Source: an uncultured cyanobacterium (GTDB taxonomy: Bacteria > Cyanobacteriota > Cyanobacteriia > Cyanobacteriales > CAWCAG01). From it: a DNA stretch of 64,000 nt. Positions 1 through 64,000 of the stretch are shown here, piece after piece (the first letter of the stretch is position 1; the number at the start of each line of letters is the position of its first letter). Under the pieces are notes generated by a model. That model searched no databases, was not told the origin of the DNA, and saw only the letters and a program-made list of their open reading frames with translations. A program made the position numbers and the translations under genes. Location: positions 448,001 through 512,000 of the forward strand of contig CAWDOD010000011.1 in the NCBI GenBank assembly GCA_963803805.1. Reading direction: 5' to 3'.

Positions 1-1676
1 AGGTAGAAATGTGGGGAGTCCGCGAAGCAGTAGCAGAACCTTTTTGGACAGTTTTCGCTGTCTTTTTTCCTGCTGTAACCGGTATTATGGCTGGGGTTAA
101 TATGTCAGGGGACTTGAAAGATCCCATCAAAGCTATCCCCAAGGGAACATTAGCCGCAGTAGCCACAGGCTATGTCATTTACATGGTCTTACCGATTATT
201 TTGGCTATGCGTGCTGATGCCCGTACTTTAGTAGAAGAACCCCTAATTATGCAACAAATCGCTTTGTGGGGACCAGCTATTCTTTTGGGGGTTTGGGGGG
301 CAACTCTTTCTAGTGCTTTAGGTAGCATACTGGGGGCCCCTCGTGTGTTGCAAGCCCTAGCTAGAGATGGAGTTTTGCCCAAGTGGATGGGATTTTTAGG
401 TCAAGGTAGTGGCCCTGATGATGAACCTCGCATCGGTACAGCAGTTAGTTTGGGGGTGGCGATCGCGGCGGTATGTATCAACAAGCTAGACTTAATCGCC
501 CCGGTGTTGACGATGTTTTTTCTCACCACCTACTTTGTCTTAAACATCTCAGCCGGAATTGAAGGTTTTCTCCAAAGTCCTTCTTTCCGTCCTTCATTTC
601 GCGTCCACTGGTCTTTATCCTTATTAGGGGCAGTGGGCTGTTTAGTAGTGATGTTTTTAATCAACCCTATCGCTACTGTCGCTGCTGGTATTGTCGTCCT
701 CGCCATCTATCTTTGGCTACAACAGAGGGAATTACGAACGGCATGGGGAGATGTCCGTCGAGGTATTTGGATGGCTTTGTTACGTAAAGGTATCTTTGAA
801 ATTGGCAATACAGAAGACCCCAAAAACTGGCGACCTCACCTGCTTGTTCTTTCTGGTATACCCACCAAACGCTGGCCTCTCATCGAACTAGCTGATGCCA
901 TTACCCATAACCGGGGTTTAATCACCGTATCTAGTATTTTACCTAGTAATAGTAGAAATGTTGCCCAACAAAGCGACAGTGAAGCGAAGATTCGGGATTA
1001 CTTAGAAAAGCGGGGAGTACAAGCATTGGTACGCTTAGTCACGGCCCCCGACCTTTTTGTTGGTGTAGAAAAGCTAGTAGAAACCTATGGTTTGGGGCAT
1101 TTGGTTCCTAACACAATTTTGCTGGGGGATAGCGAGTCTCCCAACCATAGGAAAAGCTATTGCAACACCATCGCCAAAGTACATCGTGCCAGACGTAATG
1201 TAATTATCCTGCGAGAGGCTAAAAATCGCCCTCCTGAAGCACCTTGTTTTGGCCGTCGCCGCCGCATAGATGTTTGGTGGGGAGGTAGTGTTCAATCTAA
1301 CGGTGGTTTGATGTTATTGCTTGCCTATTTGTTGCGTACTAACATCGATTGGCGGGATGCTACGGTTTATCTTAAGTTAGTTGTAGCAGATGAAAATGCG
1401 GCCCAAGCAGCGAAGCAAAATCTTGATACCATGGTAGCAAAGCTGAGAATTGGCGCTAATTCGCAAATTTTGGTTGCCCAAGGACGTTCTTTTGAAAGCA
1501 TTCTCCATGAATCTTCCCAATCAGCAGACTTGATTTTTCTCGGTGTTGCAGAACCTGATGAAAATTTTAGCCATTATTATGAAACCTTGCAAAGCAAAAC
1601 CGATGATTTACCAACAACTGTTTTTGTGCTTGCTGCACCGGATTTTGCTTTTGAAGAAGTTTTGAGTGATAGTTAA
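1..1676 (+). CDS. Amino-acid permease / SLC12-like cation-chloride cotransporter, probably 5'-partial at the window edge
   Basis: FAVFFPAVTGIMAGVNMSGDLKDP and KNWRPHLLVL motifs, many TM segments, CCC-type C-terminal domain; frame is open upstream of ATG 9. Confidence 0.9.
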   Translation, partial: VEMWGVREAVAEPFWTVFAVFFPAVTGIMAGVNMSGDLKDPIKAIPKGTLAAVATGYVIYMVLPIILAMRADARTLVEEPLIMQQIALWGPAILLGVWGATLSSALGSILGAPRVLQALARDGVLPKWMGFLGQGSGPDDEPRIGTAVSLGVAIAAVCINKLDLIAPVLTMFFLTTYFVLNISAGIEGFLQSPSFRPSFRVHWSLSLLGAVGCLVVMFLINPIATVAAGIVVLAIYLWLQQRELRTAWGDVRRGIWMALLRKGIFEIGNTEDPKNWRPHLLVLSGIPTKRWPLIELADAITHNRGLITVSSILPSNSRNVAQQSDSEAKIRDYLEKRGVQALVRLVTAPDLFVGVEKLVETYGLGHLVPNTILLGDSESPNHRKSYCNTIAKVHRARRNVIILREAKNRPPEAPCFGRRRRIDVWWGGSVQSNGGLMLLLAYLLRTNIDWRDATVYLKLVVADENAAQAAKQNLDTMVAKLRIGANSQILVAQGRSFESILHESSQSADLIFLGVAEPDENFSHYYETLQSKTDDLPTTVFVLAAPDFAFEEVLSDS

Positions 1677-1732
1677 AATTGCGCTTTGGCTAATGGCTAA
1701 TTGCTAATAGTTAGTTGTTCTAAAAATGATCA

Positions 1733-2632
1733 ATGTTTAATGATATTAGTCTTGTTATTTTAGTTGCTTTTAGTTTAAATATTAGTACTTGTCGTCTTGT
1801 CAGGGCAGAACCAATCGTCACACAAGATGGTAGTCGCTGTGAAGGAGAATTTGAACCCAATTCAATTACTGGCAAAGGAGTCTGTGAATATGAAAATGGT
1901 GATCGCTATGAAGGTAATTTAGTTGAGGGGAAGCAAGATGGACAAGGGATTTATGTTTTTGCCAACGGGGATAAATATAGAGGAGAATTTGTGATAGGAG
2001 AAATTTCTGGTCAGGGGGTGCAAGAATATGAAAATGGTCAGCGTTATGAAGGAGAGTTCCAAGCTGGTTTACCCCATGGACAAGGAGTTTATATTCTTCC
2101 CAATGGTGGCGGTTATCAAGGGGAATTTGTAGCAGGGAAACCGACAGGTAAAGGAATTTATATCTATAAAAATGGCGATCGCTGTTTTGGGGAAAACCTG
2201 CCTCAACTTAACGGGGTGGGGCAGTGTGATTATAGCAATGGAGATAAGTATCAAGGCCCTTTAATTGAGGGTAAACCTCATGGTGAAGGGGTCTATATTT
2301 TTAAAAACGGAGATAGGTATGAAGGGGAGTTTCAAGGAGGGAAGTTTAGCGGTTTGGGAATTTATACCTTTAGCCGTGGCGATCGCTATGAAGGGAATTT
2401 TAGCAATGCTCAATTTAACGGTGAAGGTACTTTTATTTCCCAAAATGGTGACCGCTGTACAGGACAATTTCAGGATGGTAATCTTCAAGGGCAAACGGTT
2501 TGTCAATATGCTAGTGGAGATAAATATGAAGGAGAATTTCGAGATGGCAAAAGAAGTGGTGTAGGAGTTTATACTTTCGTAGATGGCAAGACTTTAGAGG
2601 GGACTTGGCAAGATGGGCAGTTACAAAATTGA
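1733..2632 (+). CDS. Secreted MORN-repeat protein
   Basis: Hydrophobic N-terminus ending VRA-E; about 11 YEGxFxxGxxxGxGxYxYxNGD repeats. Confidence 0.9.
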   Translation: MFNDISLVILVAFSLNISTCRLVRAEPIVTQDGSRCEGEFEPNSITGKGVCEYENGDRYEGNLVEGKQDGQGIYVFANGDKYRGEFVIGEISGQGVQEYENGQRYEGEFQAGLPHGQGVYILPNGGGYQGEFVAGKPTGKGIYIYKNGDRCFGENLPQLNGVGQCDYSNGDKYQGPLIEGKPHGEGVYIFKNGDRYEGEFQGGKFSGLGIYTFSRGDRYEGNFSNAQFNGEGTFISQNGDRCTGQFQDGNLQGQTVCQYASGDKYEGEFRDGKRSGVGVYTFVDGKTLEGTWQDGQLQN

Positions 2633-2815
2633 TACCCAATCAGACTTCTACAGAGTCTCTAAGATTTAGGTTTGAGGGAATAGAGAATAGTCAACAGAGT
2701 TTAATGGCTTTTTTCTCAGTGTTATAGAGGCATTTTGTTAACCGGATTTGGTACAGTCATCATATTTTTCTGAAGCTAAGGAGAAGTTTCGTAACACTCC
2801 TCCGGTTGCTATTAT

Positions 2816-3154
2816 TTAGGTATTTTCGTCAATATAAAAAGGATTAGCGACGGTAATCAAGTTCCACTGTTGCTCTATATTTTGAACCAGAATATACCAA
2901 TTTGCTTTACTTGTATCAAATAAATTGCACCAAAAAGGCACAGTATAAAGGTTGTTGTCCCAGTTTTCTCCTAATGCTTCTATGATATATTGATCAACTA
3001 AAGAAGCATCAAAAGTATCGGTTAACAGTAAACTAAATTTTGCTAAGCAAGCTAGAGATACATTAGACAACTTCTTAGCAATTCTAACTCCAACAAGACT
3101 TTTTAAAAATGCAGAGATAGAAAGGGGATTAGTTAAAAGTGTTGTATTCATCAT
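2816..3154 (-). CDS. Hypothetical protein (uncertain ORF)
   Basis: 112-codon ORF in AT-rich DNA; no recognisable motif. Confidence 0.4.
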   Translation of the reverse strand: MMNTTLLTNPLSISAFLKSLVGVRIAKKLSNVSLACLAKFSLLLTDTFDASLVDQYIIEALGENWDNNLYTVPFWCNLFDTSKANWYILVQNIEQQWNLITVANPFYIDENT

Positions 3155-3421
3155 AGATTGTGAGTTACGGCTAGGGAGTATAAGCAGGTGGGATTAGGCT
3201 TAACTTTGTTGAATACCGCAGTATGCCTTTTCTCATTCTACTAGATATAATCACTTATTTTTATAAGTTTACCAATATATTATCTCAATCCAATCCTTGT
3301 GATCGCGTATATTTTTAAAAGCAGTTTGTTCAATTTACGTATTACTTTTTCAAGGGAATAGAGAACTAGGTTCTCTCCCTCGTCAATTAAAATCGACTTA
3401 ACTCCTTACAAATCTTGCATT

Positions 3422-4471
3422 TTAAGGAACCGACAATGTATAAACTTCCTGACAGAGATTAACATCATTAGCTACTTTTTCTTGACCTGTAGCTATGACA
3501 GCGCGAATATTAAATTCACAAACTTGAGAATTACCTTCAACAAAAGCCGAACGGCTATATGTACCAATGTAGCGATTGCCTAGAGGTTGGCTTAACCAGT
3601 TATCTCCCCAATTGCCTTCACTCGCAGGAGTAAGATAAACCTCCGTGATATCAGAACCACTTTGATTACTAATTTTGAAAACTACATCCGATACTTCAGC
3701 ATTAGGGCCTTCTAAGTAGCCTTGGGCATAATTAATTACACAAATAGTCCGAAAAGTCAAGTGAGGGCCGCAAGCAACCCCAGCAACATTAAATTCTGGT
3801 TTAAAAATACTAATTCTGTGGCCGCGATCAGGAACGCCATCGTCGATAATTAACTGCATAACTACCTGCTGTGCTGTTGTGGGGCCATAGGCGATATTCT
3901 CACCACTAAAGGAAGGAAAGCCGTAACGCTTCATTCTCGTTTGAGGATCACTACCGTCAGAGCCATCGTGTCCCGTCTTCCCGGTTTCACCCTGATCTCG
4001 AACATGATCTGCTGCCGATTTTGCTAAACCTAAAGAGGGTTGCAGTGGCCCCACAGGAGGTTGCTGACGTAGGTATTCAATGGCTTCTACCACAGCAGCT
4101 TTACCTTCTTGGGTAATTAAGTCTACCCCAGAACTAACACCGTTTTTTACGATGGTTTCGTTAGCAAAATCATCTAACCAAGCCTCCATTAAAGGAATAT
4201 AACTTTGGGGATTTTGCCTAACTTTATTATGTTCTTCTAAAATAGCTTGTTCGGCAATAGACCAATTGTTTGCCATAGCAGAGGTATTAGCATTCTCTCC
4301 TTGGGTGGCGTTAGGGTTAGAGGGATCATTTCCTAATACCTCCCTTGGTGAAGAGTTAATAGGGGGTAGTTCAGGAAATTCAGTTAAAGTGCAGCTTGAG
4401 GTTAAAGAAGCTAAACCGAGACTGATAGTAATTACAGTAAGAAAAGAAAAATGTCGATGATGTTGGGACAT
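3422..4471 (-). CDS. CAP/SCP-domain lipoprotein with an extra C-terminal beta domain
   Basis: Lipobox-like LTSSC; HNKVR, GHDGSDGS, GENIAYG, GHRISIF CAP motifs. Confidence 0.88.
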   Translation of the reverse strand: MSQHHRHFSFLTVITISLGLASLTSSCTLTEFPELPPINSSPREVLGNDPSNPNATQGENANTSAMANNWSIAEQAILEEHNKVRQNPQSYIPLMEAWLDDFANETIVKNGVSSGVDLITQEGKAAVVEAIEYLRQQPPVGPLQPSLGLAKSAADHVRDQGETGKTGHDGSDGSDPQTRMKRYGFPSFSGENIAYGPTTAQQVVMQLIIDDGVPDRGHRISIFKPEFNVAGVACGPHLTFRTICVINYAQGYLEGPNAEVSDVVFKISNQSGSDITEVYLTPASEGNWGDNWLSQPLGNRYIGTYSRSAFVEGNSQVCEFNIRAVIATGQEKVANDVNLCQEVYTLSVP

Positions 4472-4649
4472 AAGTTCTGAATCTAGATATTTGTCATAAA
4501 AGGAAGTCTTAGTTTTTTACTACCTATTTTTTTATCTACTTTCCGGCGTTATTGAATCTGGAGTTTGTTTATTAAAAACAATCATATAGCAACAGCCAAA
4601 GCTATTAGGACATATTTAAAGGCTCAAACCTCTTAAGTTTTGACTGGCA

Positions 4650-5945
4650 CTATAACTGCCATTGAAAGAAACCAACCAAGTTACCAATAATGCGGTTGCG
4701 TATAAAAGAACGCTTGCGCCACTCTTCTAAGGTTACACGCCTACTTTTTGTAAAAGCTTTCTCAAAAACTTGCTCAACATTTTTAACCAATTTTGGGTCA
4801 CTAGTAGAAATATCAAGTTCTTCATTATGATAAAAGCTACGAGGATCAAAGTTAGCACTACCTGTATTCACCCAATAGTCATCTATAAGCATTATTTTGG
4901 CATGAATCATACTTGGTTGGTATTCATATACATCTATACCAGCTTTGAGAAGTTCGCCAAATAGTTCATAGGAAGCATAGTAGACATACTTTTTGTCGCA
5001 ACGGGAACTAGTGGTTAGTATGCGTACATCTAAACCTGATTTTTTAGCTGCCTTGAGGAGTTCAATGGAATTAGTATCAGGTAAAAAATAAGGGCTAGCT
5101 AACCAAATCCGTTGGCGGCCGCAAATGATACTATTTTGTTTGAGGGCTTTGATGGGGGAAGAACGATAGGTGGGATTATCTCCTAAGCTGATCAAGATGG
5201 TTATGTTATCAGCAGGATAGGGTTTAAGCACTTGAGCGTCAAGATCCGCCGTACCACCACTATAAGTCCAGTGACTCATAAATATCCCTTCTAAAACCGC
5301 AACTATTTCCCCTTCTAAACGCATTTCTACATCTAACCAAGGTTCAGTATCATCAAATTTCTCCATGCCATCCCAATAGTCGGAAATGCCAGCCCCACCA
5401 ATTAAAGCGTATTTGCCATCAATAAGTAATAGTTTGCGGTGAGTTCTTCCTGCGTAGTTAGCAGGGGCTTTGGGGTCAAATTTATTGAAAAAGACTATTT
5501 GCACTCCCGCTTTACGCAAACGCTGCCAATAACGCTTTGGTAAGGTGTGGGTTCCATAATTATCGACAATTAACTGTACCTCAACTCCTGCGGTTGCACG
5601 TTCTGCGATCGCTGCGGCAAAATCATTGGCACGTCGCCCCGGAGTCATGAAAAAGGTTTCAAAATGGATGGTATGTTGAGCGCTTTGAATCGCTTCTAAG
5701 CGGGCGTTTTGAATCTGATCTGGTTCAGCCCAGAAATCGGTGGTGATACCAGAAGTAGTTAAGCAGTTGGAGATGCTAGCTAAGGTGAGAGTAAAGCGAG
5801 GTTCCCCTGGGTGAGGAGCATTTCTTACTCTATATTTAACCGGATCACGGAAAGCTCCTCTAATATAGAGACTTACTATGATAATGAAGACCAATGCTAA
5901 GATAGTCCAGAGTAACCACTCTAAAATTGAAATAAATATTGACAT
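4650..5945 (-). CDS. Phospholipase D family protein (cardiolipin synthase-like)
   Basis: Two HKD motifs (HRKLLLID, HAKIMLID); GSANFD; N-terminal TM. Confidence 0.9.
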   Translation of the reverse strand: MSIFISILEWLLWTILALVFIIIVSLYIRGAFRDPVKYRVRNAPHPGEPRFTLTLASISNCLTTSGITTDFWAEPDQIQNARLEAIQSAQHTIHFETFFMTPGRRANDFAAAIAERATAGVEVQLIVDNYGTHTLPKRYWQRLRKAGVQIVFFNKFDPKAPANYAGRTHRKLLLIDGKYALIGGAGISDYWDGMEKFDDTEPWLDVEMRLEGEIVAVLEGIFMSHWTYSGGTADLDAQVLKPYPADNITILISLGDNPTYRSSPIKALKQNSIICGRQRIWLASPYFLPDTNSIELLKAAKKSGLDVRILTTSSRCDKKYVYYASYELFGELLKAGIDVYEYQPSMIHAKIMLIDDYWVNTGSANFDPRSFYHNEELDISTSDPKLVKNVEQVFEKAFTKSRRVTLEEWRKRSFIRNRIIGNLVGFFQWQL

Positions 5946-5980
5946 TATACTTGCTAATGGTTGGTGACTAATTGCTACTT

Positions 5981-6796
5981 TTAAGAGTTTTGTAGTTGAG
6001 CAATTTGTAAAATAGAGAGAAATGATAGCTTGATACTGTTGCCAAAGTTGTTTTTTAGTACATCTTTTATACTAGTAAACAAACTATTTTGCTGCTTTGG
6101 CTCTAGGGCAATGTATGGTGACAAGGTGCTTAAAAGGGCGAGATAATTATCAAGACTATAGGTTGTTTCTGTAACTAAATGTTTTGATTTTAAATTATGA
6201 AAATAACCTGATTCAGTGACATTCTTGGCAATACCACTAATATTTTTGAGATGGGTTTCTTGATCTTCATATTTAGCTAAAGAAGGGGCTAGATTTTGAT
6301 AAATATTATGGAGTAATTGGTAATATATTTCATAACTTGGTTGTGGTGGTGTATTCCAAAGTAAAATCAAAAACCCAGATTCTTTTAATGCCGCAGCCGA
6401 TTTTTGACAGACAATTTCTGGTGAAACCCAATGAAAAGAAGTTGCAGCAAGTACTGCATCAAATTTTCGGGATTGTAGGGGCCATTCTTCAAAAGTAGTA
6501 TTAATAATCTCTACTTGAGGATACTGAAGACAGTTTCGTTCGGCTAGCTGACAAGCTTTGGGACTTGGTTCGACAGAAACTAGAGAGTAACCTAGTTTAG
6601 CAAAAATTTTCGTCGCCGTTCCGGGACCACAACCTATTTCTAATATTTTGGCCTGATCAGGAAGTGAAGCTAATTCTACAGCACGATTAACCAATTGAGA
6701 AGGATAGGCAGGTCTAGTTTTGTCGTAGGCTTGGGCTACTCCGCTATACCATGCCCTCCTCTCATCCGGAGTACAGTCTCTATACCAATTTGTCAT
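5981..6796 (-). CDS. Class I SAM-dependent methyltransferase
   Basis: ILEIGCGPG motif I; FDAVLAATSFHW. Confidence 0.9.
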   Translation of the reverse strand: MTNWYRDCTPDERRAWYSGVAQAYDKTRPAYPSQLVNRAVELASLPDQAKILEIGCGPGTATKIFAKLGYSLVSVEPSPKACQLAERNCLQYPQVEIINTTFEEWPLQSRKFDAVLAATSFHWVSPEIVCQKSAAALKESGFLILLWNTPPQPSYEIYYQLLHNIYQNLAPSLAKYEDQETHLKNISGIAKNVTESGYFHNLKSKHLVTETTYSLDNYLALLSTLSPYIALEPKQQNSLFTSIKDVLKNNFGNSIKLSFLSILQIAQLQNS

Positions 6797-6944
6797 TTAT
6801 CAATTTATCAATTAGTTAGTTATCAATGTACGGCTTTGTCGTTGCCGTTAGGCATCAATTATCAGTTATTAATGTTTGCCAACCAATCTTTTCGCCATAA
6901 CTGATAGAATTTAGTTGCCACACTTAACTTTAAGGAGGTTTGCA

Positions 6945-7334
6945 ATGGGGGCGAGTGAGGAATTTCAGAAACAACTGAAAGCAGGAAATATCGCCGAAGC
7001 ATTAGCCATTGCTGCTAATGAAGCTACTGAGTTAGAAATTATTACCTGGGTATCTTCTGGGCAAAATCATCAAACCCCTCTCACTTCTCCTCAACCCGAA
7101 AATTGCCTCCATACCCGTATCAATCTCCTTGATGCTGCCATTGAAAATGAAATAGGTAAGCAGTTTTTAGCCAAGGGGCATTACAGCGAATTAGAAGAAT
7201 TTCATCTCCAGCAGGTGAAAGAAGGAAGACAAATTGTGCAACAAAACTTAGAAAGCCTACAGCAAATTTATCTTGCCCTAGCGATCGCAACTTCTGAAAC
7301 TTCTCAATCAGAAAGTTTACCTCTTCTGGAGTGA
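6945..7334 (+). CDS. Hypothetical protein, member 1 of paralogous four-gene cluster
   Basis: AAGGAGG RBS at 6932-6938 before ATG 6945; similar to N-terminus of next gene. Confidence 0.8.
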   Translation: MGASEEFQKQLKAGNIAEALAIAANEATELEIITWVSSGQNHQTPLTSPQPENCLHTRINLLDAAIENEIGKQFLAKGHYSELEEFHLQQVKEGRQIVQQNLESLQQIYLALAIATSETSQSESLPLLE

Positions 7335-7496
7335 TGAGAAGATTGGGGGAAGTAATAAGTAATAAGTAATAACTTTTGAATATACTATTCCCCTTAGTCT
7401 ACGGTAGCGCTACGCAAACCCCTTTTCCCTTACCTCCTAAGATAAGCTAACTTAAGGGAAGATAGATAAAGTTTCCCATGCTTGGAAGATGATGAT

Positions 7497-9251
7497 ATGA
7501 CCTCAAGGGATGATTTAAGAGAGGCGATTAAGGCAGGCAAGTTAGCTGATGCCCTAGTGATGGCAATGAGTAATGCGGTAGAGTTGAACATCACTACCTG
7601 GATTACTTCAGAAGATAATAACTCAGAGTTAGCTAAGCAAAAAAAGCCAGAAAGAAGTCTGCGTAGTCAAATCAACTTAGTTGAGGGCAAAATCAAAAAT
7701 GAAGTAGGGGAACAATTTGTTGATAGCAATACCCATAAAGAATTGAAGCGGTTTCACCTCGAACAGGTATTGCAAGGCAATAAAACAATTAGAGATAATA
7801 TTGTAAGTTTACAAAAACTATTTCAGCTATTACAGGCAATCCAAAAACATCAAGGGGATAAAGCACTTTCTCAAGAAGCTTTACTAGATTTATTTAGTTC
7901 CACAGTTTCTAGTGAAGCAGAAATAAATCTAGTTTCTCCTGGGGCTACAACCCTAGAAGTAGAATCAGAAGAACCAGAGGTAGATGACGACTGGGATGAT
8001 TCTGTGTTGGATATTTTTGAATCTCTTCCTAATCAAGAAGCTTCAGATGATATTCCCTTTAGCCCTAATTCGGAAACGGAGTTAGTGATAGAAGCTTCGG
8101 GAAGCGATTTGTTGATGCCAACTCCAGAAATGCCAACTACTGATTTAGAAATAGAAGATTGGGAAGAAGCAAAGGTAGAATTTCAGTCTGTTGAGTCAGA
8201 GTGGGAAGATGAAACTACCGAAGAGAGTGTTTTGAGTTTAGATGATTTAGATGTTACCCCAGAAGAGGAAGAAGATTGGGGGGATTTATTAGAAGAAGAA
8301 GAATCTACATCAGCACAAAGATTAGTTGGGTTAGAGGAAGAAGTTGAAGTTGAGTTAGAACCAGAATTTGTTGTTAAACAAGAGAGGGATGCAATATCTC
8401 CTCAAGTTATTCAAGAGGTTATTGAGGAAGAGGAAGAGGAAGACTGGGGAGATTATTTAGTAACAGAAACTTCTGATAATCTAGAAAGTGTTGCTGAAGC
8501 GAGAGAGGATAATTCTTCTGAAATAGAAACCATTGAAGCAGAATCTGCGACAGTTATTCAAGAGGTTATTGAGGAAGAGGAAGAGGAAGACTGGGGAGAT
8601 TATTTAGTAGCAGAAACTCCTGATAATCTAGAAATTGTTGCTGAAGTACGAGAAGATAATTCTTCTGAAATAGAAACCATTGAAGCAGAATCTGCGACAG
8701 TTATTCAAGAAGCTATTGAGGGAGAGGAAGAAGAAGATTGGGGAGATTATTTAGTCGTAGAAACTCCTGGTGATTCAGAAATTGTTACTCAAGTACAAGA
8801 AGATAATTCTTCTGAAGAAGAAGATTTCTTTGTCACAGAAGCAAAAGCAAATGTTTTTGAATCTGAGTCCCTAACAGAAGATGATGATGAAGATTGGGGA
8901 GATTGGTTAGAAGAAGAAACTGATTCAATACCAGAGGAATTTGTAGAAATAACTCCTTCTGGTGTAACAACTTACCAAGCCCCCATTGTTCCTAACCTTG
9001 ACTCCTTAGACTTAGAAGATGATGATGATTGGGAAAAAGAGGAACAAACTATTGATACCTTTGCTGTTTCCTATGATGAGGCTACTTTGTTAGATTCAGA
9101 TTTTGAGGAAGATTGGGATGAGTTTTCTATTGAAGAATTAGAACCTTACTCTAACCTAAATATTGAGGAATCAAAAGAGCAACAAATGCCTTCGGAAACT
9201 GTTAAGGGCGACTTAAATCAAGATAAGGAAGATAAAACTAATGACAAATGA
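7497..9251 (+). CDS. Hypothetical protein, member 2: shared N-terminal domain plus long acidic low-complexity tail
   Basis: N-terminal ~120 aa paralogous to 6945..7334; E/D-rich tail with repeated EEDWGD motifs. Confidence 0.85.
   Translation: MTSRDDLREAIKAGKLADALVMAMSNAVELNITTWITSEDNNSELAKQKKPERSLRSQINLVEGKIKNEVGEQFVDSNTHKELKRFHLEQVLQGNKTIRDNIVSLQKLFQLLQAIQKHQGDKALSQEALLDLFSSTVSSEAEINLVSPGATTLEVESEEPEVDDDWDDSVLDIFESLPNQEASDDIPFSPNSETELVIEASGSDLLMPTPEMPTTDLEIEDWEEAKVEFQSVESEWEDETTEESVLSLDDLDVTPEEEEDWGDLLEEEESTSAQRLVGLEEEVEVELEPEFVVKQERDAISPQVIQEVIEEEEEEDWGDYLVTETSDNLESVAEAREDNSSEIETIEAESATVIQEVIEEEEEEDWGDYLVAETPDNLEIVAEVREDNSSEIETIEAESATVIQEAIEGEEEEDWGDYLVVETPGDSEIVTQVQEDNSSEEEDFFVTEAKANVFESESLTEDDDEDWGDWLEEETDSIPEEFVEITPSGVTTYQAPIVPNLDSLDLEDDDDWEKEEQTIDTFAVSYDEATLLDSDFEEDWDEFSIEELEPYSNLNIEESKEQQMPSETVKGDLNQDKEDKTNDK
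8406..8820 (+). repeat. Intragenic 147-bp (49-aa) tandem repeat, about 2.8 copies
   Basis: GTTATTCAAGA... unit starts at 8406, 8553 and 8700. Confidence 0.9.
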
Positions 9252-10101
9252 ACTTAAAAGGAATACTAATGAAGGAGATATTTCCCATTTTAGTTTACAA
9301 AAAAGTCTCAATAATTTTGTGGCTTCTATGGGTAATGTCCTCACGGATATTACGGCATTAGAAGTAAATACCATGGTAGTTGACCACATTAGTGGTGACA
9401 AGTTTATGCCTTGGAAAACTTATCAAGATATCTATGCCATTGATCGGGCTTATTTAAAACAACACGAGGTTCATCAATCTTTGTGGGAACCTTATATGGA
9501 ACTACGCAAAGAACTCGAACTTAACTATATGTCTCTTCTTGGTGATCCAGATTCTAGCTTATACAGTCCCCAAAAAGTATCTTCTATGAAAGGGGAATCT
9601 GAGGCGATTAGCGATCCGAATGGGACAATGGAAGAGATGGTTACAGGATTGCCAAATCCTTTCGATCAAGATAGTCCCAAAGAACAAGGAGATATCCGTA
9701 GTTTGTTTGCCGATAGTCGTTTCTTGCGCTGTTTGCGTAAAATGGGAGAATTGAAAACTGCTTTAGATAATCGCAACCGTTCCTTAATTGAAGAAACAGC
9801 AGAACATGAAAGTTATGTAGCTTCGGAAGTCATTGAAAATACGGTTAAAACTGATATTATCTATGCTCAAACAGTAATTCAGCTTGATGGTGATATTATT
9901 AACCGTTTTTCCGATAAAATATTCGATCATCCCCATCGAGATTTAATTCTACAAATCCACAAAATTAGTGTCGAAAATGGTGAAAAAGAATGGCGGGGTT
10001 TATTGGGATTTGTTATTGATATAGTCCAAGCTGGTTTAGAAAAAGGTATTGGTACTGGGCTAAATTTTATAGGACGTAGCAATAATTCTGACAAAAATTG
10101 A
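9241..10101 (+). CDS. Hypothetical protein, member 3 of cluster
   Basis: Overlaps upstream stop; TALEVNTMVV and AQTVIQLDGDIINRF motifs. Confidence 0.85.
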   Translation: MTNELKRNTNEGDISHFSLQKSLNNFVASMGNVLTDITALEVNTMVVDHISGDKFMPWKTYQDIYAIDRAYLKQHEVHQSLWEPYMELRKELELNYMSLLGDPDSSLYSPQKVSSMKGESEAISDPNGTMEEMVTGLPNPFDQDSPKEQGDIRSLFADSRFLRCLRKMGELKTALDNRNRSLIEETAEHESYVASEVIENTVKTDIIYAQTVIQLDGDIINRFSDKIFDHPHRDLILQIHKISVENGEKEWRGLLGFVIDIVQAGLEKGIGTGLNFIGRSNNSDKN

Positions 10102-10247
10102 TAATTGTAGTGGGATACCGCACCGGCGTAATGAAGTCGAAACAAAACACCACCAAAGTTACGCATCCGCAAGGGGACAAGGGGAAGGGAATGCGCACAG
10201 ATTGATAATTAAAAAGGTAACAAGGATAGAGAATTTTTAGTTGAGAT

Positions 10248-11027
10248 GTGAACAATAATCGTCTTCAAAAAGAAACAGAGAAAATAGATTCTCAAAAGAG
10301 CGTAGGCAAAGCCCACCGGAGATATCGCCATTTGTTAAAAACTTTAAATTTGGATGATTATATTCAAGTAATTAAAGAACGAGATCAGCACAAGCAGGAA
10401 GTTATTTACGGTTTTAATCTTAACTTGAATTCAGAAGTAATTTCTTTATTTAAAGAAGTCCAAACAGATAAAATTACTGTTAAACTTAGCAAAAAATTAC
10501 TCAATGATTTTCGCTACTATGCTCTTTTTGGTCAAGGAAATAGCTTTGATACAGGAATGACTTTTTGTACTTATTACCAGCAGGATGACTTTTCTCAACC
10601 AGTAATAAGAAGTTTTATTTCTCTTGATGGAGATATTGTTCAACAAATTGGCAATGATTGCTTAACTTCGCCACAACTTACCTTAGATATTATTCGCACT
10701 CACTATTGGTTAATCAACTGTTTAATTGCTGAATTACGCCTAGATATGACCAATAAGTTAAATGGGATTTCTTGGTTACTATCTTTATTAACTGTAGGAG
10801 GATTTAGTGCTACTAATTTAGAACAAATTCAAAACTTAGACCCAATTACCTATTTTGTACCAATTATTATGTCTTGGTTTTTTAAACAAGGTTTTCAAAG
10901 ATTACTATGGTTAATTGTACCTCGTTTAGGACGTTGGTTTGTACGGCAAATGTTATTTGGTATTTTCTCAAAGACGCAAAAAATGAGAGAAATGGCTTTG
11001 AAGGTTTTGGGGACAATTGGAGTTTGA
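10248..11027 (+). CDS. Hypothetical membrane protein, member 4 of cluster
   Basis: RSFISLDGDIVQQIG motif; hydrophobic C-terminal segments. Confidence 0.8.
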   Translation: MNNNRLQKETEKIDSQKSVGKAHRRYRHLLKTLNLDDYIQVIKERDQHKQEVIYGFNLNLNSEVISLFKEVQTDKITVKLSKKLLNDFRYYALFGQGNSFDTGMTFCTYYQQDDFSQPVIRSFISLDGDIVQQIGNDCLTSPQLTLDIIRTHYWLINCLIAELRLDMTNKLNGISWLLSLLTVGGFSATNLEQIQNLDPITYFVPIIMSWFFKQGFQRLLWLIVPRLGRWFVRQMLFGIFSKTQKMREMALKVLGTIGV

Positions 11028-11099
11028 CGAGAGGATAAGAAGAAAGGTATTTTTTTTAAAACTAGGATTAACCTATTACTTATTACCTATTACTTACAA

Positions 11100-12089
11100 G
11101 TGTTAATTACTAAGCAACCAGTTTTTCAAAGATTTTGGTATCCAGTAATACCGCGATCGCACTTATTAAAACAGCCCCAGGAATTTGAATTGTTGGGACA
11201 AAAAATTGTTTTGTGGTTAGATAATTCCGGTCAAGCAGTAGCAGCAAAGAACCGTTGTTGTCATCGTTCAGCACAACTATCTCAGGGTAAAGTAATAGAT
11301 GGTAATCTTGTTTGCCCTTACCATGGTTGGAGGTTTAATAGTGAGGGAAATTGCGTTAAAGTACCCCAGTTAGAAGATAGTAGCCAGATACCTAAAACTT
11401 ATCAAATCAAAACCTATAGTTGTCAAGAACGTTATGGTTATATTTGGGTTTGTTTAGGAGAACCTCTTAATAAAATTCCTGAAATAGTTGAAGCTGAAGA
11501 TCCTAACTTTCGCCTCATTCCAGAATTTTATGAAACCTGGAATTGTGCGGGATTAAGGGTAATGGAAAATGAGCTTGATTTGGCTCATCCTACCTTCGTT
11601 CATACCACTACTTTTGGTAGTGAAGCTCATCCCATTCCCGATGCAATAGAAGCGAGAGAAACAGAATATGGCATTCATAGTTGGGCAACTTTAAGGGTGG
11701 TTAATCCGGAACAACAGCAACAAAACCTAAAAATAAGTGCGGGCATAGTTACCCGAACTTTAGATATGAAATGGTATTTACCTTTTACTGCCAAAATACG
11801 CATTAATTATCCCAATGGTTTGGTTCATATTATTGTTAATACTGCCACTCCTATTAACGATTGTAGTTCTAAAATCGTTCAATTTTGTTTGCGAAACGAT
11901 ACCGAAGCCGAAACTAAAGCCAAAGATGTAATTGCTTTTGATCGGGCAGTAACTTTAGAAGATAAAGCAATATTAGAAACCACAGATTATGATGTTCCTT
12001 TGGATCTAAAAATAGAACAGCATATGATGACTGATAAGCCAGGTATTTTGATGCGAAAAAAGTTAAGCCAGTTGATCAGTGAGCAATAA
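11100..12089 (+). CDS. Rieske non-heme iron oxygenase alpha subunit (VanA/NdmA-like)
   Basis: CCHR...CPYHGW Rieske motif; ENELDLAHPTFVH iron site. Confidence 0.92.
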   Translation: MLITKQPVFQRFWYPVIPRSHLLKQPQEFELLGQKIVLWLDNSGQAVAAKNRCCHRSAQLSQGKVIDGNLVCPYHGWRFNSEGNCVKVPQLEDSSQIPKTYQIKTYSCQERYGYIWVCLGEPLNKIPEIVEAEDPNFRLIPEFYETWNCAGLRVMENELDLAHPTFVHTTTFGSEAHPIPDAIEARETEYGIHSWATLRVVNPEQQQQNLKISAGIVTRTLDMKWYLPFTAKIRINYPNGLVHIIVNTATPINDCSSKIVQFCLRNDTEAETKAKDVIAFDRAVTLEDKAILETTDYDVPLDLKIEQHMMTDKPGILMRKKLSQLISEQ

Positions 12090-12216
12090 TCATTATTTGG
12101 CTTGCCGTTTTTGTAGACTAATAGGAAATAAGCCCTAAAACCCTCTCCCCATCAAACCTAATAAGTAAATTAAATGCCTGACAGCTTACCCCTTACCTAG
12201 CCTTTTTAGAAGTAAA

Positions 12217-12257
12217 TATGAGAAGTAAATGAAATAAATATGACTACAATATGACAA
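12217..12257 (+). promoter_or_regulatory. Four ManR-like direct-repeat boxes upstream of mntP
   Basis: TATGAGAA, AATGAAAT, TATGACTA, TATGACAA at 12217, 12228, 12239, 12250 (11-bp period); candidate extended -10 TGtTAAACT at 12276-12284. Confidence 0.7.
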
Positions 12258-12324
12258 TAATCAAATAAAAAATTCTGTTAAACTAAAGTTGTTTAAATAC
12301 TTTTTTAGTAAATATAATTAATTG

Positions 12325-12888
12325 ATGGAATTAGTAAATATTTCTCTAATCGGTGTTGGTTTAGCGGCTGATGCTTGTGCTGTTTCTTTAAGTAGCGGTT
12401 TGGTTATTAGACATATTAAAATCAATAAAGCCCTGAAAATTGCCTTGGCATTTGGCATCTTTCAAGGAATAATGCCTTTAATTGGCTGGCTAACTGGATT
12501 GGCTTTTCGTGAATTTATTATCTATGTAGATCATTGGATTGCTTTTATTTTACTAACTGTTATTGGTGGCAGAATGATCTATCAAGCTTGTCAAGAAGAA
12601 ACGGAAACTAAATTTAATCCCTTAGATAACTACACTTTATTAGGACTAGCGATCGCAACTAGTATAGACGCTTTAGCCGTTGGCTTAAGTTTGTCGGTTT
12701 TAAAAATTTCCATTCTTTCAGCAGCAGCGATTATTGGTATTATCACTTTTGGTTTATCATTAATCAGTGTTTATCTGGGACATAAATGGGGAAATCTCTG
12801 TAAGTTGAAATTAGAATTGATCGGCGGAGTTATTTTGATTTTTATTGGTAGTAAAATTTTGATGACTCATTTGTTCAATAATGGCTAA
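12325..12888 (+). CDS. mntP: Manganese efflux pump MntP
   Basis: LAADACAVS, QGIMPLIGW, DHWIAFILL, IATSIDALAVG motifs. Confidence 0.93.
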   Translation: MELVNISLIGVGLAADACAVSLSSGLVIRHIKINKALKIALAFGIFQGIMPLIGWLTGLAFREFIIYVDHWIAFILLTVIGGRMIYQACQEETETKFNPLDNYTLLGLAIATSIDALAVGLSLSVLKISILSAAAIIGIITFGLSLISVYLGHKWGNLCKLKLELIGGVILIFIGSKILMTHLFNNG

Positions 12889-12983
12889 TTGTTCATCAAA
12901 AGTAGGAAAGAGTTACCGTTTTTTTCAACTAAGAGAACTCCCATAAATCAACAAATAAAATATCCTCACCAAGTATAAAATTT

Positions 12984-13030
12984 TAGCAACTAGCCATTAG
13001 CAACTAGCAACTAGCCATTAGCAACTGCTA
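12984..13030 (+). repeat. Heptameric STRR-type repeat (TAGCAAC/TAGCCAT)
   Basis: About 6 tandem heptamers; same family at ~35236-35266 and ~17589-17618. Confidence 0.8.
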
Positions 13031-13086
13031 ATATACAAAATATAGAAGGTTCGTCTGCGTAGAAATAACTATAATCTTTTAAGCTT

Positions 13087-16000
13087 ATGCCAGTAATTAC
13101 GGTTCGGGAAGAAGGGCAGACGGAGACAGGATTTAGGGCTAGTTTACATTTTGATGGGGTGGGGAATTTTCCTTTAACTATCACCGAACCCTTTACATCG
13201 AAGCAGGAAGGGGAGTTGGAGTGGTATTTTGAGAGGTGGTTGAATCGCCCTCACCTGAATCAAGTTAAGGCAGAAAGGGCGGCGGGGAGTGTGAGAGATT
13301 ATGGGGAGGATTTGTTTAAGCAGGTATTTAAAAGTGATTTTGATGCTTATGGTGAGTATAAGCAGTTGCGGGGGAATTTATCAGAAGTAGAAATAGTGAT
13401 TGAAAGTCGTACTCCGGAGTTTCAGGCTTTGCATTGGGAGGCGATGTTAGATCCGGATTTGCCTCGCCCTTTGGCTGTGGATGCGGTGATGGTAAGGAAG
13501 ACGGTTAAAAGGGTGGCGGTAGAAGGAGAGGTTGATGTTTCTCCGGTGATTAATTTGTTGGTGGTGACTGCCCGCCCGAATGAAGATGATGATATTGCTT
13601 ATCGGGCAACTTCTCGCCCTTTAATCGCTGCAATTGAGAATAGTCAAGTGCCTGTGAATGTGGATTTGTTGCGCCCTGGTACTTATGAAGCTTTGGTTAG
13701 GCATTTGGAGGAAAAGCAGGCGGGTTTTTATCATATTATCCATTTTGATGGACATGGTAGTTTGGCGAGTTATGAACAGTTAAAAAGTATTGTTGAGAGT
13801 CCTTCTAAGCTGCTTAAGCGCTACGGTAGAGAAGATTTAGAAGCTTATGAAGGGGTGAAAGCTTTTCTCTATTTTGAAGGAGAAAAGAAAGGGAATGCAG
13901 ATCCGGTGGAAGCGCAAGAGTTTACTGATTTGTTGACGGGAAAGAGGATTCCGGTTTGCATTTTGGATGCTTGTCAGTCGGGGAAGCAGATTAGGGAAAT
14001 GGGGAAATGGGGAGATGGGGGGAAAGAGGAAGCGGAGATTAATGGAGGCAGAGAATCTTCCCAAGACAATTCTAGAGATTCCTCCGAGGCGGAAACTAGC
14101 CTGGGTAGTCGTTTGATGGCGGCGGGGATGCAGATGGTTATTGCTATGAGTTATTCTGTCACTGTTTCGGCTGCTGGGTTGTTGATGGCAGAAATGTATC
14201 GTCATCTTTGTGACAAAAAGTCTTTCCGGGAAGCCATTAGGTTGGGGCGGTTGGAGTTGTTTAACAACAAGGAGAGAAAGGCTGGTTGGAATCAAACTAT
14301 TAAATTAGAAGATTGGTTATTACCAGTGGTTTATTCCCATCGCCCTGTTGAATTGGGTTTGCGGGAATTTACCCCCCAGGAAGAAGAGGATTTTTATAAT
14401 TCCCAAGGGGATGAATATCGCTTTCCGCAACCGGAATATGGTTTTCTGGGGAGGGAGTTGGAGATATTGAAGATTGAAAAGGCTTTGTTGCGCCACAATA
14501 TCCTTTTGTTGCAAGGTATGGGAGGGACAGGCAAAACTACCCTGTTGAATTATTTGCGGGAATGGTGGCAAGTTACCAACTTTGCGGAGAAGATATTTTA
14601 TTTTGGTTATGATGAGAAGCCTTGGAGTTTAGAACAAATTGTTCACAACTTGGGTAAGGGAATTTATGACAGGTTTAAGCAAGCAAGCTTCCAAGCCATG
14701 AATCCCAAGGCACAGGCACAGAAGTTAATTAAGGAGTTGAAAAGTAACAATTATATTCTCATCCTCGATAACCTAGAATCTGTGACGGGGCAACAGTTGG
14801 CAATTCAAAATACCCTGACGAAGGAACAACAGGAAGAGTTACGCAACTTCCTTAGCCAGTTAAAGGGCGGTAAAACTAAAATAATTTTCGGTTCCCGCAG
14901 TGGGGAAGAGTGGCTGCAAAAGCAAACCTTTCAAAGCAACAGCTATCAACTCCCCGGCTTAGATCCCCAATCCCGTTCAACTTTGGCAGAGAGAATCTTG
15001 CAACGTCAGGTAGGGGATGAGGAAAAGATTACTAATTATCGCCAAAGTGAAGATTTTAACCGCTTGATGACATTGTTGGGGGGTTATCCTTTAGCCATGG
15101 AAGTTGTCTTAGCTAACCTGAAGCAACAAACTCCCACGGAAGTTTTGGCAGGGATGGAAGCCGGGGAAATTGCTTTGGATAGCGGGAGTGAGGAGAAGAC
15201 GGCGAGTATTGTTAAATGTGTGGAATATTCCCACAGTAACTTATCTCCGCAAGCACAAAGGTTATTGTTGTGTTTAGCACCTTTTCGGAAATTTATTGAT
15301 AGCCGGGATATTCCTAATTATGCCAAGCAGTTGCAGAAGTTAGCACCTTTTCAAAGTTACGACTTTACTAACTTTGCTGGGGCGATTGAGGAGGCGATTA
15401 GTTGGGGTTTGCTTTCGCCCATGGGAGATGATTCTCCTTTGCTGACGATACAGCCGGTATTTCCCTATTTTTTGAAGACGAAATTAAAAGAATTGGAGGA
15501 GGAGACTGGGGCAGCATTGGAGGAGGGGTTTAAAAATCATTACGTTGCTTTGGCGAATTATTATAATCATTTGATGGAGTCTAAGGAGGCGGAAAAGAGG
15601 AAGTTAGGCATCTTTTTCTGTGGCTTGGAATATGAGAATCTTTATAGTGCTTTGCAGGTTTGTTTGCGGAAGCAGGAAACTGTGGATATTTTCTTTTGCT
15701 TGGATCAGTACTTAGAGTTGATTAATGATATTCCTAGTGGGTTGAAGTTAGCAGAGTTTGTGGTTGAGGTGCAGGTTGCTTATCCGGAAGAAATTAGAAG
15801 GGGTGAGATAGGTTGGGAAATAGTTATGGCACAGGATAGATTGGCTTACTGTTACTTGGAAATGCAACGTTACCAAGAAGCTAAGGAAGCTTATGGGAAA
15901 GTAGCAGAGTTGTCTCAAGAATTAACAGGAATAGAAGAGAAGGAAAAGCAAAAGTATTTAGCTACTACCCGGCATAACTTGGGATATGTAGCCCAGGAGT

Positions 16001-16776
16001 TACGGGAGTTTGCCCAGGCACAGCAGTACTATCAACAAGCTTTGGATATCAAAATTGCCTATGGGGATACCCACTCCCAAGCTAGTACCCTGCATCAGTT
16101 GGGAAGAGTGGCACAGGAGTCACGGGAGTTTGCCCAGGCACAGCAGTATTATCAACAAGCTTTGGATATCTATGTTGAATATGGGGATACCTACTCCCAA
16201 GCTGGAACCCTGCATGACTTGGGATATGTAGCCCAGGAGTCACGGGAGTTTGCCCAGGCACAGCAGTACTATCAACAAGCTTTGGATATCAAAATTGCCT
16301 ATGGCGATACCCACTCTCAAGCTAGTACCCTGCATCACTTGGGATATGTAGCCCAGGAGTCACGGGAGTTTGCCCAGGCACAGCAGTACTATCAACAAGC
16401 TTTGGATATCAAAATTGCCTATGGCGATACCCACTCTCAAGCTAAAACCCTGCATCACTTGGGAATGGTGGCACAGGAGTTACGGGAGTTTGCCCAGGCA
16501 CAGCAGTACTTTCAACAAGCTTTTGATATCTATGTTGAATATGGCGATCGCTACTCCCAAGGTGGAATCCTTGGACAATTAGGCTTGTTAGCAGAGGCTC
16601 AGGAGGATTATGAGCAAGCAAGGAGTTATTTGCAGCAAGCTTTAGAGATTTATGTAGAGTTTCAGGATGAATATTATATTGAGGTGGTGCAACGGAATTT
16701 GGAGAGGCTGGGGAATCGGGAAAAGGAAGTGAAAAGATTGCTGTTGAGATTAAAAGCTTTTTACGAGAATCTTTAG
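13087..16776 (+). CDS. CHAT (caspase-like) protease - STAND/NB-ARC NTPase - TPR protein
   Basis: HFDGHG and LDACQSG catalytic motifs; Walker A GMGGTGKT; Walker B LILDNLE; GGYPLAM; C-terminal TPRs. Confidence 0.92.
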   Translation: MPVITVREEGQTETGFRASLHFDGVGNFPLTITEPFTSKQEGELEWYFERWLNRPHLNQVKAERAAGSVRDYGEDLFKQVFKSDFDAYGEYKQLRGNLSEVEIVIESRTPEFQALHWEAMLDPDLPRPLAVDAVMVRKTVKRVAVEGEVDVSPVINLLVVTARPNEDDDIAYRATSRPLIAAIENSQVPVNVDLLRPGTYEALVRHLEEKQAGFYHIIHFDGHGSLASYEQLKSIVESPSKLLKRYGREDLEAYEGVKAFLYFEGEKKGNADPVEAQEFTDLLTGKRIPVCILDACQSGKQIREMGKWGDGGKEEAEINGGRESSQDNSRDSSEAETSLGSRLMAAGMQMVIAMSYSVTVSAAGLLMAEMYRHLCDKKSFREAIRLGRLELFNNKERKAGWNQTIKLEDWLLPVVYSHRPVELGLREFTPQEEEDFYNSQGDEYRFPQPEYGFLGRELEILKIEKALLRHNILLLQGMGGTGKTTLLNYLREWWQVTNFAEKIFYFGYDEKPWSLEQIVHNLGKGIYDRFKQASFQAMNPKAQAQKLIKELKSNNYILILDNLESVTGQQLAIQNTLTKEQQEELRNFLSQLKGGKTKIIFGSRSGEEWLQKQTFQSNSYQLPGLDPQSRSTLAERILQRQVGDEEKITNYRQSEDFNRLMTLLGGYPLAMEVVLANLKQQTPTEVLAGMEAGEIALDSGSEEKTASIVKCVEYSHSNLSPQAQRLLLCLAPFRKFIDSRDIPNYAKQLQKLAPFQSYDFTNFAGAIEEAISWGLLSPMGDDSPLLTIQPVFPYFLKTKLKELEEETGAALEEGFKNHYVALANYYNHLMESKEAEKRKLGIFFCGLEYENLYSALQVCLRKQETVDIFFCLDQYLELINDIPSGLKLAEFVVEVQVAYPEEIRRGEIGWEIVMAQDRLAYCYLEMQRYQEAKEAYGKVAELSQELTGIEEKEKQKYLATTRHNLGYVAQELREFAQAQQYYQQALDIKIAYGDTHSQASTLHQLGRVAQESREFAQAQQYYQQALDIYVEYGDTYSQAGTLHDLGYVAQESREFAQAQQYYQQALDIKIAYGDTHSQASTLHHLGYVAQESREFAQAQQYYQQALDIKIAYGDTHSQAKTLHHLGMVAQELREFAQAQQYFQQAFDIYVEYGDRYSQGGILGQLGLLAEAQEDYEQARSYLQQALEIYVEFQDEYYIEVVQRNLERLGNREKEVKRLLLRLKAFYENL
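15961..16680 (+). repeat. 120-bp (40-aa) TPR tandem repeats: five near-identical plus one diverged cap
   Basis: Units start at 15961, 16081, 16201, 16321, 16441, 16561. Confidence 0.95.
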
Positions 16777-16988
16777 CAACGGAACTACACTTAGTATCTG
16801 GTCAAATTTCTAATTATCGTCTAGCCTTAGCTGATGCTGGAATTGAGAGAAAACTTTATCTAGCTGTTGTCAGTCAAGCTTATCAAAAGATAATTGGTAA
16901 GCGGTTTGCACAAAGAATTATTGAATATAATCAGATTAATATAATTGTTGTTGACTCTATCAGAGAGGAGGTAGTGCAGTGGCTTTAG
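16731..16988 (+). pseudogene. xisH: 5'-truncated XisH family gene (not in ORF track)
   Basis: Translates EKIAVEIKSFLRESLATELHLVSGQISNYRLAL...RKLYLAV...IIVVDSIREEVVQWL*; lacks the N-terminal part; directly upstream of xisI. Confidence 0.85.
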
Positions 16989-17305
16989 ATTACGCAAAGT
17001 TGGTTGAAGATATTATAGAAAAACGTCACCGGAAAAGCTCTCCCGGTCAAGTTAGAGTAGAAAAAGTTATCGATAGAGAGAATCAACATTATCTTTTAAT
17101 CCAAGTAGGCTGGAAAAACAATAAATGTCACTATGGTTGTCTTTTGCACCTAGATATAATCGACGGCAAAATCTACATTCAGCAAAACAATACCGAAGAT
17201 TTTATTGCTCAGAACTTAGTGGAATTAGGAGTGCCAAAAAGTGATATTGTTCTGGGTATTCACGCTCCTTTTGAAAGACAGTTTACCGAGTATGCTATCA
17301 GTTGA
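16979..17305 (+). CDS. xisI: XisI family protein
   Basis: HYLLIQVGW, HLDIIDGKIYIQQNNTE, LVELGVPKSDIVLG. Confidence 0.92.
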   Translation: MALDYAKLVEDIIEKRHRKSSPGQVRVEKVIDRENQHYLLIQVGWKNNKCHYGCLLHLDIIDGKIYIQQNNTEDFIAQNLVELGVPKSDIVLGIHAPFERQFTEYAIS

Positions 17306-17370
17306 GCAATGAGGTAGTTATTAGCTGTTAGCTATTAGCATCGGTTTTAGTTTTTTCCTTTTGGTAAAAA

Positions 17371-17580
17371 TGCGATCATGGTGGGGAGATTTGGAGCTGA
17401 TGGAGTGCGATCGCGGTGGGGAAGTTGGAGTTGTTGAGGTGCGATTTGATTCTCCAACCGCCAAGGATTAAAATCCCTGGCTAACAGCCCAAGTCATCTT
17501 AAAGATGACTACCAAGTACGGGGATTTTTTCTAAGTGCGATCGTATTGGAGAAGTTGGAGTTGTTGAAGTGCGATCGCAC
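17371..17580 (+). repeat. HIP1-anchored ~34-bp repeats interrupted by a REP-like double hairpin
   Basis: GCGATCGC-NGTGGRGAAGTTGGAGTTGTTGARGT units at 17372, 17407, 17537; CCAAGGATTAAAATCCCTGG and AGTCATCTTAAAGATGACT palindromes at 17461-17510. Confidence 0.8.
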
Positions 17581-17710
17581 TATCTTAACCATTAGCTATT
17601 AGCCATTAGCTATTAGCAATCGGTTTTAGTTTTTTCTATTTCGTGATAAAGCGATCGCACTTTTGCTAGTTTTGTATAATCAAATCATCAGCTTCGTCAA
17701 CACAACAAAA

Positions 17711-18028
17711 ATGACTTTTATAAGCACTGACTACAAATACATTCAAATTAATGAAAACAAAGTTCCTATCATTGCTGGAACCACCATGAAAGTAGTCGAA
17801 TTAATCACTTCAGTTAAAGCTTATAATTGGACTCCCGAACAACTCCACCAGAATTATCCATACCTTTCTATGAGTAAGATTTACTCTGCTTTGGCTTACT
17901 ACTGGGATCATCAAAAAGAACTTGATACAGATATGGAAAGACGTTATCAGTTTGCTGAGAAAATGCGGCGAGAAGCAACCCATACTTCTTTAGCTGAAAA
18001 ACTAAAAGCTAGAGGGTTTGTCAAGTGA
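17711..18028 (+). CDS. DUF433 family putative antitoxin
   Basis: PIIAGTTMKV, TPEQLHQNYPYLS..IYSALAYYWDH. Confidence 0.9.
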   Translation: MTFISTDYKYIQINENKVPIIAGTTMKVVELITSVKAYNWTPEQLHQNYPYLSMSKIYSALAYYWDHQKELDTDMERRYQFAEKMRREATHTSLAEKLKARGFVK

Positions 18029-18373
18029 CTATAGCTCTTTATATGGATGAGCAAGTCCCCAAAGCCATTACTGTTAGTTTACGACAAAGAGATGTTGATG
18101 TTCTCTCTATTCAAGAGGATAGTCGCAGTGGCTACCCTGACCCCATTTTACTTGACCGGGCAACGGAATTAGAAAGAGTTATGTTTTCGCAAGATGACTC
18201 TTTCTTAGCTGAAGCACATCGCCGTCAAACAGAAGGAGTAGATTTTGCTGGTGTTATCTATGCTCATCAAAAAAAATATTTCTCTTGGAGATTGTATCCG
18301 CGATTTGGAAATAGTTGCTAAGGTTTTGGAACCAGAGGATTGCGCTAATCTTGTGCATTATCTCCCTCTATAA
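18025..18373 (+). pseudogene. DUF5615 PIN-like toxin, frameshifted at an A8 run
   Basis: LYMDEQVP..D..LLDRA..SQDDSF; removing one A at 18269-18276 gives QKNISLGDCIRDLEIVAKVLEPEDCANLVHYLPL*. Confidence 0.85.
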
Positions 18374-18384
18374 ACAGTATTTTG

Positions 18385-18457
18385 TAGCGATTATCTCAGA
18401 AGTTGGAGTTGATGAGGTGCGATCGCAGTGGAGAGGTTGGAGTTGTTGATCGTCGAT
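18385..18457 (+). repeat. Two more HIP1-anchored repeat units
   Basis: GAAGTTGGAGTTGATGAGGTGCGATCGCAGTGGAGAGGTTGGAGTTGTTGA. Confidence 0.75.
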
Positions 18458-18732
18458 ATAATTTCGCCCCCCGGCCCCAATCTGGGAAAGAAAATAACTT
18501 AAAGTTTCAGCAACGCGCGATCGCTTGGATAAGGTAAGGAAATTTAGTTATCAACTTGGCATAAAAAATGAGTTTGCATGAGCCAACTTGACAATTTTTG
18601 CGTAAATACTCTTAATTTATTTTCTTGATGAAGTTGCTTTTTTGCTATTTACTTTGTGAGGAAAATAATTTTAACATAACAACGAGGCAACTAAAAGCAA
18701 GAATCTATACAAAAGAATAAAGGAAAGTACTG

Positions 18733-19632
18733 ATGAAAACTCTATTCCCAAGCATCACCATTGCCACCATCACTGGCACTATCGTCAGTCTAGGGGCAAT
18801 AGCTAATCCTGCTGAAGCTGCTAGCTTCAACTTTTCTTATACCCTCAATAGCGGAGATATCATCAGTGGGATGCTAGAAGGGGAAGTTCAAGATGATAAT
18901 GATACGGTCATCGTTTCAGAAATTAGTATGCCCAGCTTAAACGATGAACTTGGCCCCGAATTGCCTTTTATTGAATCTATAGCTGAAATTGTTTCAGGAC
19001 TTGATTTGGCCACCTTACTTAGGTTACTCAGCTCAGACTCACCTTCTTTCGGATCTTTAGTTGACCTTACAGCAGGGCCTTCTGGAACTCCAAAAGTTAG
19101 CTTCAGTGGCTCAGTTATGGATATTATCACCTGCTCTCTTCCAGAATGTGATGATGGCTTTGCGTTTGAAAGTAAGGGTTTGTTTATTGGTGGTGCGCCT
19201 TTTTTCAGTAGCAGTCCATCTTATGGTAATAGCCCTGCTGAACTCTATGATCCAACCAATTGGCAGCTTACAGCTAAAACCCCAACACCTGAACCAACCC
19301 CAACACCAACTCCAACACCAACTCCAACCCCTGAACCAACCCCAACACCAACTCCAACCCCTGAACCAACCCCTGAACCAACTCCAACCCCTACACCAAC
19401 TCCAACCCCAACCCCAACTCCAACTCCAACCCCTGAACCAACACCAACTCCAACTCCAACCCCTGAACCAACCCCAACCCCTGAACCAACCCCAACACCT
19501 GAATCAACACCAACTCCAACTCCAACCCCAACATCAGAACCGACTTCTATACCAGAACCAACTTCTATATTAGGTCTTCTCGCTATGGGTGCTTTGGGGG
19601 TTGCTTCCAAATTAAAGGGCCGCAAAAAGTAG
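18733..19632 (+). CDS. PEP-CTERM sorted surface protein with long Pro-Thr linker
   Basis: Signal peptide ending AEA-A; (PT/PE)n tract; [25 protein letters not shown]. Confidence 0.93.
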
Positions 19633-19637
19633 CTCTA

Positions 19638-19701
19638 TGTAGGAGAAGGGTTTAGCTAAATCTATGCTATTATCTGGAATCTAGATAAACCCGCCCCTAC
19701 A
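19638..19701. repeat. GTAG-type REP-like palindrome
   Basis: TGTAGGAGAAGGGTTT ... AAACCCGCCCCTACA imperfect inverted repeat; degenerate relative at ~55148-55208. Confidence 0.65.
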
Positions 19702-19838
19702 ATAAATTTCTAATTGACGGCTATTTCCTAAAACCCAAAACTCTCGCTCTTGTATCTTAAGAAAGAACAGCAACATAACATCTTGCTATACTAAATCCCA
19801 TAACCACTACAGATATTGCTGGGAAATAACTTTAGCCA

Positions 19839-22502
19839 ATGCAGCCCACCGACGATAGCAAATTTACCGATCAAGCTTGGGAAGGGATTGTTAAATCTCA
19901 AGAAATTGCCCGACGCTTTCAGAATCAGCAGCTAGAGGTGGAACATTTGATGTTAAGCCTGCTGAAGGAAGAAGGGTTGGCGCAACGAGTTTTGAAGAAA
20001 GCGAATATTGATATAGCCAGATTGAACCAACAATTAGAAGCGTTTACCGGCAGACAAGCGAAGTTGGCCAAGGTCGATCAGCTTTATTTAGGTAAGGCAT
20101 TAGATGTTCTTTTAGATAAAGCCGAAGCTTCTAGGGTTAGTTGGCAAGATAAGTTTATTTCTGTTGAACATTTACTGATTGGTTTCGCTGAAGATGAACG
20201 CATTGGGCGTACATTACTCCGCAAGTTTAATTTAGATCCCCAGGATTTGGAATCGGTAATTAAGGAAGTGCGGGGTTCTCAGAAAGTTACAGAACCAGAT
20301 CAAGAAGAGAAATACGAAGCCTTAGAAAAGTTTGGCCGGGATTTAACAGAACAAGCTAAATTAGGTAAACTTGACCCCGTAATTGGGCGGGATGAAGAAA
20401 TTCGCCGAGTAGTTCAGGTTTTGTCCCGACGTTCTAAAAATAACCCCGTTTTAATTGGGGAACCAGGGGTTGGTAAAACTGCGATCGCCGAAGGACTAGC
20501 CCAAAGAATTATTAATGGTGATGTGCCAGAATCATTAAAAAATCGCCAACTAATTACCCTAGATATGGGTAGCCTCATTGCCGGGGCAAAATACCGGGGG
20601 GAATTTGAAGCCCGGTTGCGTACAGTCCTGCGGGAAGTAACTAATTCTGAAGGTCAAATTGTCCTATTTATCGACGAACTCCACACCGTTGTTGGTACAG
20701 GTTCTAGTCAAGGTTCCATGGATGCGGGGAACCTACTTAAACCCATGTTAGCCAGGGGAGAATTAAGGTGTATTGGGGCTACCACCTTAGATGAGTATCG
20801 CAAGCATATTGAAAAAGATCCCGCCTTAGAAAGACGTTTCCAACAGGTCTTAGTTAAACAACCTACCGTTGAAGATACCATCTCCATCTTAAGAGGATTA
20901 AAAGAACGCTACGAAGTCCACCACGGGGTGAAAATAACCGATTCTTCCCTCGTTGCAGCCGCTACCCTTTCCCACCGTTATATTAGCGATCGCTTTCTCC
21001 CCGACAAAGCTATTGATTTAGTAGATGAAGCAGCAGCGAAGTTAAAAATGGAGATTACCTCCAAACCCGTAGAATTGGAAGTCATCGACCGTCGCATCAT
21101 GCAATTACAAATGGAAAAACTTTCTTTAGAAGGGGAAAAAGAACCAGGGGCAACCTCCCCCGGTTATAGTTCTGCTAAAGATCGGTTAGAGAAAATTGAA
21201 CAAGAAATTAATGGCTTACAGGGTAAGCAAGAAAAACTTTCTTCTCAATGGCAATCAGAGAAGCAAATGTTAGAAGAGATTAAGAACCTCAAAGAAGAAG
21301 AAGAAAAGCTTCGTTTGCAGGTAGAACAAGCAGAAAGGGCCTATGACCTTAATAAGGCTGCCCAATTAAAATACGGGCGTTTAGAAGGAATACAGAGGGT
21401 TTTAGAAGAGAAAGAAAGTAAGCTTTTAGATATTCAATCTAAGGGTACAGCCTTGTTACGGGAAGAGGTAACAGAAGGGGATATTGCCGAAATTGTCGCC
21501 CGTTGGACAGGTATTCCCGTTAACCGTCTTTTAGAATCAGAAAGGCAAAAATTATTACAATTAGAAGGTCATTTACATCAAAGAGTAATTGGGCAACAAG
21601 AAGCTGTATCTGCTGTCGCAGCAGCTATACGCCGCGCCAGGGCAGGAATGAAAGACCCCTCTCGTCCCATTGGTTCCTTCCTTTTCATGGGGCCTACAGG
21701 GGTAGGAAAAACGGAATTAGCCAGAACCTTAGCCCAGTTCCTTTTTGATAGCGACGAAGCCCTAGTACGCATCGATATGTCGGAGTATATGGAGAAACAC
21801 GCCGTCTCTCGGTTAGTAGGTGCGCCTCCGGGGTATGTTGGTTATGAAGAAGGAGGACAATTAACCGAAGCGATTCGTCGTCGTCCCTACTCAGTATTGC
21901 TATTGGATGAAGTGGAAAAGGCCCATGCTGATGTCTTTAACATTTTGTTGCAAGTCCTTGACGACGGGCGGGTAACAGATTCCCAAGGTAGAACCGTTGA
22001 TTTTCGCAACACCATTATCGTCATGACTAGTAATATTGGTAGCGAACATATCCTTAACGTTACAGGTAAAAAATCTGATTATGAACAGATTCACAAAAAA
22101 GTGACTGAAGCCTTGCGAGGACACTTCCGTCCGGAATTTCTTAATCGAGTAGACGATCTAATTATCTTCCATCCCCTCAACAAAAAAGAGTTACGACAAA
22201 TTGTTACTATTCAACTCAAACGTATCGAGAAACTTTTAGCTGACCAAAAGTTAACCTTAGAACTTTCTGATGCCGCACAAGATTATATTGTTAATGTTGG
22301 CTATGACCCTGTTTATGGGGCCCGTCCTTTAAAAAGGGCAATTCAAAAAGAATTAGAAAATCCTATTGCCACAAAAATATTGGAAAACACCTTCGTAGAA
22401 GGGGATACGGTGATTATCGACTGTGCCGACAATAGCTTAACATTTGGCAAGCAAGAGGAGGAGTCTGTTAAGGTGGTGAAACCAGAAGTGGTTCCTGGTT
22501 AG
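19839..22502 (+). CDS. clpB: ATP-dependent chaperone ClpB
   Basis: Two AAA+ modules ([16 protein letters not shown]), coiled-coil M domain, [13 protein letters not shown]. Confidence 0.97.
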
Positions 22503-22534
22503 GATATCACCATCTACCAAACAAATTAACAATT

Positions 22535-23479
22535 ATGTCCGTTGATTTTACTGTAGCAATTCCTACCTACAACGGGGCAACTCGTCTACCCAAAGTATTA
22601 GAAAAACTCACCTTACAAACTGGTACAGAACAACTGAATTGGGAAATTCTGGTTGTTGATAATAACAGCAGCGATGCCACTGCTGAAGTAGTCAAAGAGT
22701 ATCAGGCTAGTTGGGACAATTCTATGTCTCTAAGGTACTGTTTTGAGTCGCAACAAGGAGCTGCTTTTGCACGGCAATTAGCAATTAGAAAAGCCAAAGG
22801 AGAACTAATTGCTTTTCTTGATGACGATAATTGGCCTGATCCTAACTGGGTTAGATCTGCCTATACGTTTGCCCAACATCATCCCCAAGCAGGGGCGATA
22901 GGTGGACAAATACATGGGGACTTAGAAGTTGAACCTCCCGCTAATTTTGAGAGAATTAGAGCCTTTTTAGCCATCCGAGAACATGGCCCAGAACCCCATT
23001 TATTTGACCCTGATAATCTCCGCCTTCCCCCTGGTGCTTCTTTACTGGTACGTAAAACAGCTTGGTTAGAAAGCGTTCCTCCTCGTCCAACTTTAACAGG
23101 TAAATTACCTGGGGTGATGGTACAAGGAGATGATTATGAACCCTTACTATATATGCACAAAGCTGGTTGGGAAATTTGGTACAACCCAGCTATGCACACT
23201 TACCATCAAATTCCCCATTGGCGTTTAGAAAGAGAATATTTACTTAATATATCTCGTGGTTGCGGCTTGGCAACCTGTCAACTAAAAATGATTAATACTA
23301 AATCTTGGCAGAAGCCTTGGGTTATTGCTAAAACTTTTTTAGGTAATTCCCGTCGCTTTGTAGCACATTATCTCAAATATAGAAAGCAACTAAAACAGGA
23401 TTTAGTTACAGCTTGCGAGTTAGAATTTTTTCGAGCTAGTTTAATGAGTAGTTTTTATCTCTTGAGACTTAAATCTTAA
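22535..23479 (+). CDS. hpsE: Family 2 glycosyltransferase, HpsE-like
   Basis: DFTVAIPTYNG, FLDDDN, HQIPHWRLEREYL. Confidence 0.8.
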   Translation: MSVDFTVAIPTYNGATRLPKVLEKLTLQTGTEQLNWEILVVDNNSSDATAEVVKEYQASWDNSMSLRYCFESQQGAAFARQLAIRKAKGELIAFLDDDNWPDPNWVRSAYTFAQHHPQAGAIGGQIHGDLEVEPPANFERIRAFLAIREHGPEPHLFDPDNLRLPPGASLLVRKTAWLESVPPRPTLTGKLPGVMVQGDDYEPLLYMHKAGWEIWYNPAMHTYHQIPHWRLEREYLLNISRGCGLATCQLKMINTKSWQKPWVIAKTFLGNSRRFVAHYLKYRKQLKQDLVTACELEFFRASLMSSFYLLRLKS

Positions 23480-23553
23480 GCTAGACATACTCTCTAAGAA
23501 AATATGGGAATAATATTGGTATCTAGATTTAGTAGAGAATTTTTTTAAGTCAT

Positions 23554-24540
23554 ATGCCACTGATATCGGTAGTTATACCCGTTTACAACGGAGAAAAAAC
23601 TATTAAATTAACCATCGAATCAGTTTTAAAGCAAACTTGCTCTGATTGGGAATTAATCGTAGTTAATGATGGTTCTACGGATTCCACTCTTGATTTAGTT
23701 CAAGCTATTCAAGATGAACGTATTAAAATTTTTACCTATCCTAATTCTGGCCCTAATCCAACCCGCAATCGTGGTTTTTCCCATGCTTGTGGCCAATATA
23801 TTTCTTTTTTAGATGCAGATGATTTGTGGAGTCCAGATAAACTAGAAAAACAACTACAAGCAATAGAAAGTTCTTCTTCAGCAAAAGTTGCTTATAGCTG
23901 GACAAATTGGGTCAATGAAAAAGGGGAATTAATACGTAGGGGTAGTTATAAAACAGCTAATGGCGACGTATTTGCCAAACTATTATTAATTGATTTTATT
24001 GAAAGTGGTTCTAATCCTTTAATATCCAAACAAGCTTTTGCTGAAGTTGGTGGTTTTGATGAAACTCTTCCTGCTGCACAAGATTGGGATATGTGGTTAA
24101 GATTAGCAGCTAAAAATCATTTTGTTTGTGTCGAATTTCCACAGATTTTTTATCGGGTTTCTCCTGGTTCTTGGTCTTCTAATGTAGAAAGAATGGAAGC
24201 AGCTAGTTTAAGAGTAATTGAACGTTCTCTTGCTGAAGCCCCTAAATCGGTACAAAGGTTAAGAAGAGATATTTTTGCTAATCGTTATAAAGGATTGGTT
24301 CATAGAACTTTACAAGGTGAATCCCAAAGAAGCAAAGGTTTAATAGCATCAAAATTTCTTTGGCAAACTCTTAAGTACGATCCATCTTTTTTAAGAGCTA
24401 GAGTATTAGCTAAAGTTTTAGGCAGGATTATGATCATGACTCTTTTGCCTCCCCGACAAGCCCAGGCACTATTGAATAAGGCAGGTAAGTTATCCAATAT
24501 TGATGCTTTGATGGGTTATTTATGTTTAGAACCTTATTGA
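23554..24540 (+). CDS. Family 2 glycosyltransferase
   Basis: ISVVIPVYNG, NDGSTD, FLDADD, QDWDMWLR. Confidence 0.93.
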   Translation: MPLISVVIPVYNGEKTIKLTIESVLKQTCSDWELIVVNDGSTDSTLDLVQAIQDERIKIFTYPNSGPNPTRNRGFSHACGQYISFLDADDLWSPDKLEKQLQAIESSSSAKVAYSWTNWVNEKGELIRRGSYKTANGDVFAKLLLIDFIESGSNPLISKQAFAEVGGFDETLPAAQDWDMWLRLAAKNHFVCVEFPQIFYRVSPGSWSSNVERMEAASLRVIERSLAEAPKSVQRLRRDIFANRYKGLVHRTLQGESQRSKGLIASKFLWQTLKYDPSFLRARVLAKVLGRIMIMTLLPPRQAQALLNKAGKLSNIDALMGYLCLEPY

Positions 24541-24544
24541 TTGT

Positions 24545-25486
24545 ATGCCTACTATATCTGTAATTGTTCCAGCTTATAATGCTGAAAAGACAATTCAATC
24601 AACTATTAATTCTGTTTTGCAACAAACTTGGGCTGATTTTGAAATACTAGTTATTAATGACGGTTCTACTGATTTCACTTTAGAGAAAGTAGCTGCAATT
24701 GCCGATCAGAGAATCAAAGTATTTTCTCAGGAAAACAGTGGTGTTAGTGCAAGTCGCAATCGAGGTATGTCTCTTGCTCAAGGTGAATATGTTGCTTTTT
24801 TAGATGCAGACGATCTTTGGCAAGAAAATAAACTAAAAGAACAATTAGAAGCCTTACAAAATAATCCCCAAGCAGGAGTAGCTTATAGTTGGACAGATTA
24901 TATCGATGAATCCGGTAATTTTTTACATCCTGGAGAGCATAAAACCTTAAATGGCCATGTTTATCAGGATATTTTATTACATAATTTTTTAGAAAATGGT
25001 TCTAATCCTTTAATAAAAAAAGCAGCTTTGCAGGAAGTTGGTGATTTTGATGAATCTTTAGCCTATGGTGAAGATTGGGAATTATGGACTCGTCTCGCTA
25101 CTAAATACGATTTTGTTGCTCTACCTCGCACTCACATTTTATATCGCATGGGGAGTAATTCTGCTTCTAGCAATCTCATAAAAATGGAAAGGCAAGGACT
25201 AGAAGTTATTGAAAAAATGTTTTGTGATGCTCCTAGTTCTTTTGGGTATCTTAAAAGACAAAGCGTTAGTAACTTTTATCAATATTTACTTTTTAGAGTT
25301 TTAGAAGGAGAAGTTTCTAGAGTAAAAGGTATACAGGCAGCTAAATTTTTATTTAAAGCTTGGCAATCTGATTTTTGGTTGATCAAGCGACGAAGTAGGC
25401 TGATTGGGATTATTTTCCTAAAAATATTAGCAGTTGTTTTGATACCGAAGCAACAAAATGAGCTAAAAAAGTTATTTAGAAGCTGA
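24545..25486 (+). CDS. Family 2 glycosyltransferase (paralog of upstream gene)
   Basis: ISVIVPAYNA, FLDADD, EDWELW. Confidence 0.93.
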   Translation: MPTISVIVPAYNAEKTIQSTINSVLQQTWADFEILVINDGSTDFTLEKVAAIADQRIKVFSQENSGVSASRNRGMSLAQGEYVAFLDADDLWQENKLKEQLEALQNNPQAGVAYSWTDYIDESGNFLHPGEHKTLNGHVYQDILLHNFLENGSNPLIKKAALQEVGDFDESLAYGEDWELWTRLATKYDFVALPRTHILYRMGSNSASSNLIKMERQGLEVIEKMFCDAPSSFGYLKRQSVSNFYQYLLFRVLEGEVSRVKGIQAAKFLFKAWQSDFWLIKRRSRLIGIIFLKILAVVLIPKQQNELKKLFRS

Positions 25487-25517
25487 ATTTTAAGTGTAGA
25501 TAATTTTGAGGTGGTTA

Positions 25518-26138
25518 ATGACTACAACACAAGAATATTTAAGCAAAAATAGACTAATTAGCTATTATAATCAAGCTAGAATTATTCGCTCCCTCGGTCG
25601 TCAAGTTAAAGACATCCTGGAGATTGGTACATATAATTCCTTATTTTCAGAACTACTAGCTAGATACGGCTATAACGTCACTACAGCAGATTTTGATGCT
25701 GCTTTAGAACCAGATATGATTCTCGACCTGACTAGCGATTTTCAGATTCCTCAGCAGACTTTTGATGCCATAGTTATCTTTCAGGTTCTAGAACATATTC
25801 CTTATGATAAGTTTGAGATGGCTTTAGAGAAAATTGCTCAATCTACTAAGCAATTTGTAGTTATTTCCTTACCTTATAATACTGAATACTTTTCTTTCCA
25901 GTTCCACTTTTCCTTTAATAAAAGACCTCGCAGTTTACTTTTGCAAATTCCTAAATTCTGGAGTCAACAGCCAGTAACTCCCGATGAACATTGCTGGGAA
26001 ATTGGTCTTAAAGGATATCCTAAAAAACGCATTAGCAATTCGATTAAAAATGCTGGTTTGAATATTATTAGAGAATATCAAGATGCTCTACATCCATATC
26101 ATTACTTTTTCGTTTTGGAGAGTAAGGTAAATAAATAG
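25518..26138 (+). CDS. SAM-dependent methyltransferase (polysaccharide-associated)
   Basis: ILEIG, FQVLEHIP, HCWEIG. Confidence 0.85.
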   Translation: MTTTQEYLSKNRLISYYNQARIIRSLGRQVKDILEIGTYNSLFSELLARYGYNVTTADFDAALEPDMILDLTSDFQIPQQTFDAIVIFQVLEHIPYDKFEMALEKIAQSTKQFVVISLPYNTEYFSFQFHFSFNKRPRSLLLQIPKFWSQQPVTPDEHCWEIGLKGYPKKRISNSIKNAGLNIIREYQDALHPYHYFFVLESKVNK

Positions 26139-26351
26139 GTAGTCATGTAGAGGTAATTATTTTAAAATAAACAGAGTAAATAGGGACACAACATTGTCTC
26201 CCTATAAAAGTATCTTGGTTTTGGTAAATGAGGAATGTTTTCCTTGGTAGTTACTCTTGATTCAAAATCTAAACCAAATTTGTAGACGCAACTATAACCT
26301 GAGAAATAATAAAGAGATTTTGATTATATGCACAACAACCATATCTAACTA

Positions 26352-26903
26352 TTAACTATTGATATCTTCAAAAATAGCTCCTAGTTGCAACAATTTTTGC
26401 TTCATTGGTTCGGAAATACCATGATTCATTTTGAACCTGGCGTTTCTGAATTGAGCTGCTGTGAGGGTAACTTCAAACAAGTTGGCCCCTCGCAAATCTG
26501 CTCCCATAAAATCAGCACCAATTAAATTAGCTCTACTAAGGTTTGCACCAATAAGGTTTGCTTCTCGTAAATGAGCGCCTAGTAAATTAGCTTCGGTGAG
26601 ATTGGCTGCTTTGAGATCTGCTCTTTTAAGACGAGCGCCTTTAAGGATAGCTAAACACAATTTGGTTCCTGTTAAATCAGCTTCTCTCAAATCTGCACCA
26701 ATAAGGTTTGCTTCAGTGAGGTTAGCTCCGGCAAAATTAGCACCTTTTAGGTTTGCTTCTCTTAAGTCAGCTTTAGTTAAATTAGCTCCGATGAAGTTAA
26801 GGTTTTGCTTAGAATCGAGCTTTTTTGCTTTATTCCATGCTTTCACTCCTGGCCTCGCTAAAGCGATTATTTGGCTCATAATCGGTCTCGGTGGTACATT
26901 CAT
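26352..26903 (-). CDS. Pentapeptide repeat protein
   Basis: A(N/D)LxG/xE pentapeptide repeats. Confidence 0.92.
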   Translation of the reverse strand: MNVPPRPIMSQIIALARPGVKAWNKAKKLDSKQNLNFIGANLTKADLREANLKGANFAGANLTEANLIGADLREADLTGTKLCLAILKGARLKRADLKAANLTEANLLGAHLREANLIGANLSRANLIGADFMGADLRGANLFEVTLTAAQFRNARFKMNHGISEPMKQKLLQLGAIFEDINS

Positions 26904-27656
26904 AGCTCGATAAGCTATGCTCCTATTGTCTTCATCAAGGATTTGTTATTACATCCGTGATTTTGATTAATTTTGAAACTTTTTTTGAGACTGTTATACT
27001 AGCATTTATCAAACCTTTTGATTGATATATAAAGTCGCATTTGTATCGATTAAATTGAAGTTGCAACCTTGAGGTTGTTTATTGAGCCTAAGAGTTGTTA
27101 ATTTGTTTAGTTTTCATGATCTTGTCAATTGATTGCCCTGACTGAGTTAATTGCCTTTGTAGTGGTTTGCTCAGGTAAGAGATTTTGTGGTCTAAGATTT
27201 AATCATTAATTGCAATCAGTTATATTACTGTCTTGCTATAGCTCATGTTAGCTAAACTAAGTAAATATACTATCAGTATTCACTTATCTTAGTTGAATTT
27301 TTAAAATTTCTTCCTCATCACTTATAATCAAAGGTTTAAAAATAACCATTTGTTATCTATGCCGTCTACTCCTTACTCTTAAAGCTCAGAGTTTTGTACT
27401 TTAAAAAATATTAAATACCATATATTTTCCTTAAGAAAAACCAATAATTATTAACAATAAACTAGTATTATTAATACTTTTAAATTAGTATTGCCACATC
27501 TAAGCTAATTAGACTTTTTAGTAAGAGGCTCTGCTAAAGTAATAAGACTACTAAGAAATAGCATACTTTAGACCCCTATATATTTTATCAACAACTTTTC
27601 TTTTGTTGGTTTTTTAAGATAGTTGCTATTTTCTAAAACAAAGTGAGGCAATTTCC

Positions 27657-27809
27657 ATGAAAGTTTATCAGTTATTAGATAGAGTCGGCCAATTCCTCTC
27701 AGAAGCAATAGCAAGAATATTTTCTCCTAGTGATGATTATTATCCAGTGATTGGAGTACAACCATTTTCTGGGGAACCTTTCCACGGTACAGGAGACACG
27801 GATTGGTAA
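27657..27809 (+). CDS. atpT: Small protein resembling AtpTheta (Norf1), ATP synthase inhibitor; not in ORF track
   Basis: MKVYQLLDRVGQFLSEAIARIFSPSDDYYPVIGVQPFSGEPFHGTGDTDW; amphipathic helix, D26-D27, YPxxGVQPF; GAGG upstream. Confidence 0.75.
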   Translation: MKVYQLLDRVGQFLSEAIARIFSPSDDYYPVIGVQPFSGEPFHGTGDTDW

Positions 27810-27817
27810 GGGAAAAA

Positions 27818-27884
27818 TTAATAGGTAATAGGTAATAGGTAAGGAATACAATGTTATCTTTACCCTTTACCCTTTACCTTTTTT
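27818..27884. terminator. STRR-derived hairpin between convergent atpT and argJ
   Basis: (TAATAGG)n imperfectly complementary to (TTTACCC)n, followed by a T-run. Confidence 0.55.
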
Positions 27885-29135
27885 TTAAGTCGTATACTCT
27901 GCGTTAATCTTCACGTAGTCGTAGCTTAAATCGCAACCCCAGGCTACTCCTTCACCAGAACCATTACCTAAAGAGACAGAAATTAAAACTGTATCTTCTT
28001 GTAAATATTGTCCTTTGGCTGCTTGTTGTAAATAATTGCTTGCAGCTTGTCTATCAAAGGGTAAAGGCTGTCCGTATTCCATCAACAAAATACTTCCTAG
28101 TTGTATTTTGAGATTTTCTTGTTTAAAAGTGACTCCCGCCCTACCCGCAGCAGCAGCAATTCTCCCCCAATTGGGATCACGACCAAAAACTGCTGATTTA
28201 ACTAAGGATGAACCCACAATGGTTCTGGCAACTTGACGGGCAGCAGCATCATCCTCTGTCCCAGAAACTCGCACCTCAATTAAACAAGTTGCCCCTTCAC
28301 CATCCCGCGCGATCGCCTTAGCTAAATGTTGGCAAACTGCTGTTAACATTGCTTCTAATTTCTGGGCATCTGCCCCCATTTCCGTAATTGCCGCAGTGCG
28401 AGACTGGCCATTAGCTAGGGCAATGAGGGTATCATTGGTGCTAGTATCCCCATCTACTGTGATTTGATTAAAGCTTTTGTCTGCTGCCCTGGCTAACATT
28501 TCCTGCCACAGAGAAGTAGAAACCGTGGCATCACAGGTGACAAAAGCTAGCATGGTTGCCATGTTAGGGTGAATCATCCCCGAACCTTTAGAAATACCTC
28601 CTATCCTCACCGGGCGATCGCCGATGGTGGTTTCTAAAGCAATAGACTTAGTAACTAAATCTGTGGTGACAATAGCTTTAGCTGCGGCTTCCCCACCTTC
28701 AGGAGAAGTAGCTGCCACTAACTTCGGAATGCCTAAGCGAAAAGCATCCATCGCCATACGCTGTCCAATTACTCCTGTAGAAGCAAGGAGAATAGCGTCA
28801 GGGGAGATTTGCAACTCCTTTGCTAAAAGTTCCGCCGTTTCCACCGCATCCTGCCAACCTTGTTCTCCTGTAGCCGCATTGGCTTGTCCTGCATTACATA
28901 AAATCGCCTTCGCACTAGCTTTTTTTTGCAAACGTCGGCGACAATAATCTACACAGGCAGCCCTCACTTCTGTGGTGGTGAAAACCCCGGCGGCGATCGC
29001 CTCAGTTTCTGAGACTATCAAAGCCAAGTCTTCTGCCCCCGATGGTTTAAGCCCTGCTGCGATTCCTGCTGCTTGGTAACCTCTAGGGGCTGTAACACCC
29101 CCACTAATTTGCTGCCACCCCAAATCATTTGTCAT
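27885..29135 (-). CDS. argJ: Bifunctional ornithine acetyltransferase/N-acetylglutamate synthase
   Basis: KGSGMIHPNMATML, DGDTSTND, DPNWGRI, INAEYTT. Confidence 0.97.
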   Translation of the reverse strand: MTNDLGWQQISGGVTAPRGYQAAGIAAGLKPSGAEDLALIVSETEAIAAGVFTTTEVRAACVDYCRRRLQKKASAKAILCNAGQANAATGEQGWQDAVETAELLAKELQISPDAILLASTGVIGQRMAMDAFRLGIPKLVAATSPEGGEAAAKAIVTTDLVTKSIALETTIGDRPVRIGGISKGSGMIHPNMATMLAFVTCDATVSTSLWQEMLARAADKSFNQITVDGDTSTNDTLIALANGQSRTAAITEMGADAQKLEAMLTAVCQHLAKAIARDGEGATCLIEVRVSGTEDDAAARQVARTIVGSSLVKSAVFGRDPNWGRIAAAAGRAGVTFKQENLKIQLGSILLMEYGQPLPFDRQAASNYLQQAAKGQYLQEDTVLISVSLGNGSGEGVAWGCDLSYDYVKINAEYTT

Positions 29136-29206
29136 TGATCATTCATCAGTTATTATTTATTCAATTATTATCAACTATCAACTATCAATTATCAATTTTA
29201 CCTAAG

Positions 29207-30361
29207 TTAATATAAAGTAGTTCTTTGGCGATAAGGGCGATTTAAGGAGCTAATCGCTTCTTGCAACTGATTAACCTCCATACAGGTTCCCCCTTTTGCG
29301 CCGGCCATAGTTGTGATATGCTCTTCCATTAAAGTCCCACCAATATCATTGCAACCCCATTGCAAAGCTTCTGTTGCCCCTTGCAAGCCTAATTTCACCC
29401 AACTTGGTTGGTGGTTAGGTATGCAGTTGCCTAAGAAAATGCGAGCTACGGCTGTTAAATGTAGAGTATCTTTAAGGAGAGGTTGATCTCTGCCGACACG
29501 ACGGCGTAAAGATTTGGGGGCTTCTTGCCCTACAAAAGGCAGGATGATAAACTCGCTGATACGAGCGGGATAACCTTGTTTGATACTGTTTTGTTGTAGC
29601 GATCGCAGTTTACTTAAATGGGTGATTTGCTGCTTTTGGGTTTCAATATGTCCTGAAAGCATTGTACTGGTAGTAGGCATTCCTAAACGGTGTGCCGTAC
29701 TAACAATTTCTAACCAAGTAGCAGTATTGATTTTTTCAGGACAAAGAATGTTTCGTACCCCGTCATCTAATACTTCTGCCGCAGTTCCTGGCATGGAACC
29801 AACTCCCGCTTTTTGCAAAGCAGTGATCACTTCTGCGTAACTCAAACGATCTTCCCTCGCAATGAATTGTACTTCTTGGGGAGAAAAGCTATGGAGGTGT
29901 AGTTGGGGAAAGTTGTTTTTAATGGTTTCTACTAATTGTAAATAGTAGGGTAAGGATGCACCGTCGAGTTTTGCTGTTGGGTTCAATCCCCCTTGCATAC
30001 ATATCTCTGTTGCACCCCTCTCTACCGCCTCAGCAGTTTTAGCAAGAATTTGCTCTTTCTCTAACCAAAATGCTCCTACTTCTCCTTCATCCCTACGAAA
30101 GGCACAGAAGCTACAATGCTGTTCACAGATATTGGTGAAGTTGATGTTGCGATTGATGATATAAGTGACTATTTCTCCAGCTTGCTGCTGCCGTAGAGTA
30201 TTTGCTGTAAAACGAATTTTCTCCCAGGTTGCTGGCTGTTGTTGTTGCAGCAAACATAATGCTGCTTCAGGAGATATATCCTCACCTTCTAAAGCTTGGG
30301 TGAGGATAGTTTCAACTGAGGGTGCGAGGCTAGTATTTGAAAAGGATTTGAGGTGACTCAT
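29207..30361 (-). CDS. cofH: FO (deazaflavin) synthase subunit CofH
   Basis: [17 protein letters not shown] radical-SAM motif; [16 protein letters not shown]. Confidence 0.92.
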
Positions 30362-30571
30362 AGTATCTTAGCTTTAATGAATTGTTGTTATTTTTTTGAT
30401 AATTATTACACTAAAAGAAATGAATATCCTGGTATATGTATTGGTTTAGCACTCTGGCAAAAATAGTCGAAACTCACAGAGGAAAAATTTGGCTAGACTC
30501 TAAATTAGGCAAAGGAAGTTCTTTCTGTTTTTCTTTACCATTAATAACTAACCAGCAATAACCAAACTTAT

Positions 30572-32182
30572 ATGCTTCTTCTTGATTTTTATGTACCTCA
30601 CGGACACTGTTACCTTTGGCAAACTGATTTAGTTAGCTTACATATTATCTCCGACACTTTAATTGCGATCGCTTATTATTCTATTCCCCTACTTTTAATC
30701 TATTTTATTCGCCAAAGAAAAGATACTCCTTTCAAAGGGGTACTTCTTTTATTTATTACCTTTATTTTGGCCTGTGGTACTACTCATTTAATGGCAGTTT
30801 GGACAATTTGGCATCCTGACTATTGGTTGTCTGGTTTAATTAAAGCCTTTACTGCTCTAGTTTCTTGTTACACAGCCATTGTTTTAATCAAACTGATTCC
30901 CCAAGCTTTAGCTTTACCAAGTCAGGCTGAACTAGAACAAGAAATTCGTAACAAGGAAGAAGCAGAAGTAAAATTAAAAGAAAGTCAATACTTTATCCAG
31001 CAAATTACTGATACCACACCGACTATTCTCTACATTTACGACCTAGAAGAAAAGCGTAATATTTATAGTAATCGTGCCATCGGTGATATTTTAGGTTATT
31101 CTTCCCAAACAATTAAAGATATGGGGGCAGAATTATTAATTAAAGTTGTTCATCCAGATGATCTACCTAAAATGGGTCAGCATCACCAAAACTTAACCAA
31201 TGCCAAAAAAAACGACACCTTAGAAATTGAGCATCGGGCAATTCATAGCAGTGGAGAATGGCGGTGGCTTTATAGTCGAGATACAGCTTTTGCTTTTAAT
31301 AGTGATGGTAAAGTTAAACAGATTTTGGGAAGTTGTATAGATATAACCGAACGCAAACAAGCAGAAATTAAATTAAAAGCATACCGAGAGCATTTAGAAG
31401 AATTAGTTTCTACCCGTACTACTGAACTTCAAGGAGAAATTATCGAGCGCAGGCAAGCAGAAGAAAACCTGAGACAAAGTAATAGAGAACTAGCTCGTTC
31501 TAACGAAGAATTAGAGCAGTTTGCCTATATAGCTTCCCACGATTTACAAGAACCTTTGAGGGCGGTTACTAGCTATGCTCAACTACTAGAAAAAAGATAT
31601 GTCGATCAACTAGATGAAAAAGCCCAAAAATACATCATCAACATTGTTGATGGTGGAACCAGGATGCAACAGTTAATCAACGATTTGCTCAACTACTCAA
31701 GGGTAGGGACAAAAGGAGCAGAATTTCAACCCGTTGCCACTGAAAAGATAGTTAAGCGAGTTTTAGCTAACCTAAAAATTGCTATCGTCAAAAGTAAAGC
31801 TAAGATAACCTACGACCCCTTACCAACAATTACCGGAGATCAAAGTCAACTAATCCAACTATTCCAAAACCTGATTAGTAACGCCATTAAATTCCATGGT
31901 GATGCTCCTCCCCAAATCCACATTTGGGCAACCAAAGAGTCTCAAGCTTGGCATTTTTGTATCCGCGATCGCGGTATAGGTATTGAAGCAGAATATGCAG
32001 ATCGTATCTTCGTGATCTTCCAACGCCTCCATAGCCGTAGTAAATATCCTGGTACAGGTATTGGCTTAGCTATCTGTAAAAAAATTGTGGAGAGACATAA
32101 AGGTAAAATTTGGTTAGATTCAAAACTAGGGGAAGGTAGTACTTTTTACTTCTCTTTTCCTTTTCTTAAGCAAGATATGTAA
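30572..32182 (+). CDS. Sensor histidine kinase: ETR1-like ethylene-binding domain, PAS, Cph1-type kinase
   Basis: SDTLIAIAYYSIP and FILACGTTH; ASHDLQEPLR H-box; GTGIGL. Confidence 0.9.
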   Translation: MLLLDFYVPHGHCYLWQTDLVSLHIISDTLIAIAYYSIPLLLIYFIRQRKDTPFKGVLLLFITFILACGTTHLMAVWTIWHPDYWLSGLIKAFTALVSCYTAIVLIKLIPQALALPSQAELEQEIRNKEEAEVKLKESQYFIQQITDTTPTILYIYDLEEKRNIYSNRAIGDILGYSSQTIKDMGAELLIKVVHPDDLPKMGQHHQNLTNAKKNDTLEIEHRAIHSSGEWRWLYSRDTAFAFNSDGKVKQILGSCIDITERKQAEIKLKAYREHLEELVSTRTTELQGEIIERRQAEENLRQSNRELARSNEELEQFAYIASHDLQEPLRAVTSYAQLLEKRYVDQLDEKAQKYIINIVDGGTRMQQLINDLLNYSRVGTKGAEFQPVATEKIVKRVLANLKIAIVKSKAKITYDPLPTITGDQSQLIQLFQNLISNAIKFHGDAPPQIHIWATKESQAWHFCIRDRGIGIEAEYADRIFVIFQRLHSRSKYPGTGIGLAICKKIVERHKGKIWLDSKLGEGSTFYFSFPFLKQDM

Positions 32183-32186
32183 TTAA

Positions 32187-32639
32187 ATGAACCAAAATAC
32201 CTCAATGCACAAGAAATCCTGGGAAATTCTTTTAGTAGAAGACTCTCCTACTGATGCTGACTTGACAGCAGAAGCTTTTAGTGAAAGCGATCTTGTTAAT
32301 AAACTTCATATAGTAGAGGATGGAGTCGAAGCCTTAAAATTTCTACGCCGTCAGGGACAATACAGTAATGAGGTACATCCAGACGTTATCCTACTAGACT
32401 TAAACCTACCTAAAAAAAATGGCCACGAAGTACTCGCAGAAATTAAAGAAGATTCTGAACTAAGGTCAATTCCAGTAGTAGTCCTGACTACCTCTGCGGC
32501 TGAAGAAGATGTTCTTAAAAGCTATCAACTTCATGGCAACTGCTATATTACCAAACCCGTTGAACTAGATCGTTTTATTGAGGTGGTGAGTTCAATCGAG
32601 GATTTTTGGTTATCTACAGTGAAATTACCGTCCCAGTAA
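32187..32639 (+). CDS. Single-domain response regulator (Rcp1-like)
   Basis: [25 protein letters not shown] motif. Confidence 0.93.
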
Positions 32640-32646
32640 AAATTAT

Positions 32647-35163
32647 ATGATCGCAGAAGTTCTCAAAATCCTGCTCGTAGAAGATAATTTTGTTGACGCG
32701 GATCTCCTCCAAGAAAATCTGGAGGAAGCAGATAACGTTCAATGGGAATTGGTTCATGTTGAAACCCTTAGAGAAGGACTACAAAAGCTAACGAAAGAAG
32801 AGTTTAGTATTGTTTTATTAGACTTATCTCTCCCCGATGAACAGGGACTGGCAACAGTGAGGCGTACCCATGCCGCAGTACCAGAAACCCCCATAGTTGT
32901 CTTAACGGGTCTTAATGATGAAGAAGCGGCCTTAGAAGCAGTTAGGGAAGGGGCCCAGGATTATTTGATTAAAGGGGAATTTCATGGCAGCTTATTAATG
33001 AGGGCCCTGCGTTATGCCATTGAACGGGGACAAATGCTTCAGTGTTTACGACGTAGCGAAGAAAGATATGCTCTAGCAGTGCGTGGCGCGAAGGACGGAC
33101 TTTGGGATTGGGATATTTTAACTAACCAAATCTACTTTTCCCCCCGTTGGAAGAGGATGCTGGGGTGTAGTGAAGAAGAATTGTGGCAAGAGCCAGAAGA
33201 ATGGTTTAATCGCGTCCATCCCCAAGACTTAGCTGAGTTACAAACAGCCATTGTTAGTCATTTAAGGGGAGATACTTCTCACTTAGAAAATGAGCATCGT
33301 ATTCTACATCAAGATCAAAGCTATCGTTGGATGCTCTGTCGAGGACAGGCAATTTGGGATACCCAAGGAAAAGCTTATCGCCTCGCTGGTTCCCAAACTG
33401 ATATCACCGAACGCAAAGCCTTAGAACAGGCTATTTTCCAAGAAAAAGAACTTGCTCAAGTTACCTTAACTTCTATTGGGGATGCTGTTATCACCACAGA
33501 TGTAGCGGGAAGAATTGAATCTTTTAATCCAGCAGCACAAAAGCTTACAGGTTGGTCTTTCCCAGAGGTTAAAGGCAAGCTGATGGGGGAAGTATGCCAT
33601 ATTTTCGACGAAATCACTCGCCAACCCGCAGCTAACCCTGCTGAAATTGCCATCAAAGAAGGAAGAGTAGTTAATTCTTCCCATCACCTAATTTTAGTTT
33701 CTCGCCAAGGACAGGAATTTGCTATAGATGATTCTAGCGCACCGATTCGGGCTAGGGATGGGGAAATTGTTGGTGCAGTAGTGGTATTCATAGATATCAC
33801 AGAAGAGCGTAATATGGCAAAAAAAATGTCTTGGCAAGCTAACCATGATCCTTTAACTGGTTTGGTTAATCGCCGAGAATTTGGTCGCCGAGTTGAGACT
33901 GCCCTACAAGATGCTAAAAGCAAAAGTTATCAACACGCCCTTTGTTATTTAGATTTAGATCGCTTTAAAATTGTTAATGATACCTGTGGTCATGCGGCTG
34001 GGGATGAACTGTTGCGACAAATTACTGTGTTGTTGCAAAGCAAGGTGCGTAAAAGCGATACTCTGGCGCGATTGGGAGGGGACGAATTTGGGGTCTTGTT
34101 ATACCAATGTCCCATTGAAAAAGCTTTAGAATTAGCTAATACTTTACGCTCAGCTATTTATGAATTTCGCTTTGCTTGGCAAGATAAGCTATTTGCTGTG
34201 GGAGTTAGTATTGGGTTGGTAGCTATTCATTCGGAGACAAAAAGTTTAGATAGCGTTTTACAAGCAGCAGATACAGCCTGTTATACAGCCAAGAATCATG
34301 GACGTAATCGTGTTAGCTTAGCCCCGGTAAAGGAAGAAGCCGGGGAACCAAGATTTGCAGAGATACAGTGGTTATCTCGCCTTACTGAAGCTTTAGAAAG
34401 AAATCATTTTTGCTTATATTACCAACCTATTGCTCCTTTAAATACTAACTCTAAAAAAGAGAAACATTATGAGTTGTTTTTGCGTTTAGTTGAAGGAGAA
34501 AGACTTATTCCACCAATGGCTTTTATCCCCGCAGCAGAACGCTATAATTTGATGTCTGCTATTGATCGCTGGGTTGTCCATCGCATCTTTAGCCATTTAA
34601 CAGCAACCCCCTATTTGACCGAAAACCAAGCTTGGTTAGGCAAAAAAGAGGTTTTTTATAATGGTAGTTTGCCTACTTCTAATCAAGAAGAAGTTATTTA
34701 TACAATTAATATCTCTAATGCTAGTATCAACGATGAAGGATTTAGGGATTTTTTACATGAGCAATTTACTTTATATAAAGTTTCTCCCCGTTGTATTTGT
34801 TTTGAGATAACCGAAACCATCGCCATTACTAATTTTAGTAAAACAGCAGAGTTGATGCGCGAGTTTAAATCTTTAGGTTGTCGCTTCTCTTTAGATAATT
34901 TTGGTAGCGGCTTTTCTTCTTTAGCTTACTTAAAAAACTTGCCTCTAGATTATCTCAAAATTGATGGTAACTTTATTAAAAATGCTAACAATCCCATAGA
35001 TTTATCAATCATTCACGCTATTAATAGTATTGGTAAAGCTATGGGAGTAGAGACTATTGCTGAGTTCGTTGAGAATGAAGAAACCTTAACTCATATTAAA
35101 TCTTTAGGTCTAAGTTATGCCCAAGGGTTTGCGATCGCAGAACCTTGTTTGTTTTTGAATTGA
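32647..35163 (+). CDS. REC-PAS-PAS-GGDEF-EAL protein
   Basis: Intact GGDEF with RKSD I-site; EAL domain reads ELF and DNFGSG. Confidence 0.92.
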   Translation: MIAEVLKILLVEDNFVDADLLQENLEEADNVQWELVHVETLREGLQKLTKEEFSIVLLDLSLPDEQGLATVRRTHAAVPETPIVVLTGLNDEEAALEAVREGAQDYLIKGEFHGSLLMRALRYAIERGQMLQCLRRSEERYALAVRGAKDGLWDWDILTNQIYFSPRWKRMLGCSEEELWQEPEEWFNRVHPQDLAELQTAIVSHLRGDTSHLENEHRILHQDQSYRWMLCRGQAIWDTQGKAYRLAGSQTDITERKALEQAIFQEKELAQVTLTSIGDAVITTDVAGRIESFNPAAQKLTGWSFPEVKGKLMGEVCHIFDEITRQPAANPAEIAIKEGRVVNSSHHLILVSRQGQEFAIDDSSAPIRARDGEIVGAVVVFIDITEERNMAKKMSWQANHDPLTGLVNRREFGRRVETALQDAKSKSYQHALCYLDLDRFKIVNDTCGHAAGDELLRQITVLLQSKVRKSDTLARLGGDEFGVLLYQCPIEKALELANTLRSAIYEFRFAWQDKLFAVGVSIGLVAIHSETKSLDSVLQAADTACYTAKNHGRNRVSLAPVKEEAGEPRFAEIQWLSRLTEALERNHFCLYYQPIAPLNTNSKKEKHYELFLRLVEGERLIPPMAFIPAAERYNLMSAIDRWVVHRIFSHLTATPYLTENQAWLGKKEVFYNGSLPTSNQEEVIYTINISNASINDEGFRDFLHEQFTLYKVSPRCICFEITETIAITNFSKTAELMREFKSLGCRFSLDNFGSGFSSLAYLKNLPLDYLKIDGNFIKNANNPIDLSIIHAINSIGKAMGVETIAEFVENEETLTHIKSLGLSYAQGFAIAEPCLFLN

Positions 35164-35257
35164 AGAAAGCGATAAGTTAAGTAATAAGTAATAAGTTGAG
35201 GATATACTGTTCCCCCTTCCATAAAGTTATTAACAACTAGCAACTAGCCATTAGCCA

Positions 35258-37183
35258 TTAGCCATTAAAAATCTCTACAGGTTCAATTTCTTCTGCTGGT
35301 TTGAAACCAAAAACTTGGGAATAGAAATAAAATTCTCCATCTAGGGCGCGTTTAATATTTTCAGCCTTTCGGAAACCGTGTTGTTCCCCAGAAAAAGTTA
35401 TATAAGCAACAGGTATACCTTTACTTTTAATTGCTTCTACCATCTTTTGGGCTTGGTTAGGAGGGGTTATTTCATCTTCTAGACCTTGGAAAAATATTAC
35501 AGGACAGGACAGTTTTTCTGTAAAATGAAGCGGCGATCGCGCCATATATAAGTCCTTTTCTTGAGGATATTTCCCCACTAACCTATCTAAATATCGCGAT
35601 TCAAATTTATGGGTTTCTTTGGCTAGAACTTCTAAATCACTGACCCCATAATAACTAGCCCCTGCTTTAAAAACATTCAAAAAAGTCAAAGCACATAAAG
35701 TAGTATAACCCCCGGCACTGCCTCCAGAAATTGCTAATCTTTCCCCATCAACTTTACCCTGTGTTATCAAATACTTGGCAGCATTAGCACAGTCGTTAAC
35801 ATCAACTATACCCCACTGTCCATCTAGCCTCTGGCGATACTCCTTACCATAACCACTACTACCACCATAATTAACATCCACTACCCCAAAACCCCGACTC
35901 GTCCAGTATTGCGTCTTTAGGCTTAAGGTAGGAGAAGCTGCGGCTGTGGGGCCACCATGACTTTTTACTAACAAGGGGGGAACTTCCCCTGGGGGTGGGG
36001 TGTAATCTTGATTTTGGGGAGGATAGTACCAAGCATAGGCAGTTAAGTTGTTTTCTGTAGGGAAAGCTATTTCTTGGGGAAGAGAAAGATAACCAGAATC
36101 TATAGCTAAATCACTACTGGTTTTAATTACCGCAATCTCTCCTGCTTGCCATTGCAATACAGCCGCAGATTCCGTTGGTGATCCTCCTAAAAAGAAAAGT
36201 TTGTGGGGAGTTACTTGGAGATAATCAATACTCGTATAAGGAGTATTGATAACTTGCCCTGATTTTGTATTAAGATCCAAACTTGCTAAATAACTTCTGC
36301 CACCTTGAAAATAGGTGCAAACCAATTTATCTGGGGAGGAGAAGCCATACATAGACAAACCAAAAACCCAATGAGGATAGCCAAACTCTGCCTCCATCTC
36401 CCACAATGTCTCAACTTCCCCATTACCGTTGTAGCGATATAAATTCCACCAACCTGTGGAATCGCTGGCAAAATACAATTTACCATCAGGACTCCACCGA
36501 GGTTCAAAAATAGCTTCTTCTTCTCCTCCAGCAAGACATTGCACATTATCCAAACAACCGTCTTCTTGAATCTCCCCTACCCACAACTGTGTCGCATCCC
36601 AAGGTAAATTAGGATGTTGCCAATCTAACCAAACTAACTTAGAACCATCGGGGCTAAGGCGAGGGGAAGCATAGAAGTCACTACCAGAAATCAAGGTTTG
36701 TACTTCTCCCGACTCAATATCAACACTAACTAAACTATTAACAGGTTCAGATTCTCCCTCCAGACGTTCCTCACAAACACAAATCAAGCGATTATGCGAC
36801 CTATCCAAAACGGCATCAGCGTAGCGTCGTGGGGACTCTGAGGTTAAGGGTTGAGGTTCAGCACCAATTTTTTGTTTGTAAAGCCGTTGATCAACAAAAT
36901 TACTAAAATAAACTGTCCCCTCAGTCACAAAAAATGCACCGCCACCATATTCATGGACACGGGTACGGACATTGTAGGGTGCAGGGGTAATATCAGCGAC
37001 CTTTCCCTCTTTATCTCTTTGTACCAAGACATTGCGCCCCCCTTCACCAGGTCTTCCTTCCAACCAATAAAGATTGTCGCCATCAACAGCAATGCTGCCT
37101 AACCTAATACTTCCCGCAACAATTAAATCCGAGGTAATCGGAGATTTCCAAGAACCAAAAGGAACAGTTTTTTTATTAATCAT
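35258..37183 (-). CDS. S9 family peptidase
   Basis: GSWKSPI N-terminus, HGGPT, GGSAGG nucleophile, EQHGF. Confidence 0.93.
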   Translation of the reverse strand: MINKKTVPFGSWKSPITSDLIVAGSIRLGSIAVDGDNLYWLEGRPGEGGRNVLVQRDKEGKVADITPAPYNVRTRVHEYGGGAFFVTEGTVYFSNFVDQRLYKQKIGAEPQPLTSESPRRYADAVLDRSHNRLICVCEERLEGESEPVNSLVSVDIESGEVQTLISGSDFYASPRLSPDGSKLVWLDWQHPNLPWDATQLWVGEIQEDGCLDNVQCLAGGEEEAIFEPRWSPDGKLYFASDSTGWWNLYRYNGNGEVETLWEMEAEFGYPHWVFGLSMYGFSSPDKLVCTYFQGGRSYLASLDLNTKSGQVINTPYTSIDYLQVTPHKLFFLGGSPTESAAVLQWQAGEIAVIKTSSDLAIDSGYLSLPQEIAFPTENNLTAYAWYYPPQNQDYTPPPGEVPPLLVKSHGGPTAAASPTLSLKTQYWTSRGFGVVDVNYGGSSGYGKEYRQRLDGQWGIVDVNDCANAAKYLITQGKVDGERLAISGGSAGGYTTLCALTFLNVFKAGASYYGVSDLEVLAKETHKFESRYLDRLVGKYPQEKDLYMARSPLHFTEKLSCPVIFFQGLEDEITPPNQAQKMVEAIKSKGIPVAYITFSGEQHGFRKAENIKRALDGEFYFYSQVFGFKPAEEIEPVEIFNG

Positions 37184-37274
37184 TTATTATTAAACATTTG
37201 TCATTTTCTCATAGTCAGGCTTTAGTATACTCATAATCATTGCCTTGTGATACTTTCGGTCGCAAAAGACCTAC

Positions 37275-37577
37275 TTACTCATTTTTGGATTGTTGCCAAT
37301 GCTCCATCTCTTCATTAATAAAGTGATTAACTAAATCCTGGTAAATCTTTTCAATTACATCAGCATTTAATCCTTCCTCCTCTGCCCAAACTCGACGTTG
37401 CTTTAACATCATTGGCAAGCGTTCAGGCGCTCTGACAGTTGTTTCACTTATCTTAAACTTAGTAGCCGCTTTAACGTAGGTGAAACGCTGCCCAAATAGC
37501 GCAATAACTTGACGATCTAAGCGATCTATTTCCCCTCGAATATCTGCAATGTTTTTACATTGATCGGGTGTCTTCAT
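37275..37577 (-). CDS. Isochorismate pyruvate lyase / AroQ chorismate mutase (PchB-like)
   Basis: MKTPDQC..DIR..IDRLD..R..YVKAA..FK..APER. Confidence 0.85.
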   Translation of the reverse strand: MKTPDQCKNIADIRGEIDRLDRQVIALFGQRFTYVKAATKFKISETTVRAPERLPMMLKQRRVWAEEEGLNADVIEKIYQDLVNHFINEEMEHWQQSKNE

Positions 37578-37682
37578 AGGCTTACATTATCCCCTTAAAA
37601 AAATGATCAATATGGGTATCAAGCACAATCATAGTCCCATTTTCTAGTCGTCCTGGGCTACTGGTTCAGTTGATCGCAACTT

Positions 37683-38141
37683 TTAACTTTCACTAATAAC
37701 TGACAACTGGTCATTTAAAATTGACTCAGGAACCCTACCAACGAGAGTTCTATTTACCTTTTTCTGGGAGTCAATAAAAGTAAATTGAGGTACGCCCGTA
37801 ACACGATATTCTTTAATTAAACCTTGCCATTGGGGTTCATCAATATTAATGGTGACAAAATCAATCTTCTCTCCGTAGCGATGGTAAAAATCGCTGATTA
37901 AAGGAGCCATGGCTTGGCAAGTCGTACACCAATCTGCATAAAACTCCAATAGCATGGGTTTATCATTGGGCAATGCTTCTTCATAAGGAACAGAATTTTG
38001 GGCCATCCTCTTCATGGCTGCCAAACCTGTAACTGAAGAATTACTTTGCATAGCCGCCATATCTGCTTGGTTAGCAAAAAAAGCCCCCACCAGAAATAAA
38101 GCGATAATTATGGCAATTATTAAAGAGCGAAGTTTAGTCAT
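37683..38141 (-). CDS. Membrane-anchored thioredoxin (TxlA-like)
   Basis: N-terminal TM; FYADWCTTC; GVP cis-Pro loop. Confidence 0.88.
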   Translation of the reverse strand: MTKLRSLIIAIIIALFLVGAFFANQADMAAMQSNSSVTGLAAMKRMAQNSVPYEEALPNDKPMLLEFYADWCTTCQAMAPLISDFYHRYGEKIDFVTINIDEPQWQGLIKEYRVTGVPQFTFIDSQKKVNRTLVGRVPESILNDQLSVISES

Positions 38142-38277
38142 TGGTTAATAAATTAGGAAATTGTTTGTTAGTCGGTGTAGATAACTATTATTCAAGATAC
38201 AAATTGTGCTACACAATTTCCACGGTAACTGTTTAACTGATAATTCTGCCGCTATTTTCTGGAGTAAATCTTAACTT

Positions 38278-39063
38278 ATGAATCTTCGCCAATTAATACT
38301 CTTCCTAGGAATCATGCTTGGCGGGTTTGCACCTATCATTCCTACAGCCGCTAGCACATCTTTGCCTAATTTGTCTCAAACTACACCCCCATGGGAGATT
38401 AGTCTCAAATTTCCCTCTGGGGATGAGAGGCGAGGTGGCCCAAGTCGGACAGCAGGGGCAGGAAGACGCTCTGTCCCTTCTGCTGAGGAGCTTTGTGTTG
38501 ACACAAGTAAGCCACGTCTTACGGTATTAATGCCAAAAAATAATATTGGTACAACTATTGCTCCTAATCCCAACATGGTCTGGTTTGTACCGAAAAGCAC
38601 AGCGACTGAAGCAGAGTTTGTTATTGTCAATCAGGATTTACGTCAAGAAGTTTACTTTGCAAGTTTTAAGATTCCTGAAGGGGAGAATATTGTCAAACTT
38701 GAACTTCCTGAAGAGTTGGAGTTAGAAAAAGGAACCAACTATTCTTGGTCTTTAGCCCTAGTCTGTGATTTCCAAGATAGGAGTAAAGATGAAGTAGTTA
38801 GAGGATTATTGGAACGTCAAGAATTAGAGAAGTCTTTAGAAGTTCAACTTGAAGAGCAAGCAGAAGAGCCTTTCAAGAAGGTAGAAACCTATGCCAAGGC
38901 TAAAGCCTGGAACGAAACTTTATTAAGTATTTTATCTCTTCGGGAAAAATACCCCCAAGAATGGCGAGATTTTCTTGCTTCTGTGGAATTGGCCGATTTA
39001 GCAGATTTTCCTGTAGTAGAAATTGAAGAAGTTGTCGAAGAGATTATAGGGACAGATAATTAA
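38278..39063 (+). CDS. DUF928 family secreted protein
   Basis: Signal peptide; P.RTAGAGRR..C; YSWSLALVC; adjacent to a CHASE2 gene. Confidence 0.85.
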   Translation: MNLRQLILFLGIMLGGFAPIIPTAASTSLPNLSQTTPPWEISLKFPSGDERRGGPSRTAGAGRRSVPSAEELCVDTSKPRLTVLMPKNNIGTTIAPNPNMVWFVPKSTATEAEFVIVNQDLRQEVYFASFKIPEGENIVKLELPEELELEKGTNYSWSLALVCDFQDRSKDEVVRGLLERQELEKSLEVQLEEQAEEPFKKVETYAKAKAWNETLLSILSLREKYPQEWRDFLASVELADLADFPVVEIEEVVEEIIGTDN

Positions 39064-39116
39064 AATGGTGGGATGATGGAAAAAATATGAGCGATTAGCA
39101 ATTAGCAATCAACATA

Positions 39117-41369
39117 ATGACAACATGGACTAGCCTCAAAAAGCTATTTTGGCGAGGACGAGGAGTGTGGATTGTTGCTCCTTCTGTGGCCCTTTTAGTC
39201 ATTTTTATACGTTACATGGGCTTGTTACAAGGGTTAGAGTGGGCATTTTTTGATTTGTATATGCGTCTGCGCCCCCCAGAAACAAGAGATGAGCGCATTG
39301 CTATTGTGGGCATTGATGAAGCTGACATTCAAGAATTTAATAAAGCAATCCTTCCTGATCATATTTATGCCGAACTGCTACAGAAATTGCAAGCAATGCA
39401 GCCTAAAGCTATTGGGTTAGATATTTATCGAGATGTTCCTGTTGACGAAGGCAAAGAAGAATTGGCTAAGGTTTTTGCTGATTTTGACAATATTATTGGC
39501 ATAGAAAAAGTTATTGGAGATCAAGAAACTGAAGTAGTTGCCCCGCCACCGATTTTAAAAAAGAAGGGGCAAGTGGGGGCTAACGATTTAATTTTAGATA
39601 GCGATGGGCGAGTGCGACGCACCCTTGTTTATCTTAGTGATCGCGAAGGTAATTCAATTCCTAGTTTTGGCTTTTATTTAGCAGCCCTCTACCTTGATAA
39701 AAAAGGAATTCCCCTAGAAGTTGTAGAAACCCCAGAAGGTGACTTATGGAAATTAAAAGAAAGAGTTTTACTTCCCTTCACTAGTAACTATGGTGGTTAC
39801 GTTAGAGCCGATGATGGGGGATATCAGGTGATGTTGAACTATCGCGGTGGTAATAAGTCTTTTGAGATGGTTTCTCTTCGGGATGTCTTAGCTGATAAAC
39901 TTCCTCCTGATTGGGGGCGCGATCGCCTCATTTTAATTGGTGCAGTGGGAGAAAGTTCTAGGGATGCTTTTTTTACTCCCTATAGTAGTGGTTTACTGGA
40001 TTTCCCTGAGTCTATGGCGGGGGTAGAAATCCATGCTCATTTGGCTAGTCAAATTATTAGTAGCGTTATTGAGGATCGCCCTTTAATTAACACTTGGACA
40101 GAGCCGTTAGAGTTTTTCTGGATTGCGCTTTGGGCTTTGGTTGGGGCTTATTTAACTTGGAAATTGCGTTCTGTAGGTAAGATTGTTTTTTTATCTTTAA
40201 GTACTCATGTGGTTGCTGCGATAATTTTGGTGGGCAGTAGCTATGGCGCTTTTTTATTGGGTTGGTGGATTCCAGTTATACCACCAATAGTAGCTTTGCT
40301 TGGCTCGGCCGCAGTTATTACAAGTTATATTGCCTATACTGCTGGGTCAATTCGTCAAACCTTTGGACGCTATCTTAACAAGGAAGTGGTTGCTAGCTTG
40401 CTTGAAAGTCCTGAAGGCTTGAAAATGGGGGGACAGAGGCGCAAGGTTACTATTTTAGTTTCGGATTTGCGAGGATTTACTTCCACTTCAGAAAGATTAC
40501 CTCCAGAAGAAGTTGTGAAGATCCTGAACTTCTATCTTGGTGCGATGGCAGATGTTATTACTAAATATCAAGGTACTATTGATGAGTTTATGGGGGATGG
40601 TATTTTAGTTCTGTTTGGCGCACCAACAGCGAGGGAAGATGATGCTACCAAGGCGATCGCCTGTGCTGTTGATATGCAGTTAGGGATGACTTCTATTAAT
40701 GCTCAAATGCAGAAGTGGGGTTTGCGCCCTTTGGAAATGGGTATTGGCATTAATACTGGGGAGGTGGTGGTTGGTAATATTGGCTCAGAAAAACGGACTA
40801 AATATGGGGTGGTGGGAAACCAAGTTAATTTAGCCTATCGCATTGAATCCTATACTATCGGTGGACAAATTCTCGTTTCACAATCAACTTTAAATGAAGC
40901 TAGTACCACAGATATAAATATTCATCAGCAAAAACAAGTTCAACCAAAAGGAGTGAAACAGCCCATTAATATTTATGAGGTAGTGGGCATAGGTCAACCT
41001 TACAATCTTTTGTTGGCTCAACAAAAGGAAACCTTTTTTCAGATCCCCGACTTTTTGCCAATTGAGTATACAGTTTTGGAGGGCAAACATCTAGGAGAAA
41101 ATGTTTTTCAGGGTCAGGTGATAGAGTTATCTTCAAAAAGTGCCAAGGTTATTTCTCAAAGCAATCAAAAAGAACATATTCCTCCTATGCTGACTAATAT
41201 AAAACTAAACTTGCTTAATGTTAGTATTGATGAAGAAGGGGAAGATATTTACGCTAAAGTTTTAGACCAAACTAGTTCATTAGGTAGTTTTTATATTACT
41301 TTTACCTCTGTGCCACCGGAAGCTGCAAGCAAATTAAATGATATTTATAAATCTATTGAATACAGGTAA
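39117..41369 (+). CDS. CHASE2-domain class III nucleotide cyclase, Cya2-like (probable guanylyl cyclase)
   Basis: CHASE2 (GLDIYRD, GVEIHAH) plus 3 TM; SDLRGFT, IDEFMGDG, KRTKYGVVG. Confidence 0.88.
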   Translation: MTTWTSLKKLFWRGRGVWIVAPSVALLVIFIRYMGLLQGLEWAFFDLYMRLRPPETRDERIAIVGIDEADIQEFNKAILPDHIYAELLQKLQAMQPKAIGLDIYRDVPVDEGKEELAKVFADFDNIIGIEKVIGDQETEVVAPPPILKKKGQVGANDLILDSDGRVRRTLVYLSDREGNSIPSFGFYLAALYLDKKGIPLEVVETPEGDLWKLKERVLLPFTSNYGGYVRADDGGYQVMLNYRGGNKSFEMVSLRDVLADKLPPDWGRDRLILIGAVGESSRDAFFTPYSSGLLDFPESMAGVEIHAHLASQIISSVIEDRPLINTWTEPLEFFWIALWALVGAYLTWKLRSVGKIVFLSLSTHVVAAIILVGSSYGAFLLGWWIPVIPPIVALLGSAAVITSYIAYTAGSIRQTFGRYLNKEVVASLLESPEGLKMGGQRRKVTILVSDLRGFTSTSERLPPEEVVKILNFYLGAMADVITKYQGTIDEFMGDGILVLFGAPTAREDDATKAIACAVDMQLGMTSINAQMQKWGLRPLEMGIGINTGEVVVGNIGSEKRTKYGVVGNQVNLAYRIESYTIGGQILVSQSTLNEASTTDINIHQQKQVQPKGVKQPINIYEVVGIGQPYNLLLAQQKETFFQIPDFLPIEYTVLEGKHLGENVFQGQVIELSSKSAKVISQSNQKEHIPPMLTNIKLNLLNVSIDEEGEDIYAKVLDQTSSLGSFYITFTSVPPEAASKLNDIYKSIEYR

Positions 41370-41617
41370 GGTTTTAGGTATTGATTTTGTCTGAAAATAA
41401 TCATAGATAATTTAATTTTCTTAAGATTATTTAAGGCTTGTTTTATGGTATTATTTTAATCGTGAACAGTTATTTTCATGATGGAAGTGGTGAAAGGATA
41501 ATTTGAGAGTCAATATTCCCATTATGATAAATTGATTATACAATAAAATTATCCGCAAAAGTCAAACAATAACAAATTTGCAGCCAATTTTATTTAGTTT
41601 ATTTTACAAACTATCTG

Positions 41618-43066
41618 ATGCAGCAATTATTTGAGAGTATATTTCGCCAGTCTCTACATATCTTTAATAGTAACATCTTAAAAATTGGCGACACTTACAT
41701 TTCTCTGAGTTCTATTTTTCAATTAATATTCTCTTCATTAATTGTTCTTTTCTTAGCTCGCATTGTCAAGAGATTTCTTAGAAATAGGTTATTACTCAAA
41801 CTAGGTATTGATGAGGGAAACCGCGAAGCCTTATCAACTATAATCAGTTATAGCTTAGCTACAATCGGCTTAATTACCGTCTTACAAACCACAGGCTTTA
41901 ATCTTGCCTCCCTCGCTGTTATTGCAGGGGGATTGGGGGTAGGAATTGGTTTCGGATTGCAGGATATTACCAAAGACTTTGTAAGCGGTTTAACCTTACT
42001 TTTAGAAAGAAGTCTTAAGGTAGGAGATTTTGTTGAATTTGATGGCTTATCAGGTTATATCAAAGCTATATCACTACGTTCAACAATTATTCGTACTAGG
42101 GAAGGAGGAGATGTTTTAGTTCCTAATAGCAGGTTAGTGGAAAGCAAAATTCTTAATTGGAGTTACGACAGCTATATTGGTCGTATTGATATTCCGGTAG
42201 GAGTGGGCTATGATAGCGACCCAGTTATAGTTACTGAGACTTTGCTTAATTCAGCTTATATGGAACCTCGTATTTTGGCTGAACCGATAACTAAGGTAAT
42301 CTTTCAAAATTTTGGTGACAATTCTCTTAATTTCGAGCTTCGTGTTTGGGTTGATAGAATTGATCAAGAACCAGAAATTAGAAGCTCCTTGAATTTTATT
42401 ATTGAGTACAATCTCCGTCAACAAGGAATTACAGTACCTTTTCCCCAAAGAGATTTATGGTTACGAAATCCAGAGGTATTGCGTCCTTTACATTATCACC
42501 AAAAAGATACTCAAGAAGTTGCTTCGATTCCCTATTCTTCAGGCAAATCTCAAAATTCCACCCTTCCCCTTAAAGAATTGCTACGTCAGGTAAAATATTT
42601 CCAGAATTTCACTGATTTAGAGTTGCGGAAGCTAATTGAAGTAGGCTATCGTAAGCGCTTATCTACTCAGAATATGCTATTTAAAGAAGGAGAAGCCGGA
42701 GATACTTTTTATATTATTCTTTCTGGTTCGGTAGAAGTATTTGTAGAAAAAATAGACAAACATCTTACTACTCTTGGTGCAGGAGATTTTTTAGGAGAAC
42801 TAGCTTTAATGTTAGGTGTACCACGTACAGCTTCTGTCAGGGCAAAAGAAGATACAATTTTATTTGTCATTAATCATAAATCTTTTAAGAAATTGCTTCA
42901 TGAACATCCGGATTTATTAGAGGTGGTTGTTAAAGAGTTAGAAAAACATCAAGAGGAGTTGAGTCAACGAGAAATTCAATTAAAAGAGTTAGGTACAATA
43001 GATGATGATGAAAAAAATCCTGTTAGTTGGGTAAGGAAAAGGTTTAAAAGTTTGTTTGGGCTTTGA
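41618..43066 (+). CDS. MscS family channel with C-terminal cyclic-nucleotide-binding domain
   Basis: GGLGVGIGFGLQ, VPNS, FGDNSLNF, PFPQRD; GELALMLGVPRTASV. Confidence 0.92.
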   Translation: MQQLFESIFRQSLHIFNSNILKIGDTYISLSSIFQLIFSSLIVLFLARIVKRFLRNRLLLKLGIDEGNREALSTIISYSLATIGLITVLQTTGFNLASLAVIAGGLGVGIGFGLQDITKDFVSGLTLLLERSLKVGDFVEFDGLSGYIKAISLRSTIIRTREGGDVLVPNSRLVESKILNWSYDSYIGRIDIPVGVGYDSDPVIVTETLLNSAYMEPRILAEPITKVIFQNFGDNSLNFELRVWVDRIDQEPEIRSSLNFIIEYNLRQQGITVPFPQRDLWLRNPEVLRPLHYHQKDTQEVASIPYSSGKSQNSTLPLKELLRQVKYFQNFTDLELRKLIEVGYRKRLSTQNMLFKEGEAGDTFYIILSGSVEVFVEKIDKHLTTLGAGDFLGELALMLGVPRTASVRAKEDTILFVINHKSFKKLLHEHPDLLEVVVKELEKHQEELSQREIQLKELGTIDDDEKNPVSWVRKRFKSLFGL

Positions 43067-43235
43067 AAGATTACTAATAGCTAATAGCTAATGACTAGTT
43101 GAGATGTTGATTATATTGGGAAAGGGTAATATATGATCTTAAGAGAGAATATAACTTAATTACTTGTTACTTATTACTTCTCCCATTTCCTTTTTTTAAG
43201 TTATCTTAGAAACAAATTTATTAGGGAGAGTTACC

Positions 43236-44117
43236 GTGGACTCGGCAAGTCATCAGAAAATTGTCGGCTACTTCATTGAAGAAGCTAAAGAGCATCTAGA
43301 AACCATCGAACAAGCAATGTCGGATCTTTCTTCGGTTATAGAAGAGCCAGAAAGAATCAATGAGCTGTTTCGTGCTGCTCACTCTGTTAAAGGAGGGGCT
43401 GCTATGCTAGGCTTCACTAGCGTACAAAAAACTGCCCATAAATTGGAAGATGCTTTTAAAATTCTTAAAGAAAACAATATCAATGTAGACAGCAAATTAG
43501 AAGGGCTGTTTTTTAAAGGTTATGACACTTTACAAGATTTGATTGATCGCCTACAAAGACCTTTTGGTTTACCCGATGATGAAGCAGAACAAATCTTACA
43601 AGAAGCCCAGCCTACCTTCAACCAATTACAAGCTCATTTAGATGTTTTAGTTAGTGGTGGTGTACCAGAACAAGTAGCGGTTGCTTCCTCTTCACCAGAT
43701 ATAGCTTCTCAGGCAAAACCTTTATTATTGGAGATGTTGCAGCTATTTAAACAAAAAGCCACACCCCAAAGTCGCCAAAAACTGCAACAAATATGCGATC
43801 GCCTAAGAAACTTAGCACCGACAGCCCCAAACTGGCAAACTCTGCTCAAAACCATCAAAGCGGCGATCACTAACCCCAAACATTCTTACCATACCCTCGC
43901 CCCAGCCATCATCAAAGAACTCAAGCAAGGCAGCGATTTACTCCATTTGGGCAAAGAAGACCAAATTAGCCCTAGTCAGAGCTTACAACAGCTTGCCAAA
44001 GCCAAGCAGCCTCAAATTCTTATACCAGTAGAACCCCAAGCAGCGGCCAAAACCTTACTCCAAGCTTTTAATCAACAACAGGTATCTCAGATTGTACAAT
44101 TACTTCAAGTCAAATAA
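43236..44117 (+). CDS. Hpt (CheA P1-like) domain protein
   Basis: FIEEAKEHL, FRAAHSVKGGA. Confidence 0.88.
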   Translation: MDSASHQKIVGYFIEEAKEHLETIEQAMSDLSSVIEEPERINELFRAAHSVKGGAAMLGFTSVQKTAHKLEDAFKILKENNINVDSKLEGLFFKGYDTLQDLIDRLQRPFGLPDDEAEQILQEAQPTFNQLQAHLDVLVSGGVPEQVAVASSSPDIASQAKPLLLEMLQLFKQKATPQSRQKLQQICDRLRNLAPTAPNWQTLLKTIKAAITNPKHSYHTLAPAIIKELKQGSDLLHLGKEDQISPSQSLQQLAKAKQPQILIPVEPQAAAKTLLQAFNQQQVSQIVQLLQVK

Positions 44118-44147
44118 GCTGTTCAAACCGATTTTGTCTAACCGCTA

Positions 44148-44463
44148 ATGTTCCAAATACTTTACTACCTGGTTCATACCCTAGGGCCATTCTTCCAACG
44201 GATTGGCTTTCCTTTTCGTCTGGATATTTCTAGTAATCTTAGGCTGGAGTCTTGTTAGTGCAATACGAGATACCATAACTAGAGCCAAAGAAATGCACCA
44301 AATTCCTTGTAGCAACTGTAAATTCTTCACCAACGATCATCGTCTCAAATGTACAGTAAGCCCTAGCATTGCCAACACCGAACAGGCGATAAATTGCGGT
44401 GATTATCGCCTCAATCAAACTCCTTTGATGCAGGCAATTGAGAAATTAGAAGAAAGGGTTTAA
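44148..44463 (+). pseudogene. Small membrane protein with Cys/His motif; apparent +1 frameshift near 44208-44216
   Basis: ATG 44148 gives MFQILYYLVHTLGPFFQRIGF, one base out of frame with LFVWIF..HQIPCSNCKFF..KCTV..C. Confidence 0.6.
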
Positions 44464-44606
44464 TGTTCAATTTTCAATCTTTATGGGGAACACAAGCTTA
44501 CAAATATTCTTCTTACTTATTGAAGATACTTAGTGAAATCGGCAATTCTTCTGGGAATCGCCTAAACTATTAACTGAACTAGAAATTGCGGTTAAACTAG
44601 CTCCTT

Positions 44607-46484
44607 ATGAAGTCTCAGCAGAATCAAACTCCTCATCGCCTTTTTTCCCTGCCAATACTCAAACTCATAGGAAGTGCTAGCACCTTTTTAATAGCTCTTA
44701 CTTGCAGTATTTCTCCCGCTACAGCCGCTGAACGCCTAATTCTGCGTCTTGGCCCTTTTGAACGTTCTGTGGCTGTAGAAGACTTAGAAGGATTTGCTAA
44801 CACTGGGGAAATTCCTTCTAGTTTGAGAATCTACTCTCCTGTATTAACCCCTCAAATAGGAGAATTACTCTCACGACAATTACAAGTAGACCCTAGTGTT
44901 GCTGGTAAATTCATTGATGAATTGCTTAGTTCTGCTGATGGTGATCGCCTCCTTTCACAACTCAAAGCGGCCCTGCCAGAAAGTAGCATCGAACAACTCA
45001 AAGCTGGCATTTACTTAGCCCTGCGCCAAGCTAATGGTATCAGTGCTATCAGTTTTTTACGAGCTTACCCAGAAGAGGAATTAGTAGTTGATGCTACTGC
45101 GGCGGCTAGCATTGCTTTGCAATTCAATACTGCCAATTTACAAAGCCAAATGCTTGCTCCTTTATTAGAAAAGGAATTAAAAGTAGCCAACCAACAACAA
45201 GTTTTAGCTTCCCTACCTAAAAATATTAAACCCCAAGTAATGGGTTCTGAGCAAGTAAGTCAGACCAACTTAACCCTAAAAGATGAGGAAAGAAAACGGG
45301 CGATCGCTGTAGAAATTTACTACAGTGAACAGGAGAGTCGTGGCCCTTTGATAGTTATGTCCCACGGCTTCGCTTCCAATCGCTTTTTCTTAGATTACTT
45401 AGCTAAACACCTAGCTTCCCACGGTTTTACCGTAGTTACTTTAGATCATCCCGGTAGTGACATTGAATCTATTGCCGAGATTTCTTTAGGGCTAGGAGGA
45501 GATAAACTATTACCCGCCTCAGAATTTATTGAACGCCCCCAAGATGTTAGCTTTTTGCTAGATGAATTAGAGGAAATGTCTCAGGGGAATGCCTACGCTG
45601 CCCAGAAAATTAATACCAAAGAAGTTGCAATCATCGGTCACTCTTTAGGAGGTTATACTGCCTTAGCCCTTGCGGGTGGAGAACTGGATATTAAAGCCTT
45701 AGCCTCTTTTTGTGCTAACCGCACTCCTTTAGGACGTTCTCCGGCTGATTGGTTACAATGTGCTGCTGCTAATTTAGCCGAAATTGTCGGCAAAGATACT
45801 CTTTCATTGAAAGATGACAGGATTGTGCGAGGTATCGCTTTAAATCCTTTAGTAGGGCAGCTTTTTGGGGAAAAGGGACTAGAAAAGATAGATCAGCCAT
45901 TCATGATACTCACGGGTACAGAAGATGCAATTACCCCTTCTTTAGATCACCAACTGCGCCCCTTCAACAAACTCAAAGGTGAAAAATATCTCCTTGTTGC
46001 TGTGGGTGCAACCCATATGAGTGTTAATGATATGCGTAACCTTAATAGTGAAATGGGGCAAAGTACCCTGGTTAAGGAAGTTATGGGAGAAGAAGCCGAA
46101 CCAGTACGCCAGCTTTTGCGGGGTATGAGTTTAGCTTTCCTAAACCAGTCAACCTCAGAAGCCTCAACCTATGAAGATTTTCTACAGCCAGCTTATGTCC
46201 AATCTTTCTCTTCTCCTACAATTAAGATGCGTATGACAAGCAAGTTACCCAACACTTTGGATACTTGGTTAACCGCAATTAATTTTGGTGGGGAAGGTAT
46301 TATTACAAAAGCCCCTCAGAAGCCTCGTCCTCAAAGGTTTACCAGCCGTTTTTTCCCTAAATTCCCCAATCCCTTTGCTACTAAGAAGAAAAAGATCATG
46401 CCCCAAGCGAGAAATTGTAACAGTGAGTTAGATTCCTATCTTGATGAGATGTTACATGATTATGATCGCAAGGGCTTTAGTTAG
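44607..46484 (+). CDS. DUF1400 + alpha/beta hydrolase
   Basis: Signal peptide, AAERL; SHGFAS, GHSLGG nucleophile. Confidence 0.88.
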   Translation: MKSQQNQTPHRLFSLPILKLIGSASTFLIALTCSISPATAAERLILRLGPFERSVAVEDLEGFANTGEIPSSLRIYSPVLTPQIGELLSRQLQVDPSVAGKFIDELLSSADGDRLLSQLKAALPESSIEQLKAGIYLALRQANGISAISFLRAYPEEELVVDATAAASIALQFNTANLQSQMLAPLLEKELKVANQQQVLASLPKNIKPQVMGSEQVSQTNLTLKDEERKRAIAVEIYYSEQESRGPLIVMSHGFASNRFFLDYLAKHLASHGFTVVTLDHPGSDIESIAEISLGLGGDKLLPASEFIERPQDVSFLLDELEEMSQGNAYAAQKINTKEVAIIGHSLGGYTALALAGGELDIKALASFCANRTPLGRSPADWLQCAAANLAEIVGKDTLSLKDDRIVRGIALNPLVGQLFGEKGLEKIDQPFMILTGTEDAITPSLDHQLRPFNKLKGEKYLLVAVGATHMSVNDMRNLNSEMGQSTLVKEVMGEEAEPVRQLLRGMSLAFLNQSTSEASTYEDFLQPAYVQSFSSPTIKMRMTSKLPNTLDTWLTAINFGGEGIITKAPQKPRPQRFTSRFFPKFPNPFATKKKKIMPQARNCNSELDSYLDEMLHDYDRKGFS

Positions 46485-46658
46485 GGTGACTTTAAAAAAA
46501 TGCAAGTTAAAATTGACTGCGATAGATTTTCAAATAAGTTTTGCTGACATTTATCAAAGAGTTAATTTCTCTGTTCAAGAAGATAATGCTCATGGCTAAT
46601 GCTTTAGTCTTAAGTTGATGGATAGTTTTCTCCTTTCCCTTTACCCCTTACCCGTCAA

Positions 46659-48416
46659 TTGAAAATTGACAGACTGCTTGCTTTACTTTTAATTCTTCTT
46701 AGCTTAGTTGCGATCGCACCAATGTTGGAACGCAATTATCCTCTCAATCATTCCACTCATTTTAATCTTAGTTGGGCATTTCAATACCAGAAGCAGTTCT
46801 TCGCCGGTCAGTTTTATCCCCGTTGGTTGGAATATTCTAACTTTGGTTTTGGTAACGCTACCTTTGCTTTTTATCCCCCCCTTTCGATGGTAGCAACCCT
46901 GCCTTTCCGTTTCTTGGGATTGGGGTTAGGGGGTTCTCTAATTGCTAGTATGGCTTTGGCTATTGTTTTTTTGGGTTGGGGAATGTACACCTATAGCCGT
47001 TATTTTTACCCTCTTGGCATTGCCGTAATTGTTGCCGGGGTAGGGATGTTAAGCCCTTATTTCATGGTAGATATTTATCAACGGGGGGCTATTGCTGAAG
47101 TCTGGGGCATTACTACTTTACCTTGGATTTTATGGGCTTCTCAAAGAGTAGTGAAACAACCCAAAAATTCTCAAAATATTTTACTTCTAGCCTTTATCTA
47201 CGGTTTACTAATTCTTTCCCACTTACCTACTTTATTAATATTTACTTGTGTGTGGCTATTTTTGCCTTGGTTTTTTGGTAGTTGGCAAGGGGTAAAAAGT
47301 TGCTACGGAGGATTTATTTTAGCCTGTAGCTGGACTGCTTTTTATTTATTACCGGTAATTGGCGATCGCAGATTTATTCAAATTGATACCTTCAACACTT
47401 TCACCGAATATCTTCCTCAACATCGCCTACTCTTAGAAATATCTAGGAATTGGGCAATTAAGTTTAGTGATCATTGGTTTGATCAACAACTCATCGTCCC
47501 TTGGTTAACCATGGTGGCAGTAGTAAGTTTGGGGATAGTTGTTCAATTTTGCCATAGAAGTAGGAATACTAAAAACATAGCTGCATTTTGGCTATTCATA
47601 AGCCTGGTGGCTCTTTTTATGACTACTAATCTCTTAACTTGGGTATATCAAATACTAGTACCCCTACAACGCATTCAGTTTTCTTGGCGTTGGTTAAGTT
47701 TAACCACAGTAACCGTTCCTTTACTTCTAGGATCTTTGCTACATCAAGCCGGGGCGAGGGGATCTTCCAAGGAAGAATTTTCAGATTCTCCTTATCATCT
47801 CATCCCTTGGGTAGGAAGGGGGGCGTTAAGTCTCGCCACCTGGAGTTTGGTCATTATCACTATCGTACAAGGAGTAAAAGTAACCCAAAAAGTAGATTAT
47901 CAGCCAGAAGCGATCGCTCATTTTGCTAGCTTAGCCGCAGCTAAAGAGTTTCCTTATGAACCTCACCAAGGTTTTGGCAATAGCTTGATGAACTGGCACT
48001 ATGTTTTCGCCGATGGTTTAGCCTTAATTGATGTGCCAGAATATCGGGCAAAAGAAGCCACTTTGGCAATGCCTCCCCAGAAGTTTTATCCCTTACTAGC
48101 TTGGCAAGATGGCACTATAACTAACTTAACTATCCAAAACTGGGACTATGGTAAGCGCCAGTTGGAAGTTACTAATTTAACTCCTTCTTCCCGTAAAGTA
48201 CAGTTACGAACTTTCTACTATCCTGGTTGGCAAACAAAAATAGATGGGGAAAAAGTACCGACAAAAGCAAGTTCTTCCGGACAATTAGAAGTTTCTATTC
48301 CTCCAGGAAAACACCAAGTAAAAATTTTTTATAGAGGAACCTTAATGTATTTAGTAGGGAGAGTGATTACTCTATTAACAACCCTTGGCTGTGTTATTAA
48401 AAGCTTAAATCAATAA
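46659..48416 (+). CDS. Multi-TM GT-C-like protein (PTPS-related membrane domain / YfhO-like C-terminus)
   Basis: FYPRW..GFG..F.FYPPL, RGAIAE, IQFSWRW, FYYPGW. Confidence 0.8.
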   Translation: MKIDRLLALLLILLSLVAIAPMLERNYPLNHSTHFNLSWAFQYQKQFFAGQFYPRWLEYSNFGFGNATFAFYPPLSMVATLPFRFLGLGLGGSLIASMALAIVFLGWGMYTYSRYFYPLGIAVIVAGVGMLSPYFMVDIYQRGAIAEVWGITTLPWILWASQRVVKQPKNSQNILLLAFIYGLLILSHLPTLLIFTCVWLFLPWFFGSWQGVKSCYGGFILACSWTAFYLLPVIGDRRFIQIDTFNTFTEYLPQHRLLLEISRNWAIKFSDHWFDQQLIVPWLTMVAVVSLGIVVQFCHRSRNTKNIAAFWLFISLVALFMTTNLLTWVYQILVPLQRIQFSWRWLSLTTVTVPLLLGSLLHQAGARGSSKEEFSDSPYHLIPWVGRGALSLATWSLVIITIVQGVKVTQKVDYQPEAIAHFASLAAAKEFPYEPHQGFGNSLMNWHYVFADGLALIDVPEYRAKEATLAMPPQKFYPLLAWQDGTITNLTIQNWDYGKRQLEVTNLTPSSRKVQLRTFYYPGWQTKIDGEKVPTKASSSGQLEVSIPPGKHQVKIFYRGTLMYLVGRVITLLTTLGCVIKSLNQ

Positions 48417-48553
48417 CTGATTTTTACCTACAATTGGACTTATCCAGAAGCAAGATTAAAATAGTAACTATAGCAATTCCAATCATTCCTAAAACCCTGT
48501 ATTTCTTGACTCTATTGCCTATTCCCTATTACCTAATTTCCTAAATAGACTTC

Positions 48554-49651
48554 ATGACTAAAATTCTCGTAATTGAAGACCAAGAAGACATCCGCGAAAT
48601 TGTCTGTGAAATCTTAATGGCAGAAGATTTTGAGGTTATTGATGCTGAAAATGGGGAGGTTGGTGTCAAATTAGCACGAACAGAAATCCCGGATTTGATC
48701 ATCTGCGACATTATGATGCCAAAACTAGATGGTTATGGTGTCCTGCAAGAACTGCGCAAGAATCCTAGCACCAATACTGTACCTTTTATTTTTCTTACTG
48801 CTAAAGCTTCTAAATCTGATCTCCGTCAAGGAATGCAATTAGGAGCAGATGATTATCTTAGCAAACCCTTTAGTCGAGAAGAGTTGCTAGGGGCAATCAC
48901 CGCTAGGCAGAAGAAACAAAAAGCGATTGATCAACAATCTCAACAACAACTTGATGAATTAAGGGGAAATCTTACCCGCTCTCTTCCTCACGAACTTCAC
49001 ACCCCCCTTAATGGTATCCTCGGCTTCTCACAAATTCTTATCGAAGACTACGATACTACCCCAAGGGATGATGCTTTAAAAATGCTCAAGCACATCTATG
49101 ATTCTGGTGAAAGATTATACCGAATAACACAGAATTTTCTTCTTTATGCTGAGTTAGAGTTGTGGGAAAAAGATCCCCAATCTCAAGGGCAACTGATCAC
49201 AAAAGAAGAAATGGTTGTCTATACAGAAAAGATGATCGCTCAACTTTGTCTTAAGCAAGCTGACGAGGTACAAAGAACAACTGATTTAATTTTAGAGTTA
49301 GAGCCTTTTGCTGTTAATATTTCTGAGGGGCAACTAACAAAAATCATTAAAGAAGTTTTGGATAATGCTTTTAAGTTTTCTGCTCCTGGAACTCCTGTAT
49401 CTGTCCGAACTAGTTCTCACCAAGAAATAGTAGAAATTTCTATTTGTAACTTGGGGATCGGTATGACAGCCGAGCAAATTGCTAAGCTAGGGGCTTATAT
49501 GCAATTTGAACGTAAAATTCACGAGCAACAAGGGTCAGGTTTAGGGTTGATTATCGCAAAGCGTCTAACAGAATTAAATCAGGGTAGATTAACGATCAAA
49601 AGCGTGCCAAATCAAGAAACCAATGTACAAATCACTTTACAAAAAGAGTAA
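48554..49651 (+). CDS. Hybrid response regulator-histidine kinase
   Basis: N-terminal REC; PHELHTPL; DNAFKF; GSGLGL. Confidence 0.92.
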   Translation: MTKILVIEDQEDIREIVCEILMAEDFEVIDAENGEVGVKLARTEIPDLIICDIMMPKLDGYGVLQELRKNPSTNTVPFIFLTAKASKSDLRQGMQLGADDYLSKPFSREELLGAITARQKKQKAIDQQSQQQLDELRGNLTRSLPHELHTPLNGILGFSQILIEDYDTTPRDDALKMLKHIYDSGERLYRITQNFLLYAELELWEKDPQSQGQLITKEEMVVYTEKMIAQLCLKQADEVQRTTDLILELEPFAVNISEGQLTKIIKEVLDNAFKFSAPGTPVSVRTSSHQEIVEISICNLGIGMTAEQIAKLGAYMQFERKIHEQQGSGLGLIIAKRLTELNQGRLTIKSVPNQETNVQITLQKE

Positions 49652-49766
49652 GGTATAAATCTTAAACAAATAGCCAACCTTTAGCCGTTGTTTACCATCA
49701 TAAACAATAACTAATACCTGGTTTTCCTAAGCTTTCCTACATTGATATTGACCAAAATAATTAGAT

Positions 49767-51491
49767 ATGACCAAAATTCTTGTAATAGAAGACCAGGAAG
49801 ATATCCGCGATATCATGGGTGAGATTCTGATGGCAGAAGGTTTTAATGTCGTTGATGCAGAAGATGGTTGTCTGGGGGTTCAAACCGCCCTACAGCATAA
49901 ACCAGACTTGATTATTTGCGATATTATGATGCCGGAGATGGATGGTTATAGTGTACTTACCACCTTAAGAGATAATCCTCTCAGCGCTGATATTCCTTTT
50001 ATTTTTCTAACTGCTAAAGTTAGCAAAATGGATATGCGACAAGGTATGGAGTTGGGGGCAGAGGATTACTTAACAAAACCTTTTACAAGGGCTGAATTGT
50101 TGGCTGCGGTTAATGTTCAATTGGAAAAATTGAGCAAGCGCCAAGCCATTAATCTTCGTCTCAAAGAGGTGGAAGCGCAACTGAAAAAGTTAGCTTATTA
50201 TGATAGCTTGACCGAATTACCCAATCAACTTTTATTACGAGAGCAATTCAATCAAATTAAGGAATTAGCTAGTAACAATGAACAGATCACTGCTATATTA
50301 ACTATTGATTTAGATCGGACTTCTCATCTTAACACCGGTTGGGGAAAAGTTTACGGCGATTCTTTAATTAAGGCGATCGCTAAACGACTTCTTTCCTATG
50401 TTGGCGAAGGCGATATAGTGGCAAAGTTAAGTACTAGTGATTTTGCGGTTATTTTCACCTTTATTGATGATAAGTCTGAAGCTGAAGTGAGAGCTAAGGC
50501 TATTTTAAACGCTCTAGCTAATCCTTTTATTTTAGATAGCAAACAAGTTTTTGTTACTGCTAGTATTGGTATGAGCTTCTATCCAGAAGACGAAGAGAAT
50601 ATTGATAGCTTAATTAAAAATGCTAGGGCGGCTATGTGGCAAGCTCAGAGGCAAGGAGGCAATCTTTGTCAAGTTTATACCCCAGAAATAAACACCCGTT
50701 CCCAAAGGCAATTACAGCTAGAGGGGAGTCTTTATACCGCCTTAGAAAATTCTGAATTTGAGATTCACTACCAACCTCAAGTAGAGTTGAAGACAGGAAA
50801 GATTGTTGGTGCAGAAGCCTTATTACGTTGGCATCATCCTGAGTTGGGTTCAATTTCTCCAACAGAATTTATTCCCATTGCAGAAGAAACTGGTTGGATT
50901 ATTCCCATTGGGGAATGGGTATTAAAAAAAGCTTGTCAGCAACTACAAAAGTGGACTGAAGAAGTAGGCAGTTTTCGAGTGGCTGTTAACCTTTCTGCCC
51001 GCCAATTTTCTCAAGAGAGTTTGCGAGAGACAATAGCACAAATCCTTCAACAGACAGATATTAAACCAGAGTTTTTAGAATTAGAAATTACTGAAAGCTT
51101 ATTGATGCAAGATATTGATAATGCTATTATTACTTTACAGGAACTGCAAAAGTTAGGTATTACTATTTCTATTGATGATTTTGGTACGGGATATTCTTCT
51201 TTAGGCTATTTAAAACAGTTTCCTTTTAATAACTTAAAAATTGACCGTTGTTTTGTTCGCAATATTAACCTTGATGATAAAGATATTGCTATCACTCAAG
51301 CAATTATCAATATGGCCCATACTCTTAACTTAAAGGTGATTGCTGAAGGGGTAGAAACTCAGGGAGAATTAGATTTTCTTCGCGAACATAAATGTGATGA
51401 AATACAAGGCTATTTCTTTAGCCGCCCTGTACCAGCCCAAGAGTTAAGTTCTTTGATTCGTCAAGATAAGCGTTTATTAATTGATAATTGA
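49767..51491 (+). CDS. REC-degenerate GGDEF-EAL protein (probable phosphodiesterase)
   Basis: GGDEF site reads STSDF; EALLR, DDFGTGYSS, EGVE intact. Confidence 0.9.
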   Translation: MTKILVIEDQEDIRDIMGEILMAEGFNVVDAEDGCLGVQTALQHKPDLIICDIMMPEMDGYSVLTTLRDNPLSADIPFIFLTAKVSKMDMRQGMELGAEDYLTKPFTRAELLAAVNVQLEKLSKRQAINLRLKEVEAQLKKLAYYDSLTELPNQLLLREQFNQIKELASNNEQITAILTIDLDRTSHLNTGWGKVYGDSLIKAIAKRLLSYVGEGDIVAKLSTSDFAVIFTFIDDKSEAEVRAKAILNALANPFILDSKQVFVTASIGMSFYPEDEENIDSLIKNARAAMWQAQRQGGNLCQVYTPEINTRSQRQLQLEGSLYTALENSEFEIHYQPQVELKTGKIVGAEALLRWHHPELGSISPTEFIPIAEETGWIIPIGEWVLKKACQQLQKWTEEVGSFRVAVNLSARQFSQESLRETIAQILQQTDIKPEFLELEITESLLMQDIDNAIITLQELQKLGITISIDDFGTGYSSLGYLKQFPFNNLKIDRCFVRNINLDDKDIAITQAIINMAHTLNLKVIAEGVETQGELDFLREHKCDEIQGYFFSRPVPAQELSSLIRQDKRLLIDN

Positions 51492-51503
51492 TAATTAATG
51501 ATT

Positions 51504-51878
51504 TCAAGTCCAAGTACCAACAACTACTCTAACAGTACCATCATCTAAAACTTCTTCTGTTTCTATGTCAAAACCTTGTTCTTGTACAGATTGCATTAGG
51601 GTTTTATGGGCATATTTTTGGCTAATTTTATTAATAAAGTCACGCTGATTAATCTTTGCACCCCAAAAATCAGCAACGATTTCATAGTTTTCACCGTTAC
51701 GGCGAAAACCTAAATCATAACCGTTACTTTGACGAATGACATATTCTGCTTCTGTGGTATTACCTTGATAACCCCGTACGTTAGTTTGGGATTCCACTTG
51801 ATAGCCACATTCTTGCAAAACTTGGTGTAGAATTTCGCCGTTTTTGATTTCAACTTTGATGGTGGTGAAATGAGACAT
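51504..51878 (-). CDS. DUF1257 (Ycf35-like) protein
   Basis: MSHFTTIK, VRGYQG, YDLGF, VADFW. Confidence 0.9.
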   Translation of the reverse strand: MSHFTTIKVEIKNGEILHQVLQECGYQVESQTNVRGYQGNTTEAEYVIRQSNGYDLGFRRNGENYEIVADFWGAKINQRDFINKISQKYAHKTLMQSVQEQGFDIETEEVLDDGTVRVVVGTWT

Positions 51879-51921
51879 AATATTATGAAAAATTTGTGAT
51901 TAAACATCTATGATTTTGGCA

Positions 51922-52329
51922 TCACATCCATTTAGCAACAACAACTCTAATTGTGCCATCTTCTAAGGTTTCTTCTTCTTCAATGGCGAAACCTTCTACC
52001 GGGGCAGTTGCCATCAGAGTATGATAGCCATAGCGTTGGGTTAATTGGTTTAACCAATCTTGGGAATATTTGGTGCGATCATACTCAGAAATAATTGCTT
52101 CAAAGTTACCATCACTTTGCTGTTTGAAACCAATGTCATTACTCCATTTTCCAATAGAGTGACGGCGAATAACCACTTCTGCGGTTTGTTCTCGTACATC
52201 TCCTTGATAACCGTAAAGATTTTGCGCTTCTTGGTGTACTTCTACTTGATTAAAACCAACATCATCTAAGGCTTTCACCAAAGCATCAACATCGCGAATT
52301 TCTGTTCTAATTGCCGTAAAGTGGGACAT
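51922..52329 (-). CDS. DUF1257 protein, second paralog
   Basis: MSHFTAIRT, LYGYQG, NDIGF; AAGGAGG RBS. Confidence 0.88.
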   Translation of the reverse strand: MSHFTAIRTEIRDVDALVKALDDVGFNQVEVHQEAQNLYGYQGDVREQTAEVVIRRHSIGKWSNDIGFKQQSDGNFEAIISEYDRTKYSQDWLNQLTQRYGYHTLMATAPVEGFAIEEEETLEDGTIRVVVAKWM

Positions 52330-52488
52330 AGTTAAGAAACCTCCTTTCCTATTCTAAACTTTTTATCAAAGATCATCGACAACTGATTCTTAAAAGCAAT
52401 GGCAAGCTACACACGGATAACTAATCATTTATGCCTAACGGCAATGGTGAGCTATACATTGATAATTGAGCTAATTGATCATTAACAA

Positions 52489-54081
52489 TTAATCAACTTC
52501 CAAAGGTCCAATTCCGCGCTGAATGCTGAATTTTTTTAACTCTTCTATTAATTGAGTATCCTGAGAAGCTGTCCTCGCCCCAGCTTCTGCTGCCCAATGT
52601 TTCAAATCTTCAATTTGTTGGCGGGCGATCGCCGCTAAGGGGACGGTTTCGTCAATAGCTTTTAAAATATCTTCAGTATTAAAATCCCGCCTTTGCCCGT
52701 TAATAATACTACCAAAAGCATTGTGCATACCATCAACAATTACTTGTTCAATTTCTGCACCGCTAAAATCTTGAGCTAATTTCGCCAACTTGTTGAGGTC
52801 AAATTCTCGCAAACGGCTAGGGCGTAAAGGTTGTAAGTGAACTCGGAAAATATCTTCTCTTTCTTTTTCTGTGGGTAGATTTAAGAAAAAGATTTCGTCA
52901 AAGCGTCCTTTTCGTAATAATTCTGCGGGTAAAATACGGACATTATTGGCTGTGGCGACAATAAATACCGGGGCTGTCTTTTCTTGCATCCAAGTAATCA
53001 AGCTACCAAATACCCTACGGGTTGTCCCAGAATCTCCATCAATACCGCTAGTTATATTGCCAAAGGCTTTGTCAATTTCATCAATCCACAGCACACAAGG
53101 AGCCATGGCTTCGGAGATAGCAATCATCCGTCGCACACTAGCTTCACTTTGCCCGACGATACCACCAAATAAGCGTCCTGTATCTAAACGTAACAAAGGC
53201 AAACGCCATTCATGGGCAATGGTTTTAGCAGAGAGAGATTTTCCTGTACCTTGAATACCCACAAGCAAAATACCTTTAGGGTTAGGAATACCATAACGCC
53301 TTGCTTCTTCGGTAAAAGCATCTTGGCGCATTCTTACCCATTGTTTGAGGTTTTCTAATCCTCCTACAGATTTGAGGGATTCTTGGGCGTTGTAAAATTC
53401 TAGGATACCCGTTTGCCGCACAGCTTGTTTTTTCTGAGCCAAAACCCCATCAATATCCGACTCATCTACCTGCTGTTTGGCGGCTAATCCTTTGGCTAAA
53501 ACACGGCAAATGCGGGCGCGGCTTAACCCCTGACAAGCTTTGACTAACTGTTCTTTAGCTAATCCAGTCACCTTCAACTTAGCCGGCACAACTAACTGAG
53601 TAATTAAATAATCAATTTCTTTAACATTGGGTAAAGGAAAATCAATTACCGTCGCTTCCTCGCTAAACTCCGCAGGAACTTCTAAAGTATGACTAGTAAG
53701 AATCAAAGTTTTGCGATCGCGCTTTAATTCTTTAGTGAGATTCTTAATTTCCCTTACCACTGGGGCATTACGATCTAAACCAGGATTTTGTAAAATATAG
53801 TGCAGATCCCGCAACACAAAAATAGTTGCTTCCTGGCTAGAAACTTTATTAATGCGCCCCAGGGCAGCCATAACAGAACCCTTATCAGAACCATTATCAC
53901 TCCAACCCCTAACCAAATCCCACAATAGCAGCTTGCGTGGTGGCTGAGATTGGGCAGCGACAGCATCAAGGACTTCTTCTACGGGTTCTTCTTCTACCGC
54001 TACTATATAAATTAAAGGATACCTCGCCCGAATCATCAAATCAATTTCTTCGACTAAGGCTTGATGGGGTTTGGGAGTCAT
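52489..54081 (-). CDS. Ycf46-like AAA+ ATPase
   Basis: IRARYP, GIQGTGKS, WIDEIDK, LRKGRFDEIFF. Confidence 0.9.
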   Translation of the reverse strand: MTPKPHQALVEEIDLMIRARYPLIYIVAVEEEPVEEVLDAVAAQSQPPRKLLLWDLVRGWSDNGSDKGSVMAALGRINKVSSQEATIFVLRDLHYILQNPGLDRNAPVVREIKNLTKELKRDRKTLILTSHTLEVPAEFSEEATVIDFPLPNVKEIDYLITQLVVPAKLKVTGLAKEQLVKACQGLSRARICRVLAKGLAAKQQVDESDIDGVLAQKKQAVRQTGILEFYNAQESLKSVGGLENLKQWVRMRQDAFTEEARRYGIPNPKGILLVGIQGTGKSLSAKTIAHEWRLPLLRLDTGRLFGGIVGQSEASVRRMIAISEAMAPCVLWIDEIDKAFGNITSGIDGDSGTTRRVFGSLITWMQEKTAPVFIVATANNVRILPAELLRKGRFDEIFFLNLPTEKEREDIFRVHLQPLRPSRLREFDLNKLAKLAQDFSGAEIEQVIVDGMHNAFGSIINGQRRDFNTEDILKAIDETVPLAAIARQQIEDLKHWAAEAGARTASQDTQLIEELKKFSIQRGIGPLEVD

Positions 54082-54203
54082 CGGTTATCAGTTATCAATG
54101 AACAATAGACTTTATCGGTAATAAGCACGGCTTGCTGTTGCCGTTAGGCATTAGTTACCAGTTTAGTTTAGTTTAATTTAACTTATAAAAATTGTTATTG
54201 ATT

Positions 54204-55088
54204 ATGAAAGCCATCTTGCTTTCTTTGGCTAAACCATTTAGATTTTCTTCCTTCTGGCTTGTGGCTATAGCTGCAATCTTAAACACTATTTATTTGATTG
54301 TAATTTGGAGAATCAAAGATACTTCTCACTTTGGTATGAGTCTTATTTTTGGTATTGCAGTTTGCTCTCTTCTTTGGGAAAAACGTCATCACTTCAAAAG
54401 AGAAACAACCGTTATTCCTGGTTTTTTCGGAGGATTACTGATTGCTTTAATCTTCTGGAGAAGTATCGCCATAATAAATATGAGCTTTCTACCTTCTTTC
54501 CCTCAATACCTTTTACCGCTTTTACCGCTACGACTGATACCTTTTATCACTTGTCTGGCAATTGTTTTACTTACTTCTGGTTTCAGAGGTTTGAAACAAT
54601 ACTGGCAAGAACTAATTATCTTTTTCACTTTGGGAATTAAAGTATTAATTTATCCTTTTGTAGATCCTTCTCCTATTGTTGCTAAGTTTTCTTCTTTACT
54701 CCTTATCTATTTAGGATTTGATGTATCAATCCAAGGAGAAAAAATAATTCTCCCGACAGGAGGTATAACAGTACTACAAGACTGCTCTGGCTTGGAAAGT
54801 ATGCTTTATCTTTTTGGCTTAGCTATAATCTTTCTCTTCATGTTTCCTTTGGCCAATTGGCGTAAAAGAATCCTGGTTTTAATAGCTGCTATCCTGTTAG
54901 GATTTGCTATTAACGGAGTCAGGGTTGCTTTCTTAGCTGCTTTAGTTGCTTCCCATCATCAAAAAGCTTTTACTTACTGGCATATAGAAGGTGGTTCTTT
55001 GATTTTTGGAGGGATTTCTGTATTAGCATTTGGCGTATTCTGTTTAGTTTTACTCCAGCAAGAAACCTTGGGAGAAGGTAATAGGTAA
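54204..55088 (+). CDS. crtA: Cyanoexosortase A
   Basis: Multi-TM; CSG, NGVRV and YWH catalytic motifs. Confidence 0.85.
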   Translation: MKAILLSLAKPFRFSSFWLVAIAAILNTIYLIVIWRIKDTSHFGMSLIFGIAVCSLLWEKRHHFKRETTVIPGFFGGLLIALIFWRSIAIINMSFLPSFPQYLLPLLPLRLIPFITCLAIVLLTSGFRGLKQYWQELIIFFTLGIKVLIYPFVDPSPIVAKFSSLLLIYLGFDVSIQGEKIILPTGGITVLQDCSGLESMLYLFGLAIIFLFMFPLANWRKRILVLIAAILLGFAINGVRVAFLAALVASHHQKAFTYWHIEGGSLIFGGISVLAFGVFCLVLLQQETLGEGNR

Positions 55089-55244
55089 GCAATCAAAATC
55101 ACCCTCTATTTCTATGTCTTTTGCGTAAGTCCTGTTAATATTTTAGTCAGGAGGGGCTTGTTAAGATTTTTGATGAGTAAATCAACTTTAGTAAAACCCG
55201 TCCCTACCTTACCCAACTTTTAATTAACGCTGCTTCCTTTTCCA

Positions 55245-56795
55245 ATGAACCTAACAGAAGAAATACTTTCTCAACAACCCGATAATATTCTCCAACGTTT
55301 GCGAGGGGCAGATGGGGTTTGGCAAAGTTTAAAGGAGGGTAATACTACTATTCCTCAAGTTGTGGTAGAAAGTGATGAATTTTTGGCAGAGGTGGATTGG
55401 GATGTGGTTATTTGTGGGGGAACTTTGGGAATTTTTATTGCTGCTGCCTTGCAAAAACAGGGTTGGCGAGTGGCGGTAATTGAACGAGAAATTTTGCGAG
55501 GTAGGGATCAGGAGTGGAATATTTCTCGCCAGGAATTGGATGTTTTTCTAGAGTTAGATTTGCTTTCTCAAGCAGAATTGGTGGAGGCGATCGCTACAGA
55601 ATATAATCCGGCACGGGTAAGTTTTTTTGAAGGGGCGGAAGTTTGGGTAGAAGATGTTCTTAATATTGGTGTTGATCCTGTCTTTCTTTTAGCAACATTA
55701 AAAGAAAAATTTCTTAGTTTGGGGGGCAAGTTATGGGAAAAAACTCCTTTTACCAAAGCTACGGTTCATCCTGATGGTGTGTTAATTGAAGCAGGGGAAG
55801 TTAAGTTTAAAACCCGCTTACTAATTGATGGTATGGGTAACTTTTCTCCTATTGCTAAACAAGCTAGAAAAGGAGAGAAACCCGAAGGAGTATGTTTGGT
55901 GGTGGGGAGTTGTGCTAAGGGTTATCCGGACAATAAAACTGGGGATTTGATTGTTTCTTTCACTCCCATTACTAATCAATGTCAATATTTTTGGGAAGCT
56001 TTTCCAGCTAGGGATGGGAGAACAACTTATTTATTTACCTATTTAGATGCTCATCCCCAACGTTTTAGCTTAGAGTTTCTCATGGATGAGTACTTGCGGC
56101 TTTTACCAGCATATCAGGGGGTAGAACTGTCGCAATTACAATTTGAACGTTTTCTATTTGGTTTCTTTCCTGCCTACCGTCAAAGCCCTTTACGGCTACC
56201 CTGGAGTCGTATTCTCCCTATTGGTGATAGTAGTGGTTCCCAATCTCCAGTAAGTTTTGGCGGTTTTGGTTCAATGATTCGCCATCTTAAGCGGTTGAGT
56301 TGTGGGATTAATGAAGCTTTGCAAGAAGAACAATTGAGTAATAAATCCTTGGTTTTATTGCAACCTTACCAACCAAATATAGCGGTTACGTGGTTATTTC
56401 AACGTACCATGAGTGTGGGAATTGAGCAGAATTTAGCCCCGAATCAAATTAACCAATTATTGAGTGGTGTATTTGAGAATATGGATAAGTTAGGGGATGA
56501 AGTGTTGCGCCCTTTTTTACAGGATGTTGTACAGTTTTCTGCCCTTTCTCAAACTCTATTGTTAACCTCTTTAACTAAACCAGGTTTAGTCGTTCCGGTA
56601 ATTCCCCAAGCGGGAATAATGACTCTTTTAGATTGGTTAATTCATTATTTTAATTTAGGGATTTACCGCTTTTTATATTCTTTTAGTAAAGTATTAATAC
56701 CACTAACTAAAAATTTAAGTTCCCAGCAACAATATTATTGGCATCGTTATATTGATAGTTGGTTTTATGGTTCGGGACAAGATTATGAAGGATAG
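55245..56795 (+). CDS. cruP: CruP-type FAD-dependent lycopene cyclase family protein
   Basis: GGTLG, GRDQEWNISR, QSPVSFGGFG, YGSGQDY. Confidence 0.82.
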   Translation: MNLTEEILSQQPDNILQRLRGADGVWQSLKEGNTTIPQVVVESDEFLAEVDWDVVICGGTLGIFIAAALQKQGWRVAVIEREILRGRDQEWNISRQELDVFLELDLLSQAELVEAIATEYNPARVSFFEGAEVWVEDVLNIGVDPVFLLATLKEKFLSLGGKLWEKTPFTKATVHPDGVLIEAGEVKFKTRLLIDGMGNFSPIAKQARKGEKPEGVCLVVGSCAKGYPDNKTGDLIVSFTPITNQCQYFWEAFPARDGRTTYLFTYLDAHPQRFSLEFLMDEYLRLLPAYQGVELSQLQFERFLFGFFPAYRQSPLRLPWSRILPIGDSSGSQSPVSFGGFGSMIRHLKRLSCGINEALQEEQLSNKSLVLLQPYQPNIAVTWLFQRTMSVGIEQNLAPNQINQLLSGVFENMDKLGDEVLRPFLQDVVQFSALSQTLLLTSLTKPGLVVPVIPQAGIMTLLDWLIHYFNLGIYRFLYSFSKVLIPLTKNLSSQQQYYWHRYIDSWFYGSGQDYEG

Positions 56796-56863
56796 GTTTT
56801 TAAGGCAGAACAAAAAATATTAATACAATCACGAACCTTATTCGCAACCTAGCTAAAAACTAT

Positions 56864-58063
56864 ATGCAAGAGATTATTACAATTGAAGGGGGTTTAGGGC
56901 CAATTCAGGCTTCATCCTCTCCCCTAAGTTTAGAAATTTCACCTTTAACAGTATTTATTGGGCCGCAAGGAACAGGCAAATCTCTTGTTAGCCAACTTTT
57001 ATATTTTTTTCGTAACACTAAATACTTATTTTATAACTATTTTAACCAAGAAGAGCCACAAAAAACGGTAAGAGAAGTTTTAGACGGTATTCGTGCAGGG
57101 GAACTGACAAATAGAGCTTTAGCTTCATTTTTGACTACTGATAGAGTATCTGTTCAATACCAAAGAGAACAAATTGAGCGTCAAACTAATTTTTACAAAA
57201 TTAATCGTCAAATTAACGCTGGAGGTTCATTTAGAAATGAAGTAGATCAATGGAGTAGAGAGTTAGCTGAAAATCCTTTACTTGCCGGTAAAATAACTCC
57301 TAATGCCCTATTTATTCCTGCAGAACGTACTTTTTTCTCTCGATTTATTAATGCCGAGCCAACAATTTTTGGTAACGCTTCTTTAGCTATAACTATGCAA
57401 GAGTTTGCTAAAATACTTTTAAGTAAAGTAGCAGAAATCCACATTTTATGGGAGAATGATCCAGAACAAAAACCTCCTCAAGCTCAAGAGATTGATAACT
57501 TAATTACAGCTTCTTTAGGGGGAAGGGTGGCATCAGCTAGAAGAGGCCCCTATGCCCGTAAATGGCAGTGGATACCCAAAAACAGTGAACAAGAATTAGA
57601 GATAGAAATGGCTTCTTCTGGTCAAATGGGAAGTTGGCCTTTAATTGCAACTGCACAGGCTTTATTTGCTTGGCCTAAATTAGAAAGACCTTTATTTATA
57701 CATATAGAAGAACCAGAAACCCATCTCCATCCTGCGGCTCAAGTTGCCATTGTTAAAGTTATCGCCTATTTGGTAAATCAAGGTTTTCATTTAGTAGTGA
57801 CCACTCACTCAATTGTAGTACTATATTTGCTCAATAATTTAACTTTGGCTGAGCAACAATTGGGAAATAAAGCAGTAGAAAATTTCCCTGAGACTCAAGC
57901 AAGAATCTCTCCTAAAAATATCTCTGCTTACCTTTTTAATAATGGTGAAGTAAGTAATATAGTTGACAATTCAGGACAAATAGATGAAGGATTATTGAGT
58001 AGTGTACTTGGAGATTTAGAAGTGGAATTTAATCACTTACAAACTTATGGACTTTGGGAATAA
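56864..58063 (+). CDS. ABC-type ATPase (AAA_15/AAA_21, AbiEii-like)
   Basis: GPQGTGKS, IPAER, MASSGQ, IEEPETHLHP, TTHS. Confidence 0.9.
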   Translation: MQEIITIEGGLGPIQASSSPLSLEISPLTVFIGPQGTGKSLVSQLLYFFRNTKYLFYNYFNQEEPQKTVREVLDGIRAGELTNRALASFLTTDRVSVQYQREQIERQTNFYKINRQINAGGSFRNEVDQWSRELAENPLLAGKITPNALFIPAERTFFSRFINAEPTIFGNASLAITMQEFAKILLSKVAEIHILWENDPEQKPPQAQEIDNLITASLGGRVASARRGPYARKWQWIPKNSEQELEIEMASSGQMGSWPLIATAQALFAWPKLERPLFIHIEEPETHLHPAAQVAIVKVIAYLVNQGFHLVVTTHSIVVLYLLNNLTLAEQQLGNKAVENFPETQARISPKNISAYLFNNGEVSNIVDNSGQIDEGLLSSVLGDLEVEFNHLQTYGLWE

Positions 58064-58069
58064 CTAAAA

Positions 58070-58700
58070 GTGAGAAGAAGGTCTTTAGGAAAAAACAAGT
58101 CTTTACCTTGCACAGGATCTGAACTTCCTAAAGGATTTAATTCTGTTTTTTGTACCGCTTCAGCAACTTGCTTAGATGATTGCTGTTTGCTACTACAGAT
58201 AGAGGATGAAGTGATATTATATGACCAACCAAATAAAGCTTACTATTGGGTAATATTGCAAGCAGATGAAATTCAGTTAGTAGCCTGTAATTTAGAAGGA
58301 TATGCAGATTTAGCTGCTAAAAGTAATCATTGGCAAGGTAGACGCGCTGACTACTTGATTGCAGGTTGGTACGGGGGGAATTGTTATCAATAATGAAAAA
58401 CAAGCTGAGGATAAATTGGCACAACTTGAGGAAAGTATAGATCAGGTTATGTATCAGCTTAATAGTCACATTGATAATTCTTCTCTATTCACAGAAGCTT
58501 GTGATAAACCTAATCAATATAGAGTAATTGGTGTGGTAATAGCCCCTGCTGGCATACGTGGTATATCAAGAAATAAGTATAGTAAAAGAATTAGGAAAGA
58601 TAACTACAACGCCTTCCTGACGATGATGCCTCCTGAACGTTTGAAAGAGTGCCAAATTACTTGGGGCCAATTATTAAGAAGTATTGTCGAGGATAATTAA
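58070..58700 (+). pseudogene. ATPase partner gene split into two overlapping frames (58070-58393 and 58359-58700)
   Basis: Frame switch near G6 run at 58373-58378; RRADYLI motif; 6 bp after ATPase stop. Confidence 0.6.
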
Positions 58701-58800
58701 CTTTAATCAAGTGTTAGCATGGTAGGGATTTTTACCAGCTTTTTAGTTTCAATATGCTTCTACCGTCGTTGAAACCTGTAGCATAAAGGAAACTTGCTTA

Positions 58801-59742
58801 ATGACTTGGAAAAGAATTTTTTTAACCTTCACTATTTTAGGGGCAGTACTTTGTACTTTATTTTCCTTAGCAGGTTATTTAGGAGGGTTTGAACGCTGGT
58901 TAGAATTAACAGTTCATTTTCGCTTCCAGTATTTGATTTTAAGCGTAATCTTGCTAATTATACTGGCTATTTTTCGTCAAGGAAAGTGGTGTTTACTGTG
59001 TTTATTTTGTATCAGTCTTAATGCAGTAGAGGTTGTACCTTGGTACATGAATAATTCAAAAGTGAATACGTCTCAATCTGGAGAGACTATTAAGGTGATA
59101 CAAAGTAATATTTTGAGTAGTAATCAGAATTATGCTGAATTTATTAACTTAGTTAAAGCAGAAAAGCCTCAGATATTAGTAGTTCAAGAATTAAATGAAC
59201 CTTGGGCAAAAGAATTAGAAAGTATTAACAATATTTTACCCCATAGTTTTGTTCTGCCCCAAGAAAACAATTTTGGTATGGGAATTTATAGCAGCTTTCC
59301 TTTAGAAAATCAGTCAACAAAGTGGCTAACCGCCCAGATTCCAGAATTAATTGCTGATATAGAAGTTGCCGGGAAAACAATTAACTTAACCGCTATTCAT
59401 CCTGTACCACCGATTAATGAGTCTTACTTTTACTTACGTAACCAACAGCTAGAAGAAACTAGTAAATATCTTCAACAAAGTAATGTGGAAAAAATTGTTT
59501 TAGGAGACTTAAATTTAACGATGTGGTCGCCTATTTATCGCAGCTTTGTTCGTACTACAGGTTTGGTAAATGCTCGTTTAGGATTTGGTGTCTTACCAAC
59601 TTGGCCAACTAATATTTTACCCCTACGGATTCCTTTAGACCATTGTTTGGTTAGTCCAGAAATAACGGTTGCTAATATAAAAGTTGGTGCAAATATTGGC
59701 TCAGATCATTTGCCTTTAATAGCTGAATTAGTAATATATTAA
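58801..59742 (+). CDS. Membrane-anchored endonuclease/exonuclease/phosphatase family protein
   Basis: N-terminal TMs; VQE, GDLN, PTWP, LDH, GSDHLP. Confidence 0.9.
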   Translation: MTWKRIFLTFTILGAVLCTLFSLAGYLGGFERWLELTVHFRFQYLILSVILLIILAIFRQGKWCLLCLFCISLNAVEVVPWYMNNSKVNTSQSGETIKVIQSNILSSNQNYAEFINLVKAEKPQILVVQELNEPWAKELESINNILPHSFVLPQENNFGMGIYSSFPLENQSTKWLTAQIPELIADIEVAGKTINLTAIHPVPPINESYFYLRNQQLEETSKYLQQSNVEKIVLGDLNLTMWSPIYRSFVRTTGLVNARLGFGVLPTWPTNILPLRIPLDHCLVSPEITVANIKVGANIGSDHLPLIAELVIY

Positions 59743-59762
59743 CTAATCAGGAAACGGCATTT

Positions 59763-59965
59763 GTAAGTTGGGTTAGGGATCAGCGTAACCCAAAAGCTAG
59801 TAATATTAAAGGTTAGCTATAGATGATAGTTTTTTTGTTAAACCAGGTATATCAAGGTTTATAGTAAATACAAATCACAAAACCTAATATTTCTTTTGTT
59901 GGGTTACCGCAAGACAGAGTTGTTGTGTATTTCGCTTTGATATCTTTACGCTTAACCCAACCTAC
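59763..59965. repeat. REPIN/MITE-like element built from two inverted REP-like palindromes
   Basis: GTAAGTTGGGTTAG..GCGTAACCCAA at left; GTTGGGTTACCGC..CGCTTAACCCAACCTAC at right. Confidence 0.75.
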
Positions 59966-60045
59966 TTAATGCTAAAGTTAGTAAAAATGTTGGCTTCAAA
60001 AAGCTTATTAGCCATTCGCCATGAACAGTCAGCCAAAGTGCCAAT

Positions 60046-63000
60046 ATGTTAAATCAGTCCCTTGAGCAGCGTTTTAGTTTTTCTGCTTGGAAAATACGCA
60101 GACTTACCCGTTTGCTTATTTTAGCAGTTTCAATTTTAGCTCTCAATATTCAAGTAATTACTTTAGCTAGTTCTTTATTTTTAAACAAAGTTGGCTCAGA
60201 AAAATTACCTTTATTTTTTATCTTAATTGGTTTAGTTTCTGTCCCCGCCTATGCTTTATTTTCTCCTTTAGTAGACCGTTATAGCCGTCCTCAACTTTTT
60301 CGCTATGTCCTTTTCATCGGCATAGTAGTCATTTTACTAATGCGCCTAGCAATTAATTCAGGTAGCTTAGTAATTTATTATCTCCTGTTCATCTTTGCCA
60401 GTTTTTCCTGGGATTCTCAAGTAAATATTCTTTGGCCTAGCTTACTTAATGATTATCTTACTTCCTTAGAATATAAACGCTACACTTCCTTAATTGGTAT
60501 GGCTCAAGCGGTAGGCATCCTACTAGGAGGTGCATTAGTTAGTGTTATTTCTGCCTATCTTCCGACTAGAAATATCCTCATTGCCCTGCCTTTAATGTAT
60601 GGGTTGGTTATTCTACAATTATTCCTTTTGGAAAGGTCAGAAAGGCGTTTAGAAAGCAATACCAAAGAAGAATCCGTAGGCATTTGGCAGACTTTGAAAA
60701 CTTTTCCTGAACAAGTTAAAAACTACCAAATTATTTTCTTTCTTGCTGCTAGTAGTTTTTTAGTGGTTATTTTAATTGTTATTGCTGAGTATGAATGTTT
60801 TAGTGTCTATTCCCAAACCTTCACCGATGACCAAGAATTAACTCGTTTCTTAGGTTTATTGAGGGTGGTTTATAGTGTTGTGCAACTCTTCGTCCTCTAC
60901 GGTTTCACCCAGCCTCTATTACAAAGATTGGGGGTAGGAACAATGAGTTTAGTTTATCCCATCACTACCTTAATTAGCTTCATTTCCTTGGGGTTAAACT
61001 TTTCTCTTCCTGCGGCGATCGCAACTAGTGTTAACAGCGAATCTTTAAATAAAAGTATTAACCTACCTGTTCATAACCTCAACTATAACGCCGTCCCCTA
61101 TCAAATAATTGGTAGAGTTAGGGCTTTTAGCGATGGCTTTCTCTATGCTTTAGGACAAATTTCTGCCGGAGTATTACTTTGGGCTGCCCATTCCTTCTTA
61201 ACCTTGGTACAAATTACTTGGTTAGGTATTGCCCTCAGCCTCCTGTTTTTCCTCCTGCGTTATCCCATGGGGAAAAAGTACTTTGAATCTTTAGAAGGAA
61301 TGCTTCGTTCTGGTTCTGTTAATCTAGATGATATTAGTGAAGGTTTAACGCAACTTCCCCCTCAATCAAGTTCTGTCATTAAAGAATTAATTACCAGCGA
61401 AGAACGTTATACAAAAATTAAAGGGTTGGAATTAGCCATAGGTTTAGGGCAACCTAGCCAATTCTTAGAAGATGTGGAAGAATTATTTCCTAATGCCCAT
61501 CCAGATGTGCGAGATGCTAGCGTTAAACTACTCAGCAGCAACCCCGACACAGAAACAATTAATCGTTGTCAAGAACTATTAAAAGCCCAAAATCATTCCT
61601 TAAAAGCATTAGGTTTAGAAGTCCTCATCGCCAGTCAACATCATCTTGATGAAGAACAAATACGCAGTTGCCTGAAAGATAATAGCCAAGAAATTCGTGC
61701 CTTAGCCTCCGTCGCCGCCACTCAAACTGAGGCGATCACCAATCCAGAAATTAAACAAACCTGTGCCAAATTATGGCAATCTGAATTAGATCAAACCACT
61801 GGAAAAGCCATCGTTAGGGTAGTTGCTTTTGGAGGTGGTAGAGAGTTAATTCATCCCCTCAAAGAAATTCTTTTACGGGGTAGTGGGGAGGTGATTAGGA
61901 AAGGATTAGAAGCTTTAGCCAACATCGCCCGTCCCCAGGATGAAGAATTGGCACAAATAGCCGTAACCCAATTAAACCATCCTGATCCCACCGTTAGAGC
62001 CACCGCCTTTGAAGTCTTAAGAATAGCCCGTAGTGAAGAAATGTTGAACTATGTGGTTAATGGCTTAGAAGATCATGACTCCCAAGTGCGACAAAAAGCG
62101 GCTATGGCACTGGCGGCATATGGTGAACAGGGTTTATCCTTAGCTAAGGAAAGTCTCCTCTCTGCTAACCAAAATCTCGTAGAAGCGGCGATCGCCGCCA
62201 TAGGTCAAATTCGTATTAGAAAGGCTAGCGACATCCTCTACGACTATCTCAGCCCCGACTTCCAAGAAATTTCCCATACCCGTCAGTGGCAACAAAAAAT
62301 CCCCCTCCATACCCCAAGCTGGCAACCATTAGCCATTGCCATCGCCGACTATCACCAGCGCTTAATTCAACGGGTACTCTACGTCCTTTCCTGCTTAGGA
62401 CACGCCCGCACCGTTAATACTGTCAAACGCCTACTTTATAGCACCGATAAAAGGGAATTAGCCAACGCTATAGAAACCTTAGCCTCTTTAAGAGATCGAC
62501 GTTTTGTACTCCCTTTAATGCCTATTTTAGAGGGTTTAGCCAACGAAGAAGCCCCAGGAACACCTATTTCAGCCAACTCTTTTTGGATGCGGACAAAAGG
62601 TTATAAGCTACTCTTAGAAGCCCTCGAAGCCAAAGATCGCTGGATCAGGATCGGGGCTTTAATTGCCTTAGCGGGGCTTTCTTCTGCTTTAAGCAAAGAT
62701 CCAGATCCCTTAGTTAAAGCAGTTGCTAAAGAGATTTTTCGTCCTTTAGATGAACAACCAGCTTCCCTGAACTTTTTTATGAAACGCTTACTTTTACTAA
62801 AAAAGGTTGCACTTTTTAAAAACCTCTCTTTAGATGAGCTATTATTAATCGACCGTGCCTTAGAACAAGAGCAATTCTTAGCCGGAGAAACCATCTTCAC
62901 CGAAGGCAGTTGGGGAGAACATTTTTATATTATTGCTGAAGGGAAAGTACGTATTGTTAAAAAGGTGGAAGAAGAAGAAAGGGATCTGACTTTTTTAATT

Positions 63001-63243
63001 CCCGGACAACATTTTGGTGAAGTTGCTTTATTTGATGATGCCCCCCGGTGGAATGGTGCGATCGCAGTGGAAGATTGTACTTTATTTAAGTTAGAAAAAA
63101 GTAGTTTTATTAGCTTAATTACCCAACGTCCTCACATTGTTTTAGAAATCTGTCGCTTTTTCAGCCAGCGTTTACGAGAAACCGACAAATACTTTCCGGT
63201 TAAGTTATTGGCTGCGTCGGGAGAGTTATTGGGTAATCGCTAA
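60046..63243 (+). CDS. MFS/Npt1-like transporter - HEAT repeats - cNMP-binding domain fusion
   Basis: About 12 TMs; HEAT repeats (DPTVRATA, DSQVRQKAA); FGEVALFDDAPR. Confidence 0.88.
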   Translation: MLNQSLEQRFSFSAWKIRRLTRLLILAVSILALNIQVITLASSLFLNKVGSEKLPLFFILIGLVSVPAYALFSPLVDRYSRPQLFRYVLFIGIVVILLMRLAINSGSLVIYYLLFIFASFSWDSQVNILWPSLLNDYLTSLEYKRYTSLIGMAQAVGILLGGALVSVISAYLPTRNILIALPLMYGLVILQLFLLERSERRLESNTKEESVGIWQTLKTFPEQVKNYQIIFFLAASSFLVVILIVIAEYECFSVYSQTFTDDQELTRFLGLLRVVYSVVQLFVLYGFTQPLLQRLGVGTMSLVYPITTLISFISLGLNFSLPAAIATSVNSESLNKSINLPVHNLNYNAVPYQIIGRVRAFSDGFLYALGQISAGVLLWAAHSFLTLVQITWLGIALSLLFFLLRYPMGKKYFESLEGMLRSGSVNLDDISEGLTQLPPQSSSVIKELITSEERYTKIKGLELAIGLGQPSQFLEDVEELFPNAHPDVRDASVKLLSSNPDTETINRCQELLKAQNHSLKALGLEVLIASQHHLDEEQIRSCLKDNSQEIRALASVAATQTEAITNPEIKQTCAKLWQSELDQTTGKAIVRVVAFGGGRELIHPLKEILLRGSGEVIRKGLEALANIARPQDEELAQIAVTQLNHPDPTVRATAFEVLRIARSEEMLNYVVNGLEDHDSQVRQKAAMALAAYGEQGLSLAKESLLSANQNLVEAAIAAIGQIRIRKASDILYDYLSPDFQEISHTRQWQQKIPLHTPSWQPLAIAIADYHQRLIQRVLYVLSCLGHARTVNTVKRLLYSTDKRELANAIETLASLRDRRFVLPLMPILEGLANEEAPGTPISANSFWMRTKGYKLLLEALEAKDRWIRIGALIALAGLSSALSKDPDPLVKAVAKEIFRPLDEQPASLNFFMKRLLLLKKVALFKNLSLDELLLIDRALEQEQFLAGETIFTEGSWGEHFYIIAEGKVRIVKKVEEEERDLTFLIPGQHFGEVALFDDAPRWNGAIAVEDCTLFKLEKSSFISLITQRPHIVLEICRFFSQRLRETDKYFPVKLLAASGELLGNR

Positions 63244-63547
63244 TTGCTAGTTGCTAGTAACATATATAAATCGCTGTCGGTGTCAATATAGAAATGGCGC
63301 GATCGCAAAGACAATCAGGCAGCTATTAGTAAGTTAGGGGAATATAGGCAACTATCTCATTTAGTGAGAACTTACATTAATTTTTGTACTAAGTGGGTTG
63401 ATGGCTTATTTGATTAGAACTTACGCAGTAAAATGACAAATAAAGAGTTGAAGCTATCGGGTTCGTGTGATAGTCAATAGTCAACAGTTTACTGCTTATA
63501 GGTTTCAGTATTCAAAGATATCCCAAGCTTATTGCGTAGTGCTATAC

Positions 63548-64000
63548 ATGAAGTTCCAGAAACAGCCTTTAACTACTAAAGTCGCTACCTCCTTCCTGTT
63601 TCTTTCTCTTCTCACAGTAGGAGTTGTAGGAGGAGTAGCTCATATTAGGGCTAGGGAAGCTCTCAAACAAGCAGCTTTTGACCGACTTAATGTTACTGCA
63701 AGATTAAAAGAAAAAGAAATTGCCCGTTGGTTTGAAAATCAGCAACGGGACTTTCTTTTAACGACTCAATTTCCTGATGTACAAGAGAATCTACAAATAC
63801 TGACTAATCCCACCGCTTCCAAAACTCAACAGCAAGATGCTTATGGCTTACTTTCAAAATACCTTGGTAAAGTAATCACTTTTAAACCTAACTTCAGAAA
63901 AATTTCCCTCCTTAACCGCAGTAACCAAATTATTCTCTCCACCAAAAAAGCGAATGAGGGGAATTATGAAATTGGTACAAACTTAACTTATATTGAGGAA
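63548..64000 (+). CDS. Cache-type membrane sensor protein, 3'-partial (not in ORF track)
   Basis: MKFQKQPLTTKVATSFLFFSLLTVGVVGG..AFDRL..LKEKEIARWF; open to window end. Confidence 0.8.
   Translation, partial: MKFQKQPLTTKVATSFLFLSLLTVGVVGGVAHIRAREALKQAAFDRLNVTARLKEKEIARWFENQQRDFLLTTQFPDVQENLQILTNPTASKTQQQDAYGLLSKYLGKVITFKPNFRKISLLNRSNQIILSTKKANEGNYEIGTNLTYIEE

What the first reader, a model, noticed from the sequence alone, without database searches (positions are those of the whole stretch)
15961..16560. TPR sensor repeats are near-identical mosaics varying at a few codons
Seen: five 120-bp units are almost invariant except codon 2 (T,S,G,S,K), codon 6 (N,Q,D,H,H), codon 9 (Y,R,Y,Y,M), codon 14 (L/S) and a two-allele tail block (KIA..TH versus YVE..TY/RY). 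Changes are mostly multi-base and non-synonymous. Spacing 2/6/9 falls on one helix face. Inference: concerted evolution and repeat shuffling diversify ligand specificity, as in fungal HET-E-type NLR repeats.
Basis: partly seen in the sequence, partly recalled or inferred. Interest (0 to 1): 0.7.

Follow-up and report, generated by a model that had tools for sequence, protein, structure and literature searches.

The report
Hypervariable TPR sensor of cyanobacterial NLR
Five near-identical 40-residue TPR repeats form the probable ligand-sensing tail of a cyanobacterial caspase-like immune-type switch protein, and they differ mainly at a few groove-facing residues, a pattern already known from fungal and some bacterial receptors.

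Summary
Window 15961-16560 is five in-frame 120-bp units (83-97.5% nt identity, no indels) inside one 1229-aa gene (13087-16776, +). The gene encodes a CHAT protease, an NB-ARC-type STAND NTPase and a TPR domain.

- In 116 homologous cyanobacterial arrays, within-array variation is highest at unit positions 2, 9, 31, 6 and 39.
- In 50 arrays with DNA, these five codons have pN/pS of 1.6-2.4 (bootstrap intervals above 1). All codons outside the seven I treated as hypervariable (these five plus 12 and 13) give 0.37.
- Synonymous distance is about 0.17 between units of one array and 0.71-0.77 between homologous genes, which indicates concerted evolution.
- Database proteins with 95% or more identical N-terminal parts differ in unit number or in unit sequence.

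Positions 39', 2, 6, 9 and 13 lie on one face of helix A. Position 9 aligns with the ligand-binding Asn of the LGN/Pins TPR groove.

Not shown: the ligand, the function, the 3D location of position 31, and the order of the inner units (short-read contigs do not bridge the array).

This is a new member of a known kind: high-internal-conservation NLR repeats are described in fungi and noted for bacteria. The scan has flagged the same pattern in other genomes.

The parts
13087..16776 (+). Whole gene, 1229 aa: CHAT protease, NB-ARC-type STAND NTPase and TPR domain
   Evidence: ORF listing and translation. Pfam domains. Full-length homologs begin with the same MxVITIRE N-terminus.
13384..14295 (+). 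CHAT (caspase-like) protease domain, residues about 100-403. His223 and Cys296 are invariant in 35 aligned homologs.
   Evidence: Pfam PF12770 scores 61.5 bits against a cut-off of 24. Invariant columns H223 and C296.
14449..15696 (+). STAND NTPase module (nucleotide-binding, helical and winged-helix parts, then a helical linker), residues about 455-870. Walker A is GMGGTGKT (K483) and Walker B is LILD (D561). Borders are approximate.
   Evidence: Pfam NB-ARC 23.0 bits (cut-off 23.5), NACHT 23.0 (26.7) and AAA_22 24.9 (27) are all just below threshold. Invariant motifs. The AlphaFold model (pLDDT 82.8) matches plant NLR NB-ARC, CED-4, Apaf-1 and MalT at E 1e-9 to 1e-6.
15700..15960 (+). Degenerate N-terminal TPR-like helices that precede the array and are not homogenised
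   Evidence: Helices H11-25 to H58-73 of the model. No repeat identity with the array.
15961..16080 (+). Unit U1 (type A: Y9, KIA31-33, H38)
16081..16200 (+). Unit U2 (type B: R9, YVE31-33, Y38)
16201..16320 (+). Unit U3 (type A). Differs from U4 only in codons 2 and 6.
16321..16440 (+). Unit U4 (type A)
16441..16560 (+). Unit U5 (type B: M9, YVE31-33, R37, Y38, F24, F28)
16561..16773 (+). Degenerate cap TPR and C-terminal helix. 48-56% nt and 30-45% aa identical to the inner units, and conserved with the caps of homologs.

Best explanation
The array is the central part of the TPR sensor of a single-gene NLR-like protein: an N-terminal CHAT protease, an NB-ARC-type STAND NTPase and a C-terminal TPR superhelix.

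Shown:
- Recombination between the 120-bp units (unequal crossing-over or gene conversion) keeps the scaffold of the units nearly identical within each genome.
- The same process changes unit number and order between close relatives.
- Amino-acid diversity is kept or favoured at unit positions 2, 6, 9, 31 and 39, and more weakly at 12 and 13.
- Positions 39', 2, 6, 9 and 13 form one stripe on helix A.

Inferred by homology to LGN/Pins and to canonical TPRs: this stripe lines the inner groove where a ligand would be bound.

Inferred from other STAND proteins, not shown here: ligand binding releases autoinhibition, the NTPase module oligomerises, and the CHAT protease domains are brought together and activated. 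The result would be cell death or growth arrest, as a defence or non-self response.
For: Architecture and intact catalytic motifs.

The TPR model has pLDDT 93.9 and superposes on the peptide-binding LGN/Pins TPR domain at TM about 0.8 and rmsd 2.4-3.0 A over about 350 columns.

Within-array variation in 116 arrays (723 units) has mismatch fractions of 0.76, 0.76, 0.71, 0.54 and 0.50 at positions 2, 9, 31, 6 and 39. Positions 17, 18, 22, 23 and 29 differ between arrays but not within them.

pN/pS is above 1 at five codons in 50 arrays, and stays so when the window's array is left out. Codon pN exceeds the array's own pS in 49, 46, 43, 35 and 35 of 50 arrays for codons 2, 31, 9, 6 and 39.

In the window alone, pN is 0.584 at codons 2, 6 and 9 and 0.024 at the 32 codons outside these three and the tail block (31-33, 37, 38), against an array-wide pS of 0.134.

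Concerted evolution. Mosaic structure. Array turnover between near-identical genes.

The same positions vary in five other 40-residue TPR arrays of this genome: L004 and L005-L008.

Literature passages read: TPR positions 2, 5, 9, 12, 13, 33 and 34 are the hypervariable concave positions, and 2, 5, 6, 9, 12 and 13 bind ligand in HOP (PMC1261162). The Asn of the LGN triplets binds the ligand in the inner groove (PMC3438535).

The gene has a patchy distribution. It was not found in the congener or in the other genome searched in the same family (G002), but it was found in 10 of 60 relatives searched.
Against: - No ligand, no expression data and no phenotype.
- The pN/pS figures are Nei-Gojobori p-distances pooled over related arrays. 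They are not a recombination-aware codon model.
- Local pS at the hypervariable codons is also raised (0.23-0.46), so the ratio to local pS is only about 1.1-1.5.
- The arrays are phylogenetically related, so the bootstrap intervals are too narrow.
- The groove location rests on helix periodicity and homology, not on measured coordinates.
- Position 31 lies at the C-terminal end of helix B, and its orientation is unknown.
- The gene matches no model of a known defence system in PADLOC beyond a generic TPR model and a weak mads_8 hit.
- Its neighbours here are housekeeping or small mobile-type genes.
- The database proteins compared are representatives of 90% clusters, and some come from short-read assemblies that can mis-build repeats.
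Confidence: 0.75

Rival explanations
1. Neutral explanation. The units are recent duplicates, and the variable positions are simply the least constrained exposed residues. There is no selection for diversity and no link to ligand range.
For: The variable positions are predicted to be surface positions. Local synonymous differences at the same codons are also raised. No formal codon model was run.
Against: Neutral sites homogenised together with their neighbours should give pN equal to pS. Five codons give 1.6-2.4 times the array-wide pS, with intervals above 1. The same five positions recur in 35-49 of 50 arrays. U3 and U4 are identical at all scaffold codons but differ at codons 2 and 6. Other helix-surface positions (for example 18, 22, 29) differ between arrays but stay uniform within them.
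Confidence: 0.1
2. The TPR array binds an endogenous partner or serves self-assembly or regulation (for example developmental control, as for the CHAT protein HetF). It would not be a sensor of foreign molecules.
For: No defence-system model matches and there is no defence island around the gene. A conserved ~140-residue neighbour in 42 of 80 homologous loci suggests a fixed partner.
Against: A fixed endogenous ligand does not explain diversifying positions, unit turnover between near-identical genes, or absence from the congener. The conserved neighbour is absent from this genome.
Confidence: 0.1
3. Assembly artefact: the array is collapsed, expanded or chimeric in this assembly.
For: No contig of the one public run bridges 16149-16481. 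7 of 66 homologous ORFs run off a contig end in or at the array.
Against: The array is in frame without indels. Both edges and the U1-U2 junction are confirmed without a difference. The same 40-residue periodic arrays with 4-13 units occur in 116 of the 120 listed homologs. Homologous loci were also fetched from chromosome-level records, though I did not tabulate their unit counts separately.
Confidence: 0.04
4. Targeted mutagenesis by a diversity-generating retroelement.
For: Variation is confined to a few codons. DGRs are described beside NTPase conflict systems of multicellular bacteria (PMC7159879, passages).
Against: There is no second (template) copy of the unit anywhere in the genome; all 3 DNA matches lie inside the array. 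The variable bases are not limited to template adenines. By recall, known DGR targets have lectin-type or FGE-type folds, not TPR.
Confidence: 0.01

Closest known systems
Fungal NLRs with highly internally conserved (HIC) TPR repeats, e.g. [quoted passage not shown] 2014, PMC4986451 (abstract and passages read)
   Same: An NB-ARC-type NTPase followed by TPR units 80-95% identical to each other. Repeat-number polymorphism. Positive selection at a few sites that map to the concave side. The proposed mechanism is concerted evolution plus shuffling.
   Different: Bacterial, not fungal. The effector is a CHAT protease. The unit is 40 residues, not mostly 42. Selection here is shown only by pN/pS counts across species, not within a population.
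   Same: The same evolutionary regime: near-identical repeats, hypervariable ligand-face positions and shuffling (PMC12222747 passages; PMC4986451).
   Different: WD40 beta-propeller and NACHT there; TPR solenoid and NB-ARC-like module here. It works alike but is not a family member.
HIC repeats in bacterial NLR-like proteins, as noted in Dyrka et al. 2020 (bioRxiv 10.1101/2020.01.06.895854, section 16 passage) and Ament-Velasquez et al. 2026 (PMC13449251, section 12 read whole)
   Same: Exactly this class: bacterial NB-ARC/TPR or NACHT/WD proteins with 80-90% identical repeats. The abbreviation list in the legend of Fig. 8, whose panel c shows curated NLR-like architectures, includes CHAT.
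   Different: Those texts state the occurrence and propose diversification. In the passages I read they give no per-position analysis for a bacterial family.
LGN/Pins TPR domain (PDB 5a7d, 6hc2, 3sf4, 4a1s)
   Same: The closest solved fold (TM about 0.8) and the best sequence match (E 7e-15). About eight 40-residue TPRs bind extended peptides in the inner groove. The Asn of the Leu-Gly-Asn triplet corresponds to unit position 9.
   Different: A eukaryotic scaffold protein without NTPase or protease. Its repeats are not near-identical, and position 9 is conserved rather than hypervariable.
Bacterial antiviral STAND NTPases (Avs families, bNACHT); PMC13581612 passages
   Same: An effector, a STAND NTPase and a TPR-like sensor that binds one phage protein and triggers oligomerisation. 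Caspase-like N-terminal effectors and cyanobacterial Apaf-1-like relatives are mentioned.
   Different: No PADLOC Avs or bNACHT model matches this protein. Avs sensors are described as shape-complementary domains, not as arrays of near-identical units. No phage data exist for this family.
42PR TPR-like proteins with high internal sequence identity (Marold et al. 2015, Structure)
   Same: A natural TPR-like array with very high internal identity.
   Different: The paper is not held. I saw only its title in reference lists, and anything more would be recall.

Membership tests
TPR (Pfam clan; TPR_12/TPR_10 type) | Sequence match above the curated threshold and a helix-turn-helix solenoid fold | tested here: met
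   TPR_12 scores 138.5 bits (cut-off 30.1) and TPR_10 scores 100.4 (27.5). The model has paired 17-residue helices. The fold matches the LGN/Pins and consensus TPR superhelices.
HIC (highly internally conserved) NLR repeats | Units about 80-90% or more identical within one protein | tested here: met
   nt identity 83-97.5%. Mean aa identity 0.82, and 0.90-0.95 among U1, U3 and U4. Units of one array share a recent origin.
HIC (highly internally conserved) NLR repeats | Repeat-number polymorphism between close relatives | tested here: inconclusive
   Met in the family: 52 of 88 pairs with 95% or more identical pre-array parts differ in unit number. No second strain of this organism was available, and some of the records are short-read assemblies.
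HIC (highly internally conserved) NLR repeats | Diversifying selection at positions of the binding surface | tested here: met
   pN/pS is 1.6-2.4 at codons 2, 6, 9, 31 and 39. Positions 2, 6, 9, 39 (and 13) were mapped by helix periodicity and homology. The location of position 31 was not measured. No recombination-aware model was run.
STAND / NB-ARC (AP-ATPase) NTPases, NLR architecture | Pfam NB-ARC or NACHT above the gathering score | tested here: not met
   NB-ARC 23.0 bits against 23.5; NACHT 23.0 against 26.7. This is a near miss at sequence level.
STAND / NB-ARC (AP-ATPase) NTPases, NLR architecture | P-loop NTPase with Walker A/B followed by helical and winged-helix domains, with a fold like Apaf-1/CED-4/plant NLRs; tripartite effector-NOD-repeat order | tested here: met
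   GMGGTGKT and LILD are invariant. The top 30 or so fold matches are plant NLR NB-ARC, CED-4, Apaf-1 and MalT (E 1.6e-9 to 8e-7, 363-482 aligned columns). Domain order is CHAT-NTPase-TPR.
CHAT proteases (PF12770) | Match above threshold and a conserved His/Cys dyad | tested here: met
   61.5 bits against 24. H223 and C296 are invariant in 35 homologs. Activity was not tested.
Known anti-phage systems (Avs, bNACHT and others in PADLOC 2.0) | Match to a system's protein model | tested here: not met
   Only a generic TPR model, two candidate models over the TPR part and a weak mads_8 hit (E 1.8e-6) match. The NCBIfam hits are all far below their cut-offs.
HET-E/NWD family | NACHT NTPase with WD40 repeats | tested here: not met
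   The repeats are TPR, and the NTPase fold is closest to NB-ARC proteins.
DGR variable-region targets | A template repeat elsewhere in the genome and adenine-directed changes | tested here: not met
   The unit occurs only inside this array. The variable sites involve all bases.

The most novel reading that the evidence does not exclude
The CHAT/NB-ARC/TPR family would be a germline-encoded, fast-diversifying receptor repertoire of cyanobacteria. It has at least 1072 database proteins at E<=1e-50 and 260 loci in species-representative genomes. Each 40-residue unit carries a five-to-seven-residue 'code' (positions 39', 2, 6, 9, 12, 13, 31), and unit shuffling re-deals that code between strains. 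In about half of the loci the protease would act on a conserved ~140-residue membrane-anchored neighbour as executioner.

If true, this would be a bacterial counterpart of fungal HIC NLRs, with a defined specificity code and a defined downstream target.
Probability: 0.3. Interest if true: 0.65.

Novelty: new member of a known kind. Interest (0 to 1): 0.35.

Why it matters
The result adds a well-quantified bacterial example to a rule so far documented mainly in fungi. The rule is that immune-type STAND receptors can keep their repeat scaffold uniform by recombination while varying a handful of ligand-facing residues.

The per-position map (2, 6, 9, 31, 39, and more weakly 12 and 13) gives a concrete set of residues to mutate or swap when looking for ligands of this large, uncharacterised cyanobacterial family.

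It also warns annotators and assemblers that these arrays break short-read contigs and differ between near-identical strains.

Tried and rejected
- DNA search for the unit elsewhere in the genome found only the array itself. There is therefore no paralogous donor at DNA level and no DGR template.
- Sequence searches of the PDB with the CHAT part and with the NTPase part gave nothing meaningful. The NTPase was then classified by fold.
- PADLOC and NCBIfam gave no family name.
- Direct geometric mapping of the variable residues failed.
- Reads: only one run holds the stretch, and it is kept as contigs. They confirm the edges but do not bridge the array. Bins 16312-16425 have no cover, which says nothing either way.
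- Marold et al. 2015 is not held.
- Kaur et al. 2020 (PMC7159879) had no passage on near-identical repeats.
- Literature searches listed no paper with a per-position analysis of HIC TPR repeats in a bacterial CHAT-NLR family. I did not see supplements or subscription papers.
- Synteny with the congener G001: the Rieske and ClpB neighbours map about 150 kb apart there. No clean empty site could be defined.
- The search of earlier findings for this place returned nothing.
Full report
**What is there.** Tandem Repeats Finder reports window 15960-16561 as five head-to-tail copies of a 120-bp unit with 88% matches and no indels. The units are in frame inside one long ORF, 13087-16776 on the + strand, encoding 1229 aa.
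- codon 2 is T,S,G,S,K
- codon 6 is N,Q,D,H,H
- codon 9 is Y,R,Y,Y,M
- codon 14 is L,S,S,S,L
- the tail is KIA..TH in U1, U3 and U4, YVE..TY in U2 and YVE..RY in U5

Pairwise nucleotide identity is 83.3-97.5%. 25 of 120 nucleotides and 17 of 40 codons vary; 12 of these codons change the amino acid and 5 are synonymous only.

**Unit types and mosaic.** The units fall into two types: A (U1, U3, U4) and B (U2, U5). The types also differ at linked synonymous sites in codons 10 and 11. Other sites (codons 2, 14, 35, 39) partition the units differently, and 30 of 78 pairs of informative sites fail the four-gamete test. The array is therefore a mosaic produced by exchange between units or by recurrent change.

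**The gene.** Pfam finds three parts:
- a CHAT protease domain (residues 100-403, 61.5 bits against a cut-off of 24)
- a P-loop NTPase at about 455-640 that just misses the NB-ARC (23.0 against 23.5) and NACHT thresholds
- TPR_12/TPR_10 repeats from 915 to about 1200

In an alignment of 35 full-length homologs the CHAT His223 and Cys296, the Walker A GMGGTGKT and the Walker B LILD are invariant. An AlphaFold model of residues 440-900 (pLDDT 82.8) matches plant NLR NB-ARC modules, CED-4, Apaf-1, MalT and an archaeal STAND-TPR protein (E 1.6e-9 to 7e-6). The protein therefore has the effector, NOD and repeat order of an NLR-like STAND protein.

It matches no known defence-system model in PADLOC and no named NCBIfam family. 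Its neighbours here are a Rieske oxygenase, MntP, XisI, a DUF433/DUF5615 pair, a PEP-CTERM protein and ClpB. It stands alone at this locus.

**Structure of the repeat.** A model of residues 872-1229, built with 59 homologs, has pLDDT 93.9. Each 40-residue unit is two 17-residue helices: helix A runs from position 37 of the previous unit to position 13, and helix B covers positions 17-33. Three-residue turns join them.

The unit register coincides with canonical TPR numbering (L7, G8, A20, Y24, A27). On helix A, positions 39', 2, 6, 9 and 13 lie within an arc of 80 degrees. The conserved core positions 4, 7, 8 and 11 lie opposite.

The model superposes on the LGN/Pins TPR domain (TM about 0.8, rmsd 2.4-3.0 A over about 350 columns). 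LGN/Pins is also the best sequence match in the PDB. In that alignment the triplet L7-G8-X9 falls on the Leu-Gly-Asn triplets of Pins. A review of the LGN structures states that these Asn residues make bidentate hydrogen bonds to the ligand main chain in the inner groove (PMC3438535, passages).

Magliery and Regan report that positions 2, 5, 9, 12, 13, 33 and 34 are the hypervariable positions on the concave face of TPRs in general. They also report that 2, 5, 6, 9, 12 and 13 contact the ligand in HOP (PMC1261162, passages). Position 39 of the 40-residue unit stands two residues before the next position 1, as canonical position 33 does.

I could not measure this on coordinates. Position 31, at the end of helix B, remains unplaced.

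**Relatives.** A protein search gave 1072 hits at E<=1e-50 among the 7999 candidates scored. Of the 120 listed, every one whose name carries an organism comes from cyanobacteria, and they are annotated only as TPR or CHAT proteins. 116 of the 120 have a strictly 40-residue periodic array of 4-13 units followed by a degenerate cap.

Over these 116 arrays (723 units) the median within-array identity is 0.82, the same as here. Within-array mismatch is concentrated as follows:

| Unit position | Within-array mismatch |
|---|---|
| 2 | 0.76 |
| 9 | 0.76 |
| 31 | 0.71 |
| 6 | 0.54 |
| 39 | 0.50 |
| 13 | 0.40 |
| 12 | 0.39 |

Positions 17, 18, 22, 23 and 29 differ strongly between arrays but hardly within them. 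The cap is only 30-45% identical to the inner units of its own protein, and its median identity to the caps of homologs is 50%. Homogenisation therefore spares the ends of the array.

**DNA evidence.** A scan of species-representative genomes found 260 loci encoding a relative, and 80 were fetched. 66 ORFs carried the P-loop motif and at least one unit. 50 arrays, including the window's, had three or more units.

Pooled with equal weight per array, pS among units is 0.219 and pN is 0.129. The ratio of pN to the array-wide pS, with bootstrap intervals over arrays, is:

| Codon | pN / array-wide pS | Bootstrap interval |
|---|---|---|
| 2 | 2.41 | 2.10-2.79 |
| 31 | 2.30 | 1.95-2.71 |
| 9 | 2.21 | 1.82-2.71 |
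| 39 | 1.93 | 1.53-2.39 |
| 6 | 1.57 | 1.27-1.91 |
| 12 | 0.98 | 0.72-1.28 |
| 13 | 0.89 | 0.70-1.13 |
| the other 33 codons, pooled | 0.37 | not computed |

The figures barely change when the window's array is left out.

In the window alone, pN is 0.584 at codons 2, 6 and 9, 0.347 in the tail block (31-33, 37, 38) and 0.024 at the 32 codons outside those two sets, against pS 0.134. 11 of the window's 25 variable nucleotides fall in the 15 nt of the five family-defined codons (P = 3e-6). The three differences between U3 and U4 all do so (P = 0.0016).

Caveats on these figures:
- They are p-distance counts, not a recombination-aware model.
- Local pS at the same codons is also raised.
- The arrays are related, so the intervals are too narrow.

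**Concerted evolution and turnover.** The synonymous p-distance between the pre-array part of this gene and 49 homologs is 0.71-0.77. Between this array's units and those of other arrays it is 0.51 or more (median 0.71). Within arrays the median is 0.17, and it is 0.13 here.

I built a tree of 42 units from 9 of the 66 arrays: the window's plus eight I picked, most of them among its closest relatives. The seven variable codons were masked. The tree needs 9 changes of array label where 8 is the minimum. Shuffled labels need 29.4 on average, and 0 of 200 shuffles are as low. The window's five units form a group with 97% SH-aLRT support.

Among the 116 database proteins, 88 pairs have pre-array parts 95% or more identical. 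One pair has identical arrays, 52 differ in unit number and 35 in unit sequence. Examples:
- P0086 and P0090 have 100% identical N-terminal parts. One unit differs at positions 2, 3, 6, 38 and 39.
- P0023 and P0029 differ at position 9 in three units.

Because the database is clustered at 90%, identical proteins are collapsed, so these counts show that turnover occurs, not how often. Some records may also carry assembly errors.

The gene was found in 10 of 60 related genomes searched (E<=1e-30). It was not found in the congener or in the other genome searched in the same family, G002. In the congener the flanking genes lie about 150 kb apart.

**Paralogs.** The 120-bp unit itself occurs nowhere else in the genome. 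The genome does hold several other 40-residue TPR arrays. Four belong to TPR-CHAT proteins (L005-L008, mean unit identity 0.67-0.76). One belongs to an NTPase-TPR protein (L004; 7.1 copies, 94% nt matches). Their most variable positions again include 2, 9, 12, 13, 31 and 38/39.

**Assembly.** One public run holds 63% of the sampled words of the stretch. Its contigs match 15822-16148 and 16482-17012 without a difference, but none crosses the array. The inner unit order is therefore unverified. The regular frame and the family-wide architecture make an artefact unlikely.

**Mechanism.**
- Shown: the scaffold is homogenised, units are shuffled, and diversity is focused at five positions, four of which lie on one helix face.
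- Inferred by homology: that face lines the ligand groove.
- Inferred by analogy with Apaf-1, plant NLRs and bacterial Avs proteins: ligand binding drives NTP-dependent oligomerisation, which activates the CHAT protease. (In Avs proteins TPR-like sensors bind a single phage protein; PMC13581612 passages.)

Rivals considered were neutral drift at exposed sites, an endogenous partner, misassembly and a DGR. argue against each of them, as set out in the Rival explanations section.

**Comparison with what is known.**
- Dyrka et al. 2014 described fungal NLRs whose WD, ANK and TPR repeats are highly conserved internally. These repeats show repeat-number polymorphism and positive selection at sites on the concave side (PMC4986451).
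- Dyrka et al. 2020 state that bacterial NLRs also have WD and TPR repeats with 80-90% internal identity that 'might similarly' diversify rapidly (bioRxiv 2020.01.06.895854).
[quoted passage not shown] The abbreviation list of its Fig. 8 legend, whose panel c shows curated NLR-like architectures, includes CHAT (PMC13449251, section 12).

This scan has also reported the same pattern on other genomes. The present case is therefore a new, well-supported member of a known kind. What it adds is a family-wide per-position map and synonymous-site evidence for a cyanobacterial CHAT/NB-ARC/TPR family. I did not find such an analysis in the searches; I did not see supplements or subscription papers.

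Noticed in passing
L043:2462-2899 (-) and 41 further loci; absent from the window's genome: A conserved ORF of about 140 residues with no Pfam family. It has a soluble N-terminal part and a hydrophobic C-terminal stretch. It lies within about 0.1-2 kb of the CHAT-NTPase-TPR gene in 42 of 80 homologous loci. In most loci it is downstream on the opposite strand; in the Crocosphaera loci it is upstream and divergent. tblastn finds none in this genome. It may be a partner or substrate of the protease.
   Followed up: partly
G000:C6:206725-209418 (L004): A second NLR-like gene: a P-loop NTPase (GLTGQGKT) followed by seven LGN-type 40-residue TPR units with 94% nt matches. The units vary at the equivalents of positions 2, 9, 12, 13 and 31.
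   Followed up: partly
G000: L005-L010, L013 (TPR-CHAT), L011 (paralogous CHAT-NTPase-TPR, 25% identity), L015 (nSTAND1-WD40 with a 123-bp period, 10.7 copies): The genome carries a large set of repeat-bearing CHAT and STAND proteins, several with internally similar repeats.
   Followed up: partly
window 12949-13025 and 12122-12188: Short dispersed repeats lie just upstream of the gene. The first contains a TAGCAAC heptamer run (12984-13026) and matches about 40 places in the congener G001. The second matches several places there.
   Followed up: no
window 17663-18028 and 18025-18321: Overlapping DUF433 and DUF5615 genes, which look like a toxin-antitoxin-type pair. They lie downstream of an XisI gene (16979-17305).
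   Followed up: no
window 18733-19632: A PEP-CTERM protein with a low-complexity Pro/Thr/Glu-rich tandem region (19278-19541, periods 12, 18, 30 and 42).
   Followed up: no
window 7482-11027: Three consecutive ORFs (589, 286 and 259 aa) match no family in Pfam, NCBIfam or PADLOC.
   Followed up: no
loci L043, L044, L048, L052, L074, L100, L111: In 7 of 66 homologous ORFs the contig ends inside or at the TPR array, so these arrays break short-read assemblies.
   Followed up: no
G000:C2:889827-891315, C6:171142-172433, C10:343543-344491 and others: The genome holds many other long tandem repeats with 95-98% identity, with periods of 387, 211/423, 131 and 135 bp. I did not examine them.
   Followed up: no

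Follow-up and report, generated by a model that had tools for sequence, protein, structure and literature searches.

A cyanobacterial CHAT protease fused to an NB-ARC-type NTPase and TPR repeats: an NLR-like gene without the small membrane protein that neighbours its homologues

The 64,000-nucleotide stretch of cyanobacterial DNA analysed here (the window) carries an open frame whose product joins a predicted protease, a putative nucleotide switch and a repeat array in one chain, which raises the question of whether such a protein is a ligand-gated protease acting in defence or cell death and, if so, what it would cleave. An earlier note on this DNA had read the gene as an effector-STAND-repeat protein with an intact His/Cys dyad, and had pointed to HFDGHG at 13741, a DACQSG Cys near 13972, Walker A and B, a GxPLA motif and C-terminal TPRs. 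All of these were located as it stated, and the architecture is borne out by sequence, conservation and predicted fold. The frame runs for 3690 nt without a stop, with the catalytic and nucleotide-binding motifs all intact. A sequence search with the encoded protein returned 1122 homologues at E ≤ 0.001, the best 119 of which share 54-78% identity with it, mostly across 91-100% of the length. When the 120 best proteins from this search were aligned with MAFFT, His223 and Cys296 proved conserved in 119, and Lys483, Asp561 and Pro668 in all 120. The CHAT-NB-ARC-TPR family is conserved along its full length, with 54-63% identity across orders.

The protein carries an intact predicted CHAT protease of the clan CD-like caspase-hemoglobinase fold with a His223/Cys296 dyad. 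With a Pfam cut-off of 24 bits, CHAT (PF12770) scored 61.5 (E 1.2e-16) over residues 100-403, and 64.2 when the whole genome was scanned. HFDGHG begins at residue 219, its second His being His223, and DACQSG begins at nt 13966. In the model of the protease region (pLDDT 79.3, pTM 0.81), the dyad sits where two adjacent core strands end, His223 after strand 217-221 and Cys296 after strand 290-293. Foldseek with this region gave 40 matches at E ≤ 0.001, the best being Csx29 (E 1.5e-7), and the top matches comprised Csx29/TPR-CHAT, SAVED-CHAT, separase, DdvA, gingipain, MALT1 and caspases (caspase-9, caspase-3); a PDB sequence search with the protease-region profile returned nothing significant (best E 0.17). 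The core is preceded by a block (residues 1-100) that AlphaFold2 predicts as three strands (3-11, 15-22, 25-33) followed by helices (38-100), with pLDDT 80-95; this block is strongly conserved within the family and has no Pfam family of its own. Just past the catalytic Cys, pLDDT falls below 50 at residues 298-336, and most homologues are gapped at the insert found there, whose position may correspond to the caspase intersubunit linker.

Fused to the protease is an NB-ARC-type STAND NTPase whose predicted nucleotide-binding motifs are intact: Walker A GMGGTGKT at 477-484, Walker B LILDNLE at 558-564 (LILD 558-561), GSR at 602-604, invariant in 19 of 19 sequences, and GGYPLA from 665 (GxP 666-668). 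We take GGYPLA to be the GxP motif of the helical domain, and the GSR Arg to be the Arg after the post-Walker-B strand. Both NB-ARC (23.0 bits against a cut-off of 23.5) and NACHT (23.0 against 26.7) marginally missed in Pfam. Foldseek with the model of this region (pLDDT 83.3) ranked plant NLR NB-ARC domains at the top (NRC2 with TMq 0.50, Sr35, ZAR1) and also found Apaf-1, CED-4 and MalT, with NLRP3 and NOD2 lower in rank; the only PDB sequence match was the NB-ARC protein 9h2l_A (E 1.5e-6). After the hairpin at residues 332-344 of the NTPase model stands an invariant Gln-Pro (residues 789-790 of the protein), at what would by topology be the place of the His of an MHD-type motif on the winged helix.

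The C-terminal array matched TPR_12 at 138.5 bits and also TPR_10, and Tandem Repeats Finder resolved a period of 120 nt with 5.0 copies and 88% matches. No other domain has diverged as far from the closest homologues: identity to them is 67-74% in the array and 82-84% in the remaining domains. Between the five repeats dN/dS ranges from 0.40 to 1.37 over 40 codons, values too noisy to decide anything.

Table 1 Positions of the gene, its predicted parts and the upstream repeats in the window.
Feature	Position	Strand	Basis
Short tandem repeats of heptamer type just upstream of the gene (repeat family D4)	12983..13024	.	repeat search
Whole gene: CHAT protease, NB-ARC-type STAND NTPase and TPR sensor	13087..16776	+	open frame, 1229 aa, Pfam
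N-terminal three-strand sheet and helical region before the protease core (residues 1-100)	13087..13386	+	AlphaFold2 model
CHAT caspase-like protease core, His223 (nt 13753) and Cys296 (nt 13972)	13387..14346	+	Pfam, model, Foldseek
Disordered, length-variable insert just past the catalytic Cys (residues 302-334)	13990..14088	+	pLDDT, gaps
NB-ARC-type STAND module: NBD, helical domain, winged helix and further helices	14419..15801	+	model, Foldseek, motifs
TPR sensor array, with five near-identical 40-aa repeats at nt 15960-16561	15802..16776	+	Pfam, Tandem Repeats Finder

This architecture is already in print. The available text of Dyrka et al. 2020 (bioRxiv 10.1101/2020.01.06.895854) describes "all-in-one" NLR-like proteins in which a CHAT/caspase-like domain at the N-terminus is joined to an NB-ARC (AP-ATPase) domain and TPR or WD40 repeats, and cites Koonin & Aravind 2002. 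Their domain order, domain families and home in multicellular or aggregate-forming cyanobacteria are those of this gene, which is a member of that class; the same text neither characterises the present family nor mentions a neighbour of the P1 type described below. The accessible part of PMC13581612 describes proteins that, like ours, carry a caspase-like protease directly on an Apaf-1-like STAND, the closest examples being cyanobacterial; the effector is therefore linked in cis instead of being recruited through a CARD. Those proteins bear beta-propeller sensors, whereas ours bears a TPR array. No mention of CHAT was found in the main text of PMC13581612, and none of the terms CHAT, caspase and Cyanobacteri occurs in 6 of its supplementary files.

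Among solved structures, the closest folds to the protease region are Csx29/TPR-CHAT of the type III-E CRISPR system Craspase (8eey_B) and SAVED-CHAT (8tl0), at about 10-13% sequence identity. In both, a sensor acting upstream activates a CHAT protease, by way of an RNA-guided Cas7-11 complex or cyclic oligonucleotides, whereas here the fused NTPase would take that part. The PADLOC check suggested earlier came out negative: version 2.0.0, which is without the Avs families named after 2023, recognised no named system, the whole protein matching only a generic TPR model, mad8 and two C3a models (TPR/AAA matches) and the protease region matching nothing at E ≤ 10. AVAST models are presumably present in this version.

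This is an accessory gene of foreign composition, from a mostly cyanobacterial family with a patchy distribution. A core, invariant distribution, which the earlier note had set against its own reading, was not seen: the gene was found neither in a same-genus genome (G001) nor in a same-family genome (G002), and a full-length copy occurs in only 3 of the 40 related genomes searched. With three candidates scored per genome, the family was found in 16 of the 301 genomes sampled across the phylum, a lower bound, since at least two further genomes (G133, G008), in which the TPR tail of the family adjoins P1, were apparently missed. Relatives also lie on nine plasmid records, two of which (cyanobacterial) reach about 60% identity, one of these flanked by an integrase gene on one side and a transposase gene on the other, and relatives at 35-47% identity occur in MAGs labelled as other phyla. 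Members are found in Microcystis, Prochloron and Crocosphaera as well, which are not filamentous. Some family copies are decaying, being split or truncated in three genomes (G017, G022, G101), and a copy on a Nostoc flagelliforme plasmid is broken by a transposase.

That the gene is more G-rich than its neighbours, as had been noticed before, is confirmed by its composition. GC is 0.43-0.44 and GC skew +0.23 to +0.30 across 13-17 kb, compared with 0.34-0.35 and +0.09 to +0.13 just upstream; GC3 of the gene is 0.46, against 0.19-0.39 in the 32 other window ORFs tabulated, and its G3-C3 skew of +0.47 is the top value among all 33. The further claim that the gene opens an accessory island held in part. 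A 7.6-kb segment (12.1-19.7 kb of the window) has no synteny with the same-genus genome, but it is not a defence island, because PADLOC gave only generic domain-level matches (PLD, methyltransferase, ClpB-AAA) in 19 neighbouring ORFs of the window. Copies related to the D4 repeats lie also at 17314-17341 and 17592-17619, and the D4 repeats may delimit the variable segment; the same-genus genome contains many copies of short stretches near 12949-13025. No gasdermin-like ORF was found in the flanks of the gene within the window, in agreement with the earlier remark that no such substrate is adjacent. PF04598 (gasdermin) had no match in the genome as a whole, a result that is uninformative because the control genomes gave none either. 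MntP, encoded at 12322-12888, was considered as a membrane partner and rejected, being a true Mntp-family protein (E 4e-49) that is not recurrent beside homologues.

What is new here is a neighbour of the family in homologous loci, P1, a protein of about 150 residues with a predicted helical N-terminal half and two predicted C-terminal hydrophobic helices. P1 adjoins the CHAT-NB-ARC-TPR family in 15 loci, is present in 6 of the 18 loci having at least 1.5 kb on both flanks, and occurs in deep branches of the family tree as well as in shallow ones. It also adjoins a second CHAT-STAND-TPR clade (27-30% identity), in varying orientations. Of the 26 strong P1 places examined in the phylum sample, a CHAT-NLR of the window type adjoins 8, its TPR tail 2 and a member of the second clade 6; 5 of the 23 assessable places have no CHAT-NLR within 7 kb. 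P1 is mostly convergent or divergent relative to the big gene, and the two are therefore not co-transcribed. The unit of receptor-protease and P1 is intact on a mobilizable Calothrix plasmid, and in three loci of one subclade a different small multi-TM protein, P2, takes the place of P1. Examination of homologue neighbourhoods, as proposed earlier, brought out a small membrane neighbour; the defence-like matches among 150 neighbouring ORFs of 18 homologous loci were scattered, in a count that has no background control. The target, which the earlier note had called unknown, is not wholly so for the family, because homologous loci carry this conserved small membrane protein; the present locus lacks it, P1 and P2 both being absent from the window. 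The only P1-like sequence found in the same genome is a distant 123-aa relative about 106 kb upstream, in a housekeeping-looking context. Three intact homologues (L019, L025, L061) are likewise without an adjacent partner.

P1 had no family match in Pfam (E ≤ 1) or NCBIfam. Nine of 13 P1 sequences weakly matched the PADLOC candidate PDC-M35B, with most of the profile covered and a best E of 1.1e-6; the PDC-M35A models gave no match to the big protein even at E ≤ 10, and the literature searched contained no mention of PDC-M35. A complex prediction for the CHAT region with P1 scored 0.01 (mark 0.32) and was uninformative; its first CHAT row (G016) began three codons before the Met. According to the available portion of PMC12642450, STAND-fused proteases cleave the small latent pore-formers EACC1 and Pepco (KrAvs12/EACC1, SsAvs4/Pepco), so that a STAND sensor-protease is paired with a small non-enzymatic protein that is cleaved to a membrane-permeabilising fragment. 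By position and hydrophobicity, P1 and P2 would fit an EACC1/Pepco-like role with a hypothetical cleavage step. Yet EACC1 and Pepco are described there as beta-strand/beta-barrel proteins, whereas helices and a hydrophobic hairpin are predicted for P1; given this difference and the lack of a Pfam or NCBIfam match, P1 as EACC1, Pepco or a Bell domain was rejected for now. Modules of the EACC1/Pepco type, as that portion describes them, also have a small partner gene, unlike this window.

The reading we favour, at a probability of about 0.6, is a single-chain, NLR-like protease switch that a ligand would gate and whose probable membrane effector or substrate is missing at this locus; its role would lie in defence or cell death. 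If the protein works as Apaf-1, plant NLRs and bacterial Avs do, its NTPase would keep it closed and monomeric at rest. The TPR array would then bind a ligand, probably a protein of a phage or of another foreign source, thereby permitting nucleotide exchange and oligomerisation, which would gather the CHAT domains and turn on proteolysis, with growth arrest or death of the infected cell as the outcome. Gene neighbourhoods suggest that the ancestral system comprised two genes, the receptor-protease and P1, of which P1 would be the most likely cleaved substrate and membrane-damaging effector. With no P1 at the locus, the present protein may act in trans on other targets or be an orphan sensor-protease. 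Counting against the switch are the lack of a named PADLOC system and of a defence island, the absence of P1 and P2, the separate transcription of P1, the NB-ARC and NACHT scores under their cut-offs, and the P1 places without a CHAT-NLR. The full-length conservation, which amounts to less diversification than is seen in many arms-race sensors, counts against it too. No experimentally tested member of the CHAT-NB-ARC-TPR family was found in the literature searched.

A bolder version, which we hold only as a tentative possibility, makes P1 an undescribed family of protease-gated death effectors that act via a membrane hairpin, a helical analogue of gasdermin, EACC1 and Pepco serving at least two divergent cyanobacterial CHAT-NB-ARC-TPR clades. 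The window gene would then be a natural sensor-protease-only variant and, having lost P1 and stayed intact, would have to act on other cellular targets. If P1 is indeed cleaved and kills, bacterial immunity gated by proteolysis would gain a further type of effector; otherwise the conserved neighbourhood still calls for an explanation. The cis-fused caspase-like NLRs of cyanobacteria are candidate bacterial roots of apoptosome and inflammasome logic, and this family now has a concrete two-gene unit, a receptor-protease with a 150-aa protein carrying a predicted membrane hairpin, to which the present genome offers a natural partner-less copy for comparison.

The trigger could differ while the mechanism stays the same. 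The protein would then be a self/non-self or stress-triggered death switch of multicellular bacteria, its TPR array sensing a kin- or stress-derived protein, in a manner likened to fungal NLR heterokaryon incompatibility. The available text of Dyrka et al. 2020 presents NB-ARC/TPR NLR-like proteins as typical of filamentous or aggregate-forming bacteria and compares them with fungal NLRs, and both the near-identical internal repeats and the lack of a surrounding defence island agree with this. The sequence, however, offers nothing to separate it from phage sensing, the characterised bacterial STAND sensors in the accessible part of PMC13581612 all sense phage proteins, and family members occur also in Microcystis, Prochloron and Crocosphaera. 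We consider this reading unlikely.

Rather unlikely, too, is that the gene is a functionally dead orphan, whose partner was lost by rearrangement at the locus and whose frame persists idle. The locus does lie at a synteny break with short repeats at its borders, P1 and P2 are absent from it, P1 is absent from the genome save for one distant relative, and copies elsewhere (the three genomes and the Nostoc flagelliforme plasmid named above) are decaying; against this, the frame is uninterrupted with all its motifs intact, and the three partner-less homologues are intact as well.

Finally, filamentous cyanobacteria do possess non-immune CHAT proteases: in the available parts of PMC9457339 and PMC8406250, HetF of Anabaena degrades PatU3 and couples cell division with heterocyst differentiation. 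That our protein is such a regulatory or developmental protease, cleaving a host regulator on an internal signal with no defence role, is the least probable reading, for although the family is well conserved along its full length and the genome has 39 CHAT matches, which need not all be immune, the gene was not found in the same-genus and same-family genomes, its distribution is patchy, it occurs on plasmids and has a foreign codon composition, a STAND switch and repeat sensor are not part of HetF as described in those parts, and the recurring neighbour is a small membrane protein and no regulator.

An Rfam search of the whole window gave 0 matches, and a promoter/terminator scan of 12700-17400 found fewer sites than in shuffles and none ahead of 13087; the sole promoter-like site, at 16867-16894, precedes the XisI gene. 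A search of sequencing runs turned up no RNA run, and one DNA metagenome run contained 0.85 of the sequence words.

The focal gene, at which the earlier note saw an NLR-like protein with an intact caspase-like CHAT protease, is a single long open frame. The protease motifs lie exactly where they had been placed, with HFDGHG starting at nt 13741 (His223) and the Cys codon of DACQSG at nt 13972 (Cys296), and the STAND motifs are likewise present (Walker A GMGGTGKT at residue 477, Walker B LILDNLE at 558 and GGYPLA at 665). Pfam assigned CHAT with 61.5 bits (cut-off 24) and TPR_12 with 138.5 bits, and the STAND models scored slightly below their cut-offs (NB-ARC 23.0 vs 23.5; NACHT 23.0 vs 26.7). 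The homologue search returned 1122 proteins at E≤0.001 from 7999 scored candidates. In the alignment of the best 120 of these, the 119 other proteins are 54-78% identical to the focal protein, mostly across 91-100% of the query. His223 and Cys296 are conserved in 119 of the 120, the single sequence without the dyad being a protein without the protease region, and the Walker A Lys, Walker B Asp and GxP Pro are conserved in all 120.

To place the domains structurally, we modelled the protease (residues 1-450) with AlphaFold2 from a 23-row alignment, which gave a pLDDT of 79.3 and a pTM of 0.81. An N-terminal three-stranded sheet and a helical region (residues 1-100) are followed by a caspase-like core, in which strand 217-221 leads to His223 and strand 290-293 to Cys296. 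A Foldseek search against the PDB ranked Csx29/TPR-CHAT first (E 1.5e-7), followed by SAVED-CHAT, separase, DdvA, gingipain, MALT1 and caspases. Immediately past Cys296, residues 298-336 are modelled with low confidence; this stretch varies in length among homologues, is longest in the focal protein and appears to occupy the position of the caspase intersubunit linker. For the NTPase (residues 445-906, pLDDT 83.3), the best Foldseek matches were plant NLR NB-ARC domains, led by resting-state NRC2 (TMq 0.50) and followed by Sr35 and ZAR1; Apaf-1, CED-4 and MalT came next, and NLRP3 and NOD2 lower. Because of this ranking, and because the sole sequence-level PDB match is an NB-ARC protein (9h2l_A, E 1.5e-6), the nucleotide switch is of the AP-ATPase/NB-ARC rather than the NACHT kind. 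The C-terminal TPR array holds five 40-aa repeats with 88% identity in DNA. Compared with the two closest homologues, which are 77-78% identical overall, it is the most divergent domain: identity falls to 67-74% there, while the other two domains reach 82-84%. The focal protein combines a conserved, intact protease dyad with an undamaged nucleotide-binding site, a fold like that of NB-ARC proteins and a repeat array, which confirms the earlier observation.

Since this architecture is already in print (bioRxiv 10.1101/2020.01.06.895854, which cites Koonin & Aravind 2002; Kaur et al.), the gene can be placed in a known class. It is an ordinary member of that large class, one among 39 CHAT matches in its 5.3-Mb cyanobacterial assembly. 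No close paralogue accompanies it there; the second-best match shows 27-29% identity across the protease and NTPase regions, a level resembling that of a second CHAT-STAND-TPR clade paired with a small protein, P1, in other genomes. What is new here is a two-gene context that is conserved in relatives yet absent at the focal locus.

This context emerged when we clustered the ORFs of 30 homologous loci together with the window, which revealed P1, a protein of 142-163 aa adjoining the big gene. A profile search found it beside the big gene in 15 loci (L022, L023, L024, L029, L031, L035, L036, L042, L043, L049, L054, L055 and those of the related genomes G016, G017 and G023); among the 18 loci with at least 1.5 kb on both flanks, six show this adjacency. 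The closest relative with genome context (G016, 65% identity) has P1 beside it. In P1, a conserved N-terminal half (about 85 residues) precedes two hydrophobic stretches, between which lies a short loop containing Pro; two Cys are invariant. Its orientation relative to the big gene is convergent, divergent or co-directional depending on the locus, a pattern that speaks for a functional link and against a common transcript. In a FastTree phylogeny of 24 sequences rooted on an Aminicenantes sequence, P1 occurs on deep and shallow branches alike, and the tree neighbour of the focal protein is a Prochloron copy lacking the downstream flank. In one subclade (L020, L033, L039), the upstream divergent position is held by P2, a different protein of 152-177 aa with two or three hydrophobic segments and a weak PycTM match (E 3e-6).

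Across an evenly drawn phylum sample, 48 of 301 genomes contained a P1 match at E≤1e-5; the strong places number 28 and are spread over 26 genomes. Among the 26 strong places whose context we examined, P1 adjoins a CHAT-NLR of the window type at eight, the TPR tail of one at two (short flanks only), a member of the second CHAT-STAND-TPR clade, only 27-30% identical, at six (two confirmed by Pfam), and TPR remnants at two. Three places lie at contig ends, and five have no CHAT-NLR within 7 kb, with SNF2, UvrB and cyclase genes among their surroundings. A pair carried by the mobilizable plasmid p3 of Calothrix sp. PCC 7716 is flanked by an integrase gene on one side and a transposase gene on the other, and each of its two members is annotated as hypothetical. 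P1 matched no Pfam or NCBIfam family and falls in unnamed, mostly cyanobacterial clusters of the ESM Atlas. In PADLOC, 9 of 13 P1 sequences weakly matched PDC-M35B, a component of a candidate system (best E 1.1e-6); the big protein matched none of the PDC-M35A models, and the literature searched makes no mention of PDC-M35. Our literature search by architecture returned no experimental work on the focal family and no description of P1, within the accessible parts of the sources; supplements of the bioRxiv preprints may list such families.

Apaf-1, plant NLRs and bacterial Avs proteins (PMC13581612, whose text supplements do not mention CHAT, caspase or cyanobacteria) suggest an analogous mechanism: ligand binding by the TPR array would release autoinhibition, the NTPase would then drive oligomerisation, and proximity within the oligomer would switch on the CHAT domains. 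Because small membrane neighbours recur, the downstream step for the family would likely be cleavage of a latent membrane-active protein. According to a preprint (PMC12642450), EACC1 and Pepco, small latent pore-formers, are cleaved by STAND-fused proteases; cleavage was demonstrated there, whereas P1 is a putative counterpart known here from gene neighbourhoods. P1 may be a new type of helical membrane effector gated by a protease, a reading whose probability we tentatively put at about 0.3. A death switch triggered by kin or stress is an unlikely alternative reading of the same architecture. As far as sequence analysis reaches, the earlier interpretation of a ligand-activated protease, putatively for defence or cell death, is supported.

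In the window itself, neither P1 nor P2 was found. P1 proper was not found in the genome, where we detected only a distant relative, about 106 kb upstream of the focal gene, with a single C-terminal hydrophobic stretch and housekeeping-looking neighbours (folK-like, NUDIX-like and kinase genes, as named from translations). Weak P1-like matches of 122-170 aa recur across many phylum-sample genomes, which suggests that P1 may have its origin in a wider family of small proteins. With the partner missing at this locus, the focal protein is either an orphan or a protease that cuts something else. Splits, truncations or interruptions affect several members of the family (L107 in G092, L113 in G266, a plasmid hit in Nostoc flagelliforme, H2, and copies in G101, G017 and G022): one is interrupted by a transposase, one has an in-frame TGA, and others lie as pieces on separate contigs, which points to frequent decay of these genes. 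That the copy here, with its frame and dyad intact, is a dead orphan is about as unlikely as a death switch, and so is a HetF-like regulatory protease.

The gene is sparsely distributed. Full-length relatives of at least 57% identity occur in only three of 40 related genomes (G016, G012, G023), with fragments in two more; it was not found in G001, a genome of the same genus, or in G002, which belongs to the same family. In the phylum sample, 16 of 301 genomes carry it at E≤1e-100, a lower bound because only three candidates were scored per genome. Nine plasmid records carry relatives, two of them with about 60% identity, whereas phage records yielded none; relatives of 35-47% identity come from MAGs labelled Theionarchaea, Desulfobacterales, Rhodobacteraceae, Aminicenantes and Chloroflexia, where binning errors are possible. 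The genes upstream and downstream of the non-syntenic segment lie about 150 kb apart in G001. The proposal that the gene opens an accessory island thus holds for a variable segment but not for a defence island, as PADLOC on 19 neighbouring ORFs gave only generic PLD, methyltransferase and ClpB-type AAA matches. The gene is indeed more G-rich than its neighbours (GC3 0.46 vs 0.19-0.39 for 32 other window ORFs). None of these 33 ORFs has a larger excess of G over C at third positions, so that the G-richness is not merely an effect of amino-acid composition.

Positions of the features discussed (window coordinates unless a contig or locus of the same genome is named)
Feature	Position	Strand	Details
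Focal CHAT-NLR gene	13087-16776	+	1229 aa
TPR repeats	15960-16561		
Non-syntenic segment relative to G001	~12.1-19.7 kb		MntP, focal gene, XisI, DUF433/DUF5615 pair, PEP-CTERM protein
XisI-family gene	16979-17305	+	Pfam E 2.8e-37
DUF433/DUF5615 pair, overlapping	17663-18028, 18025-18321	+	Pfam
Heptamer-type and 61-nt repeats	12983-13024, 17314-17362, 17391-17581, 17592-17640, 18403-18463		
PEP-CTERM protein gene	18733-19632	+	long Thr-Pro/Glu-Pro repeat
Three consecutive ORFs	7482-9251, 9241-10101, 10248-11027	+	589, 286, 259 aa
Distant P1 relative	contig C11:355197-355544; locus L066 1483-1854	- (C11)	123 aa, E 1.2e-5
Next-best paralogue	contig C10:297046-299298	-	1296 aa

XisI is usually accompanied by XisH. 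The XisI gene here is solitary: it follows the CHAT-NLR gene after 200 nt, no XisH-like ORF precedes it, and its DNA matches a distant place in G001. The DUF433/DUF5615 pair has a layout typical of toxin-antitoxin-like modules and gave no PADLOC match. Heptamer-type tandem repeats (TTAGCAA/CTAGCCA-like) and 61-nt repeats with GCGATCGC flank the CHAT-NLR gene and the small genes that follow; short stretches of them occur in dozens of copies in G001, and they may be rearrangement substrates. The DNA of the PEP-CTERM gene forms an 18-copy repeat family with 12/18-nt spacing and matches an unlinked place in G001. Further upstream, the three consecutive ORFs matched no Pfam or PADLOC family; they share 84-89% DNA identity with G001, and the first of them shows an unusual third-position G excess.
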